Assembly (NCBI GenBank): GCA_963713975.1
Contig: OY970218.1
Coordinates: 2,464,001-2,528,000 of the forward strand
Length of the DNA: 64,000 nucleotides
Source: an uncultured Chloroflexia bacterium
GTDB lineage: Bacteria; Chloroflexota; Limnocylindria; Limnocylindrales; CSP1-4
Direction: 5' to 3'
A program made the translations under genes and the position numbers. Position 1 is the stretch's first letter, and the number at the start of each line of letters is the position of its first letter. This document shows, piece after piece, positions 1 to 64,000 of this stretch. The notes beneath the pieces are model-generated. The model saw only the letters and a list, made by a program, of their open reading frames with translations. It was not told where the DNA came from and searched no databases.

Positions 1-2
1 GC

Positions 3-644
3 ACGGGCACGGTGCAGGCAGGTGGGCATCGGACGGTCATCGTGCTCCTGGCCGCCTGGGTCGTGCTGCTGGCCAGCAGCCAGGTCGTCGCGTCCGCGAC
101 CGGGCGACCGGACCTCGGCTTCCTCGCGGCCCTCGTGCGCGCGGGGGCGCTCGTGTTCGGCGGCGGCCACGTGGTGCTGCCGCTCCTGGACGCCGGCGTC
201 GTCGAGCCCGGATGGGTCACGCAGAACGCGTTCCTCGCCGGGTACGGCGCCGCCCAGGCGCTCCCCGGACCGCTGTTCACGTTCGCGGCCTACCTGGGCG
301 TCATCACGGCCTCTGGGCCTGGTGGCGTCGTGGGTGCGGTCACGGCCACCGTCGCGATCTTCCTGCCCGGATCGCTCCTCGTGCTAGCCCTGCTCCCGGT
401 GCTCCGGCAGCTACGTGAGCGGCCGGCAGTCGCGGCGGCCCTCGCGGGGACGAATGCCGCCGTCGTGGGATTGCTCGCGGCCGCGCTGGTCACGCCGGTC
501 GCGACGGGCGGCCTGACCTCGCCGGCGGCGTGGCTGGTCGCCGGCCTCGGAGCGGTCGGCCTCATCGGCGGTCGGGTGCCGCCGATCGTGGTGGTCGCCG
601 TCAGTGCTGCCGCGATGGCGCTCGTCGGGCTCGCGCAGGGCTGA
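3..644 (+). CDS. chrA: Chromate efflux transporter (CHR family), C-terminal part; probably 5'-truncated by the window edge
   Basis: CHR motifs GALVFGGGHVVLPLL and GYGAAQALPGPLFTFAAYLG; the frame is open from the window start. Confidence 0.9.
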   Translation, partial: TGTVQAGGHRTVIVLLAAWVVLLASSQVVASATGRPDLGFLAALVRAGALVFGGGHVVLPLLDAGVVEPGWVTQNAFLAGYGAAQALPGPLFTFAAYLGVITASGPGGVVGAVTATVAIFLPGSLLVLALLPVLRQLRERPAVAAALAGTNAAVVGLLAAALVTPVATGGLTSPAAWLVAGLGAVGLIGGRVPPIVVVAVSAAAMALVGLAQG

Positions 645-645
645 G

Positions 646-1035
646 TCAGCCTCCCGCCACGCCCGTGGTCCATAGCCCGAACAGGGCGCCCAGGGTGACG
701 ACGCCACCCGCGGCGACCCACCAGCCAACGCGGTCTGCGTGACGCCGCGCCGCCTCCAGACGCAGCCCGGGCACCGTCAGCACGGCGATCGCGGCGAACA
801 GGAAGTGGAGCGGGCTGGCAGGCGGTCCGACGCCGATCAGGATGCCGGGTCCGAGCATCAGGGCGACGACCGTCGCGCCGGTTAGCACGATGGCCAGCAG
901 GTCGAGCCAGGCCCGTGCGCGGATGACCCCCGCGCCGTCGAGGACTCCGAGGATCACGAGGACCACGGCGCTCACGGCCGCGACGATGGCAGCCCAGACG
1001 TGGGGGGCGACGAGCGCGGATCCGAGAGCTTCCAT
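646..1035 (-). CDS. Hypothetical membrane protein (about 4 TM)
   Basis: 129 aa with four hydrophobic segments; TACCGT -10-like hexamer 6 nt upstream of the ATG. Confidence 0.7.
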   Translation of the reverse strand: MEALGSALVAPHVWAAIVAAVSAVVLVILGVLDGAGVIRARAWLDLLAIVLTGATVVALMLGPGILIGVGPPASPLHFLFAAIAVLTVPGLRLEAARRHADRVGWWVAAGGVVTLGALFGLWTTGVAGG

Positions 1036-1154
1036 GCCTTCACGGTACCGCGAGCCGGCCTAGCGCGGACCGCGTTCACGCCCGGCTGTCGGCCAGGCGG
1101 GCCGGCCCCTGTCCTCTGACAGCAGGGACCCCTGTCTCCGAATATCAAGGGCGC

Positions 1155-1183
1155 TTGACGATGATTGCGGACGCACGTACGAT
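1155..1183 (+). promoter_or_regulatory. Sigma70-type promoter of the FTR1 gene
   Basis: TTGACG-N17-TACGAT upstream of the ATG at 1259. Confidence 0.65.
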
Positions 1184-1258
1184 GACGCCCGAAGTCACGC
1201 TCCCGATCCCGCAGGGCGTCCCCGCGCCCCGCCCATCCTGCGCTACCTGGAGCTCCAC

Positions 1259-2158
1259 ATGGACGTCGGGTCCTTTACCAGCGGCCTGCTCACCGGTCTT
1301 CGCGAAGGGGTCGAGGCGGCCCTGATCGTGAGCATCATCCTCACGTACCTCGTCCGCACCGGGAACCGTCGGCACTTCCCGATGATCTGGGTCGGCACCG
1401 GCGCGGCAGTGGCCCTCTCGCTCGTGGCGGGTGTCGGCCTGTTTGCCACGATCGGCGGTCTCGAGTCGCCCTACGAGCAGATCTTCGAGGGGCTCACGAT
1501 GCTGCTGGCCGCGGCCGTGGTGACGTGGATGCTGTTCTGGATGCGCCGCCAGGCCGGGTCCGCCCGGAACGAGCTCCAATCCTCCGTGGACCGGGCGCTC
1601 TCGCAGGGCAGCGCCGTCGGGCTTGCCATCCTCGCATTCACGGCCGTGATCCGCGAGGGGCTCGAGACCGCCTTGTTCCTGGTTGGCCAGGCGACATCCG
1701 CCGAAACGGCAGCGTCCGGCGTCCTCCTGGGGGCCCTCGTCGGGCTTGGGATCGCGGTGCTGCTCGGCATCGGGTTCTACCGCGGCGCGAAGCTCGTCAA
1801 CCTGCGCACCTTCTTCAAGTGGACGGGCATCGCGCTGATCTTCATTGCCGCCGGCCTGGTCTCGCGGGCGGTCCACGAGTTCGTGGAGATCGGCTGGATC
1901 ACGATCGGCACCTCGCAGGCATTCGACCTGTCGTCCGCGCTTCCGCACGCGGCCATCGAGGGTGCTCCAGGGGGCGTGGTCGTGGTGGCCGGGCAGTTCC
2001 TCCGGGCCCTGTTCGGCTACTCGTCGCAACCGGAGCTGATCACGTTCCTGGCCTGGGCGGGGTATGTCGTGATCGTGCTCATCCTGTACCTGCGGCCGCT
2101 GTCGCCCAGCCCGGCTCCGGTGGGAGCACCCAGCCCCGCGGCGGCCGGCAAGGGCTGA
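1259..2158 (+). CDS. FTR1/EfeU-family iron permease
   Basis: Two RExxE motifs (LREGVE, IREGLE) and about 7 TM helices. Confidence 0.92.
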   Translation: MDVGSFTSGLLTGLREGVEAALIVSIILTYLVRTGNRRHFPMIWVGTGAAVALSLVAGVGLFATIGGLESPYEQIFEGLTMLLAAAVVTWMLFWMRRQAGSARNELQSSVDRALSQGSAVGLAILAFTAVIREGLETALFLVGQATSAETAASGVLLGALVGLGIAVLLGIGFYRGAKLVNLRTFFKWTGIALIFIAAGLVSRAVHEFVEIGWITIGTSQAFDLSSALPHAAIEGAPGGVVVVAGQFLRALFGYSSQPELITFLAWAGYVVIVLILYLRPLSPSPAPVGAPSPAAAGKG

Positions 2159-2281
2159 TCCGCCCCCGGCGAAGTCGTGGTGGCACCTTGACCGGTCGGC
2201 GCCGTCCTCAGACGATACCGAGGAAGGTGCCTCGCACTCGGTCCCGGGATCGTGTGCGGTGCGGAACGCAGGGGGCGTCAA

Positions 2282-3202
2282 ATGCCCGCCGATCACCAGC
2301 CGCTCGCCCGTGGCGTCCCGTTCTGGCGCTGGGCAGCCGTCACGATGCTTTCGATCGCGCTCGCGGCCTGTGCCCAGCCGCCGGAGGGCTCGTCCCCGGG
2401 TGCATGGCCGGATGGCCCCGTCGTGCACGAGGTCGGCCCCGACTTCGGCGCGCGTCCGCCGGGCCCGCTTATCAAGCTGGAGTCGGGCCGTCTGTCCGAT
2501 GACGGGACCACGATCACGGTCATCTTCACCGCGGGCAAGCCATTCGACCCCGCGAACCCCTGCGCTCGGGAGGACATCCGGGCTTGGGCCGGTCCCGATG
2601 ACGAGGGCGGGCTGGGTGTCGCGGTCGGCAGCTTCACGGTGCCCAGCGCAGCCACCTTCGCGCCCGACGGCAGGCTCATGGGGTGCACGCTCGAGGGCTG
2701 GACGCACGAGGCCCACCTGCACCTGGCCGCTCCGTATGCCGGCCGCTCGATCCGGGATCTTGCCGCCAACCGCGTCCTGTGGGTCGATCCGCCGGAGCCC
2801 TACATCGTGCCCGGCGGCCTGCCCGACGGCTGGGTGCTCGAGCAGGACTTCTCGTCGGGATGGGAGACGCCGGCCGTCTGGACGTCCGTCTTCGCCGCTC
2901 CCGACGTCAACCCCGACTTCGGCTGGGGTGACCCGGGGCACCTGGTGCTGCGCCAGGGACTCGAAGGTGCACCCGCAGCCGTGCTCGAGGATCCCGCGAC
3001 AGCCGAGCACGTGACCGTGGCTGGCCGGGCCTGCACCCTGCGTCGCGACGCCGTCAGCGGCCAGCTCGAGCTCGCCTGGTCCTTCGACGGCGTGCCGCTG
3101 CTGCTGACCGGCTACGAGCAGGACCTCACCAGGGAGACGTTCCTCGCATTCGCCGCGGCCCTGCGACGCGACGACCAGCCTCGACCGGTGTCCACGCCGT
3201 AG
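2282..3202 (+). CDS. Hypothetical lipoprotein
   Basis: Signal peptide with lipobox LAAC; start moved to ATG 2282. Confidence 0.6.
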   Translation: MPADHQPLARGVPFWRWAAVTMLSIALAACAQPPEGSSPGAWPDGPVVHEVGPDFGARPPGPLIKLESGRLSDDGTTITVIFTAGKPFDPANPCAREDIRAWAGPDDEGGLGVAVGSFTVPSAATFAPDGRLMGCTLEGWTHEAHLHLAAPYAGRSIRDLAANRVLWVDPPEPYIVPGGLPDGWVLEQDFSSGWETPAVWTSVFAAPDVNPDFGWGDPGHLVLRQGLEGAPAAVLEDPATAEHVTVAGRACTLRRDAVSGQLELAWSFDGVPLLLTGYEQDLTRETFLAFAAALRRDDQPRPVSTP

Positions 3203-3235
3203 GAGGACGCGGGCCGGGTGCTCCCAGGCCAGGCG

Positions 3236-4531
3236 TCAGCTGCCGGTCACCAGGCGCAGGACGCGACCCGACAGGTCGGTCAGGTAGACCTCGCCGTCCT
3301 CACCGGTCCCGATCGAGCTGATCGATGCGCCGGTCTCCAGAAGCGTGACCGGCGCCTGGGCGTCCTGGAGTCCCGCGTCGAGGCCCCACAGGGTTCCGCT
3401 GCAGTAATCCGAGAACAGGTATCCGCCCTGCAGCGGCGGGATCTCGTTGCCGCGATAGACAACCCCGCCGATCACCGAGCAGCCGGCTCCGTGCCCATAC
3501 TCGGCGACGGGCATCGTCACGCCCGCCGGGTCGCAGCCGGTCGCCGGTTCGTAGCAGTGCCGACCCTCCCAACGACGCCAGCCGAAGTCGAGGCCGCGCG
3601 CGTCGGCAGAGGCGGTGTCGACCTCTTCCCACGCGTTCTGGCCCACATCCCCGATCCAGAGGTCGCCGGTGGCCGGGTCGATGCTCGCCCGGAACGGGTT
3701 GCGCAGGCCAAGGTGCATGATCTCCGCCCGGGCGCCGGTGCGGCTCGCATATGGGTTGTCGGCGGGGATCAGGTACGGATCACCGCCGGTTGCTCCGAGG
3801 ACGTCGAGCCGCAGCATCTTGCCCAGGAGCTGGGACGGGTCCGACGCGCGGTTCTCGGGGTCGCCGCCCGCGCCACCATCGCCGAGGGCGACGAGCAGCA
3901 TGCCGGTCTTGTCGAAGCCGATCCAGCCGCCGTTGTGGTTGCTGTAGGGCTGGGGCTCGGTGAGGATGACGCGCTCCGAGGCCGGGTCGAGCTGGTTCGT
4001 GTCATGGGGATCGAGGCGGAACGCGCTGATCACGGTCGCGCCGTCCCTCCCCGAGTAGTGGACGTAGACCTCCGGGCGTGCGGGCCCGAACCCGGGCGGG
4101 AACGCGACACCCAGCAGGCCGCGCTCGCCGCCGGCAGTGACGCGGTCCTTGATGTCCAGGAACGGGGTTGCCGCGAGCGCGCCTTCGGACACGATCCGGA
4201 TCCTGCCGGGCTGCTCGGCCACGAACAGGCGGTTCGAACCGTCCCCGGCGTTGGTGACCCAGACCGGATTGTCGAGGCCTTCGACGAGGGGCTCGACGGC
4301 AACCTTCACGCCTGCGAGGTCGGGACGATCCGGGGCGGCCGGGGTTCCGCCCGGAGATCCCGCCGGATTCCCGCCGGGAGTCCCGCTTGGCGCGACCGGT
4401 GCCGTGGAGGGGACCGCGGTCGCGGCAGACTCCGGCGCCGACGAGGTCGCCCCTCCGCAGCCCACCGCCAGGAGCGCCACGAGGGCCAGGGTCGCGAGCG
4501 GGGGCAGGGTGATCATGCGGTGCATCGTCAA
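3236..4531 (-). CDS. PQQ-dependent sugar dehydrogenase (GSDH family), lipoprotein
   Basis: GERGLLG, NHNGG, GLRNPFR and WIGDVGQ motifs; lipobox AVGC. Confidence 0.9.
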   Translation of the reverse strand: MTMHRMITLPPLATLALVALLAVGCGGATSSAPESAATAVPSTAPVAPSGTPGGNPAGSPGGTPAAPDRPDLAGVKVAVEPLVEGLDNPVWVTNAGDGSNRLFVAEQPGRIRIVSEGALAATPFLDIKDRVTAGGERGLLGVAFPPGFGPARPEVYVHYSGRDGATVISAFRLDPHDTNQLDPASERVILTEPQPYSNHNGGWIGFDKTGMLLVALGDGGAGGDPENRASDPSQLLGKMLRLDVLGATGGDPYLIPADNPYASRTGARAEIMHLGLRNPFRASIDPATGDLWIGDVGQNAWEEVDTASADARGLDFGWRRWEGRHCYEPATGCDPAGVTMPVAEYGHGAGCSVIGGVVYRGNEIPPLQGGYLFSDYCSGTLWGLDAGLQDAQAPVTLLETGASISSIGTGEDGEVYLTDLSGRVLRLVTGS

Positions 4532-5271
4532 CCTGTATCACGCAGCCGATCGACGCGCGCGGCGAAGGCCTCCGCCAGCAGGGCGTTCGAGCCGTCCTCG
4601 TCGTGGCGGAGCACCACGTAGGCATCCATGCCGTCATCGAGGAACGGGACGAGGCGCGCGGCCCAGGCGTCCAGCGCTGCCTCGTCGTAGACCGAGCGCC
4701 GGAGCCGCAGGTACAGGAACGGGCCAGTGCGGCGGATGTCGGGTGTCTCCTCCTGGTCGTCGAGGTCGGTCGTGCACAGGACTGCACCGGCCGCGCGCAG
4801 GGCCGCGAATGTCTCGTCGACGTGCCAGCTCGGGTGCTGCGCCTCGACCACGAGGGGGATCGATGCCGGCCACGCGGCGAGCAGCCCGGCCAGGCGTTCG
4901 TCGTCCCGGGCTGACGGGCCGGCGATGCGGAACAGCACCCCGCCCAGCCGCGCCCCGAAGCCGGGCAGCGACTCCGTGAGCCACGGGACGGACTCGGTCG
5001 GGTCACCGTACAGGGCACGGACACTGGCGCCGCGCTGCGCCTTCACGATGAAGCGGAAGCCCGGCGGCGTGGCGGCGCACCAGGCGTCGATCCTCGCGGT
5101 GGTCGGGCGCGCATAGAAGGTGTTGTTCAGCTCCAGGGCGGGGAGGCGCCCGGCGTAGTGGGGGAGCAGGTCGCGTGACCGTGCGCGGACCGGGTAGAAG
5201 CGAGGAGCCCAGGCCGGGTAGGCGAAGCCGCTCGTCCCGGCGTACAGGATGCCCGGGTGCCGCACCGGCAC
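4528..5271 (-). CDS. DUF72-family protein
   Basis: GTSGFAY..W, ELNNTFY and YLRLR motifs; GTG start inferred just after the MarR gene. Confidence 0.88.
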   Translation of the reverse strand: MPVRHPGILYAGTSGFAYPAWAPRFYPVRARSRDLLPHYAGRLPALELNNTFYARPTTARIDAWCAATPPGFRFIVKAQRGASVRALYGDPTESVPWLTESLPGFGARLGGVLFRIAGPSARDDERLAGLLAAWPASIPLVVEAQHPSWHVDETFAALRAAGAVLCTTDLDDQEETPDIRRTGPFLYLRLRRSVYDEAALDAWAARLVPFLDDGMDAYVVLRHDEDGSNALLAEAFAARVDRLRDTG

Positions 5272-5282
5272 CGGTGCCGGCG

Positions 5283-5834
5283 TCAGGCCTTGTCCGTGGC
5301 GCACACGGAATCCTCGAGCGCGTCGCGCCCGAGCTCGTCCAGGATATCCGTGCAGCCGCGCTGGATCGCCGCCCGGTCCTGGTCCCGGGTCGGCGCAAGG
5401 AAGTACCGCTGCACGCCGTCCAGGTGGGTCCGTGAGGCGGCGCGCAGGCGTTCCAGGCCGGCCGTCGTCAGCGCCGCCTCCGCACCGCGCGCATCGGTCG
5501 TGCAGGCGGAGCGCGTCACCATTCCCGCCGCCTCGAGACGGTCCACGAGGCGCGTGATCCCGCTGCGGGACAGCAGCACGCGCTCCGCGAGGACGCTCAT
5601 CCGGAGCCGCCGGCCGGGAGCGTTCACCAGCTGGAGCAGCGCGTCGTACTCGGCGAGGGAGAGGTGGTGCGCCTCCTGCAGCTCGTCGTCCAGGCGGCGT
5701 TGCAGGCGCGCATTCGCGTGGATGAACGACCGCCATGCGCCGAGGCGCGGGTCGTCGGGGGCGGGCGCGGGCGTGCCGGGAGCCGTGGTCGCCGCGAGTG
5801 CCGTGTTCGTGCCTGCGGCGAGATCGGAGGTCAT
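5283..5834 (-). CDS. MarR-family transcriptional regulator
   Basis: wHTH region LRMSVLAERVLLSRSGITRLVDRLE...DARG; TAGGAT hexamer 6 nt upstream of the ATG. Confidence 0.92.
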   Translation of the reverse strand: MTSDLAAGTNTALAATTAPGTPAPAPDDPRLGAWRSFIHANARLQRRLDDELQEAHHLSLAEYDALLQLVNAPGRRLRMSVLAERVLLSRSGITRLVDRLEAAGMVTRSACTTDARGAEAALTTAGLERLRAASRTHLDGVQRYFLAPTRDQDRAAIQRGCTDILDELGRDALEDSVCATDKA

Positions 5835-5862
5835 GGCGTCATCCTAACGCATCCCGGAGATA

Positions 5863-5876
5863 GTTGACACCGCAAC
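5863..5876. promoter_or_regulatory. Candidate MarR operator
   Basis: Palindrome GTTG-N6-CAAC in the divergent marR / desulfurase intergenic region. Confidence 0.4.
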
Positions 5877-6004
5877 GAGCCGAACCGGCTGCACAAGGGG
5901 CGGCCCGGCCGCGACCCCTCAGCGGCCGCCGGCCGCCCGGCGCCAACCCGCGCCGCGTCCTCCCTCGCGGTACGATCGATACCCCGACCCAGCGCGAGGA
6001 TCCC

Positions 6005-7267
6005 ATGCCGCAGTTCGACGTCCAGGCGCTCCGCGCCCGTTTTCCGGCCTTGGCCATCGAGCAGGACGGCGTCCCAGTGGCGCTGTTCGACGGACCCGGC
6101 GGCACGCAGGTCCCGGACTCGGTGATCGAGGCCGTCTCCGCCTACTACCGGACCTCCAACGCGAACCACGACGGGACGTTCCTCACCTCGCGCCGCAGCG
6201 ACGCGATCGTCGAGGACGCGCATGCCGCGCTCGCCGACCTGCTCAACGCCGCGGACCCATCGGAGATCAAGCTCGGCGCGAACATGACCTCGCTCACGAT
6301 GCACTTCTCGCGGTCGATCGCAGCCTCGCTGCAGCCGGGCGACGAGATCGTGGTCACCTCCCTCGACCACGAGGGGAACGTGGGCCCCTGGCGCAGCGCG
6401 GCGGCGGACCGGGGACTGGTCGTCCGGACCGTGGACGTGCGCCCGGACGACGTCACGCTCGACATCGAGGCGTTCGACGCCATCCTGCACGGGCGCCCGA
6501 AGCTGGTGGCCTTCGGCTGGGCGTCGAACGCGGTGGGGACGATCAACCCGGTCGCGGAGCTGGTCCGCCGCGCCCATGAGGCGGGCGCGCTGACCTTCGT
6601 GGACGCGGTCCACGCCGCGCCGCACCTGCCCATCGACGTCCAGGCCATCGGCACCGACTTCCTCGCCTGCTCGGTCTACAAGTTCTTCGGCCCGCATGTC
6701 GGCGTGCTCTACGGACGCGCCGACGCCATGGCGGCCCTGCCGACCTACCGGCTGCGCGTCGCCCACGACCACTTCGAGACCGGCACGCTCAACTTCGAGG
6801 GCATCGCCGGGTCGCGGGCGGCGGTGGAGTACATCGCGGACGTGGGTCGTGCCTTTGGCGCCCAGTTCGAGGACCAGTTCCCTGGCATGACGGGCCGTCG
6901 CCTCGCTGTCCATGCGGGCCTGGCGGCCATTCGCGCCTACGAGATGCCCCTGTTCGGCCGCCTGCTCGATGGCCTGGAGGCGATCCCCGGCGCGAAGGTG
7001 TGGGGGATCTCGGATCGCTCCCGCTTCGAGGAGCGCACGCCAACTGCCGCCGTGACGTTCACCGGGACCAGCCCGGAGGAGGTCTCGATTGCCCTGGGTG
7101 ATCGTGGCATCGCCACCTGGTGGGGCAACTTCTACGCGGCGGGCGTCGTGGAGCGGCTCGGCCTGGAGCCGCGCGGCGTGCTGCGCATCGGCCTGACCCA
7201 CTACAACACGGCGGCCGAGGTGGACCGCCTGCTGGCCGAGCTGCGGGACATCACGGCGAGCGCGTGA
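6005..7267 (+). CDS. Cysteine desulfurase-like protein (aminotransferase class V)
   Basis: FDGPGGTQVP, LDHEGN, DAVH, PLP lysine motif CSVYKFFGPH, FETGT. Confidence 0.9.
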   Translation: MPQFDVQALRARFPALAIEQDGVPVALFDGPGGTQVPDSVIEAVSAYYRTSNANHDGTFLTSRRSDAIVEDAHAALADLLNAADPSEIKLGANMTSLTMHFSRSIAASLQPGDEIVVTSLDHEGNVGPWRSAAADRGLVVRTVDVRPDDVTLDIEAFDAILHGRPKLVAFGWASNAVGTINPVAELVRRAHEAGALTFVDAVHAAPHLPIDVQAIGTDFLACSVYKFFGPHVGVLYGRADAMAALPTYRLRVAHDHFETGTLNFEGIAGSRAAVEYIADVGRAFGAQFEDQFPGMTGRRLAVHAGLAAIRAYEMPLFGRLLDGLEAIPGAKVWGISDRSRFEERTPTAAVTFTGTSPEEVSIALGDRGIATWWGNFYAAGVVERLGLEPRGVLRIGLTHYNTAAEVDRLLAELRDITASA

Positions 7268-7537
7268 GGCGTCTCCCGCCGGCCCGGCCCCGCGTCGGCC
7301 ACCGGCGGCGCGCCCGCGTGGGCCTCCCGGCGGCCCGTTTGGCGCCGGGAGACGACATCCTCCTCGCACCAGCGAGCAATCAGGGGCGAACCGGGCCCTC
7401 TGTCCCCCCAATGCTCGCCATCGGCGAGCGATCCAGCGATCACTGCCGTCGCCTGGACCGCCTGGCGGCCGGGTCTGCGGCGTCCGGTCGGGTGGCGGAC
7501 GTGAGGCATCTGCCGCGGTCGCGGCCCCGCGTCGGCC
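7263..7537. repeat. 38-bp imperfect direct repeats (7263-7300 and 7500-7537) flanking a palindromic insert
   Basis: 33/38 identity by manual alignment; inner inverted repeat GCGAGCA (7372) / TGCTCGC (7412). Confidence 0.6.
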
Positions 7538-7549
7538 GCGGTTGCCGCC

Positions 7550-8791
7550 CTAGTTGGACGCGAGCCGGTACACCGCGCCGTTGAGATCGGCGAGGAACAG
7601 CTCGCCGGCGTCGTTCTCGCCAAACCCGCTGACCAGGCGCCCGGAGCCGGCGCCAAGGAGCCGGACCGGCGTGGCGGGCTTGGACGCCGTGGATGACACG
7701 GCCCAGACCTCGCCGCTGCAGTAGTCGCCGTAGACGTACCAGCCGCGGAGCGCCGCGATGGCCGAGCCGCGGTACACGTTGCCGCCGGTGATCGAGCACC
7801 GGCCGTTCGATCCATGCGCGTACTCGACCAATGGTGTCCGCTTGGCGCTCTTCGAGCACCCGCTGGACGGCTTGTAGCAGTGGCGACCCTCCATCACCCG
7901 CCAGCCCCAGTTGACGGCGCGACCGGGCCCGGAGCTCGTGCGGACGGCTCGGTCCACCTCCTCGTACTTGTTCTGCCCCACGTCGCCGATCCACAGGTTG
8001 CCGTTGGCGCGGTCGAAGGAGAAGCGCCACGGGTTCCGCAGGCCGCGCTGCCAGATCTCGTTGCGACCGGGCCGTCCGACATACGGGTTGGACGCCGGGA
8101 CCTTGTACGGCTTGCTCGCGGTCCTGCCATTCACGTTGATGCGCAGCATCTTGCCCAGCAGGCTCGAGGTGCTCTGCGCACGATTGCCGGGGTCGCCGCC
8201 GCTGCCCCCGTCGCCCGTGCCGATGTAGAGGTAGCCGTCCTTCCCGAAGGCGAGCATGCCGCCGTTGTGGTTCGAGTACGGCTGCTTGATCGTGAGCAGC
8301 GTCCGGCCCGAGCCCGAGGCCACGACATCCGGGTTCGACGCCGATGCCTTGTACTCGCGGATCACCGTGTTGCCGCTGGTATTCGTGTAGTTCACGTAGA
8401 ACTTGCGGTTGGTCTTGAACGACGGGTGGAACGCGAGCCCGAGCAGTCCCTGCTCACTGCCCTTGGAGACCGCGGCAGAGAGGTTGAGGAACGACGCGGA
8501 GAGCAGCGAGCCGCCCTTCACGATCCGGATGTGGCCGCCCTTGGAGACGATGAACAGCCGGTTGGTTCCGTCGCGGGGACTTGTGACCAGGACCGGCTTG
8601 GCCACGTCGGCCACCTTGACCAGTCGGACGGTGGACGACGTCGGGGCTGCCGGGGCAATCGATCCGTCGACAAGCCGCGTCGGGAAAGCGGCGGCGCCCA
8701 CCTGGCCGGGGAGGGAACCCGCGAGCAACAGGCCGCCGAGGATCGCGATGCCGGCGGCGTGGATGTGGCGGAAGGGTGTCGGATGTCGCAT
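7550..8791 (-). CDS. PQQ-dependent sugar dehydrogenase (GSDH family), secreted, second paralog
   Basis: EQGLLG, NHNGG, GLRNPWR and WIGDVGQ motifs; signal peptide. Confidence 0.9.
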   Translation of the reverse strand: MRHPTPFRHIHAAGIAILGGLLLAGSLPGQVGAAAFPTRLVDGSIAPAAPTSSTVRLVKVADVAKPVLVTSPRDGTNRLFIVSKGGHIRIVKGGSLLSASFLNLSAAVSKGSEQGLLGLAFHPSFKTNRKFYVNYTNTSGNTVIREYKASASNPDVVASGSGRTLLTIKQPYSNHNGGMLAFGKDGYLYIGTGDGGSGGDPGNRAQSTSSLLGKMLRINVNGRTASKPYKVPASNPYVGRPGRNEIWQRGLRNPWRFSFDRANGNLWIGDVGQNKYEEVDRAVRTSSGPGRAVNWGWRVMEGRHCYKPSSGCSKSAKRTPLVEYAHGSNGRCSITGGNVYRGSAIAALRGWYVYGDYCSGEVWAVSSTASKPATPVRLLGAGSGRLVSGFGENDAGELFLADLNGAVYRLASN

Positions 8792-8925
8792 CGGCCTGCC
8801 TGCTGTCTGGGGTCGCGTGAGGTGCCATCCTGCCCTCGGACGCCGATCCTGTCGACTCCACCCGCTGGCGGGGTGATCGCATGACGGCTGGGCGGTCCAC
8901 CCCACGGCCACCGTATCCTCGCGGC

Positions 8926-9795
8926 ATGCAGGAGATGCGTGACCGCGCCTGGGGCGCGCAGAGCATGACGGCACCGCTCCGCGAGGTGCTGGTGAAGTCC
9001 CCCGGACCCGCGTTCGCGCGGGCCTTCGAGGATCCGGCGACGGGCTTCCTCAGGCCGGTCGATGCGGAGCGGGCCCGTCGCGAGCACGACGGGCTCATCG
9101 AGATGCTGGATCGCCTGGGCGCTACCGTCCACGTGCTGGACGCGGAGACGGCCGATCCCGACCTCGTCTACGTGTTCGATCCGCTCCTGGTCGCCGACGG
9201 CGGCGCCATCCCGCTCCGTCCCGGCAAGCCGAACCGGGCGGGCGAGCCCGAGGTCCTGGAGACCTGGACCCAGGCCCGCGGGATCCCGACCCTGGGCAGC
9301 ATCGAGGCCCCGGGGACGATCGAAGGGGGCGACACGTTCTGGCTGCGTCCCGACCTGCTGTGCATCGGACGTTCGCTGCGGACCAACGATGCCGGCGCCC
9401 GCCAGCTGGCCGAGATCGTCGGCGGGGACGTACGGGTCTTCGACCTCCCGTACTGGAAGGGGCCCGCGGAGCTCGTGCACCTGCTGTCGGTCATCTCTCC
9501 CGTGGCCGACGACCTCGCCGCCGTGTACCTGCCGCTGCTGCCGGTCGGGCTGTACGAGCTGCTGGCGGATCTGGGCGTGCGCCTGGTGGAGGTCCCGGAC
9601 GAGGAATACCCGACCCTGGGCTGCAACGTGCTCACCGTTCGACCCGGCGTGGTGATCGTGGCCGAGGGCAACGAGGTGACCCGTCGTCGCCTCGAGGCGG
9701 CCGGCTGCGAGGTGCACGCGATCCCGTTGGGCGAGGTGGGGGAGAACGGCTCCGGTGGCGCCACCTGCCTCACGCGCCCCGTGCTCCGCGGATGA
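8926..9795 (+). CDS. Amidinotransferase/DDAH (pentein) family hydrolase
   Basis: IEGGD, His in VHL, C-terminal GSGGATCLT with catalytic Cys; TATCCT 6 nt upstream of the ATG. Confidence 0.88.
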   Translation: MQEMRDRAWGAQSMTAPLREVLVKSPGPAFARAFEDPATGFLRPVDAERARREHDGLIEMLDRLGATVHVLDAETADPDLVYVFDPLLVADGGAIPLRPGKPNRAGEPEVLETWTQARGIPTLGSIEAPGTIEGGDTFWLRPDLLCIGRSLRTNDAGARQLAEIVGGDVRVFDLPYWKGPAELVHLLSVISPVADDLAAVYLPLLPVGLYELLADLGVRLVEVPDEEYPTLGCNVLTVRPGVVIVAEGNEVTRRRLEAAGCEVHAIPLGEVGENGSGGATCLTRPVLRG

Positions 9796-11075
9796 GGGGC
9801 GCGATCCTCTCGGGGGCCGCGCGCGCGGCTGCCGACGCCGTCGACCCGGCAGCCCTGGCGGAGGCACTCGTGGAGCTGGTGCGCACGCCCAGCATCACCG
9901 GCGACGAGGATTCCGTCCAGGCACAGCTGGCCGACCGCCTGGAGGCGCTGGGCCTGACCGTGGAGGTCTTCCATCCCGATCCCGCCGCGATCCGCTCGGA
10001 CCCGGCCTGGCCGGGCGAGGAGGTGTCGCGGACGTCATTGCCCGTGGTGATCGGCCGCGTGGGCCGGCCCGGCGGGATACGGCTGATCCTCTCGGGTCAC
10101 GTCGATGTCGTTCCCCCCGGCGATCCCGCCACGTGGTCGGGCGACCCGTGGTCCGCGGACATCCGGGACGGCGAGCTCCACGGCCGTGGCAGCTGTGACA
10201 TGAAGGGCGGCGTGACCGCCATCCTGGGTGCGGTCCGGGCCCTCCGCGACACCGGTGCCCTCGAGCGACTGCGGGGCGAGCTGCTGGTGGTCCTCGTCCC
10301 ATCCGAGGAGGATGGTGGGCAGGGCACGCTGGCCGCTATCAGGGCGGGCGCGACGGGCGACCTGTGCGTGATCCCGGAGCCGTCGAACCTGGACGTGGTC
10401 GTCGCGCATGCGGGCGCGATCACCTTCCGCCTGACCGTGCCGGGCAAGGCGGCGCACGCGAGCCGGCGGATGGAGGGGGTGTCCGCGCTCGACAACCTGG
10501 GCGACCTCATCCGCGCCCTCGAGGCCGACGAGACACGCCGCAACGCTGCCGAGACCGACCCGCTCATGACGGATCTCGGCCTCCCGTACCCGACCATCAT
10601 CGGGACCGTCACGGGCGGGGAGTGGGCGTCCACCGTCATGGACCGAGTCGTCGCCGACGGGCGATACGGCGTGCGCCTGGGCCAGGACCCGGACGATGCG
10701 GCGGAGGAGCTGCGCGCGTGCCTCACCGCCGCGTGCGCGGGGCACCCATTCCTGCGCGACCACCCCGCGACCGTCGAGATCGTGGGCGCACGGTTTGCGT
10801 CGGCACATGTGCCGGCAGACCACCCGCTGCCGGCGGGTCTCGCGGCAACCGCTGCGGCCGTGACGGGCAGGCGGCCGGCGCTGCTCGGGGTGCCCTACGG
10901 TGCGGACATGCGCCTGTTCATCGATGCGGGAGACACGCCGTGCGTGATCTTCGGGCCCGGGGACGTGCGACTGGCCCACGGCGCCGATGAGCGTGTCCCG
11001 CTGGCCGAGGTCGAGGCGTGCGCACGGGTGCTCGCGGCCTGGGTGGCGGACGAGCTCGGAGCCGACGTCGCCTGA
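9792..11075 (+). CDS. ArgE/DapE-family M20 deacylase
   Basis: SGHVDVV, GRGSCDMKGG, SEE and AHGADE motifs; ATGA overlap with the upstream gene. Confidence 0.9.
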   Translation: MRGAILSGAARAAADAVDPAALAEALVELVRTPSITGDEDSVQAQLADRLEALGLTVEVFHPDPAAIRSDPAWPGEEVSRTSLPVVIGRVGRPGGIRLILSGHVDVVPPGDPATWSGDPWSADIRDGELHGRGSCDMKGGVTAILGAVRALRDTGALERLRGELLVVLVPSEEDGGQGTLAAIRAGATGDLCVIPEPSNLDVVVAHAGAITFRLTVPGKAAHASRRMEGVSALDNLGDLIRALEADETRRNAAETDPLMTDLGLPYPTIIGTVTGGEWASTVMDRVVADGRYGVRLGQDPDDAAEELRACLTAACAGHPFLRDHPATVEIVGARFASAHVPADHPLPAGLAATAAAVTGRRPALLGVPYGADMRLFIDAGDTPCVIFGPGDVRLAHGADERVPLAEVEACARVLAAWVADELGADVA

Positions 11076-11162
11076 CCCGTCCCGCGTCCCGTGCCCTGGC
11101 CGCGGCGCGACCGGGCGTGACCTAGGGCCGCCCATCGTCCACCGCCGCCCACGGGCGGCTCT

Positions 11163-11307
11163 ACGGTCGGGTCAACCGACGTTCCACTCGCTGGGCGGCA
11201 CGTTCGTCGCCCCCCGTGACCCTTCCGGCCGACAGACGTGCCGCCGGGCGGCGCATACCGCACCGCACCCGACGGTTGAACCGCCCAGCGGCCCGCCCAG
11301 CGGCTCA
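11163..11307 (+). repeat. Palindromic dispersed repeat, copy A (degenerate)
   Basis: ACGGTCGGGT...ACCCGACGGTTGAACCG ends and an inner GCGGCACGT/ACGTGCCGC stem; similar to 35128-35266 and 44932-45070. Confidence 0.6.
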
Positions 11308-11380
11308 CACCACTAGTCACGCCTCGGCTCACGCCACCGCGGAATGCCCCCCGGCCGCGACCGGCGGCCCGCTTCCGGGC

Positions 11381-11995
11381 CTAGCCGAACCGCAGTCCCA
11401 GGGTGGCTGCGATCACCATCGCCTGCGCGGGGTCGATCAGCGCGTCCCTGAGGTCGTTCTGCAGCGGATCCAGGGCGGACAGCTCGCTGCCGCGGAGGTC
11501 CGCGCCGCGGAACGAGGTGCCGCGCAGCAGCGTGCCGGTGAGGTCGCAATCACGCACCGTGGAGCCCTCGAACCGTGCGCCGGTCAGATCCGCCTCGCGA
11601 AGGCGGACGCCACCGAACGATGCCCTCCGCAGGTCTGCTGCGGACAGCCCGACCAGGGACCAGTCGCCGCCCGTGACCCCAAGCAGGTCGAACCCGCATC
11701 GGTCGAACACGCTGCCCACGAGCTTGCAGCCGGCAAACCGGGCGTCGAAGAAGTTGCAGCCGGTGAAGGTGCAGTTCGTGAACGCCGCGTCGACGTGGAT
11801 CGAGGCGTTGAACCGGGCGCCCCTGAAGACGCACCCGCTGAACACCGCCCCGTGCTCCTCGAGGTCTGACATGTCCACGCCGTCGAACAGCACGGCATCG
11901 TGGCGGGACCCGGAGATGGCACGCGGATCCCACGTCGTCGCGTCCACGCTCGAGGTGGTGGCCGGGACCAGTGGCCCGTGCCGGCGAACGGCCAT
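11381..11995 (-). CDS. Pentapeptide repeat protein (MfpA/Qnr-like fold)
   Basis: Tandem A(D/R)(L/F)xx pentapeptides, e.g. ADLRRASFGGVRLREADLTGARFEG. Confidence 0.9.
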   Translation of the reverse strand: MAVRRHGPLVPATTSSVDATTWDPRAISGSRHDAVLFDGVDMSDLEEHGAVFSGCVFRGARFNASIHVDAAFTNCTFTGCNFFDARFAGCKLVGSVFDRCGFDLLGVTGGDWSLVGLSAADLRRASFGGVRLREADLTGARFEGSTVRDCDLTGTLLRGTSFRGADLRGSELSALDPLQNDLRDALIDPAQAMVIAATLGLRFG

Positions 11996-12016
11996 CGCGT
12001 TCGGACCCGCCCCCGG

Positions 12017-13315
12017 TCAGGGGAGCGGGACCTCCGCTGCGGCTTCGGCAGCGGCCACCTCGCGGGCGGCGCGGGCCGCATCCTTGCGGTGCGAGCGCAG
12101 GACGATGATCGGGATGACCACGGCTGCCGCCCCCAGGATCCCGAGCGCCGTGTAGCCCACCGCGGCCATGATCAGGCCCGAGCCGAGGCTGGCGGCCGCC
12201 GCCGAGCTCCAGATCAGCGCATCGGCCACGCCCTGGGCGCGCGTGCGCTCGTGGATCTCGAGGTTCTCCGAGAGCATCGCGCTGCCGGCGACGAACCCGA
12301 AGCTCCAGCCGAGCCCCAGCAGGAACAGCCCGAGCATCAGCATGGGACCGCCGTCGGGCGGAGCGAACGCCGCCATCAGGGACGCGATGGCCAGTACCGC
12401 GGTCCCGAGGAAGATCGTCGGCACGCGCCCGAACCGGTCCGACAGCCAGCCCGAGAGCGGCGAGAACGCGAACATGCCGAGCGTGTGACCCGAGAGCACC
12501 ATGCCCACGGCACCGAGATCCGACCCGTGCTCGGTCATGTGGAGCGGCGTCATCGTCATGATCAGGACCATCACGAACTGGCCGACGACGAGGGCCACGA
12601 TCGCCGCCGCCACGGCGGGCCGGCGGAGGATCTCGTGCACGGGAAGGATGACCGCGGGCTCGGCGTCGGGATCCGCACGGGTCGACTCGTCGGCCAGGTC
12701 GTAGGGGTCGGGCCGGAGCCTCACGAACGAGAGCAGTGCCGCGAGGCCCACGAACACGACCGGGACGAGGTACGGGCCTGCGAGCGGCGGCAGCCCGACG
12801 GCCGAGGCCATCTCCGAGGCGATCGGGACGAGCCAGGGTCCCGCGACCGATCCGATGGTCGCGGCCCAGACGACGAGCCCGATCGCGGATGCCCTCCGCT
12901 CCGGCGGGACCATGTCGGCGGCCGTGTAGCGCGAGAGCTGGTTGGCGGCGTTGCCAAAGCCGATGAGGATCGTGCCCAGCAGGAGCAGGGGGAACGAGCG
13001 GGTGATGACCGCGGCCGTCGCGACGAGCGCGCCGAGCACGCCCACGGAGTATCCGGTGACGAGCCCGGTCCGGCGGCCACGGCGGGCCATCAGCGCGGAC
13101 AGGAGTACCGCCCCGAGTGCGGCGCCGAGGACCACGGTGGCACCCGGCGCGCCGGCCCAGGTCTGCGACCCGAGGAGGTCCTTGGCAACGATCGTGGCGA
13201 CGGTGACGGCAGCGATGTGTCCCGTGCTGCCCAGCGCGACGCCGGCGATCAGCGTGTTGCGGGAGCGCCGGCGAGCGCGATCGAGGGCGGCGGGGGACAG
13301 GGTGGCGGCGGTCAT
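12017..13315 (-). CDS. MFS transporter
   Basis: About 12 TM; GWLSDRFGR motif. Confidence 0.9.
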   Translation of the reverse strand: MTAATLSPAALDRARRRSRNTLIAGVALGSTGHIAAVTVATIVAKDLLGSQTWAGAPGATVVLGAALGAVLLSALMARRGRRTGLVTGYSVGVLGALVATAAVITRSFPLLLLGTILIGFGNAANQLSRYTAADMVPPERRASAIGLVVWAATIGSVAGPWLVPIASEMASAVGLPPLAGPYLVPVVFVGLAALLSFVRLRPDPYDLADESTRADPDAEPAVILPVHEILRRPAVAAAIVALVVGQFVMVLIMTMTPLHMTEHGSDLGAVGMVLSGHTLGMFAFSPLSGWLSDRFGRVPTIFLGTAVLAIASLMAAFAPPDGGPMLMLGLFLLGLGWSFGFVAGSAMLSENLEIHERTRAQGVADALIWSSAAAASLGSGLIMAAVGYTALGILGAAAVVIPIIVLRSHRKDAARAAREVAAAEAAAEVPLP

Positions 13316-13332
13316 GAGATCGCCACGATATG

Positions 13333-16300
13333 TCAGGCGGCACGGGTCGGTCCGGGCGCGCCGGTCGTCGTGGCGCTGGACTCGGCGGCCTCCACGGCCA
13401 GGCACAGGCCGTTCGCGAGCTGCATCTGGCGGGGCGTCTGGCAGCCGACGCGGAGCAGGGCGGGCGAGCAGACCACGGCCGTAACGCATCGTGCTCTCGA
13501 CGTGGCCACGTTGAGGCGGTTGAGCGAGTACAGGAACTCCATGCCGCGGGGAGCGTCCTCGGGCGAGGACGTGCCCATCGCGTAGATGCTCACCGGGCGC
13601 TCCTGGCCCTGGAACTTGTCCACGGTCCCGACGAACGGACCGCGAAGCCCCGCCGCCGCGAAGGCCCGCTCGATGGCCGCGACGTGGGCGTTGTACGGGG
13701 CAACGATGATGATGTCGCCGAGGCGGACCGGGTGTCCGAGGCCCTCCCGGTCGGTCCAGGTGGCGCCTCCCTCCAGCAGGGCCCGCACCAGCTCCACGAC
13801 CGCTGCGGCCTCCTCCGGCGAATCGGTGGCGTTGCCCTCATGGGCGACGGCGACGTGGCGGATCCCCGTCCCCGCCAGGACCGTGTCGCCTCCGGCGCCG
13901 TCTCCGCCACCGTCCACCCGCTGCCGCTCCAGTCCGGGGATCGGGCGCAGGCGGCACTCGTAGAACGCGGCCGACGTGTAGTCGCAGATCTCGGGGTGCA
14001 GCCGCCACGTCTCGCCGAGGAACAGTCCCTCCGAGGGCTCGATGGTGGCGCGGTCGCCCAGGATGTGGCCCAGCGCGCTCCGCTCCGCGCCCGGCGGATG
14101 GCTGCCCTGCGTGGGCTGGTCGAGCTGCTGCGGGTCGCCGAGTAGGACGATGGCGCGGGCGGCGGGCGCGCAGGCCAGGACGTTGGCCAGGCTCATCTGG
14201 CCCGCCTCGTCCACGAACAGGACGTCCAGCACCGGTTCCGGGAGCGCCATCTCGGGGCGGCACCACGTCCACGCCACGGCGCCGACGACGTCCAGCGTCC
14301 CGGTCCGCAGCGCCTGGGCCACCGATGCGTTGTCCGGCACGACGGTCGCACGCGCGCAGGTCGGGTCCTGGCCGCTCTTGGGCTTCTGGCCGATCGCGAC
14401 TGGGCGCTTGATCTCGCCCTTTGCCTGCAGCTCCTTCTCGACCGTGCGCACGGTGTCGAGCAGGTTGCCGATGACCTTGTGGCTGTTCGCGACGACCCCG
14501 ACGCGCTGACCCTCCATCGCGAGCCGCACGATCATGTGGGCGCCCGTGTAGGTCTTGCCCGACCCCGGCGGACCCTGCACGGGGAGGACGCGGCCGGCGA
14601 GGTCGGGTGCGAGGCGGATGGCCGCCTGCAGCGAGGTCTCGCCCTCCGGGACCATGGGTTCACCAGCCGCGATCCCGGGCGGCGTCCGGAGCAGGAGCGC
14701 CCGTGCGGTGCGCAGGTCGGGCAGGCCATCATCGACCGATGGCGACCCCAGCCCCTGGGCGACGACCTGCTCGCCGATGCGCAGCAGGCTCTCCGCGAGG
14801 TCGGTCGTGGGGATCACGCCCTTGGGGACGAGGGCGGTCGGGAGCGGCGTGCCGGCGAGCGCCGGTCCGCGCTTGAGCTCGATCCGGCGGTTCGTCTCGT
14901 CCACAGCCACGACGGACCCCGCCCCCTGGCCCGTGACGGAGTCCGACACGTCGCTGTCGACGTCGATCCGGTGCTCCTGCGGGGGGAACGAGAACGTGTG
15001 GACCAGCGACCGCTTCTCGACGCGCGGCTCGCCGACCGGCACCAGTCCGCCAAGGGGCTCGCGCTCCTCGATCAGCTCCTGGTCCGTCATCCGGACAAGG
15101 GCGAAGTAGCGCCACCACGCGGACTTGTCCTCGCGACGGTGCCAGGCGAGCAGCTGCGCCAGCAGCCACCGGCCGGCGGCGTCGGGGTCCTCCGCACGCT
15201 TCGCAGGATCCGCCGGGACGCCGTCGGTCAGGCGGTCCATCAGCTCGAGGACGTGCCGGTCCCGGTCCGTGAGCTCGCGCGAGGCCGCCCCGTCGTCCAC
15301 GGTGGGGCGGGGGAGCGGCCGGCCCTCACGCGCCTCGAGTTCGGTGCGCCGCACCTCGAGCCAGTCCCGCAGCCGCCAGTTGCTCATCACGTCGTCCCGG
15401 TTGTAGGCGGCGATCCCGTCCAGGATCCTGGCCCCGTCCTCCACCGGCGTGTCCGCACCCAGCTCCAGCCAGGTCTCGAACGCGACGATGCTGCTGCCGG
15501 CATCCTTGAGGTCCTGCTCCCTTGTGAGCGCGTAGAGCGGCTCGATCTTCTTGATGGAGTAGCTCTCCACGCCGGCCCGCAGACCCTGGCGCACGACGCG
15601 GTACAGGTCCACCAGCACCTCGCCGCGCAGGAGGCGGTCCACCTCTTCCTCGCGGGTCCCGTGGCGCTGCGCCAGGCGGCCGAGGGCGGTCCGCTCGTAC
15701 GCCGCGTAGTGGTAGACGTGGAGGTCCGGGTCCCGGGCCCAGCGGTCCATGATCAGGTCGATCGTCGCCTCGAAGGCCGCCTTCTCGGACGCCCAGGTGA
15801 CGCGGTCGTCCTCGTCGAGGCTCCAGGTCGCGTGGAACTTCGGCGTGGGCTCGCCATCGGGTGCAGCCCATCGCTCCTCGTCCTCGGGGATCCGTGGCTC
15901 CAGGATCCCGAACAGGTAGTCCACACCGTCGTCCAGCGCGAACGGGTCGCCCTCGAGGTCCAGGAACAGGTCACCGTCCCGGGGCGCCGGGAGCCCGAGG
16001 AACCCACGCAGCGGCACCGGCTCGCCGTCCTCGCTCCGGTCCAGCGGGAGCAGCTCCCACACGACGCGGCCGGCGTCCTGCGACTCGACCTGGATCCGGG
16101 CCTGCTCGTGGATCCTCGCGAGGGCCTCCCTGCCCACGTTCTCGAGCGGCGGATCCATCGGCAGCGCGAGGCCGGCGAGACCGCGACGGGTACCGACGCC
16201 CCTGGCCTTGAGCGCGCTCCGCTGGCGGGACGCGGCACCCGCGACCAGGCTCAGGTCGTCGTCCGCGCGGCGCCGTGCCTTGCACTGCGGGGCCCAGCGG

Positions 16301-17058
16301 CAGACGTCGCAGTGCTCCACGGGCTCCGGGTACGTGCCGACAGGCGGGTACGCGGGCGCCGACGCGCCATCGCCGCGCACCCCGACGGCCTCCTCGAACT
16401 CCCGCTTGACCCGCCGGTAGTACGCCACGAAGTCGTCCACGCGTCGGCGATCGGTGGGTCGCGCGCTGCCACCGAGCACGACGTACAGGTACTCCGGCTG
16501 CCGCCGCTGGATGACGGTGAGCTGCTCCACATACGAGCAGATCTGCAGGATCGCGGAGGCCTTCACGTGCCGGGCGAGCTTGGTGTCCGCGACCTCGTAG
16601 TGCCACGGCCCGAAGGCGCTGTCCGGCTCGCCGGGGGCGTGGTCCCGCCGGAGCAGGAAGTCCGCGTGGCCGCGCCAGGTCCCGTCGAAGAACGTCGCCT
16701 GGTAGATGACGTCAGCACCGCCCTGCATGGCCGCCAGGGTCTGCGCGGCGGCGGCGCGGAGCTCGGCGCCAGGGTTGCGGGGGGCCGGGGCCCCATCGGC
16801 GACCCCGATCGGCGCCACCGCGGACCCGTCCTTCTCGATCTCCACCACGGTCCGGCCATCTGACCGGAGGTCAGCGAGGTAGCGCGCCTCGTGCTCCAGG
16901 CCGCGCTTGGCGATGAGGTCGATGGTGGGATCGTTGCGGACCGGCTTGGCCACGAGGCCGTGCAACGCCGCCCGCTCGAGGGCGAGCCGGTGCCCGCAGG
17001 CGAGGAAGCCCACGAGGTCCGTGGCGGCGAAGACGGGACGTCCGTCGATCTGCTGCAT
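13333..17058 (-). CDS. TM0106-family RecB-like nuclease fused to RNase H-like and SF1 helicase domains
   Basis: GHADFL...EVADTK nuclease, FLDLEGD RNase H-like domain, QGPPGSGKT, VDEAGQ, LGDPQQL, TVDKFQGQE, RLNVATSRA. Confidence 0.9.
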   Translation of the reverse strand: MQQIDGRPVFAATDLVGFLACGHRLALERAALHGLVAKPVRNDPTIDLIAKRGLEHEARYLADLRSDGRTVVEIEKDGSAVAPIGVADGAPAPRNPGAELRAAAAQTLAAMQGGADVIYQATFFDGTWRGHADFLLRRDHAPGEPDSAFGPWHYEVADTKLARHVKASAILQICSYVEQLTVIQRRQPEYLYVVLGGSARPTDRRRVDDFVAYYRRVKREFEEAVGVRGDGASAPAYPPVGTYPEPVEHCDVCRWAPQCKARRRADDDLSLVAGAASRQRSALKARGVGTRRGLAGLALPMDPPLENVGREALARIHEQARIQVESQDAGRVVWELLPLDRSEDGEPVPLRGFLGLPAPRDGDLFLDLEGDPFALDDGVDYLFGILEPRIPEDEERWAAPDGEPTPKFHATWSLDEDDRVTWASEKAAFEATIDLIMDRWARDPDLHVYHYAAYERTALGRLAQRHGTREEEVDRLLRGEVLVDLYRVVRQGLRAGVESYSIKKIEPLYALTREQDLKDAGSSIVAFETWLELGADTPVEDGARILDGIAAYNRDDVMSNWRLRDWLEVRRTELEAREGRPLPRPTVDDGAASRELTDRDRHVLELMDRLTDGVPADPAKRAEDPDAAGRWLLAQLLAWHRREDKSAWWRYFALVRMTDQELIEEREPLGGLVPVGEPRVEKRSLVHTFSFPPQEHRIDVDSDVSDSVTGQGAGSVVAVDETNRRIELKRGPALAGTPLPTALVPKGVIPTTDLAESLLRIGEQVVAQGLGSPSVDDGLPDLRTARALLLRTPPGIAAGEPMVPEGETSLQAAIRLAPDLAGRVLPVQGPPGSGKTYTGAHMIVRLAMEGQRVGVVANSHKVIGNLLDTVRTVEKELQAKGEIKRPVAIGQKPKSGQDPTCARATVVPDNASVAQALRTGTLDVVGAVAWTWCRPEMALPEPVLDVLFVDEAGQMSLANVLACAPAARAIVLLGDPQQLDQPTQGSHPPGAERSALGHILGDRATIEPSEGLFLGETWRLHPEICDYTSAAFYECRLRPIPGLERQRVDGGGDGAGGDTVLAGTGIRHVAVAHEGNATDSPEEAAAVVELVRALLEGGATWTDREGLGHPVRLGDIIIVAPYNAHVAAIERAFAAAGLRGPFVGTVDKFQGQERPVSIYAMGTSSPEDAPRGMEFLYSLNRLNVATSRARCVTAVVCSPALLRVGCQTPRQMQLANGLCLAVEAAESSATTTGAPGPTRAA

Positions 17059-17134
17059 CGCGGGCCATCGTACGGGGGCCGCGTGCCATCTTGCCTGTCA
17101 CGACGGCGCGACCGTCCTGCCCTAGACTCCGCCC

Positions 17135-17623
17135 GTGGAGTCCCAGCCCAAGCCCCCCAACCGCATCGACGAGCATGGCCGGCGCCAGGTCGCGCCCACC
17201 TGGGAGAGCCTCATCGATCGCCAGATCCGCGATGCGATGGCCGAAGGCAAGTTCGACGACCTGCCCTACCAGGGGCAGCCGCTCCCGGCCGTGGACGACG
17301 GATATGCGGGCGAGTGGGCGATGGCGTTCCGGATGCTGAGGAACGCGGGCGTGGCGCCGCCGTGGATCGAGGCCGACAAGGAGATCCGCGGCCGCCTGGA
17401 CCGGCGCGATGCCATCGTTGCCCGCGCCGCGACGGCCTCGCCCGGGAACCTGCCCCGGCTGCGCGAGGAGCTGGAACGCGCCGTCATCGAGATCAACGCC
17501 GCCATCGCCCGCCTCAACGCGGAGGCGCCGACGGACCGCCAGCATCGGCGGCCCCTGGTGCTCGCCGACGAGCTGGCGCGCCTCGACGCCGGGCGCCCGG
17601 ACGCGGGCCATCCGGGACGATGA
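17135..17623 (+). CDS. DUF1992 (DnaJC28 conserved domain) protein
   Basis: IDRQIRDAMAEGKFDDLPYQGQPL...GVAPPWIE; TAGACT 6 nt upstream of the GTG. Confidence 0.85.
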   Translation: MESQPKPPNRIDEHGRRQVAPTWESLIDRQIRDAMAEGKFDDLPYQGQPLPAVDDGYAGEWAMAFRMLRNAGVAPPWIEADKEIRGRLDRRDAIVARAATASPGNLPRLREELERAVIEINAAIARLNAEAPTDRQHRRPLVLADELARLDAGRPDAGHPGR

Positions 17624-18153
17624 CGGACGTCACGGCCCGGCGCGCCGTCACGGTGCGCCGGGCGACCCCGTCGCACGCGCCGGCCATCCGCGAGATCGCC
17701 CATGCGGCCTGGCGCGAGACGTACCGGGACATGCTCCTCGCGGAAACCATCGAGTGGTTCATCGAGCGCGCCTACTCCGAGGAGCGGGTCGCGTTGCGCA
17801 TCGAGCGCCACGAGACTTGGGTGGCGGGACAGGACGGCGAGGTCGCAGCCTTCGCGGAGAGCGCCATCGAGCCCGACCGGGTGACGCTGGTTGCGATCTA
17901 CGCGCAGCCGGGGCGGCTGGGACAGGGGCTGGGAAGCGCGCTGCTGCGCGCGGTCGTGACGGCGCACCCGGACCTGCCGATCGTGGCCGACGTGCTGGCC
18001 GGCAACCGGGCGGGCGAGTCGTTCTACGAGGCCCGCGGCTTCGAGCCCCGGGAGCGGTTCGACGAGCAGCTCGGGTCGGAGCTCGTCCACGAGCGGCGCT
18101 GGTGGCGTCCGGCCGTCGCGGGACCCGAGGCGTCCTCGGCCGGTCAGGGGTAG
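17620..18153 (+). CDS. GNAT-family N-acetyltransferase
   Basis: AWRETY, GQGLGSALL and NRAGESFYEARGF motifs; ATGA overlap. Confidence 0.85.
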   Translation: MTDVTARRAVTVRRATPSHAPAIREIAHAAWRETYRDMLLAETIEWFIERAYSEERVALRIERHETWVAGQDGEVAAFAESAIEPDRVTLVAIYAQPGRLGQGLGSALLRAVVTAHPDLPIVADVLAGNRAGESFYEARGFEPRERFDEQLGSELVHERRWWRPAVAGPEASSAGQG

Positions 18154-18181
18154 CGCCCGCCGTCAGCTTCCCCGGATGCGC

Positions 18182-19609
18182 TCAGAACGACAGAAGCATC
18201 TGCCAGATGAACATCGCGCCCTTGGCGTCCGCCGCCTCCCAGACCCGTCGGGCCAGGTCCTCGCTGCCCAGGATCGGCCCCACGAGCTCCGCCTTGTGCT
18301 CCTCCCACGGGACGCACACGCCCGGCTGGCGCCCGGTCACGGCGGGGAAGCCGGCGGTGGCCTCAATCGTCGTTGGCGCCACCCGCAGCGGCTCGGGCGC
18401 CGCGTCCGGCGCGTCGTAGTCCCCGAACTCGCGCGTCGCCTCGACCATCGCCCGCATGTTCTCGGGCGTCGTGTCGTTCTGCATGATGGCGCTGGCGTCC
18501 ATGATGAAGCCGCCGTCCCGGCCGACCGTGTCGATGAGCGTCCGCACCTCCGCGCGCACCTGGTCGGGGGTGCCAAAGGCCAGGGTGACGTTGCTGACGC
18601 CGCCGCTCAGCGCGAACTTGTCGTGGAGCTTGCGATGGGTCAGCAGCGGCGTGCCGCGGTCCATGTGGTAGACGATGCTGCGGTCCGGCAGCTCCCGGAA
18701 GGCGTCGAGGTGCGCATCCCAGTTGCCCTCCGCATAGAACATGGTCTGGTGGCCGTTGCGCCACAGCTCCTCGATCACGGGCTTGACCGTCGGCCAGTAG
18801 TGCGAGGTGAACTGGTCCGGGCGGACGAACGGCACGCAGCCCCGGTGCATCCAGTAGCCGATCGGCAGCTGTGACGCCGGATCCGCGGTCGTGGATGCCA
18901 GCCAGTAGAGGTGCGGCATCAGGGCCTCGCAGGCCCTGAGCACCTTCTCGGGCTGCGAGTACATGTCCATCGTCAGCCCGATGTACCCGCGCAGCTTGTC
19001 GGCGAGGATGTCGAACGGCGCCTTGAAGATGCCCGTCAGCGCGCCCGGCATGCCCGCCTCACTGCGCATCCGTGCCGTGTGCGGGCCGAAGTCGTTGAAG
19101 TACTGCGTCATGGCCATCGCGGACGACACGAGAGCCACGTTGTGGCCCAGGGTCACCGGGTCGCCTGCGGCCGCGATCCTGCCGCTTGCCCGCGGCAGCC
19201 AGACCTCGTAGAGGAAGGCGAGCGGGTCGTCGATCAGCCGGTCGTACTCGTCCTCGCGCATGAAGGACTCGTCCTCGGGAGGCTCGAGGTACTGGAAGCC
19301 GTGGTTCGGAGGCACGTCGACGCCCGGCACGCCGTAGTAGCGCACGCCGGCTGCGTCCGTGATGCCCGTCCAGACGTAGACCATGCTCGCCGGCACCGCG
19401 TCCCAGTCGAAGTCCCGACAGCACTGGATCATGGCCTCGAATGCGTCGGGGTAGTGCTGCGTCAGCTGCTGGCAGGTGAAGCCGGCGTGGCGCCCGGTGA
19501 ACTCCGCCACCAGCGGCCGGATCGGGACGCGATCCGGCTTCCGGTTGTCGAGCGCGGTCACGAAACGACGCAACCGCGCCTGGTACAGCGTCTCGAGATC
19601 CTCGCTCAC
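18182..19609 (-). CDS. UroD/MtaA-CmuA superfamily protein (probable corrinoid-type methyltransferase rather than HemE)
   Basis: KPDRVP N-terminus, LRGY..LTMDMY..PE, LSGGVS..L..GTPDQV, GGFIM, PENMRAM. Confidence 0.75.
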   Translation of the reverse strand: MSEDLETLYQARLRRFVTALDNRKPDRVPIRPLVAEFTGRHAGFTCQQLTQHYPDAFEAMIQCCRDFDWDAVPASMVYVWTGITDAAGVRYYGVPGVDVPPNHGFQYLEPPEDESFMREDEYDRLIDDPLAFLYEVWLPRASGRIAAAGDPVTLGHNVALVSSAMAMTQYFNDFGPHTARMRSEAGMPGALTGIFKAPFDILADKLRGYIGLTMDMYSQPEKVLRACEALMPHLYWLASTTADPASQLPIGYWMHRGCVPFVRPDQFTSHYWPTVKPVIEELWRNGHQTMFYAEGNWDAHLDAFRELPDRSIVYHMDRGTPLLTHRKLHDKFALSGGVSNVTLAFGTPDQVRAEVRTLIDTVGRDGGFIMDASAIMQNDTTPENMRAMVEATREFGDYDAPDAAPEPLRVAPTTIEATAGFPAVTGRQPGVCVPWEEHKAELVGPILGSEDLARRVWEAADAKGAMFIWQMLLSF

Positions 19610-20970
19610 CCGAACAGTGCCTCCACCGCCTCGCGGAACACCTCGGTGTGGCGGTCCACGTCCGCCTCGGTCGTGGCGGGCGACATCAGGGCCATGTTGT
19701 GGAACGGCGTCATCAGCACGCCCCGGTTCATCGCCCAGAGGTGGAGGAACCGCTCCAGCTCCGGATCCCCCGCGGCCGCCTGCTCAGAGCCCGTCCGTGG
19801 CGGCACCGGCAGGAAGTGGTACTCGGCCCGCGCCCCCAGCCTGGTCACGTGCCACGGGACATCGCCAGCCCGCAGGACATCGTTGACGCCCGCCTCGAAC
19901 CGCTCGGCGAGCGGGATCATGCGGGCGAACGCCTCGTCGGTGAGGACCTCGGTCAGTGTCGCCCGGATGGCGGCCAGCGAGAGGGCGTTGCCGGCCAGCG
20001 TTCCGCCGATCCCGCCGACGTCGGAGTCCTCGCGCTCGATGCTGTCGTGGACCCGCTGCGCGACGGCCTCCGTGAACCCGTACGCGGCCGCCGGGATCCC
20101 GCCGCCGATCGTCTTGCCGATCGTCAGGAAGTCCGGCTGCAGGCCGTGGAAACCCGTGTACCCACCGGGTCCGGCGCAGATGGTGTGGGTCTCGTCGTTG
20201 ATGAGCAGGGTGCCGTAGCGGCGGGTGAGCTCTCGTACCGCCTCATGGTAGCCGGGCTCGGGTAGGACGATGCCGACATTTGTCAGGGCGGGCTCGAACA
20301 GTGCCGCCGCCACGTCGCCCTTGGCAAGCTCCCGCTCCAGCCCCTCGAGGTCGTTGATCTCGACGACGCGCGTCGTCTCCGCCAGCGCCACCGGCTTGCC
20401 GATGTTGCCGCGCCGCTCGAGCGCCTCGCCGTCCGGTCCGATGACGGCGAACGTCTCGTCCACGGAGCCGTGGTAGCAGTGGTTGTGGACCAGGATCTTC
20501 GAGCGACCCGTGATGTGCCGCGCGAGCCGGATGACGAACCGGTTCGCGTCGGTGGCGGTGAGGGTGAACTGCCAGTAGCGCAGCCCGAACCGACGCCGCA
20601 GCTCGTCACCGGCGATGGCCGCGTCCTCGGTCGGGAGCATGTGGGTGATCCCGCGGCGCATCTGGCGTTCGACGGCGCGGATCGTCGCCTCGGGTCCGTG
20701 CCCTGCCATCGCGCCGGTGTCGCCCAGGCAGAAGTCCACGTACTCGTGGCCGTCCACGTCCGTGAAGCGCGCGCCGGACGCCTCGTCCACGAACAGCGGG
20801 TAGGGGCCCGCCCACTTGACCATCCAGTTCATCGGGACGCCGTCGAGGAGCGAGCCCTTGGCCCGCTCGAACAGCTCCAGGGAATGCGGGTTGGCGGCTC
20901 CGAAGGCGGCCATCTCGGTTGCCATCAGCCGCTCGAGGCGGGACCGGTCCATCGTCGTGCCGCTGGTCAT
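19606..20970 (-). CDS. Class III aminotransferase (GSA-aminomutase-like)
   Basis: DVDGHEYVDF, YHG, DETHT, PLP lysine in IGKTIGGG, GGTLAGN. Confidence 0.88.
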   Translation of the reverse strand: MTSGTTMDRSRLERLMATEMAAFGAANPHSLELFERAKGSLLDGVPMNWMVKWAGPYPLFVDEASGARFTDVDGHEYVDFCLGDTGAMAGHGPEATIRAVERQMRRGITHMLPTEDAAIAGDELRRRFGLRYWQFTLTATDANRFVIRLARHITGRSKILVHNHCYHGSVDETFAVIGPDGEALERRGNIGKPVALAETTRVVEINDLEGLERELAKGDVAAALFEPALTNVGIVLPEPGYHEAVRELTRRYGTLLINDETHTICAGPGGYTGFHGLQPDFLTIGKTIGGGIPAAAYGFTEAVAQRVHDSIEREDSDVGGIGGTLAGNALSLAAIRATLTEVLTDEAFARMIPLAERFEAGVNDVLRAGDVPWHVTRLGARAEYHFLPVPPRTGSEQAAAGDPELERFLHLWAMNRGVLMTPFHNMALMSPATTEADVDRHTEVFREAVEALFG

Positions 20971-21072
20971 CGTGGGCCTCCTTGCCGGCCGGAGTAGACC
21001 GGTCGCGCAGCTCGTGCCGATGATGATGCCGGGTCGGGACCACCCGCGCGCACCCGTCGCGTGGCGTGGAAG

Positions 21073-21105
21073 CGCCCCGGACCGGGCGTGGGCCGGTCCG
21101 GGGCG
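21073..21105 (-). terminator. Hairpin terminator downstream of the DUF4397 gene
   Basis: 13-bp perfect stem CGCCCCGGACCGG/CCGGTCCGGGGCG with a 7-nt loop. Confidence 0.65.
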
Positions 21106-21130
21106 TGGAATGGGTGGAGGCGGAGGTTGG

Positions 21131-22021
21131 CTAGCGGTCGCGGGCGCCGGCCGTCGCGAAGCGGCGGGAGGCGACCACTCCGGCGATCGCGGCGATGCCT
21201 GCGAGCAGCAGGAGCGGGGCGGTGCCGGAGCCGGTGTCGCCGGCCGGTGCCACGGTGTCGGTCGCGGGCAGGTCGGTCCCGCCGCCGTTGCTGGCGCCGT
21301 TGTCGGAGTCGACGGTCGCGTCGAGCGAGCCGATCGCGAACACGCTGTAGGCCTGGCCGGCCTCGAGGTTCAGGGCGCCGGGATCGAGCGGGCAGACGCT
21401 GGTGTCGGCGGTGGCGCAGACCTTGAGGTCATAGCTGCCGGCATCAAGTGCCAGGTACGCCGTGGCGTCGGGGTAGGCGAGGTTCGAGACGACCGTGGCG
21501 CTGCCGTCCTGGGTCAGGACGTCGACCGCGGGCGTGTCGGCGGAGAGGTGGACGACGCGGGCCTGTGCCTGCTGGTCATTGGCGGCGGGCGCGTCCACGA
21601 AGACGGACGCCTTGATCGAGGCCAGGAGGTCGGAGGCGGCGACCGTGTACTTGGTGTCGGCGGCGAGGTCGAGAGCGGCGACCTCGATCGGGCAGACGGA
21701 GTTGTCGGCCGTGGCGCAGACCTTCACGGCGTAGGTGCCGGCGGGAACCTCGGCATAGTCCGAGATGTCGCCGAACGAGAGGCCGGAGAGGGCGTCCACC
21801 TTGGCGGCGCCGGCAAGGTCCGCGCCGACAAGGACGTCGACCTGGGGCGCGTCGGGTGAGCCGTGCAGGACACGGACCCACGCGCTGCCGGCGGTCGGCG
21901 TGCCGTTGTCGACGGCCACGACGGCCGTCAGGGGGGCGGGTTCGGCGGCGGCGACCGGCGCGGCGGCGCTGAGGAGGAGGGCGCCGGCACCGATGAGGCC
22001 GACGAGGCGGGAGGTTCGCAC
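21131..22021 (-). CDS. DUF4397-domain secreted protein with a C-terminal LPxT-type sorting signal
   Basis: Two VRV(L/V)HxSxDxPxVDV repeats; signal peptide; LPATDT followed by a TM helix and RR tail; AGGAG RBS. Confidence 0.88.
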   Translation of the reverse strand: MRTSRLVGLIGAGALLLSAAAPVAAAEPAPLTAVVAVDNGTPTAGSAWVRVLHGSPDAPQVDVLVGADLAGAAKVDALSGLSFGDISDYAEVPAGTYAVKVCATADNSVCPIEVAALDLAADTKYTVAASDLLASIKASVFVDAPAANDQQAQARVVHLSADTPAVDVLTQDGSATVVSNLAYPDATAYLALDAGSYDLKVCATADTSVCPLDPGALNLEAGQAYSVFAIGSLDATVDSDNGASNGGGTDLPATDTVAPAGDTGSGTAPLLLLAGIAAIAGVVASRRFATAGARDR

Positions 22022-22095
22022 GGGTTGTGGCTCCTGGGCAGGGGGGCTGTCCGGTCGCTCGGGTGACCGTGGGACGTCGTCGTCCTCGCCACCCA

Positions 22096-22125
22096 GTTCG
22101 ACGCTCGTCGGCAGACGGATTGGTC
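22096..22125 (-). promoter_or_regulatory. SigK-like ECF promoter, copy 1
   Basis: GACCAATCC-N16-CGAAC; same motif and spacing as 30454-30483. Confidence 0.6.
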
Positions 22126-22142
22126 CGGGAGGGGAATTCGAA

Positions 22143-22166
22143 CGGCCGACCCTTGCGGGCCGGCCG
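22143..22166 (-). terminator. GCAA-tetraloop hairpin terminator after the small Zn-ribbon gene
   Basis: CGGCCGGCCC-GCAA-GGGTCGGCCG followed by TTCGAATT. Confidence 0.55.
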
Positions 22167-22226
22167 GGATGGCTCGGGCGAGAGGCAGTTGCTCCTGCCG
22201 CGGAGCCTTATGTGGTGGGCGGGCGC

Positions 22227-22415
22227 TCAGCTGAGCTTGCGGGCGTAGCCGCAGATCTCGCAGTGGGCGACGCCGCCGATCTCGTCGATGACGAGAAACG
22301 AGGTGCAGCCGTTGGTGGCGCAGTAGGGGCGGACCGCATTGAAGGATCGACGGCGCATCCGGCGCATCGAGCTGGCGCGATACGCCACGGCATTGGTGGT
22401 GGCGCGGGAGAGCAT
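22227..22415 (-). CDS. Small (62 aa) basic zinc-ribbon-like protein
   Basis: CxxxxC...CxxC (CATNGC, CEICG), Arg-rich N-terminus, AAAGGA RBS, own promoter and terminator. Confidence 0.7.
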   Translation of the reverse strand: MLSRATTNAVAYRASSMRRMRRRSFNAVRPYCATNGCTSFLVIDEIGGVAHCEICGYARKLS

Positions 22416-22583
22416 GTGAAGAGTGGTTCCTTTCCGGGCTCCGCCGTATCGGGGCGGTAGCCTTGTCGCTCCAACGGCCGGACAAACGGAGACCGGAGCG
22501 ACCTGATGTTGGGCCCGGGCGCGGCGACGGTGGCGCGTTGTTGGCGTCGACCTCGCGGCCGCGTGCAATCGGGCGATCTAGAG

Positions 22584-22612
22584 ATGATCGGGTGAACGGG
22601 CGTTCTTGTCAA
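22584..22612 (-). promoter_or_regulatory. Sigma70-type promoter of the Zn-ribbon gene
   Basis: TTGACA-N17-GATCAT, implying a leader of about 160 nt. Confidence 0.55.
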
Positions 22613-22657
22613 CTGCACCGGACCGCACCACCATGCTCCGACCGACCGGCCACCCGC

Positions 22658-22684
22658 GGAACCCTCGGGGCAATGATGCCGTCT
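22658..22684 (+). promoter_or_regulatory. ECF sigma promoter upstream of the META gene
   Basis: GGAACC-N16-CGTCT. Confidence 0.5.
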
Positions 22685-22734
22685 GGAGGGCGGCGGCCGG
22701 AGTGCGGCGCCTGTCAACGCAGCAAGGTGATCCG

Positions 22735-23514
22735 ATGCGAGCAGTCACGATCCCGGCCCTGGCCCTCGCGGCCGCCCTGGTGCTCGCGGCCTGCGGCTCG
22801 GGAGCGGCATCGTCCTCACCGCCGGCCGACGGCATGCCCGCCGACATCGACGGCCGAACGTTCGTATCGACCGCGATCATGGGTCACGATCTCGTGCCGG
22901 GCTCCCAGGTCACGATCCGCTTCGAGGGTGGATCGATCGGCGTGTCAGCCGGCTGCAACTCCATGAGCGGCGCCTACTCGATCGTCGATGGGACGCTCAG
23001 GACCGGCTCGATGGCCACCACGGAGATGGGATGCGAGGAGCCGCTGATGGCCCAGGACGCGTGGCTCGCCGCGTTCCTGCCCGGCGCGGCGATCAAGCTC
23101 GACGGCGACGCCCTGACCCTGTCCAACGGGGACGTCACCCTCACCCTGACCGACAAGGAGGTCGCCACCCCGGACCTGCCGCTCGAGGGCACGCGCTGGG
23201 TCGTGGATGGCCTCGTGACCGGCGATGCCGTCTCCAGCGTGCCGGCCGGCGTGACCGCATCGCTCGTGTTCAGCGATGGGAAGGTCGCCGTCGAGACCGG
23301 CTGCAACAGCGGCGGCGGTGAGGCAGCCATCACGGACACGACCATCGCCTTCGGGCCGATCGCGTTGACCGAGATGGCCTGCGCCGAGCCGCAGATGCAG
23401 GTTGAGGTCCTCGTCACGCAGGTGCTGGCCGGCGAGGCCGACTACGAGATCGATGCGGACGCGCTCCGGCTCACTAACGGCCGCGTCGGCCTCACGTTGC
23501 GCGCCCAGCCCTGA
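22735..23514 (+). CDS. Double META-domain (HslJ-like) lipoprotein
   Basis: Lipobox LAAC; two repeats with GCN...TEMxC; LEGTRW. Confidence 0.88.
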   Translation: MRAVTIPALALAAALVLAACGSGAASSSPPADGMPADIDGRTFVSTAIMGHDLVPGSQVTIRFEGGSIGVSAGCNSMSGAYSIVDGTLRTGSMATTEMGCEEPLMAQDAWLAAFLPGAAIKLDGDALTLSNGDVTLTLTDKEVATPDLPLEGTRWVVDGLVTGDAVSSVPAGVTASLVFSDGKVAVETGCNSGGGEAAITDTTIAFGPIALTEMACAEPQMQVEVLVTQVLAGEADYEIDADALRLTNGRVGLTLRAQP

Positions 23515-23535
23515 TCCCGGGGCGGCGCCCGCCCA

Positions 23536-25098
23536 CTACGCCTCGGGCGGGTACCCCGTGATCCGCCGGATCTCCTCGTACAGCGGCCGCAGCCGCTCGT
23601 ATAGCCGCAGGTAAACGCTGCGGTAGAGGTCCTCGTACAGCGCCTGGCTGGCCGGGTCCGGCTCTCGGGTCTCGGCGACGCGCGTCATGGCCGCGACGGC
23701 CGCCTCGAAGGTCGGGTGCAGCCCCAGGCCCACGGCCGCGTCGATCGCGGCACCCAGGCCCGAGGTCTCGTGCGTGTGCGGGCGCGACGCCGGCAGCCCG
23801 AAGACGTCTGCGGTGAGCTGGATGGCCGCTGGGCTCTGTGACCCGCCACCCGACACGCGGACCTCGGTCACCGGCACCTTCGTCCGGGCGACGGTCCGCT
23901 CCATGCCCTCGCGGAGCGCGTACGCGAGCCCCTCGAGGATCGCCCGATAGAGGTGCGCCCGCGTGTGCACGTCGCCCCAGCCGATGACGGCACCCTTCGC
24001 CTCGGGCCCCGGGACCCGCACGCCCGGCGACCAGTAGGGCTGGAGCATCAGGCCCATCGACCCGGCGGGCGTCTTCGCGACCAGCTCGTCGAACAGGGTC
24101 TCCGTCTCCACGCCCAGCGCGGCCGCACGGCCGACCTCCGCGGCCCCGAACTCCCGCTTGAACCACTCGATCATCCAGTAGCCGCGAGTGACCTGGATCT
24201 CGAGGCTGTAGGCCCCGGGCACGGCGGCGGGGTACGGGGGCACGATGCGGACCACCTCGACATACCGTCGATGGGTCGTGTTGAACGTCGCCGTGGTGCC
24301 CAGCGAGATGGCGCCGATGTGGGGCTCCAGGACGCCCGATCCCAGGACCTCGCACGCCTTGTCGCCGGCCGCGGCGATCAGCGGCAGCCCGGCCGGAATC
24401 CCCGTGGCCTCGGCGGCTGTCACGCTGATCTCGCCGAGGTGCCCGCCGGGCGGCACGAGCTCCGGCAGCCAGCCTCGCTCGACGGGCATCGCCTGCCACT
24501 TCCAGTCGGTCGGCTTCGCCCAGGACAGGCCCTTGTAATCGAACGGGACGTAGCCGACCTGGGCCGCGACGGAGTCCCGGAACTCGCCGGTGAGGCGATG
24601 GACCAGGAACCCCGACAGGAACAGGTAGTGGCGGATCGCCGCCCACGTCTCAGGCTCCTGCCGCCGGATCACGTTGGCCTCGGCCTCGGCCATGAGCGTC
24701 GCGACGGTCTCGGTGGCCCCGGCGGCCTTGAAGGCGAGACCCCACCTGCCGCCGATGCGGGGCAGCCCCTCGGCGCGGCAGCGGTCGAGCCAGACCATCG
24801 CACGTCGTAGCGCGTCACCATGCTCATCTGTTACCACGATGGTCCCGCGCTGGGTGGTGAGCGCCACGCCCGCGAGGGCGTCGCGGCGGCCCTCGGGCAG
24901 CTCCCAGAGTTGGCGGCAGGCGTCGCCGATCGCCCGCCAGTACAGGTCCGGGTCCTGCTCGCAGCAGCCGGGCGGGCCCGGGACGTACGGCTCGATGGGG
25001 ACCTTGGTGCGGGCGAGGAGGTTCCCGGCCGGGTCGAAGACCATCGCCCGGACGCTCTGCGTCCCGACGTCGATCGCCAGGACCCGGTCCGCGGTCAC
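23536..25098 (-). CDS. FGGY-family carbohydrate kinase
   Basis: LAIDVGTQS, EQDPD, AGDK, SLGT, RAILEG and SGGGSQS motifs. Confidence 0.92.
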   Translation of the reverse strand: MTADRVLAIDVGTQSVRAMVFDPAGNLLARTKVPIEPYVPGPPGCCEQDPDLYWRAIGDACRQLWELPEGRRDALAGVALTTQRGTIVVTDEHGDALRRAMVWLDRCRAEGLPRIGGRWGLAFKAAGATETVATLMAEAEANVIRRQEPETWAAIRHYLFLSGFLVHRLTGEFRDSVAAQVGYVPFDYKGLSWAKPTDWKWQAMPVERGWLPELVPPGGHLGEISVTAAEATGIPAGLPLIAAAGDKACEVLGSGVLEPHIGAISLGTTATFNTTHRRYVEVVRIVPPYPAAVPGAYSLEIQVTRGYWMIEWFKREFGAAEVGRAAALGVETETLFDELVAKTPAGSMGLMLQPYWSPGVRVPGPEAKGAVIGWGDVHTRAHLYRAILEGLAYALREGMERTVARTKVPVTEVRVSGGGSQSPAAIQLTADVFGLPASRPHTHETSGLGAAIDAAVGLGLHPTFEAAVAAMTRVAETREPDPASQALYEDLYRSVYLRLYERLRPLYEEIRRITGYPPEA

Positions 25099-26699
25099 GC
25101 GCCGCGCTCGGTGAGCAGCACGCCCGGGTTCATGATGCCCTCGGGGTCGAAGGTGCGGACCACGGCCTCGAGCGCGGCCATGCCCAGCGGCCCCTTCTCC
25201 GCGGCGAGGTACGCGGCGTGGTCGATGCCGACGCCGTGGTGGTGGGTGATGGTCGCCCCCTCGGCCGCGATGGTTGCCGACGCCGCGGCCTTGATCGCGC
25301 GCCAGCGCTCGAGCGTCTCGTCAGGGTCTGCCGCCAGCCGGAACAGGAAGGTCAGGTAGAGGCTCGACCCGGACGGGTACAGGTGCGAGAGGTGGGTGAA
25401 CACGTGGACCCGCTCTCCCCACGGCGCGAGGGCGCCCGCCACGGAGGCCTCCAGACGAGAAAGCAGCGCGGGCACGCGGAACCAGTCGGTGGCCGTCTCG
25501 AGCGTGTCCGAGCCGTAGCCCAGCGTCCACAGGGCGTTGCGCAGGTACGGCGATCGGAAGCGGGTCTTCGACCACGTGTGGGCCAGGGCCGGGATCCGGG
25601 TGCCCCCATGGGAGTGGACGATCGACCGGGCCTCGTCCCGGGCGGCCTTCGCCAGGCGTTTGCGACCCGCGACACCGAGCAGGAGCAAGGACCAGCCGCG
25701 TGGCTGGCGCCGCACCCGCAGGTAGGCCGTGAGGGCCCGGATCTGCGATGAACGATCCGCGAACGCCAGCAGGGTCCGGCTCTCGATCGGCGTTGAGAGT
25801 CGCAGGATGGACAGCGGAACCCTCGCCTGGGCGATGGCGCGGACGGCCTCCTGCCCCGCCTGCCAGCCGGGGAGCGCCCAGGCCTCGAGCTCGTCCACCT
25901 CCGCGACCGGGGTCGTCCTGAGCACCACGTCGGTGAGGATGCCCAGCCGGCCCTCCGAGCCCAGGACCAGCTGGCGCAGGTCCGGGCCGGCCGCGGAGGC
26001 GGGGAACGGCGGCATCTCCAGCGTTCCGGCCGGAGCCTCGAGGATGCCGCCGGCGAAGAGCGGCTCGATGCGGCCGTTGCCGAAGCTGCGCAGGCCCGAG
26101 CCGCGGGCCGCCACCCAGCCGCCGACCGTGGCCAGCTCGAACGACTGGGGCTCGTGGCCAACGGTGAGTCCGCGGTCGCCGAGGTGGGCCGAGAGGTCCG
26201 GCCCGGTGGTTCCAGATCCCACGGTGACGAGGCCGCTCCGCTCGTCCAGGGCGCGCACGCCCGAGAGGCCGGCGAGGTCCACGGTGATGAGCGGGTCTCG
26301 CGACGGCCTGGCCGAGACGCCACCGACCACGCTGGTGCCGCCGCCGTACGGGATCAGGCGGGCGCCGGTGGCCCGTGCATGGTCGATGAGGCGCCGCACG
26401 TCCTCGTTGGACGCGGGTCTGGCGACGGCGTCCGGCACGGCCTCGAGGCGGCCGGATCGCAGGGCGATGAGATCCGGGAATGACTGGCCGCGGGCCCGAC
26501 GCACCCGGAGCTCGGGGTCCGTTCCGAGGAGCCCGTCCACGGGCTCGAGGCGGCTCGGGGGGACGGCGGCCACGACCCCGGCAAGGGTCGCGTCGAGCGG
26601 CCCGGTCGCGGGGCCAAGGCGGTTCTCGAGGAAGCGGCGCGGCGTGACGCCGACGTGGGTGTCGTCCGCCTCGTCGCCCCAGCCGTTCCAGCGCCGCAT
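25095..26699 (-). CDS. FAD-binding oxidoreductase, alkyl-DHAP synthase-like
   Basis: MRRWNGWG start, PYGGGTSVVGG, GHEPQSFE, GSEGRLGI, HLSHLY, ITHHHGVG. Confidence 0.88.
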   Translation of the reverse strand: MRRWNGWGDEADDTHVGVTPRRFLENRLGPATGPLDATLAGVVAAVPPSRLEPVDGLLGTDPELRVRRARGQSFPDLIALRSGRLEAVPDAVARPASNEDVRRLIDHARATGARLIPYGGGTSVVGGVSARPSRDPLITVDLAGLSGVRALDERSGLVTVGSGTTGPDLSAHLGDRGLTVGHEPQSFELATVGGWVAARGSGLRSFGNGRIEPLFAGGILEAPAGTLEMPPFPASAAGPDLRQLVLGSEGRLGILTDVVLRTTPVAEVDELEAWALPGWQAGQEAVRAIAQARVPLSILRLSTPIESRTLLAFADRSSQIRALTAYLRVRRQPRGWSLLLLGVAGRKRLAKAARDEARSIVHSHGGTRIPALAHTWSKTRFRSPYLRNALWTLGYGSDTLETATDWFRVPALLSRLEASVAGALAPWGERVHVFTHLSHLYPSGSSLYLTFLFRLAADPDETLERWRAIKAAASATIAAEGATITHHHGVGIDHAAYLAAEKGPLGMAALEAVVRTFDPEGIMNPGVLLTERGA

Positions 26700-26888
26700 G
26701 CACCCATCGTGCCCCAACGGCCGGCCGCGTGGGCCGCGATCCCGCGCCGCTGGGCCGTCGACCGGCTACGAGCCGGTCGCGCACGGCGGGGGCACGGTTC
26801 GAGCAGGGGAGCGAACCACCATCGCCGTCGCCGTAGTGGTGCCATAGCGGAGCGGCCACGGTGATCGCATCGCGGCCGTAGTGGCACT

Positions 26889-27041
26889 GTGCGGGGCAAG
26901 CCCAAGCACGAACTCTCGCTCGACGGGGCGATCCACCTGGGCGACCTCGAGGTCCTGCGGGAGACGGCCACCCTCTACCGGCTCTCGGGCCTCGAGGCGG
27001 CGGTCATCATCGACGAGGTCCTAGGGATGTGGGCACCTTGA
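26889..27041 (+). pseudogene. Probable C-terminal remnant of a HipA-like toxin
   Basis: My translation GKPKHELSLDGAIHLGDLEVLRETATLYRLSGLEAAVIIDEV resembles HipA C-termini; no kinase motifs upstream. Confidence 0.45.
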
Positions 27042-27322
27042 TCGAGACAGCCCCATCCGCTCGGGACGCCTGGGTTCTGATCTGGCGCGGACTCGCGTAC
27101 CCCAGGCCCCGCCGCATCACCCGCAGTGCTAGCAGGCGGGTATCTCCGCCTCCCCGGCGCAAGAACGGCAGGTATCGACCCGCAGATCACCGTCAGTGAT
27201 GCGGCCGCGCCTATCCCGGCCTTCTGCCCGCGATCGACCGCGCCACCGTCGATTCTGGCGACCTGATAGCACTCCTGGTGATTCGCCGCGGCCCAGGTGG
27301 GGTCGACCTCGCGATCTGGCGG

Positions 27323-28210
27323 TCAGACCAGGGGCCAGGGCAGCGCGGGCCAGCGGGGATCGGGATGGGGGAACACGCCGGCCTCCAGCAGGCGGTCGAT
27401 GCGACGGATTGTCGCCGCCACCTCGATCGGGTCGAGGAGTGCCCGCAGCTCGTCGCCCAGCACGCCGTCCAGGCCCTCGCGCAGCGTCCGGAGCACCGCG
27501 GCCTCCGCCTCGTCGAACGGCTGGCCGCGCCACGCCCACAGGACCGTCCGGAGCTTCGGCACCGGGGAGAACGTGACGCCGTGATCCACGCCGTACACAT
27601 GACCACCCGGTACCGGGATCAGGTGGCCCGCCTTGCGATCGGTGTTGTTCACCGTGACGTCGAAGACGGCGACCGACCGCAGCCGCGCGTCCTCCCCGAC
27701 GACCATCGAGACGGGATCGGCCGCGGGATCGGCCTTGATCCAGAGTTGGAGCATCCCCTCGCCGAACGGTCCGTCGCGCAGGACGGTGGGGGGCACGATG
27801 TCCCAGCCCGATGCCCGCGACACGGCAAACGCCGCGACCTCGCGGCGGGCCAGCGTGTGGTCCGGGAAGTCGCCCAGGGGTTGCTCGCCCATGACGGGCT
27901 TGTAGATGCACGCGGCGACCAGGTCGTCGCCGCCGACACCTCCGCCCGGTCGCGACACGAGGCACAGCATCGCGTTGTTGCTTGAGGCCCAGAGGCGTCC
28001 GACCACGTGGAGCTCGCCGTCGCGCAGGAGCGACAGCGCCACGTCCACCGGCAGCACGGGCATCGGCAGGCCCAGGTCGTCCACCGAGGCCGCCTCCTCG
28101 GCGTCGTCGTCCTCGCCGTCGGCGTCCGCGGGGAGGACCTCCTCGCCTTCGTCGATCTCGGCCTCCATCTCGGCCTGGATCTCGGCGTCGAGCGCGTCAG
28201 GTTCGGTCAC
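27323..28210 (-). CDS. SCO1664-family (PI3/4-kinase-like) protein
   Basis: SSN, YKPxxGExPLxDFP, REVAA, NNTDRKAGH, GVDHGVTF, WPALPWP. Confidence 0.9.
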   Translation of the reverse strand: MTEPDALDAEIQAEMEAEIDEGEEVLPADADGEDDDAEEAASVDDLGLPMPVLPVDVALSLLRDGELHVVGRLWASSNNAMLCLVSRPGGGVGGDDLVAACIYKPVMGEQPLGDFPDHTLARREVAAFAVSRASGWDIVPPTVLRDGPFGEGMLQLWIKADPAADPVSMVVGEDARLRSVAVFDVTVNNTDRKAGHLIPVPGGHVYGVDHGVTFSPVPKLRTVLWAWRGQPFDEAEAAVLRTLREGLDGVLGDELRALLDPIEVAATIRRIDRLLEAGVFPHPDPRWPALPWPLV

Positions 28211-28226
28211 GGAGCCCTGCGATCGG

Positions 28227-28793
28227 TCAGTTCAGGCGGTGGCCGTTGCGACGCGGGCAGAGGTGGCCCTGGGGATCCAGCGGCTGGCCGCACAGCGGGC
28301 ACGGCGGCCGTCCGGAGGCGACCACCCGGACGGCGCGGGCGATGAACTCGCGGGCATAGGCCGGGGTGATCCGGACACGCAGCACGTCGGGGCCTTCCTC
28401 GTCGTCGTCATCGACCTCGACATCCTCGCCCTCATCGTCCTCGTCCTCCTCGGTGAGCTCGAGAGCCTCGAGCAGGATCAGGTCGTCCGCGGTGTCCCAG
28501 CCCAGCGACAGGGTGCCGACACGGAAGGCCTCGTTGATGGGCTCGTCCAGGGCAGCGGTGTCGCCGACGATCCCGGGCTGCTCCTCCGCCCCCTCCACGT
28601 CCCGCCGCTCCAGCTCCTCGAGCAGGTCGCCCAGGCGCTCGGCGAGGACCGCCACCTGAACCTTCTCGATCGATACGGACACGATCCGCGTGCCGTCGCG
28701 GGCCTGGAGGAAGAACGTGCGGGTGCCGGGCGCACCCACTGTTCCGGTGACGAAGCGGTCGGGGGTGTCGAAGAGGTATCGGCGTCGCGGCAT
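28227..28793 (-). CDS. DUF3090-family protein
   Basis: FVTGTVGAPGTRTFFLQA and a C-terminal GRPPCPLCGQPLDPQGHLCPRRNG. Confidence 0.9.
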   Translation of the reverse strand: MPRRRYLFDTPDRFVTGTVGAPGTRTFFLQARDGTRIVSVSIEKVQVAVLAERLGDLLEELERRDVEGAEEQPGIVGDTAALDEPINEAFRVGTLSLGWDTADDLILLEALELTEEDEDDEGEDVEVDDDDEEGPDVLRVRITPAYAREFIARAVRVVASGRPPCPLCGQPLDPQGHLCPRRNGHRLN

Positions 28794-28817
28794 CAGGCGA
28801 GGGTACCGGAACCGCCG

Positions 28818-30440
28818 TCAGTCGACCTGCACCGACACCTGGTCGCGCCCACGCGCCCCGTCCGGATCCGGTCGTGTCACGTCGGCGGTCTGGACCTGGC
28901 CCGTGCCATCCGTCGCCCGGACGGTGAAGGTGTGATGGCCGGCCGTCGCGGGCCAGGCGAACTTCCACTGGACCCATGTCTGGGGGCCCAGGGCGGTGGC
29001 CAGCGTCGCAGGCTGCCAGTCGCCGTCGTCGACCTGGATCTCCACCTTCGAGATGCCCCGGTCGGGCGCCCAGGCGACCCCTGCCACCGCGATGACATCG
29101 CCCACGCGCCGCTGGGTATTGGGGCGGGGCACGTCGATCCGGGCCTGGGTCAGGATCGGTGCCTCCTTCGCCCAGCCGCGCGGCACCCAGTAGGCGTCGA
29201 AAGCCTCGAGGGTCGTGAGCTCGAGCTCGCTCAGCCACTTGGTGGCCGACACGTAGCCGTACAGCCCGGGGACGATCAGCCTGGCCGGGAATCCGTGATC
29301 CGGCGGGAGCGGGACGCCGTTCATCTTGACGGCGATCAGGGCGTCACGCGGCCGGTCCGGCTCGGTGACCCAGGCGGTGGGGAAGCCGGCCGTCCAGCCA
29401 TCCACGGAGCGGGGCACGATCTGGGTCGCACCGTCCTTGATCCCCGCCATGGCCAGGACGTCCGTCAGCCGGACACCCGTCCACTTCGCGTTGCCCACGA
29501 GGTTGCCACCAACCTCGTTGCTGACACACGCGATGGTGACGTACTGCTCGACCAGCGGGAGCTGGACCAGATCCTCGTAGGTGAGGACGACCTCCCGATC
29601 CACCATGCCGAAGACCCGGAGCTTCCAGGTATCGATGTCGACCGACGGTGTCACGAGCGCCGTGTCGATCCGGTAGAACTCGTCGTTGGGGACCACGAGC
29701 GGTGTCAGGCCCTCCAGTCCGAAGGCGTTGTCCGGCGTGATCGACGGCGCGGGTTCGACCGCGTCCGGGACCCCGATGCTCGCGGCGCGCTCGTTCAGCG
29801 AGCGCTGGTCCAGCATCGAGCGCCCGGCGAAGTGGCCCACGAGTGCCAGCGCTCCGAGCGCCCCGGCCCGGACGAGGAACCCTCGGCGCGTGGCATCGGC
29901 GCCCGGGGTGCCGGCGCGATCCACCGGGCCGGCCGGGGCCTGGGGCTGCGGGCGGGCGGCCCCCAGCAGGTAGACCAGGACCATGAGCCCCACGCCGACC
30001 TGCAGGGCGGCCGAGAGCGCCACCAGGGGCAGCGATGCTGTCGGGTCCCGCAGCGCCGCGAGCGCGCCGACCCCGACCAGGGCGACGATCGCCGCACCGG
30101 CAGCCGGCAGGCTGTGTCGCGCCAGCAGCCCGATCCCGGCCCCGATGGCGAGCACGGTCGCCGCGACCAGGATCAGCAGCGCCAGCTTGTCGTTCGTGCC
30201 GAACAGCGCGACGATCACGTCCTTCGAGCCCGGCGGCGCGAGGTCGATGACGGTCGCACCAACGGCGACCAGCGGCGACGGCGCCCCCACGACCAGGCCC
30301 GCGACCAGCTCGCCCGTTGCCAGCGAGGCGCCTGCGGCAACCACGCCGGAGATCGCCGCGGCCCAGCGTGCGGGTCGGGCGTCGGGCGGGGCGGTTGCGT
30401 CGGGAGCTTCGGTCGTGGTTGGCGCGGCGGGGTCGGTCAT
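28818..30440 (-). CDS. Membrane-anchored molybdopterin oxidoreductase (sulfite oxidase family)
   Basis: N-terminal TMs, FYRIDTA, CVSNEVGG with Mo-ligand Cys, HGFPARLIVPGLYGYVSATKW. Confidence 0.9.
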   Translation of the reverse strand: MTDPAAPTTTEAPDATAPPDARPARWAAAISGVVAAGASLATGELVAGLVVGAPSPLVAVGATVIDLAPPGSKDVIVALFGTNDKLALLILVAATVLAIGAGIGLLARHSLPAAGAAIVALVGVGALAALRDPTASLPLVALSAALQVGVGLMVLVYLLGAARPQPQAPAGPVDRAGTPGADATRRGFLVRAGALGALALVGHFAGRSMLDQRSLNERAASIGVPDAVEPAPSITPDNAFGLEGLTPLVVPNDEFYRIDTALVTPSVDIDTWKLRVFGMVDREVVLTYEDLVQLPLVEQYVTIACVSNEVGGNLVGNAKWTGVRLTDVLAMAGIKDGATQIVPRSVDGWTAGFPTAWVTEPDRPRDALIAVKMNGVPLPPDHGFPARLIVPGLYGYVSATKWLSELELTTLEAFDAYWVPRGWAKEAPILTQARIDVPRPNTQRRVGDVIAVAGVAWAPDRGISKVEIQVDDGDWQPATLATALGPQTWVQWKFAWPATAGHHTFTVRATDGTGQVQTADVTRPDPDGARGRDQVSVQVD

Positions 30441-30453
30441 CGGTCACCAGTAT

Positions 30454-30483
30454 GTTCGCTGCAGGCGGGCCGGCGGATCGGTC
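30454..30483 (-). promoter_or_regulatory. SigK-like ECF promoter, copy 2
   Basis: GACCGATCC-N16-CGAAC, 13 nt before the ATG at 30440. Confidence 0.6.
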
Positions 30484-30627
30484 ATGGCCGGCGGATCGCG
30501 CCATGGCCCGCGGATCAGGCCGCGCCACGAATCTGCGGCCGACGCGTGACGCCTTCGTGACGGGCAACGGCACCCCCGTGGCCCCGGGGGCACGCTCCGG
30601 GCTACGATCGGGACGGCGCCGCCGGTC

Positions 30628-31325
30628 GTGTGGCGCGACCGCGTGAGGTGCGGCGTGCCGCTCGAGCCACGGTTCGGCCTGTTCATGAGCCAGGCGGACA
30701 AGCCCTGGAGCCAGGTGCGCGACGAGTTCCGCCTCGCAGACGAGCTGGGCTTCGACCACGCGTGGCTGGTCGACCACCTGTTGGACACGGACGGCCCGCC
30801 CGAGAACGGGTGCCTGGAGGCGTGGACCCTGCTGGCGGCGCTCGCCGCGGAGACCCGTCGTATCCGGCTCGGGGTCCTGGTGTCGTCCAACACGTTCCGC
30901 CATCCGTCGCTGCTCGCGAAGCAGGCCGTCACGGTGGACCACGTCAGCGGCGGGCGGCTGATCCTGGGCATCGGGGCGGGCTGGCATGCGGACGAGCACC
31001 GCCGGAGGCGCGCACTACCGGCTGGACGACGCGGTGTTCCAGCCGCGTCCCGTGCAGCAGCCCCGGATCCCGCTGCTGATCGCCGCCCACCGGCGCCGCA
31101 TGATCCGCCTGGCGGCGCGCTACGCGGACCAGTGGGACACCTTCCCGGAGATCCCCGGAGGTCGTGGCCGACGAGGCCGCCAACGAGGCGTTCGCACGAC
31201 GCCACCTCGCGCTGGGCTTCACGGATGTCTCGGTCGTCCCCCGTGGGGTCGCCGAGGCGCGCCTGCGCCGGATCGCTGACGAGATCCTGCCCGCCCTGCG
31301 CTCCGAGTTCGCGCCCGCCGGCTGA
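30628..31325 (+). pseudogene. LLM-class (luciferase-like) oxidoreductase pseudogene with two frameshifting internal deletions
   Basis: N-part (…[19 protein letters not shown]), middle part (GAHYRLD…ADQWDTF) and C-part (…[12 protein letters not shown]…TGA 31323-31325) lie in different frames, with segments missing between them. Confidence 0.8.
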
Positions 31326-31358
31326 GGTCGCTCGCCGGCTGAGGTCGCCCGGCGGGGG

Positions 31359-34181
31359 TCAGGTCGGGGTCGGCGCGGGCGTGGGTGCCACGGTCGGCGT
31401 CGGTGCCGGGGTCGGCGGTGCCACAGTCGGCGTCGGTGCGGGCGTGGGCGCCACCGTTGGCGCGGGTGTGGGCGTCGCTGGGATCGGCGTCGGCGTGGGT
31501 TCCGGGGTCAGCGTCGGAGCCTCGGACGGCGGGGCCGACGCGGAATCCGATGGCGACGGGCAGACCACGGGCGTCGCGAACGGATCCACCGTCGCGAACG
31601 GATCCACGGATGCCGATGGATCGGGTGAGGCGCACGGGTCCACGGTCGGGGTCGGCGACGGCGACGGCGACGCGCACCCGGCACCGCCCACGAGCGCGCC
31701 CCACGAGCGGCCGTAGGGCACGAACGAGCCGTTGTAGAAGTAGCTGGTCCGGGTGCCCTCAGGGCCGCCCCTGCGACCCGGGCCCTTCTCGGCGCGGGCG
31801 AGCCACTCGTTGTTCGCGGCCATCCAGTTGGCGTGCTCATCCTCGAACCCGGCCACGAACAGCACCTGCTCGCCGCAGGCATCGGCGGCCAGGCGCTCGG
31901 TCGGCGCGGTGCCCGCGAGGAACAGCGACTCGACGGTGGGGCCGCCACCGGGCAGCAGCCCCGTCCACGGGTCGACCGCCGCCGTGGTGAGGCCGCCCGG
32001 CTCGCGGAAGCCGTTGATGTTCCAGCCCGCGGTGGCCTCCTGGAGGAAGCCCTGCCACACGTAGGTCGTGACGTCGATCGAGAACAGCGGGTCGCTCGGC
32101 GTGCTGACAACCGTGTTGTCGGAGTTGCCGTTCCAGGCACCGACCGCAAGCGCGTACTCGCCGGCGGCCCGCTCCTTGGCGCTCGGCGCCCCGATGTAGC
32201 CATAGGCGTTCAGGTCCTTGGCGTCGTTGTTGGTGCCGGTCTTGAGGGTCGCCGGCCGACGCCGGTTGCCCTCGGTCAGCCGGAACTCGCCCCAGTAGGG
32301 GTTCACCTTGGGATCCGTGTTGCCGGCGAGGATGTCGGTCATGACCCCGGCCGCGCCCGCATCCAGCGCCTGTGTCGGGGCCGGCGTGTCGGCTGGACCG
32401 AGGACCTCCGTGCCGTTGCTGTCCGTGGCAGTGATGATGGTGGTCTGGGCGACGAGCGAGCCGCCATTGGCGAGCGCTCCATAGGCCCGGACGAGGTCCT
32501 TGGGCAGCACCTCCTCGACACCGAGGGCGAACGACAGGCCCGCGTCGACTTGGCCGTCCTTGAAGGTGACGCCCATCTCCTCGGCCTTGGCCTTGACGGT
32601 GTCGTTCCCGATCACCGCCATCGCCTTGACGGCGGGGATGTTGAGCGAGAAGCGCAGGGCGTCGGTCACCCGGACGGGACCCCGCTCCAGGTTGTCGGCG
32701 TCGGTGGGCGTGTAGCCCCTGCCGAAGTCGGTGACCACGTCCATGAACATCGTCGAAGCAGTGATGATCCGGGCGTCGATGCCGGTGGCGTACACGATCG
32801 GCTTGAACGCGGAGCCCGGCTGGCGCCAGCCGTCGGCCAGCACGTCGAATCGGGGCTGCATCTTCTTGGTGGCCTTGAGGGCCGAGGGGTCGGCGGACCC
32901 CTGGTAGGCCACGATCTCGCCCGTTTGGTAGTCCATGGCGATCAGCGCGCCGTTGTACAGCCGCTTGTCCCTGAGGTTCGCGATCCAGCTCTCGTAGGTC
33001 AGGCCGCGGGCCTTGGCCGCCGCCCGCGGGCTCTTGGCATGCGGGACGATGGTGGCCGCCTGGACCCATTTCTCGGCCAGGGCCTGAAGCCGCATGTCGA
33101 TCGTGCTCCGGATCACGAGCCCGCCGCGCTCGAGGATGGGGCACGTCTCGGCGCCGTCGCACAGGCGCGTCGTGAGCTCCGCCCGGACCTGGCGGACGAA
33201 CTGCGGGATCACCCAGACGGAGGACCGCTGGGTCGCCAGGACCACCTTCTCGGCCTTGGCCGCCGCGTAGTCCGCCGAGGTGAAGGCGTCACCGGTGAGC
33301 GGCGTGCCGCCCGCCGCGGCCATCTGGTCCAGCACGAAGTTGCGGCGGACCACGATCGGGGCATCCGGCGGCACGACGAGCTGGGTCGCGGTGCAGGTCT
33401 CGTCGGTCTGCGTCGGGTCCACGCACTCCTCGATGGCGTTCTGGACCAGGTCATAGGAGGAGGGCGCCTTGGGCAGGGCGGCGAGGATGGCCGCCTGGGC
33501 CAAGGTCAGGTCCTTGAGCTCCACCCCGAAGTACTCGCGGGCCGCCGCCGCCACGCCGTACGACTCGTTGCCGTAGTAGTTCTGGTTGAGATAGGCGGCC
33601 ATGATCCGCTGCTTGCCCGCCTCGCCCGGATACGCCTGCGTCACGCGGATCGACTGGATGATCTCCTTGATCTTCCGGGACGCGGTGACCTCGATCTGGG
33701 CGGTGCCGTCGTCCGACAGCAGACGCTGGCGGACCAGCTGCTGGGTGATCGTGGAGGCGCCGCGCGCGCGGCCGCGCAACGCGTCGAAGCCTGCGGCCAT
33801 GATGCCCACCGGATCGAAGCCCGAGTTCTCCCAGAACGTCCGGTCCTCGACGGCGGTCGTGGCATCCACCAGCACCGGCGGCACCTGGTCGAACGTGACC
33901 ACCGCCCGGTTGAACTCGCCGAAGCGGGCCAGCTCGGTTGCGCCGGTCCGGTCGTACACCACGGACTGCTCGGGGAGCTCGATCTGCTCGAGCGCCGTCG
34001 GGGCAGGTAGCCCGGTGCTCATGCTCGCGTACGTGGTCACGGCCAAGGCGGCGCCCGTGGCCCCGAGGAGCGCGAGTGCCGCGAACAGCACGAGCCCCAT
34101 GGTGGCGGCCGCGCCAATTCCGCGGCGTCGTGTCGATCGAGGCCGGCCCTCCGCGGGCTGGCTGGACGGGTCGTCGTACAT
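31359..34181 (-). CDS. Class A penicillin-binding protein (PBP1A-like) with a Pro/Thr-rich C-terminal tail
   Basis: Transglycosylase motifs EDRTFW and GASTITQQL; transpeptidase motifs SAFK, SLN, KTGT; start moved to ATG 34181. Confidence 0.92.
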
Positions 34182-34255
34182 CGTGAGGAAGTGTGCGGTG
34201 GAACGGCGGATCGTGCCAGCGGGGGCCGGTCGGGCGCCGCGAGAGTGTCCGCCGA

Positions 34256-34723
34256 CTACGCCTTCGCCAGGGCCTGGAGTAGCCGGTCCACGAACACCGA
34301 CTGGGCAGGGCTCAGGCGCCGGCGGGCCTCTGCCGGGTCCGCCCACAGCACCCGGTCGATCTCGGGCACGGTGATCAGCTGACCGGTCTTCGGGGGCCAC
34401 TCCACCTCGACGGTCATGCTCCGCACGCGTCTCGGATCGAGGTCCCCTTCGATGCCCCACGCATGGACAATCTTGCCCGAGCGCATGCGCACCTCGCCCA
34501 GGTCGATCGGGTCGCCGTTCGGCGGATTGTGCCCGGTCTCCTCCTCGAACTCGCGACGGGCGGCGTCGAAGAGGTCCTCATGGTCGTTGGCCGCGCCCTT
34601 GGGCAGCGACCAGGCGCCGGCGTCGCGTCGAGCCCAGATGGGGCCACCCGGATGGGCGACGAGCACCTCGATGTCGTCACCCGAGCGACGATAGAGGAGC
34701 AGGCCGGCGGACAGCTTGGGCAT
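34256..34723 (-). CDS. NUDIX hydrolase
   Basis: HPGGP.W and WSLPKG...AARREFEEETG Nudix box. Confidence 0.9.
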   Translation of the reverse strand: MPKLSAGLLLYRRSGDDIEVLVAHPGGPIWARRDAGAWSLPKGAANDHEDLFDAARREFEEETGHNPPNGDPIDLGEVRMRSGKIVHAWGIEGDLDPRRVRSMTVEVEWPPKTGQLITVPEIDRVLWADPAEARRRLSPAQSVFVDRLLQALAKA

Positions 34724-34773
34724 GAGGCTCTCACAGCTCGAGCAGGAGGCTCTCGAGGACTCGCGGGGCACAC

Positions 34774-34959
34774 GAAAGCGCCCGAAGGAACCGTACCGCA
34801 CCGCCTCGCCCACGACCTTGCCGAGCAAGCTCGGCCCTGTCGCAGCGGCTCCGTCTCCAGCCACCCCGCCAGCCTTGCGGCCACCGTGGCGGCGGTCCGG
34901 GGACCCGGTCCGATCATTGCTGACCGGTCCGGTGTCGGTGCCACCGGCCCCTTCGGGCA
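34774..34959 (-). ncRNA. Candidate ~185-nt structured ncRNA (6S-like size and closing stem, or a new class)
   Basis: 14-bp terminal helix (34958-34945 with 34793-34780), GCAA, GCAA and G(CUUG)C tetraloop hairpins, G-U pairs possible only on the minus strand, a promoter at the 5' end and a short U tract at the 3' end. Confidence 0.7.
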
Positions 34960-34965
34960 AACCGA

Positions 34966-34994
34966 ACGATATCGGCGGGGGCCTGGGGTGCCAA
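34966..34994 (-). promoter_or_regulatory. Sigma70-type promoter of the candidate ncRNA
   Basis: TTGGCA-N17-TATCGT; the predicted TSS coincides with the first base of the closing helix. Confidence 0.6.
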
Positions 34995-34999
34995 CCGGG

Positions 35000-35074
35000 T
35001 TGTCCACGACTTTGACGGATTCGGGCGCGAAGTTGTCCACGATGTCGGGCCGGTCGTGGACAAGCTGTGGACAG
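35000..35074. promoter_or_regulatory. Cluster of four DnaA-box-like 9-mers
   Basis: TTGTCCACG at 35000 and 35033; inverted CGTGGACAA at 35055 and TGTGGACAG at 35066; each has one mismatch to TTGTCCACA. Confidence 0.7.
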
Positions 35075-35127
35075 GGGGTCGTTTCCGGGGGAGGCGCCGG
35101 CCCCCGCGCTGAGCGCGTGCCGCCAGC

Positions 35128-35266
35128 CGGTTCAACCGTCAGGTGAGCGCTCGTTCGAGCCGCTCCGCGACACGTTCCTGGGGGCCCGGGGCGGATCAGG
35201 GCGTCGGCACCCGACGGGTGCGCCGGCCAGCGGCGCAAACGGGCAGGCACCCAACCGTTCAACCGG
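35128..35266 (-). repeat. Palindromic dispersed repeat, copy B (139 bp)
   Basis: The reverse complement aligns end to end with 44932-45070. Confidence 0.7.
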
Positions 35267-35328
35267 GCAGCGGCTCCTGGGGCGCCAGGCGCGGTTGGCC
35301 CCGGCGCCCCAAACCACGCGACGCCCGG

Positions 35329-35961
35329 TCAGTCATCGTCGGCGACGACACCCCTGGCAGAGCGGGCCGGCGCAACCTCGTGGTGCCGCAGGCAGCGAGC
35401 CTCGTAGGTCTCGATGGCACGTCCATCGAACCCGCCGATGACGATCAGCGGGTCGTCGATCGCGGCCGGCCGGCCGCCCACCAGGCGCTGGGTGCGGGTC
35501 GCGGTCTCGCCGCATACCACGCAGATCGCCGAGAGCATCGTGATCTGGTCGGCCGTCGCCAGCAGCATGGGCATCGGGCCGAACGGGCGCCCCGCGAAGT
35601 CCGTGTTCAGGCCGCTCGCGATGACATGGCGGCCGCTGTGGCGCAGCGTCTCCGCGGTCTGGGAGAGGCTGGCGTCGAAGAATTGCGCCTCCTCGATGCC
35701 GACGAGATCCACGTCGCGCTCGCGCGCCAGCGACAGGATCGCGACCGGCTCACCCTTGGGCACCAGGACGGACGGGAAGCGCGCGTGGCTCCGGCTCTCG
35801 GCGTACTCGCCGGGCGTGCGGTCGTCCACATCGGGGCGCACGAGCAGGATGCGGCGCTTCGCGATCTCGGCGCGGCGGAGGAGGCGCAGCAGCTCGTCGG
35901 TCTTGCCGGACGACATGCAGCCGGCGATGACGTGGAGCCAGGGATCGGCGCGGTAGAGCAC
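35329..35961 (-). CDS. tdk: Thymidine kinase (TK1-like)
   Basis: GCMSSGKT, EEAQFF, SGLNTDF...PFG, Zn motifs CVVC and YEARCLRH. Confidence 0.92.
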   Translation of the reverse strand: MLYRADPWLHVIAGCMSSGKTDELLRLLRRAEIAKRRILLVRPDVDDRTPGEYAESRSHARFPSVLVPKGEPVAILSLARERDVDLVGIEEAQFFDASLSQTAETLRHSGRHVIASGLNTDFAGRPFGPMPMLLATADQITMLSAICVVCGETATRTQRLVGGRPAAIDDPLIVIGGFDGRAIETYEARCLRHHEVAPARSARGVVADDD

Positions 35962-36030
35962 GGATCGAATTACCGGCTTCGCGGCCATTCGGCGGGCGCG
36001 GTTGCGCGTCGGGCGCGGTACCGTGGCAGG

Positions 36031-37023
36031 GTGAGCGCGATCTCGGTCGATGGGCTGACCAAGCACTACCTGACGGGCGGGTGGGGCAGGGGAGCCCGAC
36101 GCCCCATCCACGCCCTCGAGGACGTGACCCTGGAGGTCCGTCCGGGCGAGATCTTCGGGTTCCTGGGCCCGAACGGTGCGGGCAAGTCCACCCTCATCCG
36201 GCTGCTCCTGGGCTACCTCCACCCGACCGCGGGCCGGGCGAGCGTCCTGGGCCTGGACATCGAGCGCGACTCGGTCGCCATCCGGTCCCGCACGGGCTAC
36301 CTGCCCGGTGGCATCGCCCTCGACGACGGGCTGACGGGCGAGCGCCACCTGGACGATCTCGCGGCCCTCTCGGGCAGGCCGCCGGTGCGCCGGAAGGAGA
36401 TCTGCGATCGCCTGGAGCTGAGCGACCGCATCCTGCGTCGCCCGATCCACGGCTACTCACGGGGCATGCGCCAGAAGGTCGGGATCGTGCAGGCGCTGCA
36501 GCACGACCCGGAGCTGGCGATCCTCGACGAGCCCTCCGAGGGCCTGGACCCGCTCATGCAGCGCGCGTTCTACGGAGTCCTCGAGGACCTGCGGGCCGAC
36601 GGGCGGACGGTCTTCTTCTCGTCGCACATCCTGTCCGAGGTGGAGCGCGTCTGTGATCGGGTCGCGATCGTCCGCGGCGGGCGCCTGGTGGCGACCGAGG
36701 ACGTGGGCACGCTCCTCGCGCAGCGCAAGCGCCGGGTGGAGCTCCGCTTCGACGGGGAGGCTCCGGTGCTCGCGGCCGTCGATGGCGTGTCCGGCCTGGC
36801 GGTCGAGGCGGGCCGCCTGACCTGCGCCCTCGTCGGCGACCCTCGCCCGTTCCTTGCCGCCATCGCCGGTGCGGCGGTCACGGACCTCGTCATCGAGCCC
36901 TCGCGACTGGAGGACGCGTTCCTCGAGCTATACGCGGGCGAGGAGGCTGCCGAGGTCGCGGCGGACGAGGTAACGGGCAACCCCGGAGACACGGACCCGC
37001 CCGACCACGGAGCGCAGCGGTGA
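36031..37023 (+). CDS. ABC transporter ATP-binding protein
   Basis: GPNGAGKST, YSRGMRQ, ILDEP and SSH motifs; TACCGT 6 nt upstream of the GTG. Confidence 0.93.
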   Translation: MSAISVDGLTKHYLTGGWGRGARRPIHALEDVTLEVRPGEIFGFLGPNGAGKSTLIRLLLGYLHPTAGRASVLGLDIERDSVAIRSRTGYLPGGIALDDGLTGERHLDDLAALSGRPPVRRKEICDRLELSDRILRRPIHGYSRGMRQKVGIVQALQHDPELAILDEPSEGLDPLMQRAFYGVLEDLRADGRTVFFSSHILSEVERVCDRVAIVRGGRLVATEDVGTLLAQRKRRVELRFDGEAPVLAAVDGVSGLAVEAGRLTCALVGDPRPFLAAIAGAAVTDLVIEPSRLEDAFLELYAGEEAAEVAADEVTGNPGDTDPPDHGAQR

Positions 37024-37835
37024 CCGGCCTGCTCAGCCTTCCGCTCCTCCGCCGGACGTGGCGTGCCCAGCGATCCCGCCTCGGCCTGGTCGCGCTGGCG
37101 CTCGGCGTGTGGGGGTTCCTGATGCCCGTGATCTACGCCACGTTCGGGCGCCAGCTGTCGGTCATCCTCGATACGGGGATCATCCCGGATGCGTTCCTGC
37201 GGCTCATGGGCGCCGACCCGTTCAGCCTCGAGGGTGCCGTGGCGCTCGGCTGGGTGCACCCCATCGCCATCGGGCTGCAGGTCATCTTCCCGATCGGGCT
37301 CGGGGCGGCGGCGATCGCGGGCGAACGCCAGCGCGGGACGCTGGAGGTGCTGCTCTCGCGGCCCCTGTCGCGGCGGCGGCTGTTCACGACCTACCTTGCG
37401 GCCCTGATCGGCTTTGGCGCGATCACCACGGCCGCGGTCCTCGTGGGCACCCTCGCGAGTGCCGCGGTCTACGGCGTGACAGGGGAGCTCGACGCTGGCG
37501 CGCTGGGGTTCCTGGCGGTCAACACCGTCCTGCAGCTGGCCGCGTTCTCGGCGCTGGCGCTGGCAGCATCGGCATCATCGGACCGGCTGGCGCCGGCGCT
37601 CGGGTTTGGCCTGGCGGTCCTGCTGCTGGGGTACGTCCTGCAGGTCCTGGGCACGATCTGGCCGGATGCGGCGTTCCTCCAGCCGCTCTCACCGTTCCAC
37701 TACCTGCGCCCGCTGGAGGTGCTGAGCGGCCGCGCCGAGCCGATGGACCTCGTCGTCCTCGCCGGCGTCACCTTCGTGGCCGCGGCCTGGGGGCTGTGGC
37801 ACTTCCCGCGTCGGGACCTCGCCGCGCCAACCTGA
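37020..37835 (+). CDS. ABC-2 type permease
   Basis: GERQRGTLEVLLSRPLSR, about 6 TM, C-terminal RRDL. Confidence 0.9.
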   Translation: MTGLLSLPLLRRTWRAQRSRLGLVALALGVWGFLMPVIYATFGRQLSVILDTGIIPDAFLRLMGADPFSLEGAVALGWVHPIAIGLQVIFPIGLGAAAIAGERQRGTLEVLLSRPLSRRRLFTTYLAALIGFGAITTAAVLVGTLASAAVYGVTGELDAGALGFLAVNTVLQLAAFSALALAASASSDRLAPALGFGLAVLLLGYVLQVLGTIWPDAAFLQPLSPFHYLRPLEVLSGRAEPMDLVVLAGVTFVAAAWGLWHFPRRDLAAPT

Positions 37836-37869
37836 TCGGCACCGCCCGACCCGCCCCGTTGCCCTTGCC

Positions 37870-38388
37870 ATGGAGGCACACCAGATGAGCATTCCCCTGA
37901 CCCCCGAGGAGCGGCGCTTCGTGCCGGACGACTTCGTTCCGCCCCTGGGCCTCGACCATCCCGCGTTCCGGCTTCGGCCCCTCGGGCCCGAGCACAACGC
38001 CTCCGACTACGCCGCCTGGACCTCGAGCATCGAGCACATCCGCTCGACGCCGGGGTTTCCCGATGGAGGGTGGCCGCGCCCGATGACGCCCGAGGAGAAC
38101 CTGGCCGACCTGGTCCGGCACGCGGGCGACTTCGCGGCCCGACGAGGGTTCACGTACACCGTGCTCGCACCCACCGATGACGATCCGCCGCTGGTCATCG
38201 GCTGTGTCTACATCTACCCGGCGCACGGCCCCGGCGCCCACGTCCAGTCCTGGGTCCGCGCCGCGGACGCCGATCTCGACCCGATCCTCGCCGGCGCGGT
38301 CTCGGCGTGGCTGGCCGAGGCGTGGACGTTCGAGCAGGTCGACTACGCGGGGCGCTCGGGGACCCGAGACGCCATCATGGGCGCATGA
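37870..38388 (+). CDS. GNAT-like hypothetical protein
   Basis: LRPLGPEHNASDYAAW...GFTYTV...IGCVYIYP pattern. Confidence 0.7.
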   Translation: MEAHQMSIPLTPEERRFVPDDFVPPLGLDHPAFRLRPLGPEHNASDYAAWTSSIEHIRSTPGFPDGGWPRPMTPEENLADLVRHAGDFAARRGFTYTVLAPTDDDPPLVIGCVYIYPAHGPGAHVQSWVRAADADLDPILAGAVSAWLAEAWTFEQVDYAGRSGTRDAIMGA

Positions 38389-39329
38389 CCGCACCGTCGA
38401 TCCCGCTCGAGATCGGGCTCAGCCTGCCCACCTGGCCGCGGGCCGACCGGACGTATGCCTCGTGGCCGGAGCTGCGCGCGCTCGCGCTCGAGGCCGAAGC
38501 GATGGGCGTCGACACGCTGTGGGCCCCGGACCACCTCCAGCGCGACCTCGCGTCCGGGGAGCGGATCGGGTTCTGGGAGTGCTGGACCATCGTCACCGCG
38601 GTCGCGGAGGCCACCACCACGATCGGCATCGGGCCGTACGTGGCCTGCACCGGGTTCCGCAACCCGGCGCTGCTGGCCAAGATGGCGGTCACGCTGGACG
38701 AGGTGAGCGGCGGACGGCTGGTCCTGGGCCTCGGCAGCGGGGTGCCGGACCGCGACACGAGCTGGCAGGCGTATGGCTTCGACGCCGAACGGCCGGTCGC
38801 ACGGTACGCGGAGGCCGTCGAGGTGATCTCGCGCATGCTGCGCGAGTCGTCCGTGACGTTCGCGGGGACGTTCTTCCGCGCCGACGACGCGCAGATCATC
38901 CCGAGCGGAACCGCCGCCGGGCCGCCCGTCTGGGTGGCCGGGCTGGGCGACCGGACCAGCCGCGTGGCCGCGACCTTCGGGGACGCGATCAACGTCAACC
39001 TCCCGCTGTGCGGGCCCGCGGACATGGCGCGGGTCGCCGACATCGCCGCCCGGGCCTGCGCCGCGGTCGGTCGCGATCCGGACACCCTGGGGCTGACCGG
39101 CTGGGGCCGGCTGGTGCTGGACGAGGACGGGAACGCGCTCGATCGTGACGGGTGCCTCAGCGGATCCCCGGCCGAGGTTGCCGCCACGGTTCGCGGGTTC
39201 GCCGAGGCAGGGCTGCGGCACATGACCTTCCACGTGGGCGCGCCGGACGACCCGAGCCGGTTGCCGGCCCTGACGCCGGCGACCCTGGCCCGCTTCGGCA
39301 CGGTGCTGGAGGCCATCCGTGCGGCCTGA
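38385..39329 (+). CDS. LLM-class flavin/F420-dependent oxidoreductase
   Basis: LWAPDH, RNPALLAKMAVTLDEVSGGRLVLGLG. Confidence 0.9.
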   Translation: MTAPSIPLEIGLSLPTWPRADRTYASWPELRALALEAEAMGVDTLWAPDHLQRDLASGERIGFWECWTIVTAVAEATTTIGIGPYVACTGFRNPALLAKMAVTLDEVSGGRLVLGLGSGVPDRDTSWQAYGFDAERPVARYAEAVEVISRMLRESSVTFAGTFFRADDAQIIPSGTAAGPPVWVAGLGDRTSRVAATFGDAINVNLPLCGPADMARVADIAARACAAVGRDPDTLGLTGWGRLVLDEDGNALDRDGCLSGSPAEVAATVRGFAEAGLRHMTFHVGAPDDPSRLPALTPATLARFGTVLEAIRAA

Positions 39330-39373
39330 GCCGCGCCGGGACACCGCCGCCGTACCGGTACACTGCCGCCGCC

Positions 39374-40198
39374 ATGGACACCCAGCACGCGCTCCTCGCC
39401 GATCGCGTCGCCGGGCTGCTCGCCGGGGAGCCCGAGGTCAGGGCCGTGGCGCTCGGTGGGTCCCGCGGCGCCGGCGGCGTGGCCTGGGACGAGTGGTCCG
39501 ATATGGACCTCGAGGTCTTCACGCGGTCTCCGCTCTCGGATGCCACGCGCGCGCGCGTCCTCGACCTGGCCGGCGCCCCATCACGCGCGCTCCCGCTCCG
39601 CGACTTCTGGGGGTCCGCGGACGAGTGGCGGGACCCTGAAACCGGGATCAACGTCGACGTCACCTACTTCGACGCGGCGTGGATGGCGGACCAGCTGGAC
39701 CGCGTGCTCGTCCGGCACGAGCCGTCACTGGGCTACAGCACCTGCTTCTGGCACACCATCCGCGGCTGCGAGCCGCTCTTCGACCGCGACGGCTGGCTTG
39801 GCGACCTGCGCGAGCGGGCGGCCGTCGACTACCCGGAGGCCCTCCGCCACAACATCGTGGACCACAACCTGCGGGCCCTGCGAGGGTTCGCCTCGGCGTG
39901 GGAGGAGCAGGTCGGGCGGGCCGCGCGACGCGGCGACCTCGTCTCCGTCAACCACCGTCTCACCGGGCTGCTCGCGAGCTACTTCGACGTGCTGTTCGCG
40001 CTCAACCGGGTGCCCCATCCGGGCGAGAAGCGCCTCCTCTGCGCGGCCGTCGGCCTGTGCCCGAGGCGTCCTCCCGAGATGGAGCCCGCGGTGACCGAGG
40101 TGCTCCGGACGGCCACGAGTGACCTTGCCGGCCTGCCGGATCGCGTCGGGCGCCTTCTTGATTCGCTCGTGGCGATCACCGGCAGTCTCGACCGCTAG
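39374..40198 (+). CDS. Nucleotidyltransferase-fold protein (DUF4037-like)
   Basis: LGGSRG...SDMDL motif and HPGEKRL; TACACT upstream. Confidence 0.8.
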   Translation: MDTQHALLADRVAGLLAGEPEVRAVALGGSRGAGGVAWDEWSDMDLEVFTRSPLSDATRARVLDLAGAPSRALPLRDFWGSADEWRDPETGINVDVTYFDAAWMADQLDRVLVRHEPSLGYSTCFWHTIRGCEPLFDRDGWLGDLRERAAVDYPEALRHNIVDHNLRALRGFASAWEEQVGRAARRGDLVSVNHRLTGLLASYFDVLFALNRVPHPGEKRLLCAAVGLCPRRPPEMEPAVTEVLRTATSDLAGLPDRVGRLLDSLVAITGSLDR

Positions 40199-40359
40199 TG
40201 CTTACCACGTTGTGTCAGCAGACCACCAGAGTAGTGTCGCGCGGTCGGAACCGACATCAACTTGGAACGCGACCCCGACCCGCAGCACAAGGCCCAGACG
40301 AGGCGTCCCAGAGTCTGGCGGTCGCGGTTGGGCCGGTCGAATGAGGTGGGAGAGTCGCC

Positions 40360-41040
40360 ATGAGACGCCCCAATGTCCTTGCTGTCATTACCTTGGTTCT
40401 CGTCGGTAGCCTGGGCGTTCCCGAGCCGGTCTCTGCGGAGTCTTGCCGGCCCGTCATGCCCGATCACGCCCGCAATGCTCGCGGCTACACGTTTCGGGCG
40501 AGAATCACGGACATTCGCCTTGAGGGTAATGATCCGTCGCTGACGTACATCACGATGGCGATCGAGAAGGTGTACGCCAACCAGGATAGCGAGCGGCTTC
40601 GAGCCGGGGCGAGCATCGAGGTGTATTCCAACCCGTGCGACGGCTTTGGACTCCTGGGCCTCGAAGTCAAATACGAGATCCTCATGAGCACGAAGTATCT
40701 GGAGGCCGGTGACGGTCCGGGAACCTGGAACACGGCCCTCTGGCAGGTTGACGGCGACAGAGTCCGTCTCGCTGTCCTGAAGGGCGAGGAGTTCGACAAG
40801 ATCTGGTACACGACGGACCGTCGCATCGCGAAAGCCGACACGCTGCAGGAGGCTCTCGCCTTGGTCGCGCCGAGGGCAATCGGCATGCCTGACACAGCGA
40901 CGGAAGTGGTCAGGAACTCCCTCGTGCCAGCCTGGCCGGCGCTTCTGGCCGGTATCGGCGCCTTAATTCTCGCCACCCTGGGGCTCCGCGGCAGGAATCG
41001 TAGCGAGACGCGGTCAAGGCAAGATCGGAAACTGGGGTAG
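40360..41040 (+). CDS. Passenger gene: secreted protein with a putative sortase sorting signal
   Basis: Signal peptide, two Cys, C-terminal MPDTAT followed by a TM helix and Arg-rich tail. Confidence 0.75.
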   Translation: MRRPNVLAVITLVLVGSLGVPEPVSAESCRPVMPDHARNARGYTFRARITDIRLEGNDPSLTYITMAIEKVYANQDSERLRAGASIEVYSNPCDGFGLLGLEVKYEILMSTKYLEAGDGPGTWNTALWQVDGDRVRLAVLKGEEFDKIWYTTDRRIAKADTLQEALALVAPRAIGMPDTATEVVRNSLVPAWPALLAGIGALILATLGLRGRNRSETRSRQDRKLG

Positions 41041-41523
41041 ATCCGCCGCCTCGCGCACGACAGACAGCGGAACGGGCGCTCGGTTCGTACCAAGCCCAAG
41101 CAGCGTCTGGAATGCCAACTGGGGGTTGCCGCGGCGGTTGTGACGGAACACGAACTCATTGAGATACGCCTGCAGTTGAGCGCGGCTCACGCCGTGGAAC
41201 GTGCCGAGAAGCCACTGCTTCATGTTCCCCTCCTGCGTGAAGTCCGGGATTACCTCCATGCGGACGCGTCCAGAACCTGTGCCGCGGCGCTCGACGGCGA
41301 CGATCACGAGCGCCGCCTTGCGGCCTTTGAGTTGGCGGCTGCCCCGGAGTCCAGCTTGGGGGCCGCCGACCCACGTCTCGTCCATCTCGATGATCCCGCT
41401 CAACTTCTCGCGGTCCGGGACGACCATCGCCCGACGCAACTTGTGGAGGAGCAGCCAGGCGGCGTTGTAACTGAGGTCGAGTTGGAACGCGCGGAGTGAG
41501 AGCGGAAAATCGGGTCGTGCCAT
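41014..41523 (-). pseudogene. IS1595-family transposase with two in-frame internal deletions
   Basis: AWLLLHKLRRAM, EMDETWVGG, GTFHGVS...YLNEFVFRHNRR; the N-terminal Zn ribbon and the central TD motif are absent. Confidence 0.85.
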
Positions 41524-41668
41524 GACTCGACCCTACATGTGGTGGTCTGCTGACACAACGGGGTAAGCACTCGACCGCTAGCAGGCCGGCGCCAGACCGA
41601 CGCGCGTTCGCGCAATCCGTGCAAGGATCGCGCCGGCGCACCGCGCAGGCCGGTGCCGGACGGAGGGG

Positions 41669-43345
41669 ATGAGCGTGATCGGTCGGGCGCGACCCGTGCT
41701 CGGTCGGGCGCGACCCGTCCTCGTCACCATCGCCAGCGTGATCCTGCCCGGATCGGGCCACCTTGCGATCGGCAAGCGACGCATCGCCCTGCTGTTCCTT
41801 GTTCCCACGATCCTCGTGATGCTGGCCGTCGCGGCGTGGGCGGCATCCAGCGGCGCCTTTGGCGTGGCCGCCGCGCTCGTCACGCCTGGCGCGCTGACCT
41901 TCCTGTTCGCGGCCAACATCCTCGTGGCGGGGTGGCGGACGTCCGCCGCCGTGGACGCGGTGGGGAGGACGTCACCCAGCCGGCCGGCGCTGGCGGGGTC
42001 CATCCTGGCGATCGTGATCCTGGTTGGAGTCCCGCACCTGCTTGCGGCCACCACCATCGTCGCCACGGAATCCTTCCTGGACGAGACGTTCGCCGGCATG
42101 GATCCCACATCCGGGCCCGACACCGCGGCCGCCGAGACGCCCGTCCCCGAGTTCACGGAGCCCCCAGAGGAGACCGAATCGCCACCCGGCATGACACCCG
42201 GGCCATCGCCGTCGGGCTCTGCCGTCCCAACCCCGTCACCGACACCCGTGATCCCGCCCTACCCGAAGGACGGAGGAAACGGGACGCTCCCGGCGTTCGG
42301 CGTGTCCGTGCCATGGCAGCGCGCGGGTGTGGAGCCGTGGGGCAACGACGGGCGGTTCGACCTGCTCCTGATCGGGTCCGACGCCGGTGCCGGCCGCTGG
42401 AGCCGGCGCAACGACACGATGCTCCTGGTCGAGGTGGACGTGGCGACGGGCAAGACCGCGATGATCGGCCTGCCGCGCAACCTGCAGAACGCGCCATACC
42501 CGCCCGGGCCGGCGCGCGACGCGTCCGCCTGTGGCTGTCAGCCAGGGCTGCTCAACGAGATGTACGTCGAGGCGACGGGGCGCAACCCGGGTCTCTGGCC
42601 GGGCAAGGGGGCGGTCAAGGGGATCGGGGCGATCCGGTCGGTCGTGAGCACCCTCACCGGCCGTCCCATCGACGCCGTGCTGATCGTGGACCTCATCGGC
42701 GTCGTCCGGGTCGTGGACGCGATGGGCGGCGTGGACATCAACGTTCCCGAGGCCGTCGTCGACGACTCGTATCCGGATCCCGGCCGGGGCAAGATCAAGC
42801 TGCGCATCAAGGCCGGCAAGCAGCACTTCGACGGGCGGGAAGCGCTCGCCTACGCCCGCAGCCGCCACATGGACAGCGACTACGGCCGGATGGAGCGCCA
42901 GCAGTTCCTGTTGCTGGCCATGCGCCAGCAGCTGGGACCGTCGGTGATCCTCAATGCCCCCGCCCTGTTCGCCGCAGCCAAGGGAGCCGCCTGGACCGAC
43001 CTCCCGCGCGAGAGCCTGCCTGCCCTGGTGGAGCTGTTCGGCAGGACGGCGGACGTCAAGGTCAAGCAGTTGCGGATCGTGCCGCCCCGCTACCCGTCGT
43101 GGATGACCGCCGCCTGGGTCAACCAGGTCCGGAAGGACGTGGCGGCCCTCATCCCGGGACTGCCGGAGCCGCGCCGGATCAGCGTGCCGCGTCCGGTGGC
43201 AACGCCGCGACCCACGCCCAAGCCGACCCCGAAGCCCACTGCGAAGCCGTCCGTGAAGCCCACCAGCACGCCGGCGGAATCGACCCCGGAGCCCACGCCG
43301 AAGCCGACGGCGGAACCGACCCCGGAGCCCACGCCCGAGCCCTGA
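41669..43345 (+). CDS. LCP (LytR-CpsA-Psr) family protein with N-terminal TMs and a PT-rich tail
   Basis: LLIGSD, RNDTM, LPRN, ALAYARSR, SDYGRMERQ. Confidence 0.92.
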   Translation: MSVIGRARPVLGRARPVLVTIASVILPGSGHLAIGKRRIALLFLVPTILVMLAVAAWAASSGAFGVAAALVTPGALTFLFAANILVAGWRTSAAVDAVGRTSPSRPALAGSILAIVILVGVPHLLAATTIVATESFLDETFAGMDPTSGPDTAAAETPVPEFTEPPEETESPPGMTPGPSPSGSAVPTPSPTPVIPPYPKDGGNGTLPAFGVSVPWQRAGVEPWGNDGRFDLLLIGSDAGAGRWSRRNDTMLLVEVDVATGKTAMIGLPRNLQNAPYPPGPARDASACGCQPGLLNEMYVEATGRNPGLWPGKGAVKGIGAIRSVVSTLTGRPIDAVLIVDLIGVVRVVDAMGGVDINVPEAVVDDSYPDPGRGKIKLRIKAGKQHFDGREALAYARSRHMDSDYGRMERQQFLLLAMRQQLGPSVILNAPALFAAAKGAAWTDLPRESLPALVELFGRTADVKVKQLRIVPPRYPSWMTAAWVNQVRKDVAALIPGLPEPRRISVPRPVATPRPTPKPTPKPTAKPSVKPTSTPAESTPEPTPKPTAEPTPEPTPEP

Positions 43346-43351
43346 CGCCGA

Positions 43352-43588
43352 CTACCCCTTCTGGGACATCTGCTTGTCGACTTCCTTCTGGATCTGGTCG
43401 TCGCGCCGGGCCTTGACGCGCCGGGCCAGGAACAGCCCGATGATCCACGGCCACAGCAGGGCAACAATGGCGCCGATCACGACCGCCGCACCGTACTTGA
43501 TCGTCGTGTCGTCGTTCATCGCAAACATGGCCGCCAGGAGCAGGTACGTGACCAGCGCCCCAAGAATGATCCCGATCACCCGATGCAT
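43352..43588 (-). CDS. Small 2-TM membrane protein
   Basis: GGAGG RBS, two hydrophobic helices and a charged tail. Confidence 0.7.
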   Translation of the reverse strand: MHRVIGIILGALVTYLLLAAMFAMNDDTTIKYGAAVVIGAIVALLWPWIIGLFLARRVKARRDDQIQKEVDKQMSQKG

Positions 43589-43702
43589 GACATCCTCCAC
43601 CTCGTACCCGCCAACGCGGGAGTCCAGTATCGGGCTTCGGCACGTGGGCGGGAGGGCGTCGCCGACACCCGGCGGCGCCATCGACCTGACCAAGGAGGCA
43701 GC

Positions 43703-44038
43703 ATGATCGTGTGCGTCCCGGTGACCCCGGACGGCCAGGTTGACCCGCGCTGGGGCCGCGCGCCCCGGGTGGCGGTGGCGCGCCTGGACGACGGCACCAT
43801 CGCTTCATGGGACGAGCATGACGTGGCCTGGGACGTGCTCCACGATGTCGGCACCGAGGGTGGCCATCACGCCCGCGTCGCCCGGTTCCTCGCCGATCAC
43901 GGCGTGGAGGTGGTCGTCGCCGGGCACATGGGTCCGCCGATGGTCCAGATGCTGGGCAAGATGCGGATCATCGCGAAGCTCGGTGTCGAAGGTGACGCCC
44001 GGCATGCCGTCGAGGGTGTGGCCCGACTCGACGCGTAG
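43703..44038 (+). CDS. NifB/NifX-family metal-cluster-binding protein
   Basis: VDPRWGRAP and VVVAGHMG motifs; AAGGAGG RBS. Confidence 0.8.
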   Translation: MIVCVPVTPDGQVDPRWGRAPRVAVARLDDGTIASWDEHDVAWDVLHDVGTEGGHHARVARFLADHGVEVVVAGHMGPPMVQMLGKMRIIAKLGVEGDARHAVEGVARLDA

Positions 44039-44082
44039 CGTGCGCCCGACGGGACGGCGGCGAGTGGTCAACCGGCCGACGA

Positions 44083-44868
44083 TCAGATCGGGACGGTGAA
44101 CGCCACCACCACCACCGCGATCGACGCGAAGATCTCCACGATGCCCACGTGGACGGGCCGCATCGGGCGGGGTCCCCGGGCCATCCGGCGCTGGGCCAGC
44201 GGCAGGCCGATCGCCCTGGCCGTGAGCCCGGCCGCCAGGACCGCGTACGCCGGCGGCAGCCAGACAGCGGCGATGACGATCAGCGCGACGTGGAACCCGA
44301 CCGACAGCCTCGCGAACGCCTCGTTGCCGCGCTCCCGCAGGACCGAGCGCACCACCAGCACCGTCCCAACCTGGTAGCCCGCCAGGACCAGCGTGTACGG
44401 GATGACCCGATCCAGCTCGAACACGCCCGACACGTACGCCGTCGCCGGCAACAGGACCAAGGCCTGCGCCACCTGGACGAGGCTGTTGGCGAGGTCGCGC
44501 CGCGTCCCGGGTTGGGCACCACGGAACACGATGATGCCGGCCGGCACGACCACGATCGCCGCCAGCGCCAGGGCCGGGAAGACCACCAGCAGCAGGACCC
44601 CGAGGATGGCCGCGATCGTCCCGTAGACGGCGATCGGCAGCCGGTATGCAGGCGGGCGACGGGCTCGCGACCACGCCTGGAGCGTCGCGGAGGCGAGGTA
44701 GGCGGCCAGGGCGAGCGCGGCCACGGCGAGCTGCCACGGGTTGGGCGTGCTGGCTGCGACGCCGAGCAGGACCGGGACCAGGAGCATCGCCCAGGCGCCA
44801 TGCTGGCGCGGGATCCACAGCCGGTGGGCAGCGATGGGCCGAGCCTCGGTGCGCGGGACGGTGGTCAT
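44083..44868 (-). CDS. YwiC-like membrane protein
   Basis: WIPRQHGAWAML, VRSVLRER and VGIVEI motifs. Confidence 0.85.
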   Translation of the reverse strand: MTTVPRTEARPIAAHRLWIPRQHGAWAMLLVPVLLGVAASTPNPWQLAVAALALAAYLASATLQAWSRARRPPAYRLPIAVYGTIAAILGVLLLVVFPALALAAIVVVPAGIIVFRGAQPGTRRDLANSLVQVAQALVLLPATAYVSGVFELDRVIPYTLVLAGYQVGTVLVVRSVLRERGNEAFARLSVGFHVALIVIAAVWLPPAYAVLAAGLTARAIGLPLAQRRMARGPRPMRPVHVGIVEIFASIAVVVVAFTVPI

Positions 44869-44931
44869 GGGATCACGCTAGCGCACCGCGGGCGCCGACG
44901 CCGGGCGCGCGCCAACGGCGCGTGTCGCCCA

Positions 44932-45070
44932 CCGGTTGAACGGTCGGGTGCCACCCGGTTCACGCCGCTAGCCGGCACGCTTGTCGGGTGGCTGGGCCCT
45001 GCGCGGCTCCGCGAGCCGACGAATGTGCCGGTGAGCGGCCGGAATCGCGCTCCACCCGATGGTTGAACCG
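44932..45070 (+). repeat. Palindromic dispersed repeat, copy C (139 bp)
   Basis: CCGGTTGAACGGTCGGGTG...CACCCGATGGTTGAACCG. Confidence 0.7.
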
Positions 45071-45148
45071 CCTGGCGGCTCAGCTGGCGCCTGGCGGCTC
45101 AGCTGGCGCCTGGCGGCTCAGGCGGCGCCTGGCGGCTCAGGCGGCGCC
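45069..45148 (+). repeat. Tandem 19-bp repeat, 4 copies
   Basis: CGCCTGGCGGCTCAG(CT/GC)GG at 45069, 45088, 45107 and 45126. Confidence 0.9.
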
Positions 45149-45175
45149 AGGTGCCCCACGCCGCCCACGCCCCGG

Positions 45176-46618
45176 CTACCCGCCCTGCGGGTCCTGGATC
45201 CACGCCGCCAGGTCCGCGACCAGCTCCGGCGCCACGTGCCCGGGCACCGCGTACTCCGCCGGCCGACTGGGACCCGAACCGGACATCAGCAGGTGGTTGA
45301 GCGCCGGGTACTCGTGGATCGCGACGTCATCGCGCCCCGCCAGCGCCGTGCGCCACGCGGCCAGCTCGGTCGGTGGCACCTGGTAGTCCCGACCACCCTG
45401 GGAGATGAAGATCGGGATCGCCAACTCCTTGGCCGTCGCGGCCGGATCGTACGTGCGGAGGTCCAACAGGTACGGCGCCGGGATGCCGAGCGGAAGGTCG
45501 GTCGCCGGCGTCGTCGGTGACAGGTCGGGCGACTCCGCGAGGGCCACCTTGTCCGCGAGGCCATCGAGCATCGCGGCCGCCTGGGGGTCTGCGCCCCCGT
45601 CCGGGGAGGCGAGGTATGTGATCTGGTCCAGGATCAGACTCGGAAGCGAGGACGTGTTCGCCTCGAGGAGGGCGATTCCGGCAACCTTGTCCTCGGCCTG
45701 TGCCGCGATCCGGGGCGCGAGGTGGCCGCCCAGGCTGTGGCCGGCGACGAAGACCCGGCCCGGGTCAACGCCGGGCGTCTGCCGGAGCTGGTCGATCGCG
45801 GCGAGGGCATCGTCGATCGTCTCCTCCTTGACCGTGATGCTCGGGCCCGCAGCTGCCATCTCGGTCCCGTACGCCTTCGTCCGCTTGTCGTAGCGGAGGA
45901 CGGCGATCCCGGACGAGGCCAGACCCCAGGCGAGGTCCCGCAATGGCGCGTTCGGCCCGATCGTCTCGTCGCGGTCATTCTGCCCGGAGCCCGCCAGCAG
46001 CACGACGGCCGGGAAGGGACCGTCGCCCGTGGGCATCGAGAGCGTGCCCGGCAGGACCCACGGCGCCGTACCGACGGTCACCTCGGTCTCGGTGAACGCG
46101 TCGGGCCGCACGTAGGCGGCGGGGGAGGGGACGGCGGACGACGAGCCCGACGGTGCCGCGGAGCTCGCCGGTCCCGGCTCGCCCAGGTGGAGGCCCGCGA
46201 CCAGCCCGTCGGCATCCACGGTGACCACCATCGGCAGCGTGGCGTTCGCGAATGCCACCTGCACCGTCGCGTTCGTGTACGGCGCCTGCTCCGCAGTCGT
46301 CACCTCGCCGATGCTGCCGAAGTCGCCGAACTGGCCCGTGAGCTGCCCCCACAGCTGGGCGAGCGATGCGGCCGGGGCCGCCTTGCGCATGGTGTCGCCC
46401 TCCATCGCCTCGGCGGCGACGAGGTCACCGCGGGCGAGGGCATCGATGAAGGCACGGCCGATGGCGGCGGGATCGCCGGATCCCGGGGCGGCCAGGGACG
46501 CACCTCCTGATGGCGCGGCCGCGCTCGGCGACGCCTCCTCGGGCGGCTGGCTGGCCGTGCCCGAGGCACATGCGGCGAGGATGAGCGAGACAACGGCGAC
46601 GAGCATCAGGCGAACCAC
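45176..46618 (-). CDS. Alpha/beta hydrolase lipoprotein with an N-terminal DUF3887-like domain
   Basis: Lipobox LAAC, GSGQNDRDE, GHSLGG nucleophile elbow, DYQV, LNHL; GGAGG RBS before the GTG. Confidence 0.88.
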   Translation of the reverse strand: MVRLMLVAVVSLILAACASGTASQPPEEASPSAAAPSGGASLAAPGSGDPAAIGRAFIDALARGDLVAAEAMEGDTMRKAAPAASLAQLWGQLTGQFGDFGSIGEVTTAEQAPYTNATVQVAFANATLPMVVTVDADGLVAGLHLGEPGPASSAAPSGSSSAVPSPAAYVRPDAFTETEVTVGTAPWVLPGTLSMPTGDGPFPAVVLLAGSGQNDRDETIGPNAPLRDLAWGLASSGIAVLRYDKRTKAYGTEMAAAGPSITVKEETIDDALAAIDQLRQTPGVDPGRVFVAGHSLGGHLAPRIAAQAEDKVAGIALLEANTSSLPSLILDQITYLASPDGGADPQAAAMLDGLADKVALAESPDLSPTTPATDLPLGIPAPYLLDLRTYDPAATAKELAIPIFISQGGRDYQVPPTELAAWRTALAGRDDVAIHEYPALNHLLMSGSGPSRPAEYAVPGHVAPELVADLAAWIQDPQGG

Positions 46619-46769
46619 GGTGAACCTCCAATGCCTGACATGATGCCCCGGGCTCGCAGGGCTCGCCGGGATGGGGGTGCCGGGATGGGGTGCCGGCTTG
46701 CCCCGGACCCGGCCACTCGTCCCGGACTGGTCGTGACACGTGGCCCTCACCCGCGACGTGTCGTCTATC

Positions 46770-46784
46770 TATGCTATTGGCATA
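46770..46784. promoter_or_regulatory. Candidate PadR operator overlapping the -10 and start codon
   Basis: Palindrome TATGC-N5-GCATA in a locally AT-rich patch. Confidence 0.5.
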
Positions 46785-47206
46785 TGAATGACGAAACCCG
46801 CCACACACGCCACCACGGCAACGAGCCGCACGGGCACCACGGCCACCAGGGCTGGGTTCGCCAGGGCGGCAGGCGCGGTCGCTGGCTGGAGCCGTTCCTG
46901 CTGCTGCTGGTCGCCGAGGACGAGGCGCACGGGTACTCCCTCATCCGCCAGCTGAACGACCTCGGGGTTGCACCCGGTGAGGTTGACGTGGGGATGGTCT
47001 ATCGGACGCTGCGCGAGCTTGAGGCGGAAGGCCTCATCGAGTCGACCTGGGCCGCCGAGAGTGGCGCGCCGCGACGCGACTACCGCGTGACGCCCGATGG
47101 GAGGCTGGCCCTTGCGGAGTGGGCTGCTGTCATGGATGAACGGGCACGGCTGATCGCCGAATTCCAGCCGCGCTATGCGCGCCTTGGGGCGCGCGAAGGA
47201 GGTTGA
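46784..47206 (+). CDS. PadR-family regulator with a His-rich N-terminus
   Basis: HGYSLI...VYRTLRELEAEGLIES.W...RRDYRVT. Confidence 0.9.
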   Translation: MNDETRHTRHHGNEPHGHHGHQGWVRQGGRRGRWLEPFLLLLVAEDEAHGYSLIRQLNDLGVAPGEVDVGMVYRTLRELEAEGLIESTWAAESGAPRRDYRVTPDGRLALAEWAAVMDERARLIAEFQPRYARLGAREGG

Positions 47207-47207
47207 T

Positions 47208-47432
47208 ATGGGTTGCCGGCATGGATGCGAGCACGACTGGTACGAGGACGGGGAGTGGCAGGTGCGTCGTCGGCCGGCCCGGCGCTGGGCGTCGGGGGAC
47301 GAGGAGCGCACCGCGGTGGACCAGCGCCCTGCAACAGCGGCCCTCGAGGGGAGGCTGGACGACCTCCAGGAGGAGCTCGGCCAGATCAAGGCGATGCTCG
47401 CGGAGGCGGCGCTGACGAGAGGGACGGGATGA
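47208..47432 (+). CDS. Small protein with a Cys/His N-terminus and a coiled-coil C-terminus
   Basis: AAGGAGG RBS; MGCRHGCEH...LEGRLDDLQEELGQIKAML. Confidence 0.65.
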   Translation: MGCRHGCEHDWYEDGEWQVRRRPARRWASGDEERTAVDQRPATAALEGRLDDLQEELGQIKAMLAEAALTRGTG

Positions 47433-47953
47433 TGACCACATATGCCACCGTCTCCCACGCGCACCACGACCAGCTGCACAGGATCGTGGACCAGCTCAAC
47501 ACCCTGGGCGACTGCTCGGACGGTGACTGCCTGGACACGACCAGGCTGATCACGGCGAGGCCGGCCATCGAGGAGATCTACGAGGGCCTCCGCACGCGGC
47601 TCCTCCCGCACATGGAGGCCGTCGAGGCCGCCGTCTACCCGACCCTGGAGCGGCTGCTGTGCGATCGCGTCGCCACGGTGATGATGCGGCACGACCACGA
47701 CGAGATCCGCCGCCTGTCGTTCGCCATCGGGGGCTTCGTGGAGCACCCCGAGGCGGAGGTCAACCGTGGCACCGTCCTGCTGATGCGCCGGTCCCTGCTG
47801 CGGTTGTACGCGATCCTCAAGGCGCACCTCGCGGAGGAGGAGCTCTACGTCCCGATCCTCGAGGGCACCATGTCCAGCGCCCAGGCGGCGGAGATCGTGG
47901 TCGCCCTCGACCACGTTGCCGCCAGGAACCAAATCGCAGCGGGCGTCGCCTGA
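47429..47953 (+). CDS. Hemerythrin/HHE-domain protein
   Basis: HHDQL, HMEAVE..VYP, HDHDEI, HLAEEE.Y.P. Confidence 0.85.
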   Translation: MMTTYATVSHAHHDQLHRIVDQLNTLGDCSDGDCLDTTRLITARPAIEEIYEGLRTRLLPHMEAVEAAVYPTLERLLCDRVATVMMRHDHDEIRRLSFAIGGFVEHPEAEVNRGTVLLMRRSLLRLYAILKAHLAEEELYVPILEGTMSSAQAAEIVVALDHVAARNQIAAGVA

Positions 47954-47997
47954 CGCTCGCGCACCTGCACGCACCCCTTACCAGGAGCAAGCCACCC

Positions 47998-48387
47998 ATG
48001 AAGATCGCCATCGTCACCGACGACGGACAGACCATCAGCGCCCACTTCGGCCGGGCCCGCGCCTACGCGGTGCTCACCGTCCGGGACGGTGAGGTGGTGG
48101 AGCGGGAGATGCGGCCCAAGTCGGCGCCGCACCTCGATCGCCAGCCCGGCCACGACGACGGGGACGCGTCACACGACGGTCCGGCCGCACACGCCCGTCA
48201 CGACCAGATGATCGCCCCCATCGCAGACTGCACCTACCTGATCGCGCGGGGGATGGGCCGCGGCGCCTACGACCGGATCACCCAGGCCGGGATCCAGGCG
48301 ATCGTCACCGACATCGTCCACGCGGACGAGGCGGCCCTCGCCTGCGCCGGCGGGACCATCGGGAACCTGGTGGACCGGCTCCACTGA
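47998..48387 (+). CDS. NifB/NifX-family metal-cluster-binding protein, second paralog
   Basis: MKIAI.TDDG.TISAHFGRA, His-rich loop, LIARGMG. Confidence 0.85.
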   Translation: MKIAIVTDDGQTISAHFGRARAYAVLTVRDGEVVEREMRPKSAPHLDRQPGHDDGDASHDGPAAHARHDQMIAPIADCTYLIARGMGRGAYDRITQAGIQAIVTDIVHADEAALACAGGTIGNLVDRLH

Positions 48388-48411
48388 ACCCGGACCGGCT
48401 CCACTGAACCC
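48372..48411 (+). repeat. Exact 20-bp tandem duplication spanning the stop codon
   Basis: GGACCGGCTCCACTGAACCC twice. Confidence 0.85.
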
Positions 48412-48497
48412 GGCCGGTGTGCCGGGGCACCACAGCCGGTGCCGCTACCGCCGTTCGGCCCCTTGCGCGCCGTCCCACACGGTGGTACAGGTGTGGC

Positions 48498-49031
48498 ATG
48501 ACGCTCACCTCGATGCACTTCCACGTGCCGCGCCGGCTCCCGGTGCTCCTGCTCGCGCTCGCCGTCATGGGGTCATTCGCCGCGGCCAGCCCCTCGACCA
48601 CCGATGGGCGCACCTATGTCAAGGTGTCCAGCCTGACCCGCGCGACCAAGGTGGATCGTGTGGTCGCCTCGCGCGTCAACATCAACCTGCCCATCCGCAA
48701 CGGCGTGATCGGCGGGACGGTGCGGGAGCGGATCGCCTACCACTACCCGGGAACCTCGTGGCCGGGCGGGGACTCGAACACCTACTTCTACGCGCATGCG
48801 CGCGTCGGATCGTTCCTCAACCTCAAGAAGATGCGCGTCGGCGACATCGTGCGCCTGCACCTGGTGTCGGGGGGCTGGGTCCGCTACAAGGTGACCCTGG
48901 TCAAGCGGGTCCGCTGGAACGACGGCAAGTGGACGCTGCTCACCTCGTCGGAGCGACTCACGCTCCAGACCTGCACAGGCAACACCAAGACCGCGGACCG
49001 TCTCGTCGTGGTGGCCAAGCCCCTCGATTGA
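48498..49031 (+). CDS. Sortase (class D/F-like)
   Basis: Catalytic His (YAHAR), LTLQTC Cys and DRLVV Arg; N-terminal anchor. Confidence 0.88.
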   Translation: MTLTSMHFHVPRRLPVLLLALAVMGSFAAASPSTTDGRTYVKVSSLTRATKVDRVVASRVNINLPIRNGVIGGTVRERIAYHYPGTSWPGGDSNTYFYAHARVGSFLNLKKMRVGDIVRLHLVSGGWVRYKVTLVKRVRWNDGKWTLLTSSERLTLQTCTGNTKTADRLVVVAKPLD

Positions 49032-49054
49032 CGCTGCGCGGATCGGCCCGTCGC

Positions 49055-49453
49055 TCAGGATCCGTTGACGGCCGGGGCCAGGCCCGCGGCGACGAGATCC
49101 GCGTCGAACGCGAACGCACGCCCGATCCCGTGACGCGCCGCGAACGCGATGCTCACGCGATCCACGAAGCTGGTACCGCCACCGATCCGGCGAACTTCTG
49201 ACAGGCACGCCTCGTGGAGGGGTCGATTGACCATCTCCACCCGCACCCCCGGCAGGAGATCGTCGACGAGGGCGACGATGGCCGCCGCCCCGAGCCGGGA
49301 CCGCACCAGTGCCACGGTCTCGACGACCACGTAGGCGTGGGTGACGAGATCCTCGTCGTCGGGATCCGTCCAGAAGGCAACGGCAGCCTCGTGATGCGCA
49401 TCGCTCCGGTCGAGCAGGGCATACAGCGCGCTGGTATCCACCACGACGCTCAC
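49055..49453 (-). CDS. vapC: PIN-domain VapC-type toxin
   Basis: VDTSAL, VVVE, SFVD and AFDAD acidic PIN motifs. Confidence 0.88.
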   Translation of the reverse strand: MSVVVDTSALYALLDRSDAHHEAAVAFWTDPDDEDLVTHAYVVVETVALVRSRLGAAAIVALVDDLLPGVRVEMVNRPLHEACLSEVRRIGGGTSFVDRVSIAFAARHGIGRAFAFDADLVAAGLAPAVNGS

Positions 49454-49692
49454 CACGAACCCTCGCCCAGGATCTCGTCGTGGCGCTCGGAGATGTCACT
49501 GCGCCCCGAGTCGAAGGTCCCAAGGACCGCCAGGGACCGACTGCGAGCGGCCCGGCGCGTCTCCAGGTCATCGGGGAACGTGGCGTCGACCGCCTCCCGG
49601 ACGAGCGCTCCGATGCTCGTGCGACGGCGTGCACCCTCGCGGGCAAGCCGCGCGTGCTGGGAATCCGTCAGTCCGATCGGTATGCGCCGCAC
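49450..49692 (-). CDS. CopG/RHH antitoxin (VapB-type)
   Basis: RHH-like SIGALVREAVD and C-terminal DISERHDEIL; GTGA overlap with the toxin; TATCAT 6 nt upstream of the GTG. Confidence 0.8.
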   Translation of the reverse strand: MRRIPIGLTDSQHARLAREGARRRTSIGALVREAVDATFPDDLETRRAARSRSLAVLGTFDSGRSDISERHDEILGEGSW

Positions 49693-49736
49693 GATGAAAT
49701 GATACCGCATGGGGTAGATCTGATATCACTGAGCGC

Positions 49737-50156
49737 CTATATCGGCCGCGTGCGGCGACGCAGGTGCACGGCGCCGGCGATCACCCCGACCGCGATCAGC
49801 GCCCCCGCCGCATCGATGGCGACATCGACCGCCGATGCATGCCGCCCGGAGACGACCGCCTGGTGGAGCTCGTCCGTCACGGCGTACAGGATCGTCAGCA
49901 GGAGCGCCCAGGCCCGCGGTCGACGCGTGCGGGTCGTCGTTGCGATGGCATGCCACACGAGCAGCGCAAGGATCCCGAACACGGCGGTGTGACCCAGCTT
50001 GCGCAGCGCGAAGTCGGCCGAGTCATCGGGGAGGAACCGCAGGTTCGCCTGCGCCGAGAACGCGAAGATGAGCGCCGCCCAGGCGACCGCTGGTGCCCAC
50101 GCGCGCAAGGCACCGCGATGCGCACCGGGGGGCTTGAGGCGACGCGTCGAGGCCAT
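49737..50156 (-). CDS. VanZ-family membrane protein
   Basis: IFAFS, RKLGH..VFG, YAVTDELHQ..V.GR, DVAID. Confidence 0.88.
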   Translation of the reverse strand: MASTRRLKPPGAHRGALRAWAPAVAWAALIFAFSAQANLRFLPDDSADFALRKLGHTAVFGILALLVWHAIATTTRTRRPRAWALLLTILYAVTDELHQAVVSGRHASAVDVAIDAAGALIAVGVIAGAVHLRRRTRPI

Positions 50157-50392
50157 GACCGCGAGGATAGCGGCGGTGCCGATCTGCAACGCAATTGGTA
50201 CCAAGGGCCCACTGGTCACTTGGCATCCGGACCGGGGGAAGTACTATCCGGTAAGTACTTATGCCTATCTCGCCCTGCTCATTTGGGGCGAGAGACCCGT
50301 CTCTGGGGGAGACCGATCGACGGTTCGGGCCGCGTCGCATCCTTGCGCACGGTCGTATTGCGTCATTCCGTGGCGCCGAGGGAGATGTCCGC

Positions 50393-53300
50393 ATGTTGCC
50401 CACCCTTTCCTTGCAGACTCCCGCCATCCGCCGCGCGCTCGTCGCATTCATGGCGTTCGCGATGGCCGTCACGACGTCGGTCGCGCCGGTGGCGCCTGTG
50501 GCCACTCCAGCCACAGCGGCAGGGTTCGGTGACCTCGCCTGTACGACACTGACGGCACTCCCTGTCTCAGCGAACACGGGCGAGAAGCCGCAGTCCAAGG
50601 TCTGGAAGCATGACGGCGCCTGGTGGGCGGTCCTTCCGACGACCGCCGCCACGCCAGGATCCGGGACGTGGCTCTGGAAGCTTGTCGGCGACACCTGGAC
50701 GAGCGTCATCAAGCTGTCCAACAACACCGACACGCACGCGGATGCTCTGAAGGTCGGCGCGGTCACGCACATCCTGCTGTACCGCGGCACGTCGTCCGAA
50801 CTGGTCTCGGTCGAGTACGGCGCCGGGACCTACGCTCCCTGGTCCCTCCGTCCAGCAGCCCAGGCCATCACGCTCGACAGCGGCGTCGAGACCGCCACCA
50901 TCGCCGTCGACTCAACGGGCCGCATGTGGTTGGCGTCTGCCGGAACCACCTCGGTCTACGTCCGCTCGAGCGTCTCGCCCTACACCACCTGGAACGCCCC
51001 GATCACGCTGGGAACCGGTGTCGCCGAAGACGACATTGCGGTCGTCACGGCGTTCGACGACGACAAGGTCGGTGTGCTCTGGTCGAACCAGAACACGGAG
51101 CGGTTCGGGTTCAAGGTTCACGCGGACGGCGACGCAGAGGGGACATGGTCGGCCGATGAGGTTCCCGCGGACGGGTCTGCCCAGAACATCGGCTTGGGCA
51201 TGGCCGACGACCACATGAACTTGGCGGTCGCGGCTGACGGCACCATCTATGCCGCCGTCAAGACCAGCTACGACACGGGCGGCTCGCCGAAGCTCGCCCT
51301 GCTCGTCCGCCGGCCCAGCGGGACGTGGGATCCGCTGTACGGCGTCTCCGAGAGCGGTACCCGCGGGATCGTCCTGCTCAACACGTCGGCCGACGAGCTG
51401 CTCTACCTCGCCACCTCGACCGAAGGCGCCGGCAACATCCTGGCGCGGACATCACCCACCGCGGCGATCAGCTTCGGTGCACCCACCACGCTCATGAGCG
51501 GCTCGTTCAACGAGGTCACCAGCACCAAACAGAACTACACCGATGACCTTGTCGTCCTCGCGAGCTCCGGGTCCACGAGCGCTGTGGGGCGGCACTGCAC
51601 GTCGGGCGCGCCGCCCGCCAACACCGCCCCCGTCGCCCAGGCCGGCGCGCTCTCCACGCCGATCAATACGGCCGGCAACGGCACCCTGGTCGCCACGGAC
51701 GCGGACAGCGATCCGCTGACGTACTCGATCGTCACCAATGGCACCAAGGGCACCGCCGTCGTCACCAATGCCGCGACGGGTGCCTACACCTACACCCCAA
51801 GCGCAGGCCAGACCGGCGCCGACAGCTTCACCTTCAAGGCGAACGACACACATGTCGACTCCAACACCGCCACGGTCTCGGTGACGATCACCTCCGGCGC
51901 GGTGGATCCCTCCCTCGTGGGCTGGTGGACGATGGACGAGACGGGCGGCACGACTGCGGCCGACTCCGGCGCCGCTCCGCTCAACACCGCGACGACCAGC
52001 GGAAACCCGACCTTCGTGCCCGGCAAGACCGGCAATGCCATCAGGCTCAACGGCACCAGCCAGTACGCGAGCGCGCCCGATGAGGCGTCACTCGACATTG
52101 CCAACGCCATCACGATGGCGGCCTGGGTCAAGCCCGGGCAGTACGACACGCAGGACATCATCGCCAAGGACATCAACGGCAGCGTCAACGGGTACCAGTT
52201 GTCGCTGGCCACGACCAAGTCCGGCGACGACTCCCAGCGGGCCTTTGTCCGCTTCAACCAGCAGACGAGCGGCGACACCTACCGTGTCAACGCGGTGACG
52301 ATGTACCCGATCGATGGCTCGTGGCAGCATGTCGCGGCCACCTACGACGGCGCCACGATCAAGCTCTACATCGATGGCACCCTGGAAGGGTCGATGCCCT
52401 GGACCGGAACGATCGCGACCAACAGCACCGCCCTGGGGATCGGCGCCCAGAGCGACAACACCCGGTGGCTCGACGGTGACCTGGACGACGTCCGCCTCTA
52501 CAACCGCGCCCTGAGCGCCGTCGAGATCCTGGCCCTGGCGGCTCCGGGCAACAGCGCTCCCGTCGCCCAGGCCGGCGCGCTCTCCACGCCGATCAACACG
52601 GTCGGCAACGGCACCCTGGTCGCCACGGACGCGGACAGCGATCCGCTGACCTACTCGACCGTCACCACCGGCACCAAGGGGACCGCCGTCGTCACCAATG
52701 CCTCGACGGGTGCCTACACCTACACCCCCATGGCAGGCCAGACCGGCGCCGACAGCTTCACCTTCCGGGCGTACGACGGCACGGCCTATTCGAACACCGC
52801 CACGGTGTCGGTGACGATCACCGACCCGTCTGCTGACGTGGTCATGGTGGGCGCCGGCGACATCTCGGACTCCGGCACGGGCGACACGCAGACGGCCGCG
52901 CTCATCAACGCGCTGCCAAGTGCCACAGTGTTCACGCTCGGCGACAACGCGTATCCGGACGGATCGGCCAGCAACTTCTCCACCTACTACGAGCCGACCT
53001 GGGGGGCCTTCAAGGCCCGCACGTACCCGTCCGTGGGCAACCACGACTGGACCAACAGCGCCACCGGGTACTTCCCGGAGTTCGCCTCCACGCTCGCCGG
53101 CGTCTCGCCGGCCGGATCGCCCAACGGCTACTACAGTTACGATCAGGGCACCTACTGGCACGTCATCGTGCTCAACACGGAGATCGACTATTCGGCGGGC
53201 TCGGCCCAGGAGATCTGGTTGAGGGCGGACCTCGCGGCGAACGCGTCGAAGAACGTCCTTGCCTACTGGCATCGGCCGATGTTCAGTTCGGGCAACGTCC

Positions 53301-56300
53301 ACGGCACCGAAGTCCTGGATCGCGTGATCTGGGACGACCTCTACGAGTTCGGAGCCGACCTCGTGCTCAACGGTCACGAGCACTGGTACGAGCGCTTTGC
53401 GCCGCAGACCCCGGACGGCGTCGCCGACGCTGCCTACGGCATCCGGCAGATCACGTGCGGCACCGGCGGCGGTCCCCGCTACTCGCTCGGGACACTGGAT
53501 GCAAACAGTGAGGTCCATGACGGATCCACCTGGGGCGTCTGCAAGCTGACCCTCCGGGAATTCGGCTACGACTATGAGTTCATCCCGGTCGCTGGCGGAA
53601 TCTTCACGGACTCCGGTAGCGGTGCCGTCCACAACGCCCCGCCCCCCATCACGAACTTCGGACTCCAGTTCGACGGCACGAACGACTACGTGACGTTCGG
53701 GGCCGCGCCAGGCCTCAACGCAGCGAACTTCACCGTTGAGACCTGGTTCAAGTGGACGGGCGGTGGAGCCACCACGACCACCGGTTCCGGCGGCATCCCC
53801 GACGCCATCCCGCTGGTGGCGAAGGGGGCCCAGCAGGCCGAAGGCTCCAACGTCGACATGAACTACTTCCTGGGCATCAAGGCCGGCACCGGCACGCTGG
53901 TCGCGGACTTTGAGGAAGGCGTCGGCGGCAGCGGCCCGTTGGGCCAGAACCACCCGATCGTCAGCACCGCCCCGATCACGACCAACGTCTGGCACCACGC
54001 CGCCGCGACGTATGACGGCACGACCTGGAACCTCTACCTGGACGGCGTCAACGTCGGCACCGCCACCATCGGCGAGCCGGTTCGCTCCGACAGTATCCAG
54101 CACGCCTCTCTTGGGTCGTCGCTCAACACGACGGGCGGGACCAACGGCTTCTTCGAGGGCACGCTTGACGAAGCCCGCATCTGGAACGTCGCCCGCAGTC
54201 AGGTGCAGATCCAGGGAACGATGAACAGTGAGATCACCAGCGGGACGGGGCTTCTTGCCCGCTGGGGCCTCGACGAGGGGACCGGAACGAGCGTCGCGAG
54301 CTCGGTCGGCACCTTCCCCGGCACGCTTACGAATGGTCCGACGTGGGTCCCGGGGTTCGTCCCGACCGGACCCGTGGCCCCGGTCTGTTCCGCCGTCGCC
54401 ATGACCACGCCGCTCAACACCGCGGCCGATGCGGCCCCCGCCTGCTCCGATGCGAACAGCGATCCGCTGACCTACACGATCGTCGGTGCGGCATCGCACG
54501 GGACGGCAACTGTCGCGTCGGGCCAGCTGCACTACGTGCCGACGACCGGATACAGCGGCCCGGACAGCTTCACCTACCGTGCCTATGACGGCTCCGCCTA
54601 TTCGAATACCGCAACGGTGACCGTTACGGTCACAGCCCCTGTCACAAACTACGGCCTCCAGTTCGACGGCAGCAACGACTACGTGACGTTCGGCCAGGCG
54701 ACCTCGACCCTGGGGGCGTCGACATTCACGCTGGAGGCGTGGGTCAACCGCGGCGCTGGCGGCGACCTCATGGGCACCGGGACGGGTGGCCTGGGATCCG
54801 GCACCATCCCGCAGGCATACCCGGTCCTCACCAAGGGCTGCGGCGAGGGCGACGGTTCCAACGTGGACATGAACTACTGGCTTGGGGTCACGTCGACCGG
54901 CGTCATCGCGGCCGACTTCGAGGCGGACCCAGGAGGGCAGAACTACCCCGTCATCGGGACCAACAGCTTCCCGACGGGCGAGTGGCATCACATCGCGGCA
55001 ACCTACGACGGACAGGTCTGGCGGCTGTATCTCGACGGTGCCCTAGACACGGAATTGGATCTTGGCACTGCCCGCGCGCCGCGCGATGACAGCATCCAGA
55101 ACGCTGCCATCGGGACCTCACTACTCTCGACCGGGATCCCCGGAACTGGCAGCAGTTCTTGCCAGGGCTATTTCTCGGGCGCGATCGACGAGGCCCGTGT
55201 CTGGAACGTGGTTCGAACCGGCGGCGAGATTGATGCCTCCTGGGATACCGAGATCACCGGGCCCACCACCGGCCTCCTCGGCCGCTGGGGCATGAACGAG
55301 GGCTCCGGAACGACGATCGCGAGCTCCGTCGCGACGATCCCCGGAACACTCACGAATGGCCCCACCTGGGTCCCGGGGTTCGTGCCGACCGGCGGCAACC
55401 TGCCGCCCTCCGCCCCGACCAACCCGGCGCCCGCAAACGGTGCGACCGGCGTCGCCGCGTCACCCACCCTTACCGTCGACGTCGCTCCTGACCCGGACGG
55501 CGATCCGCAGACGGTGACGTTCTTCGGGCGGCCCAAGCCGACGGCAGGAGAGGACTTCACGCTCGTCGTCCTGCCGGACACGCAGCACTACACCGACGTC
55601 GACGAGGCCCGGGCGAACGTCTACCGCGCCCAGACCCAGTGGATCGTCGACAAGGAGTCCGATCTCAACATCGCCTTCGTCAGCCACCTGGGCGACATCA
55701 CGGAGCACTTCGACAGCGTCGAGGTCGAGTGGCAGCGTGCCGACTCCGCGATGGACACGCTGGACAACAACGGGGTGCCAAACGCGGTCTCGCCAGGCAA
55801 CCACGACCTCAGCAGCCTCGCGGCGACCTCCGTCTACTACGACCAGTACTTCCCGCCCAGCCGCTATGACCTGCCGGCCAACCCCTGGTACGGCGGATGG
55901 CTGGGAGAAGAGGCCGGACAGACCCAGCGCCTGAACAAGGACAACTACGAGCTGTTCACGGCCGGCGGGATCGACTTCCTGATCATCCACCTCGAGGTGG
56001 ACATGCCGACCTACGCGGTCGCATGGGCGAACGACATCATCAGCCGCTACCCGGACCGCCAGGTCATCCTCAGCACCCACGCGTTCGTGGACACGAGCGG
56101 CAACCGGCCGAACTCGCTGATCACCGGGCGGTCGGACGGCATGACCGCATCTGCCGTCTGGACCCAGCTGATCTATCCCAACTGCAACGTGGTCATGGTC
56201 GTCAACGGGCACTACCCGGGCGAGGGTCGCACGACCACGAACAACTCCTGTGGCCAGCCCGTCCATCAGGTCCTGACCGACTACCAGAGCCGCACCAACG

Positions 56301-58303
56301 GTGGTGACGGCTGGCTGCGCTACTACGTGTTCAAGCCGGCGGCGGCCACCATCGAGGCCTACACCTACAAGGTTCCGCAGGGCGCCACCCTCGGCTCGTT
56401 CGAGGTTGACAGCTCCAGCCAGTTCACGCTGGCGTGGCCGGCAGCGGGGACCGCGTCGGCACCGTTCACGGAGATCGGGGACGCGCCGGTGTCCGGAGGC
56501 ACGGCCTCCATCTCGTGGCCAGGCCTTGACGCGGACACCGAGTACGAGTGGTACGCGGTCGCCAACGACGGCACCGCCACGACACCGAGCGCGACGTGGT
56601 CGTTCACGACGGGTACGGCCGCTCCTGGCACCTTCACCCTGTCGGGCGCGGTCACCGCGGGCGGCTCGCCGCTCCCGGGTGCCACCGTCCACGTCATCCT
56701 CGACGACGGGACCTACATCGGCAACACCGCCAGCGTCGCCGGCGGGGCGTACAGCATCACCCTGGCCCCCGGCACCTACAAGCTGTGGATCCAGCCCAAC
56801 GAGCCGGGCTACGGCGACCAGTACTTCGGCGGCGCCGACCTCGGCACTGCGACGCCCATCGGGGTCAGCGCCAACACCGTCGCGGACGTCCCGCTGGTCG
56901 GGGGCCCCTCGACCTTCACCCTGTCGGGCGCGGTCACCGCGGGCGGCTCGCCGCTCCCGGGTGCCACCGTCCACGTCATCCTCGACGACGGGACCTACAT
57001 CGGCAACACCGCCAGCGTCGCCGGCGGGGCGTACAGCATCACCCTGGCCCCCGGCACCTACAAGCTGTGGATCCAGCCCAACGAGCCGGGCTACGGCGAC
57101 CAGTACTTCGGCGGCGCCGACCTCGGCACTGCGACGCCCATCGGGGTCAGCGCCAACACCGTCGCGGACGTCCCGCTGGTCGGGGGCCCCTCGACCTTCA
57201 CCCTGTCGGGCGCGGTCACCGCGGGCGGCTCGCCGCTCCCGGGTGCCACCGTCCACGTCATCCTCGACGACGGGACCTACATCGGCAACACCGCCAGCGT
57301 CGCCGGCGGGGCGTACAGCATCACCCTGGCCCCCGGCACCTACAAGCTGTGGATCCAGCCCAACGAGCCGGGCTACGGCGACCAGTACTTCGGCGGCGCC
57401 GACCTCGGCACTGCGACGCCCATCCCGTTTGCCGGTGACACGATGCAGAACATCGCATTGGTGGTCACCCTGTCGGGCGCGGTCACCGCGGGCGGCTCGC
57501 CGCTCCCGGGTGCCACCGTCCACGTCATCCTCGACGACGGGACCTACATCGGCAACACCGCCAGCGTCGCCGGCGGGGCGTACAGCATCACCCTGGCCCC
57601 CGGCACCTACAAGCTGTGGATCCAGCCCAACGAGCCGGGCTACGGCGACCAGTACTTCGGCGGCGCCGACCTCGGCACTGCGACGCCCATCGGGGTCAGC
57701 GCCAACACCGTCGCGGACGTCCCGCTGGTCGGGGGCCCCTCGACCTTCACCCTGTCGGGCGCGGTCACCGCGGGCGGCTCGCCGCTCCCGGGTGCCACCG
57801 TCCACGTCATCCTCGACGACGGGACCTACATCGGCAACACCGCCAGCGTCGCCGGCGGGGCGTACAGCATCACCCTGGCCCCCGGCACCTACAAGCTGTG
57901 GATCCAGCCCAACGAGCCGGGCTACGGCGACCAGTACTTCGGCGGCGCCGACCTCGGCACTGCGACGCCCATCGGGGTCAGCGCCAACACCGTCGCGGAC
58001 GTCCCGCTGGTCGGGGGCCCCTCGACCTTCACCCTGTCGGGCGCGGTCACCGCGGGCGGCTCGCCGCTCCCGGGTGCCACCGTCCACGTCATCCTCGACG
58101 ACGGGACCTACATCGGCAACACCGCCAGCGTCGCCGGCGGGGCGTACAGCATCACCCTGGCCCCCGGCACCTACAAGCTGTGGATCCAGCCCAACGAGCC
58201 GGGCTACGGCGACCAGTACTTCGGCGGCGCCGACCTCGGCACTGCGACGCCCATCGGGGTCAGCGCCAACACCGTCGCGGACGTCCCGCTGGTCGGATCT
58301 TGA
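50393..58303 (+). CDS. Giant secreted multidomain protein (about 2636 aa): propeller-like N-terminus, Ig/cadherin-like repeats, 3 LamG, 2 metallophosphoesterase domains, 6 C-terminal carboxypeptidase-regulatory-like repeats
   Basis: Signal peptide; GAGDI/GDNAY/GNHD/NGHEH and PDTQ/HLGD/GNHD/NGH phosphoesterase motifs; WQHVAATYDG LamG motifs; GGAG RBS before ATG 50393. Confidence 0.88.
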   Translation: MLPTLSLQTPAIRRALVAFMAFAMAVTTSVAPVAPVATPATAAGFGDLACTTLTALPVSANTGEKPQSKVWKHDGAWWAVLPTTAATPGSGTWLWKLVGDTWTSVIKLSNNTDTHADALKVGAVTHILLYRGTSSELVSVEYGAGTYAPWSLRPAAQAITLDSGVETATIAVDSTGRMWLASAGTTSVYVRSSVSPYTTWNAPITLGTGVAEDDIAVVTAFDDDKVGVLWSNQNTERFGFKVHADGDAEGTWSADEVPADGSAQNIGLGMADDHMNLAVAADGTIYAAVKTSYDTGGSPKLALLVRRPSGTWDPLYGVSESGTRGIVLLNTSADELLYLATSTEGAGNILARTSPTAAISFGAPTTLMSGSFNEVTSTKQNYTDDLVVLASSGSTSAVGRHCTSGAPPANTAPVAQAGALSTPINTAGNGTLVATDADSDPLTYSIVTNGTKGTAVVTNAATGAYTYTPSAGQTGADSFTFKANDTHVDSNTATVSVTITSGAVDPSLVGWWTMDETGGTTAADSGAAPLNTATTSGNPTFVPGKTGNAIRLNGTSQYASAPDEASLDIANAITMAAWVKPGQYDTQDIIAKDINGSVNGYQLSLATTKSGDDSQRAFVRFNQQTSGDTYRVNAVTMYPIDGSWQHVAATYDGATIKLYIDGTLEGSMPWTGTIATNSTALGIGAQSDNTRWLDGDLDDVRLYNRALSAVEILALAAPGNSAPVAQAGALSTPINTVGNGTLVATDADSDPLTYSTVTTGTKGTAVVTNASTGAYTYTPMAGQTGADSFTFRAYDGTAYSNTATVSVTITDPSADVVMVGAGDISDSGTGDTQTAALINALPSATVFTLGDNAYPDGSASNFSTYYEPTWGAFKARTYPSVGNHDWTNSATGYFPEFASTLAGVSPAGSPNGYYSYDQGTYWHVIVLNTEIDYSAGSAQEIWLRADLAANASKNVLAYWHRPMFSSGNVHGTEVLDRVIWDDLYEFGADLVLNGHEHWYERFAPQTPDGVADAAYGIRQITCGTGGGPRYSLGTLDANSEVHDGSTWGVCKLTLREFGYDYEFIPVAGGIFTDSGSGAVHNAPPPITNFGLQFDGTNDYVTFGAAPGLNAANFTVETWFKWTGGGATTTTGSGGIPDAIPLVAKGAQQAEGSNVDMNYFLGIKAGTGTLVADFEEGVGGSGPLGQNHPIVSTAPITTNVWHHAAATYDGTTWNLYLDGVNVGTATIGEPVRSDSIQHASLGSSLNTTGGTNGFFEGTLDEARIWNVARSQVQIQGTMNSEITSGTGLLARWGLDEGTGTSVASSVGTFPGTLTNGPTWVPGFVPTGPVAPVCSAVAMTTPLNTAADAAPACSDANSDPLTYTIVGAASHGTATVASGQLHYVPTTGYSGPDSFTYRAYDGSAYSNTATVTVTVTAPVTNYGLQFDGSNDYVTFGQATSTLGASTFTLEAWVNRGAGGDLMGTGTGGLGSGTIPQAYPVLTKGCGEGDGSNVDMNYWLGVTSTGVIAADFEADPGGQNYPVIGTNSFPTGEWHHIAATYDGQVWRLYLDGALDTELDLGTARAPRDDSIQNAAIGTSLLSTGIPGTGSSSCQGYFSGAIDEARVWNVVRTGGEIDASWDTEITGPTTGLLGRWGMNEGSGTTIASSVATIPGTLTNGPTWVPGFVPTGGNLPPSAPTNPAPANGATGVAASPTLTVDVAPDPDGDPQTVTFFGRPKPTAGEDFTLVVLPDTQHYTDVDEARANVYRAQTQWIVDKESDLNIAFVSHLGDITEHFDSVEVEWQRADSAMDTLDNNGVPNAVSPGNHDLSSLAATSVYYDQYFPPSRYDLPANPWYGGWLGEEAGQTQRLNKDNYELFTAGGIDFLIIHLEVDMPTYAVAWANDIISRYPDRQVILSTHAFVDTSGNRPNSLITGRSDGMTASAVWTQLIYPNCNVVMVVNGHYPGEGRTTTNNSCGQPVHQVLTDYQSRTNGGDGWLRYYVFKPAAATIEAYTYKVPQGATLGSFEVDSSSQFTLAWPAAGTASAPFTEIGDAPVSGGTASISWPGLDADTEYEWYAVANDGTATTPSATWSFTTGTAAPGTFTLSGAVTAGGSPLPGATVHVILDDGTYIGNTASVAGGAYSITLAPGTYKLWIQPNEPGYGDQYFGGADLGTATPIGVSANTVADVPLVGGPSTFTLSGAVTAGGSPLPGATVHVILDDGTYIGNTASVAGGAYSITLAPGTYKLWIQPNEPGYGDQYFGGADLGTATPIGVSANTVADVPLVGGPSTFTLSGAVTAGGSPLPGATVHVILDDGTYIGNTASVAGGAYSITLAPGTYKLWIQPNEPGYGDQYFGGADLGTATPIPFAGDTMQNIALVVTLSGAVTAGGSPLPGATVHVILDDGTYIGNTASVAGGAYSITLAPGTYKLWIQPNEPGYGDQYFGGADLGTATPIGVSANTVADVPLVGGPSTFTLSGAVTAGGSPLPGATVHVILDDGTYIGNTASVAGGAYSITLAPGTYKLWIQPNEPGYGDQYFGGADLGTATPIGVSANTVADVPLVGGPSTFTLSGAVTAGGSPLPGATVHVILDDGTYIGNTASVAGGAYSITLAPGTYKLWIQPNEPGYGDQYFGGADLGTATPIGVSANTVADVPLVGS
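56630..58296 (+). repeat. Six intragenic ~282-bp (94 aa) repeats, identical by eye except the end of unit 3
   Basis: Unit starts at 56630, 56912, 57194, about 57467, 57743 and 58025. Confidence 0.92.
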
Positions 58304-58411
58304 GCGGCGAACCAGCAAGGTTCCTCAAACGCAAGTGCCCGCTCACAAGCAGCCTGGGCGCACGCCACGATTCGAGCCAGCACATGGATGTATCGAACTG
58401 AGGTGAGAGCG

Positions 58412-61400
58412 ATGTCGCGTTTCCGGTTCGACGGCCTGTCCACCACGAGCGCATTCCGCCGGCCCGGTCGCGCGGCGACGATGGTGACGGCGGCTTCTCT
58501 CATGGCCTCGCTCCTCGCCGGCATCCCGGTGCAGTCCGTGAAGGCGGATTTGGCCGGCAAGGCTCTACAGTTCGATGGCACCAGCCAGTACGTTTCGTTT
58601 GGCAATGCAGGGACACTGGGGCTGTCGGTCTTCACCCTCGAGACCTGGTTCAAGCGCACCGGCACCGGGACGACGACGACCACGGGTACCGGCGGGATCG
58701 GGAACACAATTCCGCTTCTGACCAAGGGCCGTGGCGAGGGTGATGGCTCCAACGTGGACATGAACTATTTCCTCGGCATCCGGGCCAGCGATAACGTGCT
58801 GGCGGCGGACTTCGAGGACATGAACACCGGCCTCAACCACCCCGTGGCCGGCACGATCGCGATTCCGGCGGATGGCACGTGGCACCACGCTGCGGCGACC
58901 TACGACGGGACGACGTGGCGGCTCTACCTCGATGGCAACCCTGACGGCACGACCACCATCACCTGCACCGTGGCGAACGTCTGCGTGCCGCGGCACGACA
59001 GCATCCAGCATGCTGGCTTGGGCACCGCCATGACGTCGACCGGCGCCGCTGCGGGCTACTTCGCGGGCGTGCTCGACGAGGCTCGGATCTGGAGCGTTGC
59101 GCGCTCTCAGAGCCAGATCCTTGCCACCAAGAATGTTGAGGTCACCAGCGGAACCGGGCTCGTCGCTCGGTGGGGGATGAACGAGGGCACCGGGACCTCG
59201 ACCGCCGACTCCACAACGCCCCAGGAGAACGGCACTCTGTTCAACGGCCCAACCTGGGTCAACGGGTTCCCGGATGACACCATCCCGGCGGCGCCGACCG
59301 GCCTCGCCGCTGTGTCCGGTGTCGGCCAGGTTTCGCTCACCTGGAACGTCAATGCCGAGTCCGACCTCGCCGGCTACAACGTCTACCGCAGCGCGTCCAG
59401 TCCGGTCACCAAGGGGTCGCCCCTCAACGGAAGCACCCCTCTCGCCACGCCTGAGTACCTGGACTTGTCCGGGACACCGGGCACCCCGTATGTCTACGCC
59501 GTTGCCGCGGTTGACACGAGCGCGAACGTGTCGGCCCTCTCCGGCGAAGCATCGGGTACGCCAAGCACTCCGCCGCCGGGACCGTACGGGCTCCAGCTCA
59601 CCAATACGTCCTACGTCACCTTCGGCGACCCGGCGAAGCTGGACCTCGCCCAATTCACCATCGAGACATGGTTCAAGCGGACCGGGACGGGCACGTCCAA
59701 TACCACCGGTACCGGCGGCATCACCAACCTCGTCCCGCTGCTGACCCATGGCGCTCCGGAGTCGGACGGCGGGACCGTCGACGCCAATTGGATTCTGGGC
59801 ATCAACACGTCCGGCAACGTCATCGCGGCGGACTTCGAAGGGATCGACGATCCGACTCCGACCGGAGCCAACGCACCGGTGAGCGGCACGACCGCCATCA
59901 CCGACGACGTGTGGCATCACGCTGCAGCCACCTTCGATGGGACCACCTTTGCCGTCTACCTCGACGGCAACCTCGAGGACAGCGTCACCCCCGGCTTCCA
60001 CCCGCGCTCCAACTCGATCCAGCGCGTTGCGCTTGGCGCGATGATCACCTCAACGGGTACCGCCCTCGGCCGCTTCGACGGCGTCATTGACGAGGCGCGG
60101 GTCTGGGACCATGCCCGCAGCGGCGCAGAGATCCTCGCTGACAAGAACAACGAGCTTGTGGAGGGCACGGGGCTCGTCGCACGCTGGGGCCTCAACGAGG
60201 GCGCCGGCGCCACTGTCGGCGACTCGATGCCGACTCCAGCGGCGGGCGCCATCAGCGACACCGGCTTCAGCTGGGTGGCAGGTGCGCCGGTCACGCCTGT
60301 TGTCGTCAACCACGCGCCTGTCGCCACGGACGATGCCTTCACGACGGCGTCCAACACGCCGTTCGACGGAACCCTCGATGGGAGCGACGCCGACCTCGAC
60401 CCGCTGACGTACTCGCTTGGCACGAACGGAACGCATGGAACCGCGGTCATCACAGACGCCGAAACCGGTGCCTTTACCTATACGCCGGACACGGACGCCG
60501 CGGGCGTGGACACGTTCACGTTCAAGGCGAACGACGGGACCGTTGACTCGAACGTCGCAACCGTCACGATGACGATCACAGGCCTCGTTGGCCACTGGAA
60601 GATGGAGGACAACCTCGTCGACTCGGCGCCACCCGCGAACGCCGCGACCGATGTCGCCAGCCCGGGCTATGTGGCCGGATTCGATGGCCTGGCACTGTCA
60701 CTGAATGGATCGAGCCAGTATGCGACCGTCGATGACGACGCCGACCTCGACATCACGTCCGCCATCACGATGGCGGCCTGGGTCAGGCCCACGCAGGCGG
60801 CCACCCAGGACCTGATCGCCAAGGACGTCAGCAGCAGCGTCGACGGCTACCAGCTCTCGCTCTCGGACGACGCGGCGGCCAACTCGCAGATCGTGTTCGT
60901 CCGCTTCAACCAGGACACCAGCGGCGACACGTATCGCGTCAACTCCACGACTCAATACCCGGCCGACGGCACCACGTGGATGCACGTCGCGGCAACCTGG
61001 GACGGCACAACGACCCGGCTCTACGTAGACGGCGACGAGGAGGCCACCGGGTCCTTCACCGGCATGATCGCGGCGAACAACGTGCCGCTGGGCATCGGCG
61101 CGCAGATCACGGCGTTGAACGCTGCGTCGCGCTGGTTCGGCGGGGCCGTGGACGACGTCCGCCTCTACAACCGTGCCCTGAGCGCTGCGGAGATTGCTGC
61201 CCTAGCAGCAGGCCCGCTCGACCACATCACCATCAGCCCCCCGACGGCCACGATCGACGCGGGCGCCACCCAGGCCTACACCGCGGAGGGCTTCGACGCC
61301 CTCTCCAATAGCCTGGGCGACGTGACCGGCGACACCACCTTCAGCATCGACGGCACCGGCACCTGCACCCTGGCCGACTGCGGCTCGGACGTCGCCGGCA

Positions 61401-64000
61401 GCTACACCGTCACCGGTCTCAACGGCACCTTCAGCGACACGGCGGCCCTGACGGTGACCGCAGGCCCGCTCGACCACATCACCATCAGCCCCCCGACGGC
61501 CACGATCGACGCGGGCGCCACCCAGGCCTACACCGCGGAGGGCTTCGACGCCCTCTCCAATAGCCTGGGCGACGTGACCGGCGACACCACCTTCAGCATC
61601 GACGGCACCGGCACCTGCACCCTGGCCGACTGCGGCTCGGACGTCGCCGGCAGCTACACCGTCACCGGTCTCAACGGCACCTTCAGCGACACGGCGGCCC
61701 TGACGGTGACCGCAGGCCCGCTCGACCACATCACCATCAGCCCCCCGACGGCCACGATCGACGCGGGCGCCACCCAGGCCTACACCGCGGAGGGCTTCGA
61801 CGCCCTCTCCAATAGCCTGGGCGACGTGACCGGCGACACCACCTTCAGCATCGACGGCACCGGCACCTGCACCCTGGCCGACTGCGGCTCGGACGTCGCC
61901 GGCAGCTACACCGTCACCGGTCTCAACGGCACCTTCAGCGACACGGCGGCCCTGACGGTGACCGCAGGCCCGCTCGACCACATCACCATCAGCCCCCCGA
62001 CGGCCACGATCGACGCGGGCGCCACCCAGGCCTACACCGCGGAGGGCTTCGACGCCCTCTCCAATAGCCTGGGCGACGTGACCGGCGACACCACCTTCAG
62101 CATCGACGGCACCGGCACCTGCACCCTGGCCGACTGCGGCTCGGACGTCGCCGGCAGCTACACCGTCACCGGTCTCAACGGCACCTTCAGCGACACGGCG
62201 GCCCTGACGGTGACCGCAGGCCCGCTCGACCACATCACCATCAGCCCCCCGACGGCCACGATCGACGCGGGCGCCACCCAGGCCTACACCGCGGAGGGCT
62301 TCGACGCCCTCTCCAATAGCCTGGGCGACGTGACCGGCGACACCACCTTCAGCATCGACGGCACCGGCACCTGCACCCTGGCCGACTGCGGCTCGGACGT
62401 CGCCGGCAGCTACACCGTCACCGGTCTCAACGGCACCTTCAGCGACACGGCGGCCCTGACGGTGACCGCAGGCCCGCTCGACCACATCACCATCAGCCCC
62501 CCGACGGCCACGATCGACGCGGGCGCCACCCAGGCCTACACCGCGGAGGGCTTCGACGCCCTCTCCAATAGCCTGGGCGACGTGACCGGCGACACCACCT
62601 TCAGCATCGACGGCACCGGCACCTGCACCCTGGCCGACTGCGGCTCGGACGTCGCCGGCAGCTACACCGTCACCGGTCTCAACGGCACCTTCAGCGACAC
62701 GGCGGCCCTGACGGTGACCGCAGGCCCGCTCGACCACATCACCATCAGCCCCCCGACGGCCACGATCGACGCGGGCGCCACCCAGGCCTACACCGCGGAG
62801 GGCTTCGACGCCCTCTCCAATAGCCTGGGCGACGTGACCGGCGACACCACCTTCAGCATCGACGGCACCGGCACCTGCACCCTGGCCGACTGCGGCTCGG
62901 ACGTCGCCGGCAGCTACACCGTCACCGGTCTCAACGGCACCTTCAGCGACACGGCGGCCCTGACGGTGGAAGGTCCTGCCACGTACACCCTGGGTGGCCT
63001 CGTGACCGGCAGCGGGGGCACCCCGCTCACCGGTGCCGTCGTCCACGTCATCCTCGATGACGGCACCTACCTCGGCAACGATCCGGTCGACGGCACCGGG
63101 GCCTACGAGCTCACCCTCGCCTCGGGCAGCTACAAGCTCTGGATCCAGCCCAACGCCGCGGGCTACCCCGACACCTACTACGGGGGCACCGACCTCGGAA
63201 GCGCCACCGCCATCCCGGTCAGCGGCGACACCGTCCTCGACATCGCGCTCGCCGGACCGCCCGCGGTCTACACCCTGGGTGGCCTCGTGACCGGCAGCGG
63301 GGGCACCCCGCTCACCGGTGCCGTCGTCCACGTCATCCTCGATGACGGCACCTACCTCGGCAACGATCCGGTCGACGGCACCGGGGCCTACGAGCTCACC
63401 CTCGCCTCGGGCAGCTACAAGCTCTGGATCCAGCCCAACGCCGCGGGCTACCCCGACACCTACTACGGGGGCACCGACCTCGGAAGCGCCACCGCCATCC
63501 CGGTCAGCGGCGACACCGTCCTCGACATCGCGCTCGCCGGACCGCCCGCGGTCTACACCCTGGGTGGCCTCGTGACCGGCAGCGGGGGCACCCCGCTCAC
63601 CGGTGCCGTCGTCCACGTCATCCTCGATGACGGCACCTACCTCGGCAACGATCCGGTCGACGGCACCGGGGCCTACGAGCTCACCCTCGCCTCGGGCAGC
63701 TACAAGCTCTGGATCCAGCCCAACGCCGCGGGCTACCCCGACACCTACTACGGGGGCACCGACCTCGGAAGCGCCACCGCCATCCCGGTCAGCGGCGACA
63801 CCGTCCTCGACATCGCGCTCGCCGGACCGCCCGCGGTCTACACCCTGGGTGGCCTCGTGACCGGCAGCGGGGGCACCCCGCTCACCGGTGCCGTCGTCCA
63901 CGTCATCCTCGATGACGGCACCTACCTCGGCAACGATCCGGTCGACGGCACCGGGGCCTACGAGCTCACCCTCGCCTCGGGCAGCTACAAGCTCTGGATC
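58412..64000 (+). CDS. Second giant secreted protein (partial, runs off the window): 3 LamG, FN3, Ig-like domains, 7 Ig-like repeats and at least 3.5 carboxypeptidase-regulatory-like repeats
   Basis: GAGGTGA RBS, signal peptide MSRF...VKA, ALQFDG/WHHAAATYDG LamG motifs, PAAPTGL...LAGYNVYR FN3; spot checks are in frame; absent from the ORF track because no stop codon is reached. Confidence 0.88.
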   Translation, partial: MSRFRFDGLSTTSAFRRPGRAATMVTAASLMASLLAGIPVQSVKADLAGKALQFDGTSQYVSFGNAGTLGLSVFTLETWFKRTGTGTTTTTGTGGIGNTIPLLTKGRGEGDGSNVDMNYFLGIRASDNVLAADFEDMNTGLNHPVAGTIAIPADGTWHHAAATYDGTTWRLYLDGNPDGTTTITCTVANVCVPRHDSIQHAGLGTAMTSTGAAAGYFAGVLDEARIWSVARSQSQILATKNVEVTSGTGLVARWGMNEGTGTSTADSTTPQENGTLFNGPTWVNGFPDDTIPAAPTGLAAVSGVGQVSLTWNVNAESDLAGYNVYRSASSPVTKGSPLNGSTPLATPEYLDLSGTPGTPYVYAVAAVDTSANVSALSGEASGTPSTPPPGPYGLQLTNTSYVTFGDPAKLDLAQFTIETWFKRTGTGTSNTTGTGGITNLVPLLTHGAPESDGGTVDANWILGINTSGNVIAADFEGIDDPTPTGANAPVSGTTAITDDVWHHAAATFDGTTFAVYLDGNLEDSVTPGFHPRSNSIQRVALGAMITSTGTALGRFDGVIDEARVWDHARSGAEILADKNNELVEGTGLVARWGLNEGAGATVGDSMPTPAAGAISDTGFSWVAGAPVTPVVVNHAPVATDDAFTTASNTPFDGTLDGSDADLDPLTYSLGTNGTHGTAVITDAETGAFTYTPDTDAAGVDTFTFKANDGTVDSNVATVTMTITGLVGHWKMEDNLVDSAPPANAATDVASPGYVAGFDGLALSLNGSSQYATVDDDADLDITSAITMAAWVRPTQAATQDLIAKDVSSSVDGYQLSLSDDAAANSQIVFVRFNQDTSGDTYRVNSTTQYPADGTTWMHVAATWDGTTTRLYVDGDEEATGSFTGMIAANNVPLGIGAQITALNAASRWFGGAVDDVRLYNRALSAAEIAALAAGPLDHITISPPTATIDAGATQAYTAEGFDALSNSLGDVTGDTTFSIDGTGTCTLADCGSDVAGSYTVTGLNGTFSDTAALTVTAGPLDHITISPPTATIDAGATQAYTAEGFDALSNSLGDVTGDTTFSIDGTGTCTLADCGSDVAGSYTVTGLNGTFSDTAALTVTAGPLDHITISPPTATIDAGATQAYTAEGFDALSNSLGDVTGDTTFSIDGTGTCTLADCGSDVAGSYTVTGLNGTFSDTAALTVTAGPLDHITISPPTATIDAGATQAYTAEGFDALSNSLGDVTGDTTFSIDGTGTCTLADCGSDVAGSYTVTGLNGTFSDTAALTVTAGPLDHITISPPTATIDAGATQAYTAEGFDALSNSLGDVTGDTTFSIDGTGTCTLADCGSDVAGSYTVTGLNGTFSDTAALTVTAGPLDHITISPPTATIDAGATQAYTAEGFDALSNSLGDVTGDTTFSIDGTGTCTLADCGSDVAGSYTVTGLNGTFSDTAALTVTAGPLDHITISPPTATIDAGATQAYTAEGFDALSNSLGDVTGDTTFSIDGTGTCTLADCGSDVAGSYTVTGLNGTFSDTAALTVEGPATYTLGGLVTGSGGTPLTGAVVHVILDDGTYLGNDPVDGTGAYELTLASGSYKLWIQPNAAGYPDTYYGGTDLGSATAIPVSGDTVLDIALAGPPAVYTLGGLVTGSGGTPLTGAVVHVILDDGTYLGNDPVDGTGAYELTLASGSYKLWIQPNAAGYPDTYYGGTDLGSATAIPVSGDTVLDIALAGPPAVYTLGGLVTGSGGTPLTGAVVHVILDDGTYLGNDPVDGTGAYELTLASGSYKLWIQPNAAGYPDTYYGGTDLGSATAIPVSGDTVLDIALAGPPAVYTLGGLVTGSGGTPLTGAVVHVILDDGTYLGNDPVDGTGAYELTLASGSYKLWI
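61208..62968 (+). repeat. Seven intragenic 252-bp (84 aa) Ig-like repeats, identical by eye
   Basis: Unit starts at 61208, 61460, 61712, 61964, 62216, 62468 and 62720. Confidence 0.93.
62984..64000 (+). repeat. At least 3.5 intragenic 285-bp (95 aa) repeats, homologous to the 94-aa repeat of the first giant
   Basis: Unit starts at 62984, 63269, 63554 and 63839; shared VHVILDDGTY and YKLWIQPN. Confidence 0.93.

Follow-up and report, generated by a model that had tools for sequence, protein, structure and literature searches.

The minus strand at positions 34780-34958 of the window (the whole 64-kb stretch of DNA analysed) encodes a folded RNA of about 179 nt, which builds up in abundance as a discrete species. 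Four paralogous cassettes of this kind are found in the genome, and upstream of the sigma-70-like promoter of this one lie four TTGTCCAC(A/G) boxes resembling DnaA boxes. We consider it probable that the locus, a self-contained cassette whose product here is the ~179-nt non-coding RNA, represents a new RNA family, its members stable and structured and their promoters controlled by DnaA.

Fold, covariation and accumulation of the RNA

The RNA is closed by a helix of 14 pairs (P1), two adjacent G-U pairs among them, in which the 5' strand GCCCGAAGGGGCCG (34945-34958, minus strand), invariant across the RNA family, pairs with the 3' strand CGGUUCCUUCGGGC (34780-34793, minus strand); GCAC/GUGC (34941-34938 paired with 34801-34798) extends the helix inward. 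Three minus-strand arms follow around a four-way junction: P2 (34902-34936), a hairpin whose GNRA loop is GCAA here and GUGA or GCGA in relatives; the central arm P3 (34851-34900), with the tip GGCC-GCAA-GGCU; and P4 (34807-34847), with the tip GCCGAG-CUUG-CUCGGC. Tetraloops (GNRA, GNRA and CUUG) thereby cap all three arms. Directly after P1 stands a U-rich tail, GCUUUCGUGU (34770-34779, minus strand), which together with P1 makes a terminator-like end; a simple terminator scan returned no terminator-like site, the RNA end included, since the tail is poorer in U than the rule of that scan demands. The minimum free energy of the minus strand was -116.3 kcal/mol (z = -4.58; none of 200 shuffles was as good), the plus strand folded more weakly (-93.1 kcal/mol, z = -3.17) and the conserved G-U pairs are compatible with the minus strand only. 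A preliminary description of the sequence had proposed an unannotated minus-strand structured RNA with its own promoter, built of a 14-bp helix, three hairpins and a tail, and each of these elements was found where it had been placed, within an RNA of about 179 nt. Read from its sequence, the 5' strand of P1 could also form a local GCCC-GAAG-GGGC hairpin.

Comparison among relatives, which the preliminary description had proposed as a check, supported the fold. In 25 same-genus sequences 98.7% of cells paired (29-47% in slid controls), with compensatory changes at 7 pairs. In the broader A-type alignment (MAFFT; 57 of 65 references, near-duplicates dropped) pairing was retained in 88.8% of cells (30-46% in slid controls), and compensatory double changes were found in 31 of 61 pairs, in 237 cells as against 49-66 in the slid controls. 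Each of the hairpins P2, P3 and P4 had compensatory changes of its own, which affected 7 of the 11 pairs of P2 and all 12 pairs of P4 helices 9 and 10 (A2 alignment). P1 behaved differently: its columns 1-5 and 8-12 were invariant and the tandem G-U was kept in all 57 A-type sequences, and no covariation was found in P1 across these sequences (9 of 14 pairs invariant, zero double changes in the conserved core). Since P1 never covaries, its pairing is read from the complementarity of the two strands. One candidate compensatory pair in P1, an A7 to G change accompanied by U to C in the 3' strand of two distant members, was rejected, being G-U plus A-C when placed in register. An open reading frame (34256-34960) passes in frame through the RNA into the NUDIX gene downstream. 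A coding extension of that gene was considered and discarded, and the RNA stretch is taken to be non-coding, because the alignment of relatives contains single-base indels and conservation is lost before the NUDIX ATG.

Part of the stretch was found in 12 listed sequencing runs from seven studies, 11 of them recorded as RNA. Four runs were mapped, and in three of them (X1, X4 and X5, from three studies) contigs covered 34779-34949 only, with a summed word depth of up to ~7,000 on the RNA and none on the NUDIX gene or the box region. The contigs ended at 34780 or 34783 on the 3' side and at 34937-34949 on the 5' side, the U-rich tail being absent, and the loose ends beyond these positions read like what we take to be Illumina adapter. 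Most mapped contigs were 85-99% alike to this locus and so come from relatives; such contigs give neither strand, true ends, expression level nor read-through. The fourth run, X12, was set aside as support, having yielded only low-depth, divergent contigs, some of which ran past the ends of the RNA. The small word shares of the runs give no basis for assigning a habitat.

Promoter, box array and a family of cassettes

The promoter, TTGGCA-17-TATCGT (minus strand, 34994-34966), was the sole promoter-like site in 34400-35500 (0.0 ± 0.1 in shuffles). TTG occupies the position of the -35 hexamer TTGGCA (34989-34994) in 162 of 216 unique family promoters, and a TAnnnT corresponding to the -10 hexamer TATCGT (34966-34971) precedes the RNA start by 5-9 nt in 204 of the 216. 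Judged from this promoter, the RNA probably begins at or next to G34958, 7-8 nt past the -10. Upstream lie four DnaA-box-like sites, two per strand: site 1, CTGTCCACA (35066-35074, minus strand), the most distal, conserved in an alignment of 25 regions from the same genus, with TCATCCACA and TCGTCCACA as variants; site 2, TTGTCCACG (35055-35063, minus strand), 11 bp from site 1; site 3, also TTGTCCACG (35033-35041, plus strand), which reads CGTGGACAA along the RNA strand; and site 4, again TTGTCCACG (35000-35008, plus strand), which ends 5 bp before the -35. The promoter and the arrangement of the boxes, the last of them 5 bp from the -35, were as first described. The four boxes are helically phased, at approximately -45, -78, -100 and -111. 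Sites within one mismatch of TTGTCCACA number 239 in the 3.62-Mb genome, and this locus is the only 300-bp window of the genome with at least three TTGTCCACA-like sites; it holds four, within 75 bp.

The same architecture recurs at all four loci of the genome, each with a box array, a promoter, the invariant helix GCCCGAAGGGGC/GUUCCUUCGGGC with its tandem G-U and a U-rich tail, and all four fold with P1 (z from -3.4 to -5.2). The loci are spread around the chromosome, one of them 7 kb from the GC-skew maximum. A genome has up to four paralogs, which range from 73 to 190 nt; the members agree in boxes, promoter geometry, P1 and tail and differ in their interiors, the tails reading GCUUCGUU, GCUUUCGU or GUUUCGUU. 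The family was defined by a proximal GTGGAYAA 5 bp before the -35, a TAnnnT -10, an RNA start GCCCGARGGGGC, an end YUUCGGGC and a U-rich tail, and the locus described here has every part of this Limnocylindria cassette. Upstream of the RNA start a box core begins at -82/-83 in 53 of 73 members, matching site 3, and the proximal core holds the fixed place of site 4 in 71 of 73. These members carry 3.55 cores per 170 nt upstream, compared with 0.22 in an adjacent control stretch. When 32 members were picked by their RNA ends only, ignoring the box, the mean was 3.0 cores versus 0.31 and the proximal core was present in 29 of the 32. The earlier proposal that transcription is tied to DnaA was therefore borne out as far as the physical tie between promoter and box is concerned; that the box is a DnaA site is a reading of its sequence. 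In tandem arrangements (5 of 60 members) a further cassette follows the first, each with its own promoter.

The cassettes are distributed across one lineage of Limnocylindria (Chloroflexota) at the rank of family. Of 401 genomes examined in the class, 106 had the pattern GTGGAYAA-N38-44-GCCCGARGGGGC, and the reversed control gave no match; by family, it was found in 102 of the 137 genomes sampled from the organism's own family and in 2 of 16, 0 of 92, 1 of 153 and 0 of 2 genomes of the others. When all species representatives were scanned, 77 of 80 among the matches listed bore Chloroflexota-type names. Rfam 15 held nothing similar: the whole window at gathering score and the paralog loci gave zero matches, and within 34500-35300 at E ≤ 10 only mir-m22-1 (E = 3.3) and Ms_IGR-2 (E = 2.5) appeared, far below their cut-offs. 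ARAGORN found no tRNA or tmRNA in 34500-35300. This is an uncatalogued RNA family and a new ncRNA class, and that part of the preliminary description, for which it had proposed the Rfam comparison, stands. The Ms_IGR-2 match lay on the plus strand, over the boxes. Two resemblances in the loop GAUCAC(A/C)UCAAGG of the B and D paralogs were pursued and dropped: a mimic of the anti-Shine-Dalgarno 16S 3' end (for which the 16S sequence was the one we remember), as the CCUC core is not conserved, and a mimic of the AT-rich repeats of the origin, as the repeats do not match.

Neighbouring genes, DnaA and competing explanations

On the minus strand the order is tdk, RNA, NUDIX, PBP1A. The thymidine kinase gene tdk lies upstream (35329-35941, minus strand; start approximate, the TK domain being residues 171-357 of the open reading frame 35329-36450), and the NUDIX hydrolase gene (34256-34723, minus strand; PF00293, E = 4.3e-12) lies 57 nt downstream of the RNA, from which it is possibly reached by read-through; it received no specific NCBIfam assignment. 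It is only among close relatives that the RNA stands before NUDIX-PBP1A (26 of 80 NUDIX loci, all with NUDIX identity of ~60% or more), and the RNA motif was absent upstream of NUDIX at the other 54 of the 80. Homologous RNA in other genera lies between a DnaB-like gene and ppa, a spacer that holds no cassette in the present genome, and paralog B is flanked by punA and thyX. These neighbours of the cassettes are replication or nucleotide genes (tdk/NUDIX, punA/thyX and DnaB-like/ppa). A specific link from replication to cell-wall growth, suggested at first from the NUDIX-PBP1A pair, did not find support, that pairing being limited to close relatives and replaced by DnaB-like/ppa elsewhere. Three observations speak for an RNA independent of its downstream gene: the A-type cassette precedes NUDIX in this genus but ppa in others, the spacer before ppa in this genome has no cassette, and some cassettes stand in tandem.

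The genes dnaA and dnaN are located at the minimum of the GC skew, by which the origin was placed. For GTGGAC/GTGGAT, six dnaA-dnaN spacers gave counts of 5, 1, 7, 8, 7 and 7 cores in stretches of 620 nt, compared with 1-2 per 1,000 nt of dnaA coding sequence, so that the core was enriched in five of the six. Genome-wide, the density of the loose 6-mer core was uninformative, coding regions giving equal counts. The cassette boxes are nearer the consensus than most oriC boxes, and their core equals the universal DnaA box, TTATCCACA, of which A/G alternation at position 3 is a tolerated variation. The pattern of box plus promoter occurs at five sites in the genome, namely the four RNAs and the promoter of rsmG/gidB, where a perfect TTATCCACA forms part of a box pair of the same geometry as in the cassettes; no such box was seen upstream of dnaA itself. 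Because the core fills the oriC of this lineage and a pair of the same geometry precedes rsmG/gidB, the cassette boxes are probably bound by DnaA. In Pseudomonas aeruginosa, gidAB-parAB is reported to be under DnaA control (PMC13438810). The preliminary description had reached the DnaA box through its high-GC actinobacterial form, a premise that fails for a host in Chloroflexota (Limnocylindrales), whereas the conclusion is upheld by the GTGGAC/GTGGAT core in the dnaA-dnaN spacers. DnaA would most likely activate these promoters, as the proximal box is just upstream of the -35, not over it, and a quarter of family promoters are without a TTG -35; box position and weak -35 elements are what decides here between activation and repression.

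Under the preferred reading, DnaA would bind the box array and activate the sigma-70-type promoter, and the RNA would start at about G34958 and fold into the four-way junction, P1 joining its 5' and 3' ends. P1 and the tail would end transcription and protect both RNA ends, and the output of RNA would report the DnaA (replication-initiation) status of the cell. With no long single-stranded seed to be seen in the A-type RNA, a scaffold that acts in trans by binding a protein or ligand is more plausible than an antisense sRNA. Read-through past P1 may also let DnaA-dependent transcripts extend into the gene that follows, here NUDIX-PBP1A.

The main alternative explains the ~179-nt species as the terminated form of a cis-acting leader or attenuator of the downstream gene, in which the terminator made by P1 and the U-rich tail would form conditionally, depending on a ligand or protein that reads the variable interior or the shared P1; the regulated genes would be NUDIX-PBP1A here and ppa, punA and CAAX-protease genes at relatives or paralogs. 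We judge this unlikely, if worth serious consideration. The RNA is indeed on the NUDIX strand, 57 nt upstream with no promoter-like site before the NUDIX ATG, and a co-oriented open reading frame lies close downstream in 39 of 45 callable members (6 opposite and 10 without a call, orientation being called crudely by a GC3 filter with no gene model); however, the RNA-library contigs of three studies stop at P1 with no downstream cover, and tandem cassettes each have their own promoter. Pairing of RNA subtype with gene across genera (among 34 open reading frames, B-type with PNP_UDP_1, i.e., punA, in 13; C-type with Rce1-like in 6; A-like with Pyrophosphatase, i.e., ppa, in 4) is what a leader would produce, yet it can be plain inherited gene order, because the upstream neighbours (moaA, hflX-hyp, ybaK-PQQ and DnaB-like) are conserved as well. 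Cleavage of pyrophosphate bonds by both NUDIX and ppa also counts for a leader; on the other side, the A-type cassette precedes different genes in different genera, and the ppa of this genome is without one. The local GCCC-GAAG-GGGC hairpin would, if formed, compete with P1, a further point for a leader. Points to the contrary are that all A-type arms end in stable tetraloops and that a single invariant P1 and promoter are set over unrelated interiors and downstream genes, unlike independent riboswitch classes. The B-type RNAs that precede PNP_UDP_1 genes are short, and the A-like RNAs that precede Pyrophosphatase genes are long.

Three further explanations concern the boxes or the RNA polymerase. 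That the boxes are operators of another lineage-specific factor recognising TTRTCCAC, with the RNA family as the output of a regulon unrelated to replication, seems to us distinctly improbable: TTRTCCAC-G is preferred in the cassette boxes, whose fixed array is of the sort usual for sites of a dedicated activator, such as the GacA boxes of Rsm RNAs, and dnaA has no visible box upstream, but the core is that of the universal DnaA box with its tolerated position-3 alternation, it is enriched in dnaA-dnaN spacers, its perfect form precedes rsmG/gidB in the same geometry, and the neighbouring genes are related to replication or nucleotides. Less probable still is a DNA-level DnaA reservoir like datA or DARS, in which the four cassettes, as clusters of high-affinity sites, would titrate or recycle DnaA and transcription would be secondary or would clear DnaA from the sites. 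Such a reservoir fits the only place in the genome with at least three near-consensus boxes in 300 bp, boxes that match the consensus more closely than most of those at oriC, and the spread of the loci around the chromosome with one near the GC-skew maximum; the fixed spacing from proximal box to -35 points instead to promoter control, and the strong structural selection on the RNA (covariation and conserved G-U pairs), together with its abundance, argues that it is not a by-product. The reservoir is compatible with DnaA control of a functional RNA. There is very little likelihood of a 6S- or Ms1-like RNA that binds RNA polymerase, mimicking promoter DNA or sequestering the enzyme. The RNA does share with 6S RNA (RF00013) and mycobacterial Ms1 a length of ~180 nt, paired ends, abundance and a stand-alone gene, and the niche may be open, as at E ≤ 1 the Rfam model of 6S RNA detected no such gene anywhere in this 92%-complete genome, in a search that recovered 6S from only 5 of 14 control genomes. 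Yet 6S RNA is a rod with a central bubble, whereas here three covarying hairpins branch from a junction that has no such bubble, paralogs of 73-190 nt share their ends, and no 6S or Ms1-type model matched the region at E ≤ 10; on these grounds the label "6S-like" in the preliminary description is not supported. Ms1 is about 300 nt and belongs to Actinobacteria, and its synteny is with a HAD-IB hydrolase and an oxidoreductase (PMC9130861), unlike the tdk/NUDIX setting of the ~179-nt RNA in Chloroflexota. Three other known types of RNA were rejected after searches of the 92%-complete genome for their protein partners: a bacterial Y RNA with Rsr (no match to Ro/TROVE, PF05731), an Hfq-dependent sRNA (no Hfq match) and a Csr/Rsm-type sponge (no CsrA match, the A-type loops being GNRA and CUUG tetraloops).

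Implications and related systems

Besides initiating replication, DnaA regulates the transcription of a few protein genes, as in dnaA autoregulation and at nrdAB and at sda of Bacillus subtilis. The cassettes resemble such DnaA-regulated promoters in having box arrays by the promoters of replication or nucleotide genes, with the same geometry at the genome's own rsmG/gidB; they differ in that the main products are non-coding structured RNAs and in that the arrays are the strongest in the genome, above oriC. As a more tentative proposal, which we would not yet favour over its negation, the family could be an RNA arm of the DnaA regulon: DnaA-ATP would switch on RNAs from the strongest box arrays of the chromosome, the invariant closing helix would be a shared module for protein recognition and termination, and the circuit would link the state of initiation to genes for nucleotide precursors and to others, or would act back on DnaA itself. 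We know of no such replication-to-RNA circuit in model bacteria, and a search of the open-access literature found nothing relevant on a DnaA-dependent sRNA family or a Limnocylindria ncRNA. If the proposal is true, abundant structured RNAs on the best DnaA-box arrays would be a new kind of output of replication initiation, and would offer a handle on cell-cycle control in Limnocylindria, widespread uncultured Chloroflexota of soil and freshwater. The family is easily recognised by its pattern and visible in metatranscriptomes, so its level could be tested as an in situ marker of replication activity, and the invariant helix with its tandem G-U is a defined bait for a protein partner. Should the DnaA link fail, the RNA family is still new, strongly supported by covariation and worth adding to RNA family catalogues.

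Multi-copy sRNA families dedicated to a transcription factor are represented by Qrr1-5 with LuxO/sigma-54 and by RsmX/Y/Z with the GacA upstream box. Like them, the present family comprises several paralogous sRNA genes, sometimes in tandem, with their own promoters, a shared site that lies upstream at constant spacing from the promoter, and a module of the RNA that is conserved; here, in contrast, the site is DnaA-box-like and the module is a closing helix, not a seed or GGA loops, and there is no sequence or Rfam relation between these RNAs and the one described. The raiA motif, an orphan structured bacterial ncRNA that came from comparative genomics, is similar in its conserved, covarying, tetraloop-rich fold and its restriction to a lineage. 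It differs in that the family here has no Rfam match and in that RNAs which are otherwise different are linked by a common promoter/operator chassis and by their invariant closing helix.

Structure and conservation of the RNA at the window locus

The locus is described here as read along the minus strand. Four DnaA-box-like sites match TTGTCCAC(A/G), two in one orientation (35074-35066 and 35063-35055) and two in the opposite one (35041-35033 and 35008-35000). They are followed by a -35 TTGGCA (34994-34989) and, across a 17-nt spacer, by a -10 TATCGT (34971-34966), with the RNA start 7-8 nt further on; a promoter scan of 34400-35500 returned exactly this one site (0.0 ± 0.1 in shuffles). The RNA starts with the 5' strand of its closing helix P1 (GCCCGAAGGGGCCG, 34958-34945), which pairs with CGGUUCCUUCGGGC at 34793-34780; the tail GCUUUCGUGU follows and the stretch ends at 34770. 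Thymidine kinase (tdk) is encoded upstream on the same strand, and NUDIX (34723-34256) and then a class-A PBP downstream. Sequence reading, scans and folding bore out every detail of boxes, promoter, helix, tail and neighbors given in the preliminary description. On the plus strand, the window also carries ORFs for an ABC transporter ATPase (35143-37023) and an ABC-2 permease (37020-37835); because the former overlaps the frame of tdk, encoded on the other strand, translation of it probably begins a good way downstream of 35143.

The minus-strand RNA had a minimum free energy of -116.3 kcal/mol (z = -4.58, equalled by none of 200 shuffles), and the plus strand of the same region one of -93.1 kcal/mol (z = -3.17). 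Of 24 further genomes of the genus, 23 carried the 331-nt region (79-91% identity), which was absent from all 16 genomes of a neighboring small-genome family. Among relatives, the conserved block begins at box 1 and ends past the tail. Because single-base indels occur within the RNA in relatives and the spacer from tail to NUDIX ATG is unconserved, the in-frame ORF 34256-34960 was ruled out as a coding extension of NUDIX. The RNAalifold consensus is a four-way junction, with a 14-bp P1, a 4-bp continuation and three interior arms tipped by a GNRA loop (P2), a GCAA loop (the long P3) and CUUG (P4). In the alignment of 25 sequences from the genus, paired cells made up 98.7% (29-47% with slid partners), with compensatory changes in seven pairs. 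A wider MAFFT alignment, comprising 57 of 65 listed ~180-nt relatives from many genera (near-duplicates left out), gave 88.8% paired cells versus 30-46% in slid controls and double changes in 31 of 61 pairs (237 cells; 49-66 in slid controls); none of 500 shuffles attained the covariation score of the alignment. Arms P2 and P4 were best supported. P1 showed no covariation in these 57 sequences, its core being invariant; two adjacent G-U pairs within it, which would become C-A mismatches on the opposite strand, were retained in all 57. Folding and alignment together point firmly to a conserved, structured, non-coding RNA at the window locus.

A family of RNA cassettes with box arrays

A second locus of the same layout came to light through secondary BLAST matches in relatives, and the genome holds four such cassettes in total: A, the window locus (2,498,780-2,498,958, minus strand, RNA of ~179 nt); B (359,821, minus, ~144 nt); C (3,040,227, plus, ~118 nt; G000:C1:3040177-3040345 in the genome's contig numbering); and D (1,770,438, minus, ~73 nt). 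Each has 3-4 boxes, of which the last (GTGGAYAA) stops 5 bp short of the -35, and a -10 of the form TAnnnT. Their RNAs begin with GCCCGARGGGGC and end with YUUCGGGC, after which comes a U-rich tail; they differ in their interiors, and all fold with P1 as closing helix (z = -3.4 to -5.2). Rfam 15 contains no such family and matched none of the four loci, and nothing relevant on DnaA-dependent small RNAs or Limnocylindria ncRNAs was found in the open-access papers searched. The cassette RNAs constitute a new family. The 6S-like identity suggested earlier is contradicted by the four-way junction with covarying arms and by the lack of an Rfam match. Also rejected were Ms1, tRNA and tmRNA identities, a Y RNA (no TROVE protein in the genome) and a Csr-type sponge or Hfq client (neither CsrA nor Hfq in the genome).

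Of 401 genomes sampled across the class, 106 contained the pattern GTGGAYAA-N38-44-GCCCGARGGGGC (same family, 102/137; others, 2/16, 0/92, 1/153 and 0/2), each with 1-4 copies, in some cases in tandem; the reversed control pattern matched none of the 401. A scan of all species representatives returned at least 122 stretches, with Chloroflexota-type names in 77 of 80 among the matches listed. A hairpin with the loop GAUCAC(A/C)UCAAGG recurs in 33 of 77 RNAs, belonging to subtypes B and D or to the long RNAs of other genera, and a second, CGCAGGUGCUUGCAUCAGCG, marks the C subtype (loci with recurrent hairpins include L048, L049, L067 and L070-L072). Both are built from stems of 4 and 3 bp on either side of a 2x2 internal loop, followed by a small loop, and may be binding modules.

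In 73 unique family members, GTGGAY/RTCCAC cores averaged 3.55 in the 170 nt upstream versus 0.22 in the next 170, at fixed positions (-49/-50 in 71, -82/-83 in 53, then -92/-103 or -103/-114). As many of these members had been fetched by a pattern that includes the box, the array was retested on RNAs chosen by their two ends only. Of 32 unique RNAs so chosen, 29 had the proximal core, upholding the proposed tie to DnaA-box promoters (27 carried full GTGGAYAA); two more had GTGGAAAA and one had neither, with a mean of 3.0 cores versus 0.31 in the control. The box array belongs to the RNA family and does not stem from the way members were chosen. Boxes are spaced 33, ~53 and ~64 bp from the proximal one, near whole helical turns. 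Across 216 unique promoter regions, TAnnnT was in place in 204 and TTG at -35 in only 162.

DnaA and the replication origin

The host belongs to the Chloroflexota (Limnocylindrales), not to the actinobacteria. The cassette motif equals the universal DnaA box, including its known A/G alternation. The dnaA and dnaN genes (1.072-1.075 Mb) adjoin the cumulative GC-skew minimum (1,079,330; maximum 3,047,269); the distance from the origin to cassette A is 1.42 Mb. In six genomes of the lineage, the spacer between dnaA and dnaN contains 5, 1, 7, 8, 7 and 7 of the same cores per 620 nt, with a background of 1-2 per 1000 nt in dnaA coding sequence (own spacer L031:2520-3035, G000:C1 about 1,073,215-1,073,730; others L159-L162, and L158 with the lone core). 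Cores run forward (GTGGAC/GTGGAT), then reversed, then give way to a shared AT-rich stretch of period 3 (ATGATGACGGTGATGACGGAATGAGAAGATAGG); oriC likely sits in this spacer. Cassette C lies ~7 kb from the skew maximum, the likely terminus, and cassettes B and D ~0.7 Mb either side of the origin.

Searching the genome for box plus promoter gave five matches, namely the four cassettes and the rsmG/gidB promoter (L157:3039-3116, minus strand; G000:C1 about 1,140,538-1,140,615). At the latter, CGTGGACAA (3082-3074) stands 6 nt before TTGACG, and a perfect TTATCCACA (3116-3108) ~30 bp further up from the pattern box. In P. aeruginosa, gidAB-parAB is reported to be under DnaA control (PMC13438810). 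Among 239 near-consensus sites genome-wide, the sole cluster of at least three is cassette A, and oriC holds just one. No cassette-type box was seen upstream of dnaA, which counts against reading the cassette boxes as DnaA boxes. On balance of these sequence data, DnaA probably binds the cassette boxes. Since the box stops just upstream of the -35 instead of covering it, and one promoter in four has no good -35, the arrangement would favor activation of the cassette promoters. Two weak Bac_DnaA matches of equal score (34.7 bits) in 310-aa frames (G000:C1:1270622-1270945 and 3344547-3344870) look like two copies of one element, possibly an insertion-sequence helper ATPase of the IstB type.

Expression and genomic neighborhood

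Twelve public runs from seven studies, 11 of them recorded as RNA, matched a small part of a 1075-nt locus query, and contigs were placed on the locus for four (X1, X4, X5 and X12, from four studies). Contigs of X1, X4 and X5 were confined to 34779-34949, where their summed word depth reached ~7000, and none fell on NUDIX, boxes or tdk; the contigs of X12 were all divergent and of low depth, and this run was excluded from support. At loose contig ends, the sequence immediately past 34780/34783 and past 34937, 34940 and 34949 resembles Illumina adapter, so that sequenced inserts ended at those positions. Low-coordinate ends fall on the final base of P1, and the U-rich tail is absent. The contigs, which give neither strand nor expression level, were mostly 85-99% identical to the locus and therefore derived from relatives. 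This is moderate evidence that a discrete, abundant RNA of ~170-180 nt accumulates.

Gene order is kept within each subtype: tdk, RNA, NUDIX (A); moaA, RNA, a second conserved structured stretch, purine nucleoside phosphorylase, with thyX nearby (B); hflX, hypothetical gene, RNA, CAAX protease (C); and ybaK, PQQ-repeat gene, RNA, hypothetical gene (D). Cassette A precedes NUDIX at 26 of 80 NUDIX loci, in close relatives only. In other genera, the homologous ~185-nt RNA is flanked upstream by a DnaB_C helicase-like gene (5 of 6 ORFs examined) and downstream by inorganic pyrophosphatase (ppa; 4 ORFs). The interpretation in the preliminary description held in part: the RNA does represent a new class with DnaA-box promoters, but the 6S-like identity and, given these changing downstream genes, the link from replication to cell-wall growth are not supported.

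That the RNA is instead a leader or attenuator of the downstream gene is kept alive by the co-orientation of downstream ORFs (39 of 45 callable members by a crude ORF call, 6 opposite; a further 10 had no ORF call and 5 more have another cassette next) and by the promoter scan, in which NUDIX has no visible promoter of its own. The 34 downstream ORFs include 13 PNP_UDP_1, 6 Rce1-like, 4 Pyrophosphatase, 4 of other families and 7 of none. We nonetheless regard a leader as less likely, because a common chassis carries unrelated interiors, upstream neighbors are conserved too, cassette A has relocated among genera, cassettes occur in tandem copies, and library contigs stop at P1. The same observations favor an independent, probably trans-acting RNA, past which some transcription may in addition leak to the gene that follows.

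In the genome itself, only a 328-nt spacer, free of any cassette, separates the DnaB_C helicase-like gene from ppa (G000:C1:2854318-2856286, outside the window). A TAGAGT lies 7 nt ahead of the ppa ATG, and the ppa mRNA may be leaderless. The second structured stretch of subtype B, located between the cassette B RNA and the punA start (L154:3021-3191, minus strand; G000:C1:359520-359690), has no Rfam match, appears structured and is also found in relatives (L028 and L030); it is a candidate leader or riboswitch of punA.
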